Positions 1 to 32,000 of a stretch of DNA of 32,000 nt are shown piece by piece. Each line of letters starts with the position of its first letter. Position 1 is the first letter of the stretch. The stretch is from the NCBI RefSeq assembly GCF_000179635.2, contig NC_014833.1, positions 1,950,001 through 1,982,000 of the forward strand, written 5' to 3'. This DNA is from Ruminococcus albus 7 = DSM 20455 (GTDB lineage: Bacteria; Bacillota; Clostridia; Oscillospirales; Ruminococcaceae). The notes under the pieces were generated by a model. It ran no database searches. It saw nothing but the letters and a program-made list of their open reading frames with translations, and was not told where the DNA came from. The position numbers and the translations under genes were made by a program.

Positions 1-473
1 ATGACCGCTGAAAAGAAGTAGTACAGTCCCTGATCAACAGCTGCTTGTGTAACAAGAAAATCCTTGAATGCACCTGTAGTCTGGGCAGGCAGATCACCCT
101 TGGTCAGATATCCGTTTGCAGCTGCTATAGCGCCGTATTTTATGAAATTGATCTTTGTGATCAGCGGGATGATGTACATCGCACAAACTATGCCCGCACA
201 TATTTTTATTATTTTATGTTTTGAAGCCAGCAGACCAAGTGCAAGTACTGCAACAAAGCTGTCATAAGCAAGCAGCATAGGGCTTATGTCTGCATTTGTA
301 AAGCTGTTTCCGAGCAGCGCTGCCGACAGAGTCGCCAGAAGCGCGATCGTTATCCTGAATGCAAAATAAAGACCCGATGAATGGAACTGTGTGAATCTCA
401 GGTCAATATCTCCGTCGATGCAGATACCGCTGTTGCTTGTCAGCCCGGCTTCACGATTTAGTTTATTACTCAT
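1..473 (-). CDS. Polytopic membrane protein, N-terminal ~157 codons only (3' end lies beyond the window). It is the third gene of the MoxR/DUF58 operon and may be the transglutaminase-domain partner usual in such operons.
   Basis: The minus-strand frame is open from the ATG at 473 to position 1 (hand-translated MSNKLNREAGLTSNSG...GLYYFFSAV). An RBS, AAAGGTG, sits a few nt upstream. The product is hydrophobic. It is missing from the ORF track because it is truncated. The product call rests on operon context only. Confidence 0.5.
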   Translation of the reverse strand, partial: MSNKLNREAGLTSNSGICIDGDIDLRFTQFHSSGLYFAFRITIALLATLSAALLGNSFTNADISPMLLAYDSFVAVLALGLLASKHKIIKICAGIVCAMYIIPLITKINFIKYGAIAAANGYLTKGDLPAQTTGAFKDFLVTQAAVDQGLYYFFSAV

Positions 474-529
474 TCTGTCACCTTTTTAAATAAGAACGTT
501 ATTTCTCCGCCCTTTTAGTTTCTCCTCTC

Positions 530-1726
530 TTACAGACAGAGTTCTCTGATAGAACCCTCCAGCTGTCCCGGATATACAGGTATAAGCTCCGCGAATTCAT
601 CATAGAATGCAGTCTGTGTATTGCTGTTGTCTGTCATCAGCAGATAAGTGTATTTATAAGCCAGATCCGCATCGCTCATAAGCTCGGTGGCATTAGGACT
701 ATATCCTGTGGATATGTATATGATATGTCCGCACTTCATGCTTTCAGTGGTGCCGATATAGTCTGTCAGAACGGCATCCTTTGTTTCGTACAGCTTAGCC
801 TGAAGAAGCATCCCCACCATAATGCTGTGGCTTTCTTCATCATTTATGTTTTGTTCTATTGATCTTTGTCTTTCAGCATCATAGAATACAGCTCTGTGCG
901 GAACATCGTTTTCCAGCAGATACCTGGATACCGAAGCTGCAGCTTCTACCACTGAATCGAAAACAGCGAGTTCATCTGTCTTGTTGTCTGTTTTGGAAAG
1001 ATCTATCATAAGCACTATGGAGTTTGCGATCGGAAGTGAGTAATCCTTGACCATAGTCTTATCCTGTTTAGCCGAAAGCTTCCAGTGTATGCGGTTTAGC
1101 TTGTCACCTTCGACATAATCTCTTATATCGAATATCTCCGAAGGGTCATCACCTTTCTGCGTCTTTGAGTATTCATCGCTTTCAAGACCCATATCAGCGT
1201 AGTTAGCTATCTCATTTTCAAGCGGTATATAATCCGGCAGTATCGTTATTGTGCAGCATTTGTCTGCAAATTCAGTGGCTTTGCTGCGTACTTTCATCGT
1301 GAAAAGTTTCAGCATATCGGATATCCTGCATCGCTTGATATTGAAATCCACTGTACCGCAGTGGATGCCCGAAACAGAAAGAGTGAGAATCTGTGTTTCA
1401 TGAGGGTAAACCGGAGTGTTTATCTTTACCACATTTTTCTTTCCGTCTATTTTGTTTGTATAATTTATCTCTATAAGCAGATTAGGACATGGAAGCATAG
1501 AATCATTACGTACTTTAAGCTTGATAGGAAGCTTTGCTGTCCTGCTTGCAGATGATTGCCGCTGTAAAAATCCAACCTTTATCTTCTTTGCTGTACATAT
1601 GGTCATTGTAAGCATTACAAACGGGATCACCAGAAAGAACGCAAACAGATAGAAGGAAAATGGGTGTTCATACAGTATATAAAAAAATACCGAAGCTATA
1701 AACAGTACTGTATATAAAAATGGCAT
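530..1726 (-). CDS. DUF58 domain protein (vWA-like, MoxR partner) with an N-terminal transmembrane segment
   Basis: Carries the DUF58 signature DIRDYVEGDKLNRIHWKLSAK. The track start at 1765 is a TTG. The ATG at 1726 (MPFLYTVLF...) has an AGGTG RBS and lies 11 nt after the MoxR stop, so I prefer it. Confidence 0.8.
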   Translation of the reverse strand: MPFLYTVLFIASVFFYILYEHPFSFYLFAFFLVIPFVMLTMTICTAKKIKVGFLQRQSSASRTAKLPIKLKVRNDSMLPCPNLLIEINYTNKIDGKKNVVKINTPVYPHETQILTLSVSGIHCGTVDFNIKRCRISDMLKLFTMKVRSKATEFADKCCTITILPDYIPLENEIANYADMGLESDEYSKTQKGDDPSEIFDIRDYVEGDKLNRIHWKLSAKQDKTMVKDYSLPIANSIVLMIDLSKTDNKTDELAVFDSVVEAAASVSRYLLENDVPHRAVFYDAERQRSIEQNINDEESHSIMVGMLLQAKLYETKDAVLTDYIGTTESMKCGHIIYISTGYSPNATELMSDADLAYKYTYLLMTDNSNTQTAFYDEFAELIPVYPGQLEGSIRELCL

Positions 1727-1739
1727 GGCATCACCTGCA

Positions 1740-2708
1740 TCATCTTGCGACTCTCGGCACTTCAACAGTACTCAGGATCTCTCTGAGGACTTGCTCGCCG
1801 CTAACGCCGTTAATCTTAGCCTTTGAATTGAATACCACTCTGTGCAGCACTACATCATTGAAAGTATAGGCTACATCATCGGGGATAACATAATCCCTGC
1901 CTTTAAGTAGAGCTGTAGCTTTTGTCATCCTAAGCAGTGCGATAGTTCCTCTGGGAGAAAGACCCAGCTTGATGAACTGATGATTTCTGGTAGCAGCAGC
2001 CAGTCTTGCGATATAATCTATGACCTGATCTGCAACGTAGATATTTTCAACCTCATGTCTTGCGTTTACGATATCTTCAGCGCTGACAACAGGTCTTACA
2101 CTGTCAACAGGTACAAGGCTCTGCTTGGCTTTCAGCATCATGACTTCATTTTCCACGGATGGGTAACCCATAGTCAGTCTGACTATGAATCTGTCCATCT
2201 GTGATTCGGGAAGCATCTGCGTACCGATAGAACCTATGGGGTTCTGGGTAGCTATTACTATATACGGATCGGGAGCTTTTCTTGTAACTCCGTCAACAGT
2301 TACTTTGCCTTCCTCCATTATCTCCAGCAGTGCAGACTGCGTTTTTGAGGAAGTTCTGTTGATTTCATCAGCCAGGAACAGGTTCGTCAGTGCAGCACCG
2401 GGCTTATACTCAAAACGCTGTGTCTGTTTATTGAGGATATTGAAGCCTGTAACATCGGTAGGAAGTACATCGGGTGTAAACTGTAAACGCTTGTATTCCA
2501 GCGACAGTGCTTTTGAAAGCGCTACTGCAAGTGTTGTTTTACCTACACCTGGTATATCTTCGATAAGTATGTGACCGCCTGCAAGGATCGACAGCAGGAC
2601 TTTTATGATTATCTCGTCCTTGCCTATTATTACTTTTTTTACCTCTCCGATTACATTCTGTGACATTGCAAGGACAGCACGTTGTCCTTCAGTTAGGTTA
2701 TTGCTCAT
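1740..2708 (-). CDS. MoxR-family AAA+ ATPase
   Basis: Walker A GIPGVGKTTLA, Walker B LADEINR, and typical MoxR length. The ATG at 2708 (MSNNLTEGQ) follows an AGGAGA RBS with 7-nt spacing. The ATG at 2726 has no RBS. Confidence 0.9.
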   Translation of the reverse strand: MSNNLTEGQRAVLAMSQNVIGEVKKVIIGKDEIIIKVLLSILAGGHILIEDIPGVGKTTLAVALSKALSLEYKRLQFTPDVLPTDVTGFNILNKQTQRFEYKPGAALTNLFLADEINRTSSKTQSALLEIMEEGKVTVDGVTRKAPDPYIVIATQNPIGSIGTQMLPESQMDRFIVRLTMGYPSVENEVMMLKAKQSLVPVDSVRPVVSAEDIVNARHEVENIYVADQVIDYIARLAAATRNHQFIKLGLSPRGTIALLRMTKATALLKGRDYVIPDDVAYTFNDVVLHRVVFNSKAKINGVSGEQVLREILSTVEVPRVAR

Positions 2709-2871
2709 TTCTGAATCTCCTATCATTTTTATTTTTGACTACATATGTAGATATTATATCATATATTAGTATCTATTGCAAGCATTTAACACAGTTTTTA
2801 TCCATTTATCACATTTCCATAATTTGTCTTATTTCCCCATTTATCGGGCTAAAGTTTGAAAATTTAAAAAA

Positions 2872-2905
2872 ATGACTTGTATTTTTATGCCGAATGTGTT
2901 ATAAT
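2872..2905 (+). promoter_or_regulatory. Candidate sigma-A promoter with an extended -10 (TGtTATAAT) for the activase operon
   Basis: TGTTATAAT at 2897-2905. The only -35-like hexamer (ATGACT, 2872-2877) is 22 nt upstream, which is non-canonical spacing. Confidence 0.35.
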
Positions 2906-2940
2906 AAATCTAATTTGTAATTTCTGCGGAGGTTTTTTTC

Positions 2941-5919
2941 ATGTGCATGACCTATGACCTTGGTATCGATGTCGGTTCAACAACTGTCAAAACAGTCATC
3001 GTTCACAATGGCGAATTTATATATAACAGATATGAAAGGCATTTTTCACGGGTAAGGGAAACTGTGGCAGAGCAGCTCAAGCTTATACGCAAAAGCTATC
3101 CTGATGATAAGTTCCGTATAGCTATTACCGGTTCAGCAGGACTCGGTATAGCAGAAGCCTGCGGCATTCCCTTTGTACAGGAGGTATTTTCTGCTTTCGT
3201 TGCTGTAAATAAGACTTATCCTGATGCTGATGTTGTTATCGAACTTGGCGGTGAGGATGCTAAGATAATATTTCTCACCGGTGGTGTGGAACAGCGTATG
3301 AACGGTTCTTGTGCCGGCGGTACGGGCGCATTTATTGATCAGATGGCAGGACTTCTTGGTGTTACTCCCGATGATATGAACGATCTTGCACTGAAAGCTG
3401 AGAAAACATATCCGATCGCTTCACGCTGTGGTGTTTTTGCAAAGTCAGATATACAGCCTCTGCTGAATCAGGGTGCAAAAAAGGAGGATATATCCGCTTC
3501 AATATTCCAGGCAGTTGTTGATCAGACGGTATCTGGTCTGGCACAGGGCAGGAAGATAGAAGGAAAGGTGCTTTTCCTTGGAGGTCCTCTTACTTATCTC
3601 AGCGCATTACGTGAAACGTTTAAAAAGACCCTTTCACTTTCTGAGGATAATGCAATACTCCCTGAAAGATCATCGTGCTATATCGCTTTCGGTGCTGCAC
3701 TTCATGCTCATGACCTTTCAGAGGAGATGACTATTGATGAAGCTCTCGACAAGATAGCCAATGCTAAGACTAACGATAATATAGTAGTCGGCAGGAGACT
3801 TTTTGAATCTCAGGCGGATTATGCTGAATTTATCGAGCGTCATAAGAAATCCGATCTTAAATATGAGGATATCAAGACCTATGAGGGTGATGCTTTCCTC
3901 GGCATAGATGCTGGCTCTACAACGACTAAACTTGTGCTTATAACACCTGATGGCAGACTGCTGTATCAGCATTATTGCTCAAATCAGGGTCAGCCCCTTG
4001 ATATCATAGCTTCTAAGCTGAAGGAGATCTATCGCCTTGCAGGAGATAAACTGAATATCAGAGCATCGGCTGTTACAGGTTACGGTGAGGAACTTATAAA
4101 GGCTGGTCTTGGTGTTGATTTCGGTATCGTTGAGACTGTGGCTCACTATAAGGCAGCAGCTTATTTCTGTCCCGATGTTGATTTTATAATAGACATTGGC
4201 GGACAGGATATCAAGTGCTTCAAGATCAAAAATAATGCTATCGACAGCATTATGCTTAATGAAGCTTGTTCTTCAGGCTGCGGATCATTTATACAGACTT
4301 TTGCAGGTGCTATGGGATATGATATCGCTAATTTCGCACAGCTGGGTCTTTTTGCAAAGGCACCTGTCGAACTTGGTTCACGATGCACAGTATTTATGAA
4401 CAGCTCTGTAAAACAGGCACAGAAGGATGGTGCTACCGTCGAAGATATCTCTGCAGGACTTTCATCATCTATCATCAAGAACGCTGTTTACAAAGTTATA
4501 AGGGCTAAGTCCATTGATGAACTGGGACAGAATATCGTAGTTCAGGGCGGTACATTCCTTAATGATGCTGTGCTGCGTTCATTTGAGCAGGAACTTGGCA
4601 GAAATGTTATCCGTCCTGCTATCGCCGGACTTATGGGTGCTCTTGGATGTGCACTGTTTGCTAAGGAAAAGTCAGAGGGTTCACTTGATCATTCTGGCAT
4701 AATCAGCAGGGAAGCTCTTGAAAACTTCTCATACACTGCTAAGGCTTTACAATGCGGTGGCTGCGGTGCACACTGTAACCTCACAGTTATACGTTTCGGT
4801 GACGGTCACAGATTTATATCGGGCAACCGCTGTGAAAAAGGTGCAGGTATAAAAATAACGGACCGCACTGAAAATATGATTGAGTATAAGTACAATTATA
4901 TCAGGGAGCTTGAAAATAAAAAAACTCGCATGAAGCCTATTGCTAAGGTGGGATTGCCTCTGTGTCTTTCATATTATGACCTTATGCCGTTTTTTGCACA
5001 GCTCTTTACTGACCTTGGTTTTGAAATCGTATTTTCTGAAGAATCTACCAGAGATACTTATTATAAAGGTCAGCAGACTATCCCTTCGGATACTGTCTGC
5101 TATCCCGCTAAACTTGCTCATGGTCATATCGAGAGCCTGCTTGAAAAAGGTGTAGATTTCATTTTCTACCCCTGCATGAGTTATAATATAGATGAGGGTG
5201 GTTCTGATAACCATTTCAACTGTCCTGTTGTAGCTTATTATCCCGAACTTCTTAAAGCAAATAATGACAAGCTGAATGAAGATAACTTTATTGCACCGTA
5301 TATTGATCTTAATAATAAGACCCATGTTGCGAAGGCTATAGCAAAGGCACTTAATAAATACGGTATCTCGGCTAAACAGATTATGAGCCTTCTTAACCGC
5401 GCATACTCAGCGCAGATAGATTTCCGTCGTGATATCAAGGGTAAGGCTCAGGAGATAATACGTGAAGCACGCAGTAAGGGTCAGAAGATCATCGTTATTG
5501 CAGGCAGACCCTATCATATAGACCCTGAGATCAACCATGGAATCCATAAGCTTATAGCTTCACTCGGCTTTGCGGTCATTACTGAGGACAGCGTGGCAAG
5601 TCTGGTGGACACTCCCGCTCTTGATGTACTCAATCAGTGGACTTATCATTCCAGAATGTACCGCGCGGCTAAATATGTATGTGAAAACGATGATATGCAG
5701 CTTGTACAGCTTGTCAGCTTCGGCTGCGGTATAGATGCTGTAACTACCGATGAGGTCAGGGCTGTGCTTGAAGAACAGGGAAAGCTCTATACTCAGCTTA
5801 AAATAGACGAGATAACCAATCTTGGTGCAGCTAAGATAAGGCTTCGTTCCCTTGCTGCAGCACTTGAGGAAAAGGATGCTCAGGCATCGCGTGCTGCAAA
5901 GCAGACTTCGGCTGTCTGA
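2941..5919 (+). CDS. Tandem BcrAD/BadFG (HgdC-like) ATPase domains fused to an HgdA-like (DUF2229-type) module; an acyl-CoA dehydratase activase-related protein
   Basis: Two acetate/sugar-kinase-fold starts: LGIDVGSTTVK at aa ~7 and LGIDAGSTTTK at aa ~320. Each is followed by a cluster-bridging Cys region (GSCAGGTGAF / EACSSGCGSF). Cys motifs CGGCGAHC, DTVCYPAK and SFGCGID occur in the C-terminal third. GGAGG RBS 8 nt upstream. Confidence 0.85.
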   Translation: MCMTYDLGIDVGSTTVKTVIVHNGEFIYNRYERHFSRVRETVAEQLKLIRKSYPDDKFRIAITGSAGLGIAEACGIPFVQEVFSAFVAVNKTYPDADVVIELGGEDAKIIFLTGGVEQRMNGSCAGGTGAFIDQMAGLLGVTPDDMNDLALKAEKTYPIASRCGVFAKSDIQPLLNQGAKKEDISASIFQAVVDQTVSGLAQGRKIEGKVLFLGGPLTYLSALRETFKKTLSLSEDNAILPERSSCYIAFGAALHAHDLSEEMTIDEALDKIANAKTNDNIVVGRRLFESQADYAEFIERHKKSDLKYEDIKTYEGDAFLGIDAGSTTTKLVLITPDGRLLYQHYCSNQGQPLDIIASKLKEIYRLAGDKLNIRASAVTGYGEELIKAGLGVDFGIVETVAHYKAAAYFCPDVDFIIDIGGQDIKCFKIKNNAIDSIMLNEACSSGCGSFIQTFAGAMGYDIANFAQLGLFAKAPVELGSRCTVFMNSSVKQAQKDGATVEDISAGLSSSIIKNAVYKVIRAKSIDELGQNIVVQGGTFLNDAVLRSFEQELGRNVIRPAIAGLMGALGCALFAKEKSEGSLDHSGIISREALENFSYTAKALQCGGCGAHCNLTVIRFGDGHRFISGNRCEKGAGIKITDRTENMIEYKYNYIRELENKKTRMKPIAKVGLPLCLSYYDLMPFFAQLFTDLGFEIVFSEESTRDTYYKGQQTIPSDTVCYPAKLAHGHIESLLEKGVDFIFYPCMSYNIDEGGSDNHFNCPVVAYYPELLKANNDKLNEDNFIAPYIDLNNKTHVAKAIAKALNKYGISAKQIMSLLNRAYSAQIDFRRDIKGKAQEIIREARSKGQKIIVIAGRPYHIDPEINHGIHKLIASLGFAVITEDSVASLVDTPALDVLNQWTYHSRMYRAAKYVCENDDMQLVQLVSFGCGIDAVTTDEVRAVLEEQGKLYTQLKIDEITNLGAAKIRLRSLAAALEEKDAQASRAAKQTSAV

Positions 5920-5951
5920 ACAGGTATATCTTGTTATTTGGAGGAATATAA

Positions 5952-7223
5952 ATGTCTGAGAATAATTCATGCAGCATTCCACATTCGGGATCTGACAGAG
6001 TACATAAGTCATACTTTGATAAGTCCAAAAAATCGGACTATCTTGTTCTTATCCCCGATATGCTGCCGATACATTTCAAGCTGATAATGGCAATATATGA
6101 ACAGTACGGCTACCGCATGGAGCTTTTGCAGACCTCTACGAGAAGTGTTATCGATGAGGGACTGAAAAACGTTCATAATGATACTTGTTATCCCGCGTTG
6201 CTTGTAATAGGTCAGTTTATGGACGCTCTGAAAAGCGGTAAGTATGATCCTGACCATACTGCACTTCTGATATCTCAGACGGGCGGTGGTTGCAGAGCAT
6301 CTAATTATATACACCTGCTGAGAAAAGCACTTTCATCAACTTTTCCGCAGGTACCTGTGCTTTCTCTGAATTTCAGCGGACTTGAAAAGGATGCATCGAT
6401 TGAAGTATCACCTTCTATAGCCCTTAAACTTATTTATGCGGTACTGTATGGCGATATGCTTATGCTACTTTATAATCAGTGCAAGCCCTATGAAATAGAA
6501 CCAAATTCCACAGATGAACTTCTGGCGAGATGGCAGCATCGCCTTGGAAAACTTTTTCATACTAAGCGCGATTACATGAGTACTGCCAAGCTTTATCGTG
6601 CAATGCTGAAAGATTTTGCAGCGCTTCCGAGAACTAAGGTTAAGAAGCCAAAGGTTGGTATAGTGGGCGAGATATATGTTAAGTATTCACCACTTGCAAA
6701 CAATCATCTTAACGAATTCCTGCTAAGCGAGGGCTGCGAACCCAATGTGCCGGGGCTCCTTGATTTTGTTATGTATTGTGCTTCAGATGCTGTTAATGAT
6801 AAGAGACTCTATGATAAAAATCCAAAGAAGTCACTTATATTTGGTATCGGTTACGATGTTCTTTACAAGTTCCAGAAACAGCAGATCAAGATAATCAACG
6901 AGCAGGGTGTATTCCAACCTCCTCACGATTTTGAGCATCTGCGCCACTGTGCCGATAAATACATCAATCAGGGCGTTAAGATGGGAGAAGGCTGGCTTAT
7001 CACTGCTGAAATGGCGGCTCTTGCTGAAACAGGTACTAAGAACATCATATGCACTCAGCCTTTTGGCTGTCTGCCTAACCATATAGTTGCAAAGGGAAGT
7101 GCCCGCGTTATCAAGCAGGCGTATCCGGATGCAAACATAGTTGCTATTGACTATGACCCAGGTGCAACAAAGGTCAATCAGGAGAACCGTATCAAGCTGA
7201 TGCTTGCTAATGCAGTGCTTTAA
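5952..7223 (+). CDS. 2-hydroxyacyl-CoA dehydratase D-component (HgdB)-like / double-cubane-cluster-protein-like subunit
   Basis: The motifs DTCYPALL, GGGCRASNY and QPFGCLPNH parallel those in the C-terminus of the upstream protein. GGAGG RBS; 32 nt after the upstream stop. Confidence 0.8.
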   Translation: MSENNSCSIPHSGSDRVHKSYFDKSKKSDYLVLIPDMLPIHFKLIMAIYEQYGYRMELLQTSTRSVIDEGLKNVHNDTCYPALLVIGQFMDALKSGKYDPDHTALLISQTGGGCRASNYIHLLRKALSSTFPQVPVLSLNFSGLEKDASIEVSPSIALKLIYAVLYGDMLMLLYNQCKPYEIEPNSTDELLARWQHRLGKLFHTKRDYMSTAKLYRAMLKDFAALPRTKVKKPKVGIVGEIYVKYSPLANNHLNEFLLSEGCEPNVPGLLDFVMYCASDAVNDKRLYDKNPKKSLIFGIGYDVLYKFQKQQIKIINEQGVFQPPHDFEHLRHCADKYINQGVKMGEGWLITAEMAALAETGTKNIICTQPFGCLPNHIVAKGSARVIKQAYPDANIVAIDYDPGATKVNQENRIKLMLANAVL

Positions 7224-7238
7224 GGGGCGGGGAACGGC

Positions 7239-7691
7239 ATGAAAGCCAAGAAGAATGGTATTGTTATATCCGCTGTCATCTTGCTTTTGACCTCACTTTG
7301 TCTGTATTTCTTTATGAATAACCGAATTGATTTCAAAGAGGTTGCAGAGGGTCAGCTTTTACCGAACAGAAACTATACTTATTACTGTGATTTGAAGTCG
7401 GAGATAGACATGGAAGATTTATACGAACTTTCCAGCGAATTCTCCGGATATGACTATGATTTTGATGGGCACACGTATATAGTTACTTTTGGATATGAGT
7501 TGGAGGATATATCTTATTCTCGAGCTTCTAGACCTATCGTCAGTGAGTATGGCTATTATAATTATCACGTTCCTAATGTTTGGCTTTCTTGTGATAAAAC
7601 GGATAAGTGCTATGTGTACGAGCTGCCAAAGGTCAATATAGGCTGTGATGCTGATAATTACAAAAGAAAAGTGTATTTTGTCGAGAAATAA
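7239..7691 (+). CDS. Hypothetical protein with an N-terminal membrane anchor
   Basis: 150-aa ORF 15 nt after the previous stop. Hydrophobic N-terminus IVISAVILLLTSLCLYFF. No recognisable family. Confidence 0.6.
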   Translation: MKAKKNGIVISAVILLLTSLCLYFFMNNRIDFKEVAEGQLLPNRNYTYYCDLKSEIDMEDLYELSSEFSGYDYDFDGHTYIVTFGYELEDISYSRASRPIVSEYGYYNYHVPNVWLSCDKTDKCYVYELPKVNIGCDADNYKRKVYFVEK

Positions 7692-7705
7692 CGGAGGTGT
7701 AAACT

Positions 7706-8239
7706 ATGGAATTCCAGAATCTTATCGAATCAAGAAGAAGTGTGCGAAAGTATGCTGACAAAGAAGTCACCCGCGAGCAAGTTGAAGAGATAATAAAGGC
7801 AGCTCAGGAAGCTCCCTCATGGAAAAATCAGCAGACATCTAAGTACTACTGTGTGCTTTCTAAAGAAAAGCGTGAGGAGATAAGGACTACCTGCTTTCCA
7901 TCGTTCAATGAGCAGAGAAGTTTGAATGCAGCGCTGATAGTTACCGCTTATGAAAAAAACAATGTTGGCTTTGATGATAACTGTCAGCCTATCAACGAAC
8001 TGGGCAATGGCTGGGGCTGTTATGACCTCGGTCTTCAGAATATGATCTTTATGCTTAAAGCTAAAGAACTTGGTCTTGATACACTTGTTATGGGTATACG
8101 CGATGGACAGAAACTGCGTGCTGCACTGGGTATACCCGAAAATGAAGAGATCTGTGCTGTCCTTGCTTTGGGTTATGCCGATGAAGAACCTAAAAAGCCA
8201 AGACGCCGTGAGCTTTCTGATATTGCAAAGGTATTCTGA
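7706..8239 (+). CDS. Nitroreductase-family (FMN) protein
   Basis: N-terminal RRSVRKY...APSWKNQQ motif typical of the nitroreductase fold. GGAGG RBS. Last gene of the 2941-8239 operon. Confidence 0.85.
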   Translation: MEFQNLIESRRSVRKYADKEVTREQVEEIIKAAQEAPSWKNQQTSKYYCVLSKEKREEIRTTCFPSFNEQRSLNAALIVTAYEKNNVGFDDNCQPINELGNGWGCYDLGLQNMIFMLKAKELGLDTLVMGIRDGQKLRAALGIPENEEICAVLALGYADEEPKKPRRRELSDIAKVF

Positions 8240-8258
8240 TAAAATAAAGTTATCTCTA

Positions 8259-8290
8259 AGTCGGAGGATATGTTTCCTCCGGCTTTTCTT
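8259..8290 (+). terminator. Rho-independent terminator
   Basis: 10-bp stem AGTCGGAGGA/TCCTCCGGCT with one G-U pair and loop TATGTT, followed by TTTCTT. Confidence 0.75.
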
Positions 8291-8324
8291 ATCTGAAAAT
8301 CAGGTGAAGATTTGTTAAAAACGG

Positions 8325-8353
8325 TTGCAATCAAGTTTGTAATGTGGTATACT
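8325..8353 (+). promoter_or_regulatory. Sigma-A promoter, TTGCAA-17-TATACT with a TG extension
   Basis: -35 TTGCAA at 8325-8330, a 17-nt spacer ending TGG, and -10 TATACT at 8348-8353. It lies inside the long TTG-started ORF, which argues for the ATG at 8390 as the true start. Confidence 0.65.
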
Positions 8354-8389
8354 ATCAAAGTGGATCTTTTACGAAAGGGAATAGTGTGT

Positions 8390-10645
8390 ATGAGTACCAA
8401 AGGTATGGAAAACAGATATGTACGAGATAAGACGCGCATTATTGCACGCCGCAGAAATGCCGCAAATATGCTATCGGCATTGATCTGTACGGCTGCAGTA
8501 GGCATCGGTTTTTCGGGACATCTTATATATAAGTCATATTACGCTGTTGGCTGGCATACCCATTCAGAAGGTACTTACTATATATCTCCAGAGACACATG
8601 AACGTGTCACAGGCTATCAGATGATCGACAATACCTGTTATCTGTTTGATGATGAAGGCATTATACTCCCGGCAGGATGGCAGAAGTTCCGCGGTGATAC
8701 CTACTATCTTGGTGATGATGGTATCATACAGCGCGGTACTATCGAGATCGATGGTGTTAAGTACTATTTTTCCACCGAATCAGGTATTTTCAGGACGGGT
8801 CTTGTTGATATCAACGGTGATGAGTATTATTTTGATGAACACGGTTTTCCGGGGTCTGGTTTTTCAGAAGATTCGTATTTTGATGAAAATGGTAAACAGC
8901 GTCGCGGCTGGGTTAATGTTGGCGGTATTCAGTATTATTTCAAAAACGACGGCAAGATGGCTGTTGGGTTTTATGAAATAGATGATAATGTCTACTATTT
9001 TGATAAAGACGGAAAGATGGCTACTGATTGGAAAGTCATTGACGGTAAACGCTATCTATTCAATGAGGATGGTGTTCTTCATCATGGCTGGATCAAAAAG
9101 GACGGAAATTACTTTTATGCCGATGCTGAAACCGGAGCTTGTGTTACTGGTTTCTTTAAGATCGAGGATAAGACTTATTATTTTGATAAGCGTGGAGAAA
9201 TGGTAAAAAACTGGAAAGAGATAGGCGGAAAGACGTATCATTTTTCCAGTGACGGTGTAATGACTATCGGTTGGTATGAGGAAGATAACACCAAGTACTA
9301 TTTCAGTGAAAAAGGTGTAGCCGCAAAGGGCTTCAATAAAATAGGTGAAGACTACTTCTATTTTGATAAGAATTTCAAGATGAGGACAGGTTGGCAGACA
9401 ATAGGCGGTTCAAAGTATTATTTCGGACGAGGCGGTGTTGTAGCCAACGGCTGGTTAAAACTTGAAAGCGGTGAGTTTGATCCTATAACCTATGACCCAA
9501 TAATGCTGAGATACTACTTTTACCCCGATACTCATGCTGCAGCGTACGGATGGGCAACTATAGGTCGTGCTGCGTCTGATGTCAAGCTTTTCAAGAAGGA
9601 TATGTCTGATTTGAATAAGTTTGAAAATCTATCCTACGATAAACTGTCAGCTCTGAACAGTGATGAATGGATGCGCTATGATGAGCTGAAAGAAAAGTAT
9701 AAGGATAATACATTAAATAAGTTCCAGAAGGACGTGTATGATAAATTCGGCAGTGATGTGCTTGGCAATTATTATTTTTACAGTGATAACACCCTTGCCT
9801 ATGGCTGGATAACCGTTGGTGATTATCGTTTCCATTTTGATGAAAAAACAGGCAAGAAGTCGCTTGGCTGGCAGATCATTGACGGTAAACGCTATTACTT
9901 TGGTGAAACAGGTGCTGCCTGCACAGGAGAATTCAACGGAAATGATGAAAACTATGTCTTTTCTTCTGACGGTGTCCTTTCTGATGGTATTGTCAAGCTT
10001 GACGGTCAGATCAAGTACAAAAAAGGTGATTCGGACTGGCTCACCGATGTTTTCCATACCGAAGGAAATAAGACATATTACTTCGATGCTGACGGAAATG
10101 CAGCTATCGGTTGGACGGATATAAACGGAGAACGTTATTTCTTTAATGATGAAGGCGTTATGCATATCGGTGTGATCAACGATGATGGTAATGTTTATTA
10201 TCTTAGCAGAGATGGTATCGTTAAGAACAAGTGGGTAACGATCGACAGCGGCAAGATGTATTATTTCGGTGCTGACGGAAAGGCATATAAAGGCTGGAAA
10301 GATATCAACGGTACAGAATATTATTTCGGTGATGACGGTACCTTGCAGGAAGGCTGGACTACTATCGAAGAAAAGCGTTATTATCTTGAATACGGAGTCA
10401 TGCTAAGGGGTCCTATATTTATTAACGGTGAGTTGATCAATCTCGGTGAGAATGGATATGTGACCGAAGGCTGGATCAGCTGGAGCGGAAACAAGTACTA
10501 CAATCTCAAGGGTGGAGTTTCCGCCACAGGCTGGCAGGAGATCGACGGAAAACAGTATTATTTTGATGCTTATGGTGTACTCCTTACAGATACTGTTATT
10601 GATGGTATTACCCTGGGAGCTGATGGTTCAGCTGTAATTGAATAA
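8390..10645 (+). CDS. Membrane-anchored cell-wall-binding (choline/glucan-binding type) repeat protein, about 30 repeats
   Basis: The ~20-aa motif GW...(g)k.YYF..dG.m..G recurs throughout. N-terminal basic tail plus a TM segment, MLSALICTAAVGIGFSGHLIY. No catalytic domain recognised. Confidence 0.85.
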   Translation: MSTKGMENRYVRDKTRIIARRRNAANMLSALICTAAVGIGFSGHLIYKSYYAVGWHTHSEGTYYISPETHERVTGYQMIDNTCYLFDDEGIILPAGWQKFRGDTYYLGDDGIIQRGTIEIDGVKYYFSTESGIFRTGLVDINGDEYYFDEHGFPGSGFSEDSYFDENGKQRRGWVNVGGIQYYFKNDGKMAVGFYEIDDNVYYFDKDGKMATDWKVIDGKRYLFNEDGVLHHGWIKKDGNYFYADAETGACVTGFFKIEDKTYYFDKRGEMVKNWKEIGGKTYHFSSDGVMTIGWYEEDNTKYYFSEKGVAAKGFNKIGEDYFYFDKNFKMRTGWQTIGGSKYYFGRGGVVANGWLKLESGEFDPITYDPIMLRYYFYPDTHAAAYGWATIGRAASDVKLFKKDMSDLNKFENLSYDKLSALNSDEWMRYDELKEKYKDNTLNKFQKDVYDKFGSDVLGNYYFYSDNTLAYGWITVGDYRFHFDEKTGKKSLGWQIIDGKRYYFGETGAACTGEFNGNDENYVFSSDGVLSDGIVKLDGQIKYKKGDSDWLTDVFHTEGNKTYYFDADGNAAIGWTDINGERYFFNDEGVMHIGVINDDGNVYYLSRDGIVKNKWVTIDSGKMYYFGADGKAYKGWKDINGTEYYFGDDGTLQEGWTTIEEKRYYLEYGVMLRGPIFINGELINLGENGYVTEGWISWSGNKYYNLKGGVSATGWQEIDGKQYYFDAYGVLLTDTVIDGITLGADGSAVIE

Positions 10646-10650
10646 GAATT

Positions 10651-10684
10651 AAACGGCTCACTATTATTTTGTGAGCCGTTTTTG
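10651..10684 (+). terminator. Rho-independent terminator of the repeat-protein gene
   Basis: Stem AAACGGCTCAC/GTGAGCCGTTT running into a T5 tract. Confidence 0.8.
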
Positions 10685-10693
10685 ATAAAAAAT

Positions 10694-10716
10694 ACAGACC
10701 TGTTTTGCAGGTCTGT
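10694..10716 (-). terminator. Rho-independent terminator of the MarR / small-protein operon
   Basis: Stem ACAGACCT/AGGTCTGT. On the minus strand it is followed by ATTTTTTATC. It lies 7 nt beyond the stop at 10723. Confidence 0.75.
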
Positions 10717-10722
10717 AAATAA

Positions 10723-10920
10723 TCAGTTTTGTTTTCTTACTACAGCATATTCATCATCGAGCCTGTAATAAGGGCAGGCATAATGCGGTTCATTAAAAAG
10801 CCTGTACATCTCATCTTCGTCTAAATTGACTTCACATGAATAGCATTCAAGTTCGTCATCATATACATTGTTTACGCAGCTTTCGCATGAAGTGAAGTTG
10901 CCTTTTTTCTTTTTGTTCAT
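10723..10920 (-). CDS. Small Cys-rich protein, putative zinc ribbon (CxxC...CxxC...C)
   Basis: 65 aa with CESC and CYSC pairs plus CPYY. Its ATG overlaps the MarR stop (ATGA at 10917-10920). It resembles small DUF-type proteins of Clostridia, but that is from memory and unverified. Confidence 0.65.
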   Translation of the reverse strand: MNKKKKGNFTSCESCVNNVYDDELECYSCEVNLDEDEMYRLFNEPHYACPYYRLDDEYAVVRKQN

Positions 10921-11363
10921 ATATCCATCACCTGTCTGAGTACCTCGTTGACCTGTATCAGTGCATTGTATAGTTTTTTCATATCCTCATCAGATACATT
11001 TGAAAACAGATCAAGCAGATCTTCACGTATATCAGCTTTCATCTTGATAAGAAAGCTTTCAGCTTTTTCTGTAAGGGAGATATTGACAACACGTCTGTTA
11101 TCAGGCTGATGATTTCTTTCAATAAATCCCATATCCACCAACTGTGCTACTGCTCGGGTAGCTTGTTCATTAGAAGTATTTATTTTTGATGCCAGCTGAG
11201 ACATATTCATCTGTCCGCATACTGATAGAGAAAGCAGTACTATCTGCTGTGTACGCGTAACATGGTACTTCTTCTGGTCAAAGGTATCAAATACCAGTTT
11301 ACGGCTTAGGGGATATATCTCGTAAAACTGCATTATGCAGCCTGTTCTTATCTCATTGTCCAT
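10917..11363 (-). CDS. MarR-family transcriptional regulator
   Basis: 148 aa with a winged-HTH core, MSQLASKINTSNEQATRAVAQLVDMGFIERNHQPDNRRVVNISLTEKA. RBS GCAGGAGG. Confidence 0.9.
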   Translation of the reverse strand: MDNEIRTGCIMQFYEIYPLSRKLVFDTFDQKKYHVTRTQQIVLLSLSVCGQMNMSQLASKINTSNEQATRAVAQLVDMGFIERNHQPDNRRVVNISLTEKAESFLIKMKADIREDLLDLFSNVSDEDMKKLYNALIQVNEVLRQVMDI

Positions 11364-11407
11364 TTAGTTACCTCCTGCATCATCGTGTATAGTATTGCTC
11401 CGATATT

Positions 11408-11436
11408 ATTATAATAGCAAGAGGGATATTTGTCAA
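11408..11436 (-). promoter_or_regulatory. Consensus sigma-A promoter, TTGACA-17-TATAAT, for the MarR operon
   Basis: Read on the minus strand: TTGACA (11436-11431), a 17-nt spacer, then TATAAT (11413-11408). About 45 nt upstream of the ATG at 11363. Confidence 0.7.
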
Positions 11437-11580
11437 TGTACTATATTTATCAATATTTGATTTTGCTAAACAGTATTTTTGTTAATCATTTTGTTACTGT
11501 TTGTATAAATAGCTCGCCTTATCTTGTCTGACTGTTTTTGTCATCTGACTTTCTGTTCTGATTTACATTTTATATACTCT

Positions 11581-11614
11581 TACTGCCGCTTCATGCAAAA
11601 GCACAGCGGCAGTA
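11581..11614. other. Perfect 10-bp stem-loop in a non-coding region
   Basis: TACTGCCGCT (11581-11590) pairs with AGCGGCAGTA (11605-11614) around a 14-nt loop. It may terminate the sigma/vWA operon on the minus strand, but no U-tract follows on that strand. Confidence 0.4.
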
Positions 11615-11729
11615 TCGAGTATTGTTGTATTTTTTATTTATGACTATCCTTTTAAATCACCAGCTGAAAATGCGGTAAACAAAAGTATAATTGAGCGTTG
11701 AATATCTCGCTTTAATTTGATATTAAGAC

Positions 11730-13394
11730 TCATTCAATGATTTCCACAGGAGCCTGATAGTTGTCTTCATACAGTGCGATCAGCTTGAGAAGTTCTTCGG
11801 CATCAAGCTTAAGACCTTTAGCGTAGTTTCTTATATCGTTCATAGTGAACTTTGTTTCAGAGTTACCAAGTGTTTTTGCAAACATTGTTGCAGCGCAAGC
11901 GAGTTTCATGTTCTCGCTCATCTCTTCTTTATTTACATAGCTTGCAAGTTTAACAGCCTTGTCTATCAGTTTGCTTTCGTTCTCATCTTTCTCCTTGTAT
12001 CTTACAGATACTGTAAGCAGCTCTTTGTCAAGATCCTTCTCGTCTATTTTTTCGGGAGCGGGATACTCAACATCATCCTGATATTTAAGTGTACGTTTGC
12101 TGTCATCGCCGTCAGCCTTGCCGTCGTTCAGTATAAGCTCATACAGTGCTGTTACCTGCTGGTTTGCACCGACATCACCGGCATCTTTGGTATCGTCCTC
12201 AAAATCCTGATCTTCCAGTAGTCTGTTCTCATAGCCAACAAGCTTATAATAAGCAACATTAGTTGGGTTGAATTCCACCTGTATCTTTGCATCCTTTGCT
12301 ACTGTGAACATTGTTCCGTTCATCTCGGTTACAAGTACTCTCTCAGCTTCATCGACGCTGTCTATATAAGCGTAGTTGCCGTTGCCGTTGTCTGCAAGTG
12401 CTTCAAGCCTGTTATCCTTATAGTTGCCCATGCCGAATCCCAGTACCGAGAGGAATACGCCTTTGTCACGCTTTTCTTCGATAAGAGCCTTCAGTTCCTC
12501 TTCAGAGGAAAGACCAACATTCAGGTCACCGTCGGTGGCTAGTATGACTCTGTTGTTTCCGCCTTTAATAAAGTATTTTTCGGCAAGTTCATAAGCAGTG
12601 TTGATACCTGCTGCACCTGCGGTCGAACCGCCTGCTGTCAGTCCTGCAAGGGTGGAGGCGATAGTTTCATAGTTCGCACCGCTTTCGCCCTCCAGCTCTA
12701 TCGTATCTCTGCCTGCGTAAGTCACTATTGATATCCTGTCATTTTCTCCGAGGTTCTCTGCCAGCATTGCGAACGCCTGAACTACCAAAGGAAGTTTGTT
12801 TTCGTCTGCCATTGATCCGCTGACGTCTATCAGGAATACGATGTTAGAATCAATATCCTGTACATCTATATCCTTTGCCTGCAAGCCTATCTGCATAAGC
12901 TTTGCATCAGCATTCCATGGACAATCAGAAAGCTCCGTTGTTATGGCGATCTTATCATCTCCATCGGGATATTCGTAGTTGTATTTAAAGTAGTTTATGA
13001 ATTCCTCTGTTCTTACTGCATTGGGGTCAATATTCTGATTATTCTCTATCATGCGTCTTATATTGGTGAATGAAGCTGTATCTACATCAGTGGAAAATGT
13101 GGAAAGCGGATGTTCAGCAACACTCAGGTAAGAGTTTTCCGCATAGTAGTTGTATTCCTCGGTATTTATATCCATATCTGAGATCGCTTCTTCGCTGTAA
13201 TGCCACTCTAAGCCATCAGCGTCATCGAGATTCTGTTGTCCATTGTTGGATATATTTTGTTCTCTGTTATCACCGACGATCATTTCACCTTTTTTACTGC
13301 CTGATGAATCTTTGCCGCCGCAGCCAGTCATCATTCCGATTGCCATTATAAGCGAAAGTACCATCGCTGTTATCTTTTTAGTATTCTCTTTCAT
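11730..13394 (-). CDS. vWA-domain lipoprotein, YfbK-like (N-terminal vWF-associated region, vWA with MIDAS, C-terminal DUF3520-like region)
   Basis: Lipobox MMTGC after a signal peptide. HPLSTFSTDVDTASFTNIRRMI is the YfbK-type N-domain. MIDAS motif FLIDVSGSM. The ATG at 13394 has an AAAGGA RBS and avoids overlapping the upstream gene. Confidence 0.85.
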   Translation of the reverse strand: MKENTKKITAMVLSLIMAIGMMTGCGGKDSSGSKKGEMIVGDNREQNISNNGQQNLDDADGLEWHYSEEAISDMDINTEEYNYYAENSYLSVAEHPLSTFSTDVDTASFTNIRRMIENNQNIDPNAVRTEEFINYFKYNYEYPDGDDKIAITTELSDCPWNADAKLMQIGLQAKDIDVQDIDSNIVFLIDVSGSMADENKLPLVVQAFAMLAENLGENDRISIVTYAGRDTIELEGESGANYETIASTLAGLTAGGSTAGAAGINTAYELAEKYFIKGGNNRVILATDGDLNVGLSSEEELKALIEEKRDKGVFLSVLGFGMGNYKDNRLEALADNGNGNYAYIDSVDEAERVLVTEMNGTMFTVAKDAKIQVEFNPTNVAYYKLVGYENRLLEDQDFEDDTKDAGDVGANQQVTALYELILNDGKADGDDSKRTLKYQDDVEYPAPEKIDEKDLDKELLTVSVRYKEKDENESKLIDKAVKLASYVNKEEMSENMKLACAATMFAKTLGNSETKFTMNDIRNYAKGLKLDAEELLKLIALYEDNYQAPVEIIE

Positions 13395-13419
13395 AGTTAT
13401 CATCCTTTCTGAAATGGTA

Positions 13420-14541
13420 TCAACTACCAAATATCTCATTTATCAGCCTTTCGGCATATTCTTTAGGAAGAGTCATCTCAAATGATCTTTCGTCACTCAT
13501 ACTTTCACCTGTATTCTCATAACATCTTATCTTGTAATCATTGTCAGTTCCAAAGATATATAGGCTTTTACAGTTGATGGTTTCTCGACCTATATTGATA
13601 GTTTTGTATTCAGGATCTTTACCGGTATAAATATCAAAAAATATAAGTTGTAAATCCAGCCCGTTATCTAAGTTACCTGTTGATGTTTTCTCTGTTTGTG
13701 TTGAAGAGACTCTTTCATCTGCAAGGGCTTCAAATAATATATCAAGCGTTTTGGCTGTATCAAAGTCAGCGGTTATGTAGTTGCCTTGATACATACCCAT
13801 GAAACCAGTCTTGTTTTCATCGTTCCATACATAACCTTCAGATATCAAGGTGTTGCCTGATGTTCCGCCTTTTATTTCCTGACCGCCTATATCATCGGAT
13901 TCGGTCACAGCAGATTTGTCAGCATACTCAACTGCTTCTACCAAATCGGGTATAAGGTCGATAGGGAATTCGTAGTACGGAGTTTCTTTGTACTCGTCAT
14001 TCTCATCAAAATAGTTGATATTGAATATGAAGCTGTTTTCATAACCTATCAGCGTAACTCCCTGACCGTTAATCTTGGTATCGCCTACCCTGAAAGTTTT
14101 GGTATCCTCGAATTTCATGTGAGCCATAAAGCCCTCAGTCTCTAAACTGTTCAGCTGTTCAACTGATACTGTCAGGTCGAGAGCTTTTTCTTCCGTACCG
14201 GGTGTAGCCATTCCTTTGAGTATTATCCTCGCACCTTCCAGACGGTTATCCCAACTCTGACTAATGTGACCGTTGTTGTACATCTCAAATCCGAATGCAC
14301 CGTCACCTATGATATAATTGTAATACTGATCGAAATCGTAGTCATCGAGTTCCGTTGGTGTTTCCTCATCTGCGGTGGTCTCATCGTCGGTGGGATATTC
14401 ACTTGTGCAGGATTCTACTGTTACCTCACTGTTTTCTTCAGGAACTGCGGCATTCTCTTTTTTCTCCTCAACTTTTCCACAGCCTGACATAATCATCATA
14501 AGTGCTATTGCCGCTACAGCATATCTATTTGAAATTTTCAT
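13420..14541 (-). CDS. Hypothetical lipoprotein with an acidic linker
   Basis: Signal peptide plus lipobox IMSGC. Asp/Glu/Thr-rich linker. AAGGAGG RBS. No recognised family. Confidence 0.7.
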   Translation of the reverse strand: MKISNRYAVAAIALMMIMSGCGKVEEKKENAAVPEENSEVTVESCTSEYPTDDETTADEETPTELDDYDFDQYYNYIIGDGAFGFEMYNNGHISQSWDNRLEGARIILKGMATPGTEEKALDLTVSVEQLNSLETEGFMAHMKFEDTKTFRVGDTKINGQGVTLIGYENSFIFNINYFDENDEYKETPYYEFPIDLIPDLVEAVEYADKSAVTESDDIGGQEIKGGTSGNTLISEGYVWNDENKTGFMGMYQGNYITADFDTAKTLDILFEALADERVSSTQTEKTSTGNLDNGLDLQLIFFDIYTGKDPEYKTINIGRETINCKSLYIFGTDNDYKIRCYENTGESMSDERSFEMTLPKEYAERLINEIFGS

Positions 14542-14553
14542 CTCAATGCCTCC

Positions 14554-15477
14554 TTAAGCGTTGTTCCATTCGTTCAAAAAGCTTTCCATGTCAAGCTCGG
14601 GTGTGTACTTCATTCTGTCGAAGTAATAATCGTTAATATTAAGGCTGTCTTTTTCAAGATCCTCTGATCCGCTACAGAGAGCTTTCCATCCGTTTTGGAA
14701 TACAGCACCACCGTCAAGTGTTATCTCTATCTGTGGGGCGTTCTCAAATACTATGCTGTAATTATCCTCGTCCGAATGTTTCAGCGGAAGCAGATATTCT
14801 CTGTTTTTCTGAAGTATATAAGGAGTGCTGCTATTGATAACGAGTTCAGTTACCATTACTTCGCCGTTTTTGTCATACATCGAATTAACTTGCAGTACAT
14901 AAGTAGCACCGTTGTCAGATAGTTCAGCTTCAAGCACCGTAACGTCAGCGAAGAGATCTGTTGAAGCGAACACCTTATCTTCCACGAAATATTCATCACC
15001 CTGCGGTACATAGCTTGTCATATATGATACTGTATCCGTAGCATTTAAATCAAGCTGATCGTATTTGACAGTTCTGATAAATGAACCGTCAGTTGATCCG
15101 AAATGATTGTCTTCTGTGGATGCGTCTTGTTGTGCCTTGTTATTTACTGAGCCGTCTTTTTTATTGCCTCCGGAAGTTTTGTTGTCATCCCTATCGCTCC
15201 TTGAAAGCGGAACCTTGTCCATAGCAGCCTTTGTTTTCTTGGATTCGTTCATTATATTCACTCCTGCAAATACAACTACGAATGCTGCCGCTACTGCTGC
15301 TATTTTCATATATCCGCCAGAACGTTTTATCTGCTCTCTGTTCTGTGTGTATGTTGTCTCGGTCTTTTTCTCTGTTTCTTTTTTGTCTATCTCCTCGGAT
15401 ATCCTGCTCCAAAGCTTATCCATATCGGGTGCAGTATCCTGGATATGTTTTGTATATTCTTCTTTCAGGTTAGCCAT
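14554..15477 (-). CDS. Single-pass membrane protein, putative anti-sigma factor (no zinc-binding HxxxCxxC motif)
   Basis: Overlaps the sigma gene stop by 8 nt. Has a ~55-aa cytoplasmic N-terminus, a TM segment IAAVAAAFVVVFAGVNIM, and a ~230-aa extracytoplasmic domain. AAAGGAGGG RBS. The functional call is by position and topology only. Confidence 0.6.
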   Translation of the reverse strand: MANLKEEYTKHIQDTAPDMDKLWSRISEEIDKKETEKKTETTYTQNREQIKRSGGYMKIAAVAAAFVVVFAGVNIMNESKKTKAAMDKVPLSRSDRDDNKTSGGNKKDGSVNNKAQQDASTEDNHFGSTDGSFIRTVKYDQLDLNATDTVSYMTSYVPQGDEYFVEDKVFASTDLFADVTVLEAELSDNGATYVLQVNSMYDKNGEVMVTELVINSSTPYILQKNREYLLPLKHSDEDNYSIVFENAPQIEITLDGGAVFQNGWKALCSGSEDLEKDSLNINDYYFDRMKYTPELDMESFLNEWNNA

Positions 15478-16036
15478 AAATACTGCCCTCCTTTACTGTT
15501 TTTTTCAGCTTGTTCAAAGCCTGTCTGTATTTCCATGCAACAGTGCCGAGAGGTATGCCCAGCGTTTCGCTTATCTCCTTAAAGGTCATATCAAGACCTG
15601 CGCGGAGGTTGATGATCTCTCTTTCTGCTTCATTCAGTATTTCCAGCGCCTGCCTGAATGCAATACCGCTTTCCACCTGAACATCTGTTGGGGCTTCGGG
15701 GTCTGCCTGTTCCTCAGTGTATATGCCTTCATCGTCTATCGTGTATTCTTCGTGTTTTCTCTTTCTAAGGAAGTCGATAGCCATATTTCTAGCCATTACC
15801 GTTATGTAGCGCTTGTGTCCCGTTCCGGAACGGTACTGCGCCGCTGTCTCCCATAATCTTAAAAACATATCGCTTGTCAGATCCTCAGCGTCCTGAGGAC
15901 TTTTGACTACTGCCAGCATCTGCTGATATATCAGCTTGCCATAACAGGCGTAGATGTCTTTAAGACCGTTTTTGTCTTTACCGAGTATCCGTTGGATACA
16001 AAGGTCAAACTCCTTATCGGTCAAATCTATCATCAC
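15470..16036 (-). CDS. ECF-type sigma-70-family RNA polymerase sigma factor
   Basis: 188 aa with region 2 (DLTSDMFLRLWE...YRSGTGHKRYITVMARNMAIDFLR) and a region 4 HTH (MTFKEISETLGIPLGTVAWKYRQALNKLKK). Confidence 0.9.
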   Translation of the reverse strand: MMIDLTDKEFDLCIQRILGKDKNGLKDIYACYGKLIYQQMLAVVKSPQDAEDLTSDMFLRLWETAAQYRSGTGHKRYITVMARNMAIDFLRKRKHEEYTIDDEGIYTEEQADPEAPTDVQVESGIAFRQALEILNEAEREIINLRAGLDMTFKEISETLGIPLGTVAWKYRQALNKLKKTVKEGSIYG

Positions 16037-16236
16037 CCTTCGACATAATATATACGTTTGATCTTACATTATTTTTTGATGTGATAATGCACAAACTTAA
16101 TACGAAAAATTTGTCTATTATCACATAATTGAATATAGACATAATTCGATAATAATTATAACATATAAAAAGGCAATTGTAAAGATATAGAATTGTATTT
16201 ATCTGTATGGATACGGCTAAATTCCTACAAGGTCAC

Positions 16237-16265
16237 TTTACTTTTTGGAATATCTGTGGTATAAT
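16237..16265 (+). promoter_or_regulatory. Candidate extended -10 promoter (TGgTATAAT) for rnhA-nifS-mnmA
   Basis: TGGTATAAT at 16257-16265. Weak -35 TTTACT 17 nt upstream. Confidence 0.45.
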
Positions 16266-16332
16266 TGAATATTGTTAAGATATCGTCAGGTCAACCTGTC
16301 TGTATCTATAAATTGGAAAAGGAAAATGCTAT

Positions 16333-16806
16333 ATGAAAAAAATAGAGATATTCACAGATGGTGCCTGTTCGGGTAATCCGGGTCCCGGGGGATACGGCAC
16401 TATTCTTCGTTTTAGGGATATAAACAAGGAACTCTATGGCGGTGATCCAAAAACTACAAATAACCGTATGGAGATGACTGCTGTCATCAAGGGTCTGCAG
16501 GCGCTGAAAGAGCCTTGTGAGGTAACGCTTTACAGCGATTCAAAGTACGTCATAGACGCCATAACAAAAGGCTGGGCTGTGGGCTGGAAAAAGCGCGGCT
16601 GGGTCAAGGCTGATAAGAAACCGGCTCTGAACAGTGATCTGTGGCAGATAATACTTGATCTTCTTGATGTTCATAAGGTTGAGTTTGTATGGGTGAAAGG
16701 TCACGCAGGTCATACCGAGAACGAACGCTGCGATGAGCTGGCTGTAAAAGGTTCGCAGGAAGCCAGATCTATCGGCGCGGCTTTTGATAAAGTCGTGGAA
16801 AACTGA
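16333..16806 (+). CDS. rnhA: Ribonuclease HI
   Basis: Near-collinear with E. coli RNase HI: [43 protein letters not shown]. Confidence 0.95.
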
Positions 16807-16829
16807 TCCTGCAGAAAGGCTGATACGTA

Positions 16830-18041
16830 ATGGAAAAACGCTTTGTTTACGCTGATAATGCGGCAACTACCAATGTATCTGATAATGCATTGAATGCTAT
16901 GCTTCCGTATCTTAAAGAACAGTACGGGAATCCCTCAAGTATTTATTCACTTGGAATGGATGCTGCCAAGGGCGTGCTTAATGCTAGAAAACAGGTGGCT
17001 GAAGCCCTTGGCGCTGCCCGTCCTTCGGAGATATATTTTACCTCAGGAGGTTCTGAGGCTGACAATCTTGCTATAAAAAGTGCTTCAGAATTCGGCGCAA
17101 AAAACGGCAAGCGACATATCATCACCACAAATATTGAGCATCATGCTGTACTTAATACCTGTGAATATCTTGAAAAACATGGTTTTGAGGTAACGTATCT
17201 CCACGCTGACAGTGATGGTATCATCTCACCGGATCTGGTCGAAAAAGCGATTCGTGATGACACTGCTGTCGTTTCTGTTATGGCTGTCAATAACGAGATA
17301 GGCAGTATCCAGCCCATAAATGAAATAGGTGAGATATGCCGCAGCAAGGGCGTGCTTTTCCATACGGATGCTGTTCAGGCGACCGGGCAGATTCACTATG
17401 ACCTTCAGAATATGAAAATTGATATGCTTTCTCTTTCAGGTCATAAATTCCACGCGCCTAAAGGAGTCGGAGCACTTTACGTCAGAAGCGGTATACCGAT
17501 TGAAAGTCTGATCCACGGTGGTGCACAGGAGCGTGGAAAGCGTGCCGGCACTGAAAACGTTGCAGGTATTGTTGCCATGGGTGCTGCAATAACCGATGCT
17601 GTAGAGTTTATAGATGAACGCAATATCCGTCTTGCGAAAATGCGTGACAGGCTTATTGATGGTATACTTTCCGAGATACCTTATTCTCGTCTGAACGGTG
17701 GAAGAAAACACAGAAGCTCGGGTAATGTTAATGTCTCTTTCCGTGGCATAGAGGGCGAGAGCCTTATACTTGCGCTTGATATCCGCGGTATAGCAGCATC
17801 TTCGGGATCTGCTTGTGCAAGTGGTTCTATAGATCCCTCTCATGTCCTTACAGCGATAGGGCTTGATGCCGAACTTGCAAAGGGTTCGCTAAGGCTGACA
17901 CTCGGTGACGGCAACACCGAGGATGATATCGACTATATCCTTGAAGTTCTTCCCGAGACTATTAAACGTCTGCGAAGTATGTCACCCATGTGGCAGAGGA
18001 TATGCAGAGAAGAGGGAATAACTGACTATACTGTAATATAA
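16830..18041 (+). CDS. nifS: Cysteine desulfurase, NifS/IscS class (YrvO-like partner of MnmA)
   Basis: PLP lysine motif [10 protein letters not shown] and active-site loop SSGSACAS. Lies immediately upstream of mnmA. Confidence 0.9.
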
Positions 18042-18054
18042 AAGGAATAACACT

Positions 18055-19137
18055 ATGGCTATAAAAAAAGTACTGGCTGCTATGAGCGGCGGTGTTGACA
18101 GTTCGACTGCTGTCAAGCTTCTGCTCGATGCGGGTTATGAAGTAGCAGGTGCCACGATGCACCTTTATAATAATGAGGATATCGGTATCCGTGAAAAATC
18201 ATGCTGTTCTCTCAATGATGTTGAGGATGCACGTCTTGTAGCATTGAAACTCGGTATAGATTTTCATGTGTTCAATTTTTCAGATGAATTCAAGACCTGC
18301 GTTATGGATAATTTCGTAGATACTTATCTCGCAGGAGGAACACCGAATCCATGTATAGAATGCAATAAGCATCTGAAATTTGGCAGATTTCTCGATAGGG
18401 CGAGAATGCTTGGATTTGATTATATAGCTACGGGTCATTACGTAACTTCTCACTATGATGATGCAAGCGGAAGATGGCTGCTTAAACGTTCTGCTGACAG
18501 TTCAAAGGATCAAAGCTATGTACTTTACGGCATGACTCAGGATCAGCTGGCTCACACGATATTTCCTGTGGGAGAAATGAGCAAACCGGAGATTCGAGCA
18601 ATCGCTGAAGAGAACGGTCTGATAAACGCCCATAAGCGTGATTCTCAGGATATCTGCTTTATACCAGACGGTGACTATGCAAGCTTTATAACCGAGAGGG
18701 CAGGGGAGCAGCCCGAGGGTGATATCGTGCTTTCCGACGGTACTGTACTGGGCAGGCACAAAGGGCTTATCCACTATACTATCGGTCAGCGCCGCGGTGT
18801 GGGGGTTTCTTACAGCGAACCCCTTTTTGTTACCGCAAAGGACATGGTATCGAACCGCCTAATTATGGGTACAGCAGAACAGGTCTGCTCAAAAAGGCTT
18901 TCCGCACATGATGTTAACTTTATCACTTTTGAAAAGCTGACCGCACCACTGCGCTGCACCGCCCAGACGAGATATCATCAGAAGGATGTACCCTGCACAG
19001 TTTTCCCAACAGGCGAAAATACAGTCGAGGTCGAATTCGATACGCCGCATAAGGCAGTATCAAAAGGACAGTCGGTGGTATTCTACGACGGCGAATATGT
19101 CATCGGCGGCGGAACTATCAGCGGTACGGAAGTATGA
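18055..19137 (+). CDS. mnmA: tRNA 2-thiouridine(34) synthase MnmA
   Basis: PP-loop AMSGGVDSS, the CCS...NPCIECN Cys motifs, and typical length (360 aa). Confidence 0.93.
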   Translation: MAIKKVLAAMSGGVDSSTAVKLLLDAGYEVAGATMHLYNNEDIGIREKSCCSLNDVEDARLVALKLGIDFHVFNFSDEFKTCVMDNFVDTYLAGGTPNPCIECNKHLKFGRFLDRARMLGFDYIATGHYVTSHYDDASGRWLLKRSADSSKDQSYVLYGMTQDQLAHTIFPVGEMSKPEIRAIAEENGLINAHKRDSQDICFIPDGDYASFITERAGEQPEGDIVLSDGTVLGRHKGLIHYTIGQRRGVGVSYSEPLFVTAKDMVSNRLIMGTAEQVCSKRLSAHDVNFITFEKLTAPLRCTAQTRYHQKDVPCTVFPTGENTVEVEFDTPHKAVSKGQSVVFYDGEYVIGGGTISGTEV

Positions 19138-19478
19138 AATTCACTGTAAAAGAGAATATCCACGCTTCGGATATCAAAAAATATCTGCCAAAGAAATTTG
19201 CCTCTCTGACAGGGAAGTTCATCACCGATGAAACGGTGAATCTCATAGTCTTCCACGATGACCGCAAGAATACCATAACAGCCAGAAATGCCGAAAAAGC
19301 CATTTTTCGCATAACCGACAAGACTTTAGTCACCTACTGTTACGGCAGTAATTTTACCGTTGAAGCACAGGATATCATCCGTGCAAATAAAGGCAGAGTC
19401 TATTCGCTTTTTAATTATGACTGGGACGAGAAAAGCCTGTTCAAATTTAAAAACGGCGAAATAGAACAAAGCTCGTGA
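19134..19478 (+). CDS. Hypothetical protein (114 aa), translationally coupled to mnmA
   Basis: Its ATG overlaps the mnmA stop (ATGA at 19134-19137). No recognisable motif. Its stop is embedded in the downstream terminator stem. Confidence 0.55.
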   Translation: MKFTVKENIHASDIKKYLPKKFASLTGKFITDETVNLIVFHDDRKNTITARNAEKAIFRITDKTLVTYCYGSNFTVEAQDIIRANKGRVYSLFNYDWDEKSLFKFKNGEIEQSS

Positions 19479-19503
19479 GCAACTAAACTCACGAGCTTTG
19501 TTC
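19464..19503. terminator. Bidirectional stem-loop between convergent genes
   Basis: Perfect 16-bp stem GAACAAAGCTCGTGAG/CTCACGAGCTTTGTTC with an 8-nt loop. A U-rich tail exists only on the minus-strand side (TATTTCGCCGTTTTT). Confidence 0.7.
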
Positions 19504-19537
19504 GTATATTAAACAGATTTTTCCGTTCTTCCAAAAA

Positions 19538-20335
19538 TTATGAATTAGAGTCAAGCGCTTCTCTTACGCTTGCAACAAATTCACCAACAGGCTCAACGCT
19601 GTCTGCGCCATATTTTTCCACGATATTAACTATCGCCGAACCGATGATACAGCCGTCACAGTAGGATGCCATTTTCTTTGCCTGTTCGCCGTTGGATATA
19701 CCAAAACCTATGCAGGCAGGGCAGTAATTGCCTTCTTTGAGAGGAGCCAGCAGCTCGTTAAAGTTAGTACTTATCTCATTACGTGTGCCGGTTACTCCCA
19801 GAGATGATACTATATAAAGGAAGCCCTTGCTTTCCTCAGCTATCATCTTTACGCGCTCTTTTGATGTGGGTGCGACAAGATAAATGCTTCTTACTCCTGT
19901 CTTTTCGGAGTATTCCTTGACTTCGTCACGCTCCTCGAAAGGCATATCGGGTATGATAACACCGTCTATCTGAACGTTCTTGCAGTTGTTGAAGAACTTC
20001 TCTGTACCGTAACGGAAAACTGTGTTCAGGTACATCATAAGCAGTATGGGCTTGTCCGTATTGTCGCGGAGCCTGCTTACAAGTTCGAATATCTGGTCGA
20101 GGTTGGTGTTGTGTTTCAACGATCTCAGTGAAGCACGCTGGATCGTGCCGCCCTCAGCTATGGGATCGGAGAAAGGTACGCCTATCTCAACGATATCACT
20201 GCCTTTATCGAACATTTCAAGTACAAGCTTTTCTGTGGTGGCAAGGTCTGGGTCGCCCGCCGTTATGAAAGTTACAAGTGCCTTTTTACCCTGAGCTTTG
20301 AGGTCTTCAAAGCAAGCATCTATCCTATTTTTCAT
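19538..20335 (-). CDS. trpA: Tryptophan synthase alpha chain
   Basis: 265 aa with [17 protein letters not shown] and GFGIS motifs. Overlaps the trpB stop by 11 nt. Confidence 0.93.
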
Positions 20336-21515
20336 CTAACTCAACTCCTCTGTATCTTGCTATTGAATAAACGTCCTTATCTCCTCTGCCCGACAGGTTT
20401 ATAACTACTATCTGATCTTTGCTCATCTGGGGGATGATCTTCATAGCTGCCGCAACAGCGTGGGCTGATTCTATCGCAGGGATAACGCCCTCGGTCTTTG
20501 AGAGGTATTCAAAAGCCTGTACAGCTTCCTCATCGGTTATGCTGTAATAATCAGCTCTGCCGATTGAATGCAGATAAGCGTGTTCGGGGCCTATACCGGG
20601 GTAGTCAAGTCCAGCCGAGATAGAATATACTTCATCTATCTGTCCGTACTCATTCTGTAAGAACAGTGACTTCATACCGTGGAATATACCAAGGTCGCCC
20701 TTTGCGATGGTAGCCGCGTGTTCGGGTGTATCAACTCCTCTGCCTGCGGCCTCAGCACCGATAAGTCTTACGCCCTTATCGCCGATGAAATCATAGAAAG
20801 CACCCATAGCGTTTGAACCGCCGCCTACGCAGGCTACAACTGCATCGGGAAGCCTGCCCTCTTTTTCAAGCATCTGTGCCTTTATCTCCTCGCTGATTAT
20901 CTTCTGGAAATCGCGCACCATTGTGGGGTAGGGGTGAGGTCCCATAACGGAACCTATGCAGTAGAATGTGGTGTCGATGTTTGAACACCAGTCGCGGAAA
21001 GCTTCGTTTATAGCGTCTTTCAGAGTTGCCGTACCGCTGTCAACGCCTGTCACCTTAGCACCCAACAGGTTCATTCTGTAAACGTTCAGGGACTGTCTTT
21101 CCATATCGGTTGAGCCCATATATACTTCACATTCAAGACCCATCAGTGCGCATACGGTAGCGGTAGCAACGCCGTGCTGACCTGCACCTGTTTCGGCGAT
21201 GATACGCTTTTTTCCCATCTTCTTTGCCAGCAGCAGCTGACCCAGAACATTGTTTATCTTGTGGGCACCTGTGTGGTTGAGATCCTCTCTCTTGATATAC
21301 ACCTTAGCGCCGCCGAGATCTTTTGTCATCTTCTCAGCGTAATAAAGCATTGATGGTCTGTTTGCGTAATCGCGGTAAAGCTCGCGCAGCTCCCTGTTGA
21401 ACTCAGGGTCGTCCTTGTATTTGTCGTAAGCGGCTTCCAGTTCATGTACTGCAGTCATGACTGTTTCGGGGATATACTGTCCGCCGAAATCGCCGAAGCG
21501 TCCTATCTTATCCAT
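20325..21515 (-). CDS. trpB: Tryptophan synthase beta chain
   Basis: [20 protein letters not shown] (PLP lysine), GGGSNAMG. Confidence 0.95.
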
Positions 21516-21518
21516 TGA

Positions 21519-21881
21519 TCATACCTCTTTCTTACTGTTGAACTCTATTGTTTCATCGCCGATGAAGCAGTTTATCATAGTACGGTATACCGCTTCTGTT
21601 ATATCGGGATCGGCTCCGTATAACTCTGCCTTTGCACGAACGCCTGCGATGACCTTTTCAACTCTGTCGGGAGCTTTCACATCATCGCTGTTCTTTTTGA
21701 AGCCTGCCGCCTGCTTTACATACTGTCCACGCTCGGCTATCAGCTTCACTATCATATCATCGATGCGGTCGATGTCTTTTCGTACCTCGCCGATGTCATT
21801 GCATTTTTTGGTATCGTTTCGTATCATCTCTGTGTCGTCCGGTATGTGGTCGTATACTTTCGTATCCTTTGGTATCATCAT
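21519..21881 (-). CDS. AroQ-class chorismate mutase-like protein (single helical domain), embedded in the trp operon
   Basis: The core IGEVRKDIDRIDDMIVKLIAERGQYVKQAAGFKK....APDRVEKVIAGVRAKAELYGADPDITEAVYRTMI follows the AroQ pattern (R..ID.iD..l..Ll..R......K......d..Re..v). ATGATGA overlap with the trpC stop. Its own stop is 1 nt before the trpB ATG. Confidence 0.7.
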   Translation of the reverse strand: MMIPKDTKVYDHIPDDTEMIRNDTKKCNDIGEVRKDIDRIDDMIVKLIAERGQYVKQAAGFKKNSDDVKAPDRVEKVIAGVRAKAELYGADPDITEAVYRTMINCFIGDETIEFNSKKEV

Positions 21882-22666
21882 ACGCCCTCACGCAGTTCGT
21901 GAAGCTTATCCGTGATGCTTTCGGCTCTCATGAGTGTTTCGCCTATCAGCACTGCATCAGCTCCGCTCTCTCGTACAGCTTTCATATCTGCGTTGGTGTT
22001 TATGCCGCTCTCGGATACGAACACGGCACCATCGGGAGCGTAGGGTCTCAGCTTTGAAGCTGTCGCAAGGTCAACTTCAAATGTTTTGAGATTTCTGTTG
22101 TTCACACCGATGACCATGCCCTCACGGTCGAGAGCGTAGCACTGCATCTCTTCCACCGTGTGCATCTCACCAAGTACGCTTAGACCCAGTGTTTTAGCAA
22201 GCTTGAAAAGCCTGTCAAAATCAGGTATATCCAGCACTGCCGCTATCAGCAGCACAGCGTCTGCACCCAGGGCGGCAGCTTCGAATATCTGGTACTCGTC
22301 AAAGATGAAATCCTTGCGCAGTATCGGGATATTCACCGCCTTGCGTATATCTGCAAGATACTGCGAACTGCCCTGAAAATAATGCTCTTCTGTAAGACAG
22401 CTTATTGCATTCGCACCTGCTGCTTCGTATTCCTTTGCAAAGTCCACAGGGCGGAAGTCCTCACGTATAAGCCCCTTTGAGGGGGAAGCTTTCTTAACTT
22501 CACATATGCAGGAGAGCGTATCCTTTTTCAGTGCCTTTTCAAGTGAAAGGGGAGTGCGCTCTGCCAGCTGTATCTCAGCCCTGCGGCGCATCTTGTTCAG
22601 CGGACAGCGTTCTGTTTCGTTCCTGAGCTGTATCCTGCGCTGTGCAACTATATCATCAAGTATCAT
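21878..22666 (-). CDS. trpC: Indole-3-glycerol-phosphate synthase, monofunctional (no TrpF domain)
   Basis: 262 aa with ICEVKKASPSKG, LRKDFI, GVNNRNL and SESGI motifs. Confidence 0.92.
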   Translation of the reverse strand: MILDDIVAQRRIQLRNETERCPLNKMRRRAEIQLAERTPLSLEKALKKDTLSCICEVKKASPSKGLIREDFRPVDFAKEYEAAGANAISCLTEEHYFQGSSQYLADIRKAVNIPILRKDFIFDEYQIFEAAALGADAVLLIAAVLDIPDFDRLFKLAKTLGLSVLGEMHTVEEMQCYALDREGMVIGVNNRNLKTFEVDLATASKLRPYAPDGAVFVSESGINTNADMKAVRESGADAVLIGETLMRAESITDKLHELREGV

Positions 22667-22670
22667 AGCT

Positions 22671-24305
22671 TTATCCTCTGTTTGTAAACTCGATCAGCTT
22701 GTTCAGCTGTGCCAGTGCCGCACCGCTGTCGATGGCTTCACGCGCCATTCTTACACCTGCTTCGATGTTGTTTGCCTTGCCGCAGGCATAAAGTGCAGCG
22801 CCCGAATTGAACAGTACGATATCTCTCTTAGCGCCCTGTATCTCACCCTTGAGTATTCCCAGTGTGATCGAAGCATTCTCAAGTGCGTCACCGCCGACGA
22901 TATCCTTCTTCTTAGCGGTTGTAAGACCAACGTCTTCGGGCGTAAGTGTGAACCTGTTTATCTGACCGTTATCTATCTCTGCAAAATAAGTGGGAGCAGA
23001 TATAGATATCTCATCAAGTCCGTCACTGCCGTATACAACCAGTGAGTGCTTGACACCAAGGTTTTTCAGAACGTTCGCTACGATGTCGATAAGTCTTTCT
23101 TCGTAAACACCGATAACGTTGTATTCAGCATTTGCGGGGTTAGCAAGAGGTCCGAGTATATTGAAAACAGTTCTGATACCGCTCTGTGCTCTTACGGGTC
23201 CTACAAATCTCATAGCCTTGTGATAACTCTGAGCAAACAGGAAGCTTACACCTACCTCATCAATACAAGCTGCTGCTTTTTCCGGCGTGGAAGCTATCTT
23301 TACGCCAAGAGCTTCAAGCACATCAGCCGCACCGCTTCTTGATGAAACGCTCCTGTTTCCGTGCTTAGCCACAGCCTGACCACAGGCAGATACTACGAAG
23401 GAAGATGTAGTTGAGATATTGAAGCTCTGAGCAAGGTCTCCGCCTGTGCCGACTATTTCAAGTACCTCGCTGTTGTGAGGCACCTTAGCCATTTTATCTC
23501 TCATACCTTCCGCACAGCCCGTTATCTCATCTATTGTTTCAACATTCATCCTCATAGCTGTAAGCAGCGCAGCTGTCTGAGCATTTGTAGCGCGGTCTCC
23601 CATTATGATATCAATAGCGTTCCTTGCTTCATCACGTGTAAGGTGCTGTCCGTCAACTACCTTTGCAATATAGGGCTTCAGCTCTGTTCTTTCGGAATCA
23701 GGTACTACAGTTATCTCTGTTGCAGCAACATCTATACCTGCAATCCTCAGAAAATCTGCGATTATAACCGAACCGTATTCGGTAAGTATGCTCTCGGGGT
23801 GGAACTGAACTCCGTAAGTCTGATGCTCGCGGTGCTTCAGCGCCATTATCTGACCTCTGTCATCCGTACCGATTATTTCAAGACAGTCCGGAAGACTTTC
23901 TTTTTCAACTATAAGTGAATGGTATCTTGCAGCATCTATCTTGTTTTTAAGACCTTTGAATATTGGCTGGGTATTATCTATTTCGATAGTAGTCTGTTTA
24001 CCGTGCATCTGTTCGGCTGCGTGTACTATATGCCCGCCGAATGCTTCAGCGATGGACTGATGACCAAGGCATACTCCGAATATCGGGATCTTTCCGCTGA
24101 AGTGTCTTATAGTTTCAACAGATATGCCTGCATCCTTTGGATAGCAGGGACCCGGAGATACTACAATTGCCTGAGGATGAAGTTTTTCTATCTTCTCAAT
24201 AGTTATCTCGTCGTTGCGTACTACTTTTATATCATTATTCAGCACACCTATCGCCTGATAGAGATTGTATGTGAAGCTGTCGTAATTATCAATCAAAAGG
24301 ATCAT
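22671..24305 (-). CDS. trpD: Fused anthranilate synthase component II (glutamine amidotransferase) / anthranilate phosphoribosyltransferase
   Basis: N-terminal MILLIDNYDSFTYNL...GVCLGHQ...QFHPES is the triad GATase. C-terminal GTGGD...NISTTS...KHGNRSVSS is TrpD. The ATG at 24305 has a GGGGGT RBS and lies 19 nt after the trpE stop. Confidence 0.92.
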   Translation of the reverse strand: MILLIDNYDSFTYNLYQAIGVLNNDIKVVRNDEITIEKIEKLHPQAIVVSPGPCYPKDAGISVETIRHFSGKIPIFGVCLGHQSIAEAFGGHIVHAAEQMHGKQTTIEIDNTQPIFKGLKNKIDAARYHSLIVEKESLPDCLEIIGTDDRGQIMALKHREHQTYGVQFHPESILTEYGSVIIADFLRIAGIDVAATEITVVPDSERTELKPYIAKVVDGQHLTRDEARNAIDIIMGDRATNAQTAALLTAMRMNVETIDEITGCAEGMRDKMAKVPHNSEVLEIVGTGGDLAQSFNISTTSSFVVSACGQAVAKHGNRSVSSRSGAADVLEALGVKIASTPEKAAACIDEVGVSFLFAQSYHKAMRFVGPVRAQSGIRTVFNILGPLANPANAEYNVIGVYEERLIDIVANVLKNLGVKHSLVVYGSDGLDEISISAPTYFAEIDNGQINRFTLTPEDVGLTTAKKKDIVGGDALENASITLGILKGEIQGAKRDIVLFNSGAALYACGKANNIEAGVRMAREAIDSGAALAQLNKLIEFTNRG

Positions 24306-24324
24306 ATCAATTACCCCCCAGTTA

Positions 24325-25800
24325 TCAGAGTCGAGCCGCTTCCTTAACGGCATTTATTACTGCCAGAGCTTTATTGCAGCTCTCTTCATATTCATTCTCA
24401 GGAACAGAATCTGCGACTACACCGCCGCCTGCCTGTACATAAGCCTTGTTATTTTTGAAAAGTACCGTGCGTATCGCTATACAGGTATCAAGTGAACCGT
24501 CAAATGCAAGATAACCAACTGTTCCTCCGTAAAGACCGCGCTTTGTAGTTTCAAGCTCGTCGATTATCTCCATTGCCCTTACCTTGGGTGCACCTGAAAG
24601 AGTACCTGCGGGCAGAACAGCCATCAAAGCATCCAGAGGCTTTTTATCGTCCTTTAGTTTGCCCTTAACGTTTGATACAAGGTGCATAACCTTTGAATAT
24701 CTTTCCACTACCATATAATCTGTAACTTCTACGCTGCCGAAATTGCTGACTTTACCTATATCGTTTCTTCCAAGGTCTACCAGCATGGTGTGTTCCGCTC
24801 TTTCTTTAGGGTCATTTACAAGACGCTGTTCGTTCGTGATGTCTTCATCATGAGTAGCACCTCGTTTTATCGTACCTGCGATAGGTCTTGTAACTACTGT
24901 GCCGTTTTCAACGCTTACCAGCATTTCGGGAGAAGCACCTGCAAAAGCGTAATCAGCGTGCTTGAAGTAGAACAGATACGGCGATGGATTTGTTGAACGC
25001 AGCATTCTGTACACATCAAAGCTGTCGGGTGGATTATCTATCTCAAATCTCTGGGATGGTACTATCTGGAAGATATCACCGTCTTTGATGTATTCCTTAG
25101 CCTTGCGAACATTATCAAGGTACTGCTCTTTTGTGATGTTTGATCGTACCTCGATATCGTCGGGCATCGGTCGTTTCTTTTTGGTTTCAGGCTGATAGCT
25201 TTTAAGTGCCACTACTATATCAAGTGCTGTCTGTTCACAAGCTGCATATTTAGCATCGATATCATCTGAGGAATTAATATTGAGGATAATAACAGCCTTG
25301 TTACTCAGATGGTCATAAGCCACCAGCTTCTCAAACATGAACAGGTCAGCATCAGCCATACCAAGATCATCATGAGGTGGGTTATTCAGCTTTTTTTCCA
25401 TGTATCTTACCATATCGTAAGCGAAATATCCCATAAGACCGCCTGTGAGTTTCGGATAACTGCCGAATCTTGGCGACTTATGCTCCTCGATTATTTTTGA
25501 AAGAAAACCGATAGGGTCATCGATCTCCTTCTGCACTGGAGCTTTGCCTGCCTGCTTTATTGTCATTATACCGTTTCTGAGTTCATATTCCGCTTTCGGA
25601 TCTATGCCGACATAGGAATATCTGCCCCACTTGTCCTTATTGTCTACCGATTCAAGTATGAAGCAATCCTCATACAGTTCGTGCAGACAGTTGAACAGTT
25701 GTATAGGTGTACAGCTGTCCATCAGCAGTTCATAGAATACAGGAACTGTTTTATAGCTTTCCAGATATTTTTTTACGTCTTCAAGATTAGGATACAGCAT
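24325..25800 (-). CDS. trpE: Anthranilate synthase component I
   Basis: CFILESV...GRYSY N-terminal regulatory motif and a C-terminal chorismate-binding region (GTLSGAPKVRAMEII, GLYGGTVGY). The ATG at 25800 has a GGAGG RBS. The track start at 25836 is a TTG. Confidence 0.92.
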   Translation of the reverse strand: MLYPNLEDVKKYLESYKTVPVFYELLMDSCTPIQLFNCLHELYEDCFILESVDNKDKWGRYSYVGIDPKAEYELRNGIMTIKQAGKAPVQKEIDDPIGFLSKIIEEHKSPRFGSYPKLTGGLMGYFAYDMVRYMEKKLNNPPHDDLGMADADLFMFEKLVAYDHLSNKAVIILNINSSDDIDAKYAACEQTALDIVVALKSYQPETKKKRPMPDDIEVRSNITKEQYLDNVRKAKEYIKDGDIFQIVPSQRFEIDNPPDSFDVYRMLRSTNPSPYLFYFKHADYAFAGASPEMLVSVENGTVVTRPIAGTIKRGATHDEDITNEQRLVNDPKERAEHTMLVDLGRNDIGKVSNFGSVEVTDYMVVERYSKVMHLVSNVKGKLKDDKKPLDALMAVLPAGTLSGAPKVRAMEIIDELETTKRGLYGGTVGYLAFDGSLDTCIAIRTVLFKNNKAYVQAGGGVVADSVPENEYEESCNKALAVINAVKEAARL

Positions 25801-25844
25801 AATGATAACCTCCATTTGTTTATTTTCCCGAAGCAAAATGGCAA

Positions 25845-26155
25845 TAAAAAAAGCCCCATCATCTCACATGACTTCTGTCATGGGACGATAGAACCGTGGT
25901 GCCACCCATTTTCCCGACAATAATATTGTCGGCTCACAAGGTACGCACTATCAGGAAACACCCTCAAGATCAATACCCTTCCGCACTAACGTAGGGAACA
26001 CGGCAGGAGATACTCGTAAATAACTTTAGCTCCGCTCCTCACAAACCCATTCATTGTATGCCCTTGTACTGTCTCGCACCTACCGACAGCTCTCTGATAC
26101 TCCCTCACACAACTACTTACTTTTGCTCACAGGATTTCGTATATCAAATTTTCTG
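25845..26155 (-). promoter_or_regulatory. T-box riboswitch leader, tryptophan-specific (specifier UGG)
   Basis: Minus-strand reading. Stem I elements GUAUCAGAGAGCUG...GGUGCGAG. Specifier-loop context GAA-UGG-G, with UGG at 26049-26047. T-box sequence AAAAUGGGUGGCACCACGG at 25912-25894. Terminator hairpin ending GGGGC plus U7 (25852-25846). Confidence 0.88.
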
Positions 26156-26161
26156 TATTGC

Positions 26162-26190
26162 ATTATATTACTTTTTTTACCATTTGTCAA
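26162..26190 (-). promoter_or_regulatory. Consensus sigma-A promoter, TTGACA-17-TATAAT, of the trp operon
   Basis: Minus strand: TTGACA (26190-26185), a 17-nt spacer, TATAAT (26167-26162), directly upstream of the T-box leader. Confidence 0.8.
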
Positions 26191-26308
26191 GTGGTTTTTA
26201 ATAAAAAGTTGTGTTAACTTTTTGTGAACTTCACTAACTGACTTTGTTTTTACGAAATCATGACCTGTACCTGATTGATCATAAATCTACATTTGTCCGT
26301 ATTTAGGA

Positions 26309-26337
26309 TTGACTTTTTTTGTATAGTCTGTTATAAT
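26309..26337 (+). promoter_or_regulatory. Sigma-A promoter, TTGACT-17-TATAAT, for the hydrolase/DUF1349/nitroreductase genes
   Basis: TTGACT at 26309-26314, a 17-nt spacer, TATAAT at 26332-26337. It lies 40 nt upstream of the ATG at 26378. Confidence 0.75.
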
Positions 26338-26377
26338 TGATAATAGTTGATTTTATCAGATTTATTGAGGTGATCAT

Positions 26378-27250
26378 ATGAATAATTACGGAACGATAGC
26401 AAAAGTCGGTAATACTGAAATAAATGTATACTCTGAAGGGAATGGAGATATTACGATCATATTTATGGCTGGATCCGGTGTAGGATGTCCGGGACTGGAG
26501 TATAAGCCGATATATCGGAGAATGTCCGACAAATATCGTATAGCAGTTATTGAAAAAGCAGGCTATGGTTTAAGCGGTAAAGCAGTAACTGAAAGAACAG
26601 TCGAAAATCTTGTTGAGGAAAGTCGGGCTGCATTAAAGGAATTGAATATTGAACCTCCCTACATTCTTGCGCCCCATTCATATTCCGGATTTGAAGCTAT
26701 ATGGTGGGCAAATACATATCCTGATGAAGTGAAAGCAGTTCTTAGCATAGATATGGGCTTACCGAATATGATGAAGGCGATGTCTGAGAAGATCCCTATT
26801 GAAAAGAAAAAAGCTATGGTGGCAAAAACACGTAAGTTTATGCAGACGATAGCCAAACGTGGTCTCCTTGATAAAATTCTCAGGAACAGAACAGTAAATG
26901 CTTCAGGTCTTCTGACGGGCAGTGAATTATCAGATGATGAGAAAAAGATATATGAAGAAGTCTATTATAAGAATATAGCAAGTGAGGCAGTTTTTGAAGA
27001 GTCTGTACTTGCCGAAGAAAATGCAAAAAAATCCGATAGTACCGGATATTTGAAATGTCCTTCATGTTTCATTGTCAGCAATATGAAATCAGTAGTTAAA
27101 ACACTTTCGTGGCAGCAGGCTGCTAAAGATTATGCAGAACATTGTAATGCAGAGATTCATATATTAGATGAAAACCACATGATGTATGCCGTGATACCTG
27201 ATAAGATGACAAGTATTTTCAAATCCTTTTTAGAAAAAAACAACTTGTAA
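26378..27250 (+). CDS. Alpha/beta-fold hydrolase
   Basis: IIFMAGSG oxyanion region, nucleophile-elbow-like APHSYSG, and a C-terminal ENHMMY candidate catalytic His. GAGGTG RBS. Confidence 0.75.
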   Translation: MNNYGTIAKVGNTEINVYSEGNGDITIIFMAGSGVGCPGLEYKPIYRRMSDKYRIAVIEKAGYGLSGKAVTERTVENLVEESRAALKELNIEPPYILAPHSYSGFEAIWWANTYPDEVKAVLSIDMGLPNMMKAMSEKIPIEKKKAMVAKTRKFMQTIAKRGLLDKILRNRTVNASGLLTGSELSDDEKKIYEEVYYKNIASEAVFEESVLAEENAKKSDSTGYLKCPSCFIVSNMKSVVKTLSWQQAAKDYAEHCNAEIHILDENHMMYAVIPDKMTSIFKSFLEKNNL

Positions 27251-27314
27251 GCTTTCATATTTCTATTGATCATTTTATCGAGTATGAATTGAATAATCAA
27301 ACGGATGGTAAGCT

Positions 27315-27917
27315 ATGACAGAGAATATGAAATGGCTAAAAGCGCCGGAAAAATATAGTATTAACGATGAACGCATCGAGATCATCACAGAGCCCCATAC
27401 CGACTTATGGCAGCGTACGTATTATCATTTCAGGAATGATAATGCCCCTGTACTGCAAATGGAAACGGACGATAAATACTTTTCTTTCATAGTCAAAACT
27501 GATTTTACAGACAGTCATCACAGATTTGATCAGTGCGGGATCGTGATGTATCTTGATGAGGATAACTGGCTGAAGGCCTCCGTGGAATACGAAAATGACA
27601 AGTTTCAGCATTTAGGTTCAGTAGTGACCAATCATGGCTATTCAGATTGGGCAACAACAGCTATACCTGCTGATGTAAAGACTATGTGGTATCGTTTCAG
27701 CAGACGCGAGGATGATTACTGCATCGAATGCAGCTATGACGGAATAACTTTTACACAGATGCGTGTATGTCATATTTGGGAGGAAAATGGAAGGATACGT
27801 TTCGGTGTATACGCCTGCAGCCCCGAAGAATCAAGCTTTAAGGCGATATTTACTGATATGAAGATAACTGAATGCACCTGGAAGGCACATGATGGGCAGC
27901 AGCCTGACAATGAATAA
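27315..27917 (+). CDS. DUF1349 (concanavalin-like, Ree1-type) protein
   Basis: The N-terminus WLKAPEKYSINDERIEIITEPHTDLWQRTYYHFRNDNAP matches the DUF1349 pattern as I remember it. About 200 aa. Confidence 0.75.
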   Translation: MTENMKWLKAPEKYSINDERIEIITEPHTDLWQRTYYHFRNDNAPVLQMETDDKYFSFIVKTDFTDSHHRFDQCGIVMYLDEDNWLKASVEYENDKFQHLGSVVTNHGYSDWATTAIPADVKTMWYRFSRREDDYCIECSYDGITFTQMRVCHIWEENGRIRFGVYACSPEESSFKAIFTDMKITECTWKAHDGQQPDNE

Positions 27918-27931
27918 TGGAGGTATCTATT

Positions 27932-28426
27932 ATGAATGAGATATATACAAGAGTAAGTATAAGAAAATTTGAGGACAGATCTGTTGAAACAGAGAAGATC
28001 ACTCAACTTATCAGAGCAGCAATGCAGGCGCCTTCCGCCGGAAATCAGCAGCCTTGGGAATTCTATGTTGTGACTGATAGGGATAAGATCAGGGCTCTTT
28101 CCAAGATAAGTCCTTATGCAGCCTGTGCCGAAAATGCACCTGTTGTGATCGTGCCTTGTTATAGAACTGATGGCCTGCGATGGAATGAAACAGTACTTCT
28201 TGATCTTTCATGTGCTACAGAGAACCTTCTTTTGGAAATAGCTTCTCTCGGCCTTGGAGGAGTATGGCTCTGTGCTGCTCCGTTGGAGGACAGGATGACA
28301 AAGGCAGAAGCTGCCATCGGCAATCCGGAAGGACTGCGTGCTTTTGCTGTTATCCCTGTCGGTTATCCCGCCGAGATAAGAGTTCAGCAGGACAGGTTCG
28401 ATGAGAGCAGGATACACTTTATCTGA
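27932..28426 (+). CDS. Nitroreductase-family protein (second paralogue in the window)
   Basis: R.SIRKF...APSAGNQQPWEF motif. The ATG at 27932 is preceded by GGAGG at 8 nt. The ATG at 27917 would overlap the upstream stop and contains that RBS. Confidence 0.85.
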   Translation: MNEIYTRVSIRKFEDRSVETEKITQLIRAAMQAPSAGNQQPWEFYVVTDRDKIRALSKISPYAACAENAPVVIVPCYRTDGLRWNETVLLDLSCATENLLLEIASLGLGGVWLCAAPLEDRMTKAEAAIGNPEGLRAFAVIPVGYPAEIRVQQDRFDESRIHFI

Positions 28427-28483
28427 TAGATTTGAAAAACTATTATCTTATTTCTCTGCAGCCTGTTATCACATGGATATAAT

Positions 28484-28516
28484 AACGCCCTCTCTTTTGC
28501 TTTTAGAGAGGGCGTT
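28484..28516. terminator. Stem-loop terminator between convergent genes
   Basis: Stem AACGCCCTCTCT/AGAGAGGGCGTT (12 bp) with a 9-nt T-rich loop, followed by TATATTGTCTT. Confidence 0.7.
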
Positions 28517-28562
28517 TATATTGTCTTGATCAGCAAATATACCGAAAATTTAAGGCCAGTGT

Positions 28563-29519
28563 TCATTTATCATTACAATACTTTGTAATATCGATCGCCT
28601 TGTCACATATTTCCAAAGCAGCAGGACGGTGTGTTACGATAATGACTGTCTTATCTGTCATACTCCTGAGATTTTGAAGCAGTCTTTTCTCAGTAGCGGG
28701 ATCAAGTGCTGATGTCGCTTCATCAAGGAGCAGTACAGGGCTGTCGCTGAATATGGCTCTTGCTATAGCTATCCTCTGCATCTGTCCCTCAGATAGACCG
28801 GTGCCGCGCTCTCCTAGAAGGGTATCAATGCCGTATTCAAGTTCTGTTATGAAATCATCAGCGCAAGCGATCTGTAATGATCTGTTGATACGTTCATCAT
28901 TCTGCATATCTGACTTATCGGCAAATGCTACAACTTCACGTATTGAACCTGACATAAGCTGGTTGCCTTGAGGAACGTAAGCAAATAGTCTGTGCCATTC
29001 AGCGGACAGAGGTTTTGTTCCGTTATTATCGTTCATATAACGTTCTCCACTGTCGAGTTGGTATATGCTCATCAGCAGTTTCAGAATAGTTGATTTTCCA
29101 CAGCCGCTATGACCTGTGAACGCGATGAATTCTCCCTTGATGATGTCTATGCTGAAATCATTAAGCACAACGGGCTGGTCATCTTTAGATAATTCCGTGA
29201 TACTTTTGACAGCAGGAAAATATGTGAAGCCTGCATTCTTTAATCCGAATGATCTCAGCTCCTCAGAATAATACTTCCTGACAGTATTGATATCCAGTGG
29301 CTGCTTTTCACAGTCGCTGATAAAGTTTTCTATCTCCATGAGTCGCTCGGCACTGGCGGTCATAGCATAAAATCTCGGCAGATATCCAGTAATGTTGGCA
29401 AACGGTGCCTGTATCTGAGAGATAAGCTGAGTTACGGCGGTAAGAGTACCGTAGGATATTGTACCAAGAAGTATACCGTATCCGCAGTAGCAAACACCAA
29501 ACAGATACATTCCGTTCAT
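28563..29519 (-). CDS. ABC exporter, C-terminal fragment (last TM helices plus the nucleotide-binding domain)
   Basis: Walker A GHSGCGKST, signature LSEGQMQRIAIARA, Walker B LLLDEATSALD, H-loop VTHR. Its frame stays open for 24 codons upstream of the listed Met. Confidence 0.75.
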   Translation of the reverse strand: MNGMYLFGVCYCGYGILLGTISYGTLTAVTQLISQIQAPFANITGYLPRFYAMTASAERLMEIENFISDCEKQPLDINTVRKYYSEELRSFGLKNAGFTYFPAVKSITELSKDDQPVVLNDFSIDIIKGEFIAFTGHSGCGKSTILKLLMSIYQLDSGERYMNDNNGTKPLSAEWHRLFAYVPQGNQLMSGSIREVVAFADKSDMQNDERINRSLQIACADDFITELEYGIDTLLGERGTGLSEGQMQRIAIARAIFSDSPVLLLDEATSALDPATEKRLLQNLRSMTDKTVIIVTHRPAALEICDKAIDITKYCNDK

Positions 29520-29547
29520 TGCCAGACCAAAGCCGATATTGCAAAAA

Positions 29548-30294
29548 TTAGAAAAACGATTTTTTTTGCATTCTTGCTTTCTTGTGTTCTTTCATACGTT
29601 CTGTTGCTTCATCTTCTGTCTGCTGTTCGGCGGCAAATGAACGTATTATCATCATGCTGCCGATATGCTCCTGCAGGAATATACGCAGTTTGCCGTCACG
29701 TTCCTGCACTTGTTTATGGAGCTTTTTCAGTAACTTGCGGAATGCATAGGTCATAAGTAACATTAGTGCCCCGCACGGCAGAAGAATGCACGCAAACCTA
29801 CGGTCAAGTACTATCATCATTATCACAGCGCTTATCATTTTGACAGCCATACCTACCAGACCTGGTAGTATCTCAGTGTAGCTGTTGGATACAACTACTG
29901 TGTCATTTGTCAGTCTGTTGAGCCATTCACCCGAATGTACTGCACTCACACTGGCAAAGTCCTTTTGAAGGATATTATGCATAAGTCGTTTTTTGAATAT
30001 GTTTTCAAAAGTTGATCTGGTAAACTCATTCAGCCAGCGAATTATCGATCGCAACCCTATCTGAGTCAGCATAAGAATGACGGTAAGCAGTACATAGTAC
30101 CTGAATGCCCCTTTATTATGAGCCGTGGCACTGTCAACTATGTTTCGTAAAAACAATGCGTACAGAACTCCGCTTGCTCCAAGCATCGCCTGTACCAGCA
30201 TAAGTGCGAGAATATACAGCTTTTTATTTCCCGGTACAGAGTAAAGCCATTTTATCGCGTTATTAGTCATCTTTTCAGTTTTCTTTTCAGCCAT
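29548..30294 (-). CDS. ABC exporter, N-terminal transmembrane-domain fragment
   Basis: Carries the first four predicted TM helices of a type-I exporter. Ends ...ARMQKKSFF* right after the A8 run. An alternative ATG at 30270 gives an ATGA overlap with the upstream stop. Confidence 0.7.
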   Translation of the reverse strand: MAEKKTEKMTNNAIKWLYSVPGNKKLYILALMLVQAMLGASGVLYALFLRNIVDSATAHNKGAFRYYVLLTVILMLTQIGLRSIIRWLNEFTRSTFENIFKKRLMHNILQKDFASVSAVHSGEWLNRLTNDTVVVSNSYTEILPGLVGMAVKMISAVIMMIVLDRRFACILLPCGALMLLMTYAFRKLLKKLHKQVQERDGKLRIFLQEHIGSMMIIRSFAAEQQTEDEATERMKEHKKARMQKKSFF

Positions 30295-30701
30295 TTCGGT
30301 GTTCTCTTTGCTTTAAGGATAAAGGCGCGTACAGGGAAGAAATCACACCACAAATGTACATATATCCGATATCTGATATCTGTCATAGATATCTCTCTGC
30401 CGTTGCGTACTACTGCTGTCAGCACACCGATGATATTACGATCTGTTATCCCGTATTCTTTTGAGTATCGGTTATCTCCGCAGATCACATAGTCATCACT
30501 GCGTACTTTCAGTACCCTGTGAAGTACGTACTGTCCGCTGTCTCGCTTGTATAGCGGTACATCATACTTTTTCATCCTACCTTCTTTTTTCTCTATGATA
30601 AGTATATCCCTGTCCTGTCGTATCAGCGGTTTCATACTGTCGCCAACATTGGTATAGACAAGTCTTCCATCTCGATCTATCACATCTTCAAATTTAATCA
30701 T
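30267..30701 (-). CDS. Small S24/S26-family serine peptidase-like protein
   Basis: GDSMKP nucleophile motif near the N-terminus and a beta-rich core with VLHRVLKV. 144 aa with a hydrophobic C-terminal tail. ATGA overlap with the upstream gene. Confidence 0.7.
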   Translation of the reverse strand: MIKFEDVIDRDGRLVYTNVGDSMKPLIRQDRDILIIEKKEGRMKKYDVPLYKRDSGQYVLHRVLKVRSDDYVICGDNRYSKEYGITDRNIIGVLTAVVRNGREISMTDIRYRIYVHLWCDFFPVRAFILKAKRTPKWLKRKLKR

Positions 30702-31426
30702 TGCATACCCTCATAAGCTGTTTTAGCAGCTGATATATCCATGTTACAGCCAAGATTATACAGTCCGACCGAATCAGCAAGTTTGTCCACCAGATTTAGG
30801 GTCTTCATCATTTTAACAGCATCATCAGGTCGGTGGACCTGCTGCATGAGTATCGTATAAGCCTGTCCTGTGGTTACAGGTATTATATGGTTGTCAGCTG
30901 CTCTTGTCAGTATACAGATCGCTTTCAACGGAACTGAAATATTTTCTCCTAGTCGGTGTTTTCCGTTGTACGGTGTGCCAAACGCTGTCACACCTTTGTC
31001 AGAAATGTGAAGCAGAGGCTTATCGTCATTTACCATTACGGCACGATCGCCTAAATATTCTCTCCATAGCCTTGTATGAGTGGATTTACCAGTACCTGAC
31101 TTCGCTGTGAACAGGTATCCGACTCCGTCCACTGCAATAACAGAACCGTGAAAAAGTATAGTGTCATAGTTTATCAGTTCTTCCGCGATCTTGCGGTATA
31201 CAGCTAATTCTTCAAGATAACTGTCAGTGAAATGCCTAACGGGTAAACCCTCTATTTTGTCTTCTCTCTCAGACTTTTCCCGTTCAAAGTCAATATCTGA
31301 TCGTGTAGTTGTAATGGAATAGTCTGCAGGCTCGTCTGTCAGATAGTCTGCACAGTAATCGTGTACTTCTTTGTATATTGAATTTATCTCTGCAACTTTG
31401 TCTGCTATCTTATACCTATTTACCAT
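30698..31426 (-). CDS. HPr-kinase-C-domain-like P-loop protein (putative peptide/small-molecule kinase)
   Basis: HGSVIAVDGVGYLFTAKSGTGKSTHTRLW mirrors the HPrK/P motif G..v.v.G.GvLi.G.SG.GKS. 242 aa. Overlaps the upstream gene by 11 nt. Confidence 0.65.
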   Translation of the reverse strand: MVNRYKIADKVAEINSIYKEVHDYCADYLTDEPADYSITTTRSDIDFEREKSEREDKIEGLPVRHFTDSYLEELAVYRKIAEELINYDTILFHGSVIAVDGVGYLFTAKSGTGKSTHTRLWREYLGDRAVMVNDDKPLLHISDKGVTAFGTPYNGKHRLGENISVPLKAICILTRAADNHIIPVTTGQAYTILMQQVHRPDDAVKMMKTLNLVDKLADSVGLYNLGCNMDISAAKTAYEGMQ

Positions 31427-32000
31427 ACTTGTTCACAGCCTTTATGATATTTTTGAGATAGTTGCGTCGTATCACCAGGATCCTTCCCCAGCGGTATACG
31501 ATCCCGATAGGATAAAGAACAGGGCATTTGTTTACAAATTTTACCGAACGTTTCATATAATCGACATTCGGAAACATATTTCTTAGGATATAGCCCGACT
31601 TGGTCTGATCCTGCAGTGCCTTTTTCATAGTGTTATCAAAGTTTCCGTATGTGCCTGCTGTCAGGTAGTACATCAGCATTTTTTCTTCATTCTCGGATAA
31701 GTCGGGAAGGTTCTCGGATGAAAACACCTTATCGGCAAGTGTACGCCGTTCTTTTTCAAAATCTTCTATCTTAAGCTTTCTGCATTGTTCTGTTATGTAA
31801 TCAAAGTCAAGAGTATCACCCTTGCTTTTCAAGAAGACATAGCAATCCAGAAGCGAGCGTATACCCGTACCGCTGCTGTTATAGTGTTTCCATTCATGTG
31901 CAGTCATGTATACATAAAAATCTTCGTCAGAAAAATGATAACTGTACTCACATCCTTCATCTTTCAACAGCATACTCTTTGTGTCAGCGTAATAACTGTA
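31416..32000 (-). CDS. Nucleotidyltransferase-family protein (NTP_transf_5 / PF14907-like), C-terminal part; the 5' end lies beyond the window
   Basis: The frame stays open to position 32000 upstream of the listed Met (…YSYYADTKSMLLKDEG). The HEWKHYNSSGTGIRSLLDCYVF segment resembles the conserved H..KH....G.lr.l.D block of that family. This is a memory-based call. Confidence 0.6.
   Translation of the reverse strand, partial: YSYYADTKSMLLKDEGCEYSYHFSDEDFYVYMTAHEWKHYNSSGTGIRSLLDCYVFLKSKGDTLDFDYITEQCRKLKIEDFEKERRTLADKVFSSENLPDLSENEEKMLMYYLTAGTYGNFDNTMKKALQDQTKSGYILRNMFPNVDYMKRSVKFVNKCPVLYPIGIVYRWGRILVIRRNYLKNIIKAVNKYGK

Follow-up and report, generated by a model that had tools for sequence, protein, structure and literature searches.

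What do the four closely packed genes at the end of a 32,000-nucleotide stretch of Ruminococcus albus 7 DNA (the window) make, and do they belong to a lasso-peptide cluster or to something else? The preliminary description, drawn up from the letters alone, had seen in them a truncated cassette for peptide modification and export that departs from the canonical lasso route. An ORF check of the window bears out the minus strand and the coordinates of all cassette ORFs, along with the three overlaps of stop and start codons that had been reported: 11 nt at 31416-31426 between the stop of the NTP_transf_5 nucleotidyltransferase gene and the start of the gene for a 242-aa protein, ATGA at 30698-30701 joining the latter to the gene for a 144-aa protein, and 28 nt at 30267-30294 (4 nt if the second ATG is used) between that gene and an ABC exporter. 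All four proteins looked up are exact matches to R. albus 7 entries (ADU22220-ADU22223). An identical public contig (L001; 0 mismatches over 11.3 kb) prolongs the window and carries the full operon, in the order PqqD protein (RRE), NTP_transf_5 nucleotidyltransferase, ScmC/HPrK-like P-loop protein, S26-type peptidase and ABC exporter. The region is the distal four-fifths of this five-gene operon, and a G+C-rich, terminator-like hairpin (28490..28512), in the gap where the exporter and nitroreductase genes converge, is its probable end. The flanks of the operon, 10 kb each way, encode no Asn-synthetase-like lasso cyclase (C), and no transglutaminase-like leader protease (B/B2) is encoded within 10 kb, in keeping with the earlier view that this is not a canonical lasso cassette. 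We consider it reasonably probable that the region is a copy of a conserved five-gene module by which gut and rumen Clostridia mature and export peptides under the guidance of a leader.

The nucleotidyltransferase gene enters the window with its 3' part (31416..32000, minus strand; 194 codons of a 367-aa protein). Its frame runs on to base 32000, so the gene is cut off by the end of the window. The NTP_transf_5-like block described for it is confirmed by Pfam PF14907 (cut-off, 31.2 bits), which matches the window fragment with 46 bits over profile positions 174-248 and the full-length protein (L001 8908-10011) with 148 bits. The nucleotidyltransferase motif G[GA]x(n)SDNDIL sits in the 5' part of the gene, outside the window. 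Also outside the window, and as had been predicted, a gene for an 87-aa PqqD protein adjoins the nucleotidyltransferase gene upstream (L001 8648-8911). This protein scores 49 bits against Pfam PqqD (cut-off, 23.4), as a lasso RRE (B1) would, and its best NCBIfam match is lasso_PqqD_Strm (E=9e-9, below its cut-off).

The 242-aa protein (30698..31426, minus strand) is a probable ScmC-family P-loop protein and a putative ATP-dependent phosphotransferase. It contains the P-loop GVGYLFTAKSGTGKST on which an HPr-kinase-like identity had been proposed, and this proposal holds for the motifs and for weak top-ranked matches, but not at the curated Pfam and NCBIfam thresholds. A precomputed Pfam match to ScmC (PF27840) is on record for the protein, while NCBIfam ScmC (TIGR04249) gives E=1.2e-7 and 31.4 bits against a cut-off of 125, Pfam Hpr_kinase_C (PF07475) gives E=0.0038 and 17.2 bits against 33.3, and the NCBIfam HPrK/P family (TIGR00679) gives 19.9 bits against 240. 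Of 107 members of the protein's family, 13 match Hpr_kinase_C. Searched against the PDB, the family profile finds PEPCK (1ii2) at E=0.025 and HPrK at E=0.14-0.5, with alignments spanning HGSA..G..FTA.SGTGKST...NDD. Within this span H93-G-S, S110-G-T-G-K-S-T and N133-D-D show little or no variation and align to HPrK (1jb1) and PEPCK (1ii2), giving the HPrK arrangement of a GxSGxGKS P-loop preceded by HG and followed downstream by DD. These motifs support a placement of the protein in the HPrK/PEPCK group at the superfamily level only. The family is large (7343 clusters at 50% identity), and the predicted structure reaches a pLDDT of only 47. ScmC-family proteins are also known from the SynChlorMet (SCM) cassette (NCBIfam TIGR04249-TIGR04251), which consists of ScmC, a PqqD homologue and a pair of radical SAM/SPASM proteins and is, to our knowledge, uncharacterised. 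The module resembles it in pairing a probable ScmC-family P-loop protein with a PqqD-type protein, in the radical SAM/SPASM maturase that some of its loci add, and in the occurrence of ScmC-radical SAM fusions. However, its P-loop protein falls far below the ScmC equivalog cut-off (31 against 125 bits), the R. albus 7 locus has no radical SAM gene and thus lacks the two-maturase context of SCM, and the module adds the nucleotidyltransferase, the peptidase and the exporter.

The 144-aa protein (30267..30701, minus strand), which carries the GDSMKP motif, had been described as an S24/S26 peptidase. We tried and rejected an S24 (LexA/UmuD) Ser-Lys identity: the general-base position is an invariant His, and the protein has no Pfam match, PF00717 included; among the fused relatives tested, only P0272 exceeds the PF00717 cut-off (24.9 against 23.3 bits). 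The S26 half of the description fares better, although curated thresholds are missed here too (NCBIfam sigpep_I_arch, E=7.9e-6, below cut-off; TIGR02228, 25.8 against 51.85 bits). In 23 diverse homologues G20, S22, M23, P25, H61, R62, G75, D76 and E82 are invariant, a set that includes a Ser nucleophile (SM.P), a His base (HR) and a GDN box with a downstream acid, and by a hand count on the alignment S22, H61, D76 and E82 correspond to S56, H96, D116 and D122 of SEC11A. The peptidase profile finds signal peptidase I (4nv4; E=8.7e-4) and SEC11A (E=7.7e-3) in the PDB. The AlphaFold2 model (pLDDT 83.5), whose predicted fold is of the Sec11/SipW type (MEROPS S26B), has as its top Foldseek matches SipA (4n31) first and SEC11A second, with LexA, UmuD' and SpsB also among them (probability 1.0, TM about 0.5). 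On these weak top matches, invariant motifs and fold similarity, the protein is predicted to be an S26 peptidase of the Sec11/SipW (Ser/His) type and a putative leader peptidase. Both sequence and model lack an N-terminal membrane anchor or hydrophobic N-terminus and end in two basic helices. The module recalls the B. subtilis SipW-TasA and S. pyogenes SipA pilus operons, where a peptidase of this predicted fold shares an operon with a specialised secretion substrate. It differs from them in the missing anchor, in the basic C-terminal helices found instead, and in its presumed substrates, which have no Sec signal peptide and would leave via an ABC exporter; unlike SipA, it keeps the catalytic Ser and His invariant.

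The five-gene set recurs in dozens of genomes of Ruminococcus, Oscillospiraceae, Lachnospiraceae and Kandleria; the module is widespread in rumen and gut Clostridia, and its genes are linked beyond chance. In the 37 related loci whose flanks each reach 5 kb or more, PqqD is present 30 times, the peptidase 27 times, NTP_transf_5 21 times and the exporter 18 times, counts that are lower bounds from single-sequence phmmer searches. The co-occurrence that the preliminary description had anticipated is strong, and it extends to two gene orders, that of the window (Q-N-K-P-T) and K-Q-P-T-N, which 20 loci have, and to pairwise fusions (peptidase with NTP_transf_5 in L101, ScmC with Peptidase_S24, and ScmC with radical SAM). 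Eight of the 80 related loci include one radical SAM/SPASM maturase gene.

Roughly half of the related loci have short precursor genes, likewise anticipated, beside the module, one to six at each; the other half, R. flavefaciens-type loci included, have no detectable precursor. The set comprises 50 distinct sequences (56 ORFs from 38 loci), with HMM E-values as low as 3e-18, and is unnamed in any library. Its consensus, MKEKYxxPEMEVxxFxxEDVITTS, forms a leader of 23-24 residues in which D(-6), I(-4) and S(-1) hardly vary, and is followed by an acidic, hypervariable core of 6-25 aa; Kandleria (L067) has a single exception of about 95 aa. The genes are mostly on the module's strand and mostly 0-1.5 kb upstream of it, and 41 of the 50 distinct ORFs are preceded by a Shine-Dalgarno-like motif. 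In all eight loci with a radical SAM/SPASM maturase the cores contain Cys.

The probable substrates of the module are small ribosomal peptides that carry a lasso-like leader; it would bind and tailor them, trim them and export them. Its catalytic steps, cleavage site and modification chemistry, including those of the P-loop enzyme and the nucleotidyltransferase, we infer as follows. The PqqD protein would bind Y(-20)xxP(-17)x[MLI](-15)E(-14) of the leader, as lasso B1 proteins do, and the P-loop enzyme and nucleotidyltransferase would tailor the bound peptide using ATP or NTP. In lasso systems the kinase K phosphorylates a precursor Ser and N elaborates the phosphate (PMC8498205); by analogy, a hydroxyl may be phosphorylated here and the phosphate then elaborated. 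The likeliest target would be the T-T-S triplet at the leader/core junction, since it holds the only hydroxyls conserved across all substrates; Ser, Thr and Tyr are all absent from 12 of 48 cores and a C-terminal Ser is rare, so a lasso-type C-terminal Ser target is not general. The soluble Ser22/His61 peptidase would then cut off the leader, probably after the invariant Ser(-1) under a small -1/-3 rule, which counts against the proposed target because T-T-S would be lost from the product. The ABC exporter, whose gene is almost always a neighbour of the peptidase gene, would secrete the short acidic core, and the radical SAM maturases may be optional extras for Cys-containing cores.

Of the competing explanations, the one that survives best, though we judge it unlikely, takes the module for a leader-dependent secretion system and nothing else, in which RRE, S26-type peptidase and exporter would amount to a peptidase-containing bacteriocin exporter supplied in trans. 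On this equally doubtful account the P-loop protein and the nucleotidyltransferase would leave the product unmodified; their role might be a passing modification of the leader, the gating of cleavage, regulation or immunity. The cores indeed have no common residue or length, as befits cargo rather than an enzyme substrate, the sole conserved hydroxyls (T-T-S) are in the part whose removal is predicted, and the peptidase gene nearly always adjoins the exporter gene, in both gene orders. The peptidase-containing ABC transporters of double-glycine bacteriocins are half-transporters of the same type, and they remove at export, as is predicted here, a short conserved leader whose -4 residue is hydrophobic and which has acidic residues ahead of it; the best NCBIfam matches of the exporter are type I secretion and bacteriocin exporters, each below its own cut-off. 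However, profile searches found no C39 peptidase domain in the exporter: the module's protease would be a separate S26-type serine enzyme rather than an N-terminal cysteine domain, its cleavage motif would be T-T-S rather than G-G, and it has the RRE, P-loop and nucleotidyltransferase components in addition. Two NTP-using enzymes would be costly for mere export. Moreover, the P-loop gene is the member most faithfully kept and is fused to radical SAM RiPP maturases and to the peptidase, and NTP_transf_5 shares its Pfam family with the lasso tailoring enzyme PsmN (PMC8498205).

Still more doubtful, in our estimate, is that the R. albus 7 cassette is a decaying remnant that has lost its precursor genes and exporter and makes no product. 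The motif set of the exporter had been called complete, and it is present (Walker A, signature, Walker B and H-loop in the ATPase), but the exporter is not a single gene. An extra A in an A8 run (29560..29567; T8 on the plus strand) causes a +1 frameshift that splits it into an N-terminal fragment with the transmembrane domain (29548..30294, minus strand; 248 aa; ABC_membrane, 91 bits), whose stop results from the shift, and a 318-aa ORF with the last transmembrane helices and the ATPase domain (28563..29519, minus strand; ABC_tran, 92 bits), whose true reading frame continues from the A-run. A8 is found in the window and in at least two Logan contigs compared at the site (L001 and L004), and the exporter is likewise called as 248-aa and 318-aa ORFs in several further Logan contigs. 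Five near-identical rumen metagenome contigs (L002, L003, L005, L006 and L008) instead have A7 and one intact 576-aa frame holding both domains, and A7/A8 slippage is reversible. The precursor expected upstream of the window was not found: no precursor-like ORF occurs in the window plus 9.4 kb upstream (about 41 kb), which makes the R. albus 7 cassette an orphan copy, and the plasmid-collection records contain neither a paralogue nor a leader match. Against decay, the four other genes are undamaged, show translational coupling and stay above 98% identity in a large number of rumen samples, and related genomes carry several cassettes, with precursors 2-8 kb away in L029, L047 and L067. Two outcomes fit this copy of the module: its precursors are encoded at another place in the genome, or its function is being lost. 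As an orphan with a frameshifted exporter, it may be impaired.

It is very improbable that the region is merely the edge of an ordinary lasso cluster whose cyclase and B2 protease lie just outside the window. The two do have features in common: paeninodin and pseudomycoidin lasso clusters also combine a PqqD-type RRE, an HPrK-like P-loop enzyme, an NTP_transf_5 protein and an ABC exporter, the best match of the PqqD protein is a lasso chaperone, and homologues of K and N are known as lasso tailoring enzymes. The precursors at related loci have the lasso-like YxxPx[MLI] leader, often with Thr(-2) (31 of 49), a feature shared with the YxxPx[LMI] leaders of those clusters, and in lasso systems, too, the nucleotidyltransferase is at times fused to the leader protease, B2 (PMC8498205). 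Yet upstream of the PqqD gene the identical contig has a 470-bp spacer, a divergent AI-2E transporter gene and the spoIIIA operon, and no Asn-synthetase-like or transglutaminase-like gene recurs among the 80 related loci; in the module, an S26-type serine peptidase stands in place of cyclase and B2. The cores, acidic and seldom ending in Ser, are in many cases just 6-10 residues long, and a lasso acceptor is not enriched over composition (by hand count, about 69% of cores have Asp/Glu at positions 7-9, where their composition predicts about 58%). The P-loop protein, moreover, probably belongs to the ScmC family and lies below the Hpr_kinase_C threshold. That the genes are an HPr kinase, a LexA-like or signal peptidase and a drug exporter, housekeeping neighbours by chance, fits their generic public annotations (hypothetical protein, signal peptidase I, nucleotidyltransferase) but is hardly credible, being contradicted by the co-occurrence data, with linkage kept across families and gene orders and reinforced by fusions, as well as by the overlapping stop and start codons, the distance of the 242-aa protein from the HPrK/P equivalog score, and the missing membrane anchor ahead of the peptidase's catalytic domain.

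The gene content and precursor family point to an uncharacterised RiPP-type pathway related to the Firmicute lasso systems, with an S26-type peptidase in the role of B2 and no cyclase. We tentatively suggest, as a possibility that falls a little short of our being persuaded, that the module and its EDVITTS-leader precursors constitute a new RiPP class of gut and rumen Clostridia, which would have brought together the RRE and leader of lasso type and a soluble, Sec11-like serine leader peptidase, and in which the HPrK/PEPCK-like P-loop enzyme and the NTP_transf_5 enzyme install an undescribed phosphate- or nucleotide-linked modification. If so, such a class would yield libraries of short anionic peptides that would act as signals or antagonists.

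The cassette lies on the minus strand at window positions 28563-32000 and consists of five ORFs, viz., the C-terminal part of an NTP_transf_5 nucleotidyltransferase (194 codons, from 31416 to beyond 32000; Pfam PF14907 at 46 bits against a cut-off of 31.2, over profile positions 174-248), a 242-aa P-loop protein (30698-31426), a 144-aa peptidase (30267-30701) and two exporter ORFs, one carrying ABC_membrane (29548-30294, 248 aa) and the other ABC_tran (28563-29519, 318 aa). The preliminary description was exact in its gene overlaps (11 nt, ATGA, and 28 or 4 nt) and every motif it quoted could be found, and its account of four genes holds for the gene content but not for the exporter, which is not a single gene. 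A hairpin at 28490-28512 divides the operon from a convergent nitroreductase gene. Contig L001 runs past the window edge and, along the 11,303 bases that it shares with the window's reverse complement, has 0 mismatches to it. It supplies the complete nucleotidyltransferase (367 aa, Pfam 148 bits) and, overlapping the start of that gene, a PqqD gene of 87 aa (49 bits in Pfam, cut-off 23.4), as had been predicted for the upstream region. Further 5' are a 470-bp AT-rich spacer, a divergent AI-2E transporter gene and the spoIIIA operon. The four proteins looked up are exact matches of Ruminococcus albus 7 ADU22220-ADU22223, for which the record names are 'hypothetical protein' or 'SynChlorMet cassette protein ScmC', 'S24/S26 family peptidase' or 'Signal peptidase I', 'PqqD family protein' and 'nucleotidyltransferase'. 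Elsewhere in the window, a T-box leader (25878-26139, minus strand; Rfam RF00230 at 109 bits, gathering score 93) precedes trpE (24325-25836). Sensing of tRNA appears to control this trp operon, in which trpG and trpD are fused into one gene (560 aa) and to which the extended contig adds a chorismate mutase gene.

The only Pfam match of the 242-aa protein is to Hpr_kinase_C (E=0.0038) and its top NCBIfam match is to ScmC (E=1.2e-7), both below cut-off, though it is recorded as PF27840 (ScmC) in the protein collection. Profiles built from 21 and 107 diverse homologues and searched against the PDB matched ATP-dependent PEP carboxykinase (E=0.025) and HPr kinase (E=0.14-0.5), with an alignment spanning the HGSA..G..FTA.SGTGKST and NDD segments. 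Hpr_kinase_C is matched at E<0.01 by 13 of the 107 family members and no second family recurs, while H93, G113, K114, T116, D135, P137 and G155 are invariant. The structure model could not be used (pLDDT 47), because all input homologues were at least 77% identical. Given the sub-threshold matches, the profile alignments and the invariant residues, we therefore place the protein, on sequence grounds, in a separate family within the HPrK/PEPCK-like P-loop superfamily and rule out that it is an HPr kinase; the HPrK-like label initially given to it is thus right for the superfamily but falls below threshold for the family. The family is large, with 7343 clusters at 50% identity and 866 at E<1e-30.

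The 144-aa protein has no Pfam match, and in NCBIfam it reaches the archaeal-type signal peptidase I model below threshold. Across 23 diverse homologues G20, S22, M23, P25, H61, R62, G75, D76 and E82 are invariant, and the family profile finds signal peptidase I (PDB identifier 4nv4, E=8.7e-4) as well as human SEC11A and SEC11C in the PDB. The SM.P, HRV and GDN motifs align with SEC11A, with E82 opposite its Asp122 by hand count on the alignment. An AlphaFold2 model (pLDDT 83.5) has a beta-barrel core followed by two basic C-terminal helices, and its closest PDB matches are SipA, SEC11A, LexA, UmuD' and SpsB (probability 1.0). Searches returned 2966-5669 homologues, the named ones being S24/S26 peptidases of Ruminococcus and Oscillospiraceae. 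The protein is a soluble Sec11/SipW-type peptidase with catalytic Ser and His that has no N-terminal anchor; of the S24/S26 label given to it earlier, the S26 side holds.

A single additional A, in the A8 run at 29560-29567, splits the exporter gene. With A7, as in five near-identical metagenome contigs, there is one ORF of 576 aa; A8 is found in the window and in two Logan contigs compared at the run, and several more Logan contigs have the same two-ORF split. The difference in length, seen between strains that are otherwise near-identical, has the look of slipped-strand variation and could represent an on/off switch or a strain-specific loss. The exporter has no C39 peptidase domain, and the peptidase-exporter pair is functionally similar to a peptidase-containing bacteriocin exporter with the peptidase supplied in trans.

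The module is not confined to R. albus. We compared 80 loci from species-representative genomes of Ruminococcus, Oscillospiraceae, Lachnospiraceae, Kandleria and others, and the close relatives fetched were mostly rumen and gut Clostridia. R. flavefaciens has the same five genes in the order ScmC-like protein, PqqD, peptidase, ABC exporter and NTP_transf_5, an order seen in 20 loci, while the window order (PqqD, NTP_transf_5, ScmC-like protein, peptidase, exporter) occurs in a few. PqqD accompanies the P-loop gene in 30 of the 37 loci that extend at least 5 kb to either side of it; the peptidase does so in 27 of them, NTP_transf_5 in 21 and the exporter in 18, and 12 loci have the full set of five. 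These counts are lower bounds, as they come from single-sequence searches; the co-occurrence expected at the outset is borne out. Gene fusions also link the components, with the peptidase fused to NTP_transf_5 (locus L101, 1068-2561) and the ScmC-like protein fused to Peptidase_S24 (proteins P0272 and P0367) or to a radical SAM maturase (P0276, P0385, P0390 and P0382). Apart from a radical SAM/SPASM maturase, found at 8 loci, and large surface proteins, found at 11, no further gene family recurs among the 80 loci. The surface proteins carry Listeria-Bacteroides (Flg_new) repeats, in one case also an FMN-binding domain, and lie just 5' of the precursor genes described below (for example, L019 2357-7787 and L056 4-2199). 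In at least 12 loci, the interval from the precursor genes to the start of the module is occupied by a low-complexity lipoprotein ORF rich in Ser, Thr and Glu, of 89-219 aa and with a lipobox (among them L019 8088-8633, L027 7966-8625, L054 9484-9969, L066 9440-9946 and L072 9604-9873), whose place but not sequence is conserved and which is not found at the window locus; it could serve in immunity or anchoring. Two R. flavefaciens genomes share a non-coding unit of ~110 bp 5' of the module (L015 8840-9000 and L026 ~9700-9985), duplicated in tandem in strain Y1 and with no coding signal seen in it, which may be a promoter or regulatory element.

A candidate substrate emerged from a paralogous cassette (L019-L022, 78% identity), in front of which stand two tandem 40-aa ORFs with a common N-terminal half. 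MobC/NikA-like and resolvase genes adjoin this cassette (L019 12959-15564), which suggests that it is on a mobile element. Comparison of all small ORFs (18,226) with the L019-type ORFs, followed by an HMM search, yielded 56 precursor ORFs (50 distinct sequences) spread over 38 loci, with E-values down to 3e-18. They are mostly on the same strand as the module and 0-1.5 kb 5' of its first gene, occur in tandem arrays of up to six (L040), and have a GGAGG-like ribosome-binding site in 41 of the 50 distinct cases. The leader is of fixed length, with the consensus M-K-E-K-Y(-20)-x-x-P(-17)-E-M(-15)-E(-14)-[IV]-[VI]-x-F(-10)-x-x-E(-7)-D(-6)-[VI]-I(-4)-T-T-S(-1), numbered back from the leader/core junction, in which D(-6) is present in 49/49, I(-4) and S(-1) each in 48/49 and F(-10) in 44/49 sequences. 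The cores are hypervariable, 6-25 aa long (median 12), rich in Gly, Asp, Glu and Pro and of mean net charge -3; 12 of 48 lack Ser, Thr and Tyr altogether and only one ends in Ser. One Kandleria precursor has a core of ~95 aa. No Pfam or NCBIfam model covers these peptides, and the leader strings were not found in the open-access literature searched. The radical SAM/SPASM maturase, whose top NCBIfam match is TIGR04463 below cut-off, adjoins the module in exactly eight of the 80 loci (L029, L033, L041, L044, L079, L092, L094 and L096); all eight have Cys-containing cores, and only a few such cores occur at the remaining loci. A distant variant of the system is carried by the Butyrivibrio fibrisolvens D1 plasmid pNP243 (L103, 1-11906), where a P-loop protein is followed by a 57-aa Cys-rich ORF starting MKKAYVKPELKA and with a YVKPEL leader, a PqqD and an S24/S26 peptidase. 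The surrounding genes encode GT2 and PssD/PssE glycosyltransferases, two nucleotidyltransferases, another PqqD and a two-component system, a set that hints at peptide glycosylation.

Among known systems, the Firmicute lasso clusters that have K and N genes come closest, and in NCBIfam the PqqD protein matches the lasso PqqD chaperone best (E=9e-9, below cut-off). However, the module lacks the two defining components of a lasso cluster, the cyclase and the B2 protease: within 10 kb of the R. albus operon there is neither an Asn-synthetase-like cyclase nor a transglutaminase-like protease, nor any radical SAM gene, which supports the initial reading of a non-lasso peptide modification and export cassette. 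Nor is there a signal for a lasso ring acceptor, as Asp/Glu is found at core positions 7-9 in ~69% of cases by hand count against ~58% expected from composition. The SynChlorMet cassette has ScmC and PqqD in common with the module and is, to our knowledge, itself uncharacterised. A role in anti-phage defence was rejected, PADLOC giving no matches except generic ATPase ones for the exporter. In earlier genome mining of anaerobes, R. albus 7 was flagged only for the sactipeptide locus Rumal_0164 (PMC4289311), and in a survey of rumen lasso peptides, genes for HPr kinase, PqqD and nucleotidyltransferase were noted near putative and 'incomplete' lasso clusters but not recognised as a separate system (PMC7533575). 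We found no description of the five-gene system in open-access papers, an absence that is no proof of novelty. The module is best placed among the RRE-dependent RiPP pathways as a new form, widespread and with a candidate substrate family.

By analogy with lasso B1 proteins, which act on YxxPxL, PqqD would bind the YxxPx[MLI]E segment of the leader. The peptidase would cut after Ser(-1), the small residue at -1 and often at -3 fitting the signal-peptidase rule, and the exporter would secrete the core. The P-loop and NTP_transf_5 enzymes may behave like the lasso K/N pair, in which K phosphorylates a precursor Ser and N, at times fused to the B2 protease, adds a hexose onto the phosphate (PMC8498205). 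Since the cores are frequently devoid of hydroxyls and rarely end in Ser, the lasso target is not general here, and the junction T-T-S, which contains the only universal hydroxyls, is the likeliest site of modification. Such a target would imply either a transient modification that gates cleavage or export, or cleavage upstream of T-T-S, and this modification step is the weakest part of the model.

The window copy is an orphan. No leader-type ORF is present in the 32-kb window or in the 9.4 kb upstream of it, where a precursor had been expected, and the leader HMM gives no match at E<0.1 in the window and L001-L018. The 470-bp spacer has a single ORF (L001 8481-8651, 42-56 aa), which overlaps the PqqD start. 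It does not resemble the leader, no counterpart was seen 5' of PqqD in L023 and L027, two loci with the same gene order, and it was rejected as a precursor. The plasmid collection contained no close P-loop homologue, none from R. albus and no leader match. R. flavefaciens-type loci likewise have no local precursors, and in some other genomes the precursors are 2-8 kb distant. Taken with the A8 frameshift, the missing local precursor means that this copy, possibly impaired, either relies on precursors encoded elsewhere or is losing function.

The significance for R. albus 7 itself is therefore smaller, as it has no local precursor and a broken exporter. More broadly, the module genes are publicly annotated as hypothetical protein, signal peptidase I or nucleotidyltransferase, and their link to the precursors provides a concrete functional hypothesis for a large block of unassigned microbiome genes. 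It also offers a candidate new type of leader peptidase of use in peptide engineering, and a way to learn what the ScmC and NTP_transf_5 families do, both being PqqD partners in several uncharacterised systems. Cores that are anionic, hypervariable and present in multiple copies suggest that fibre-degrading ruminococci use them in strain-specific signalling or competition.
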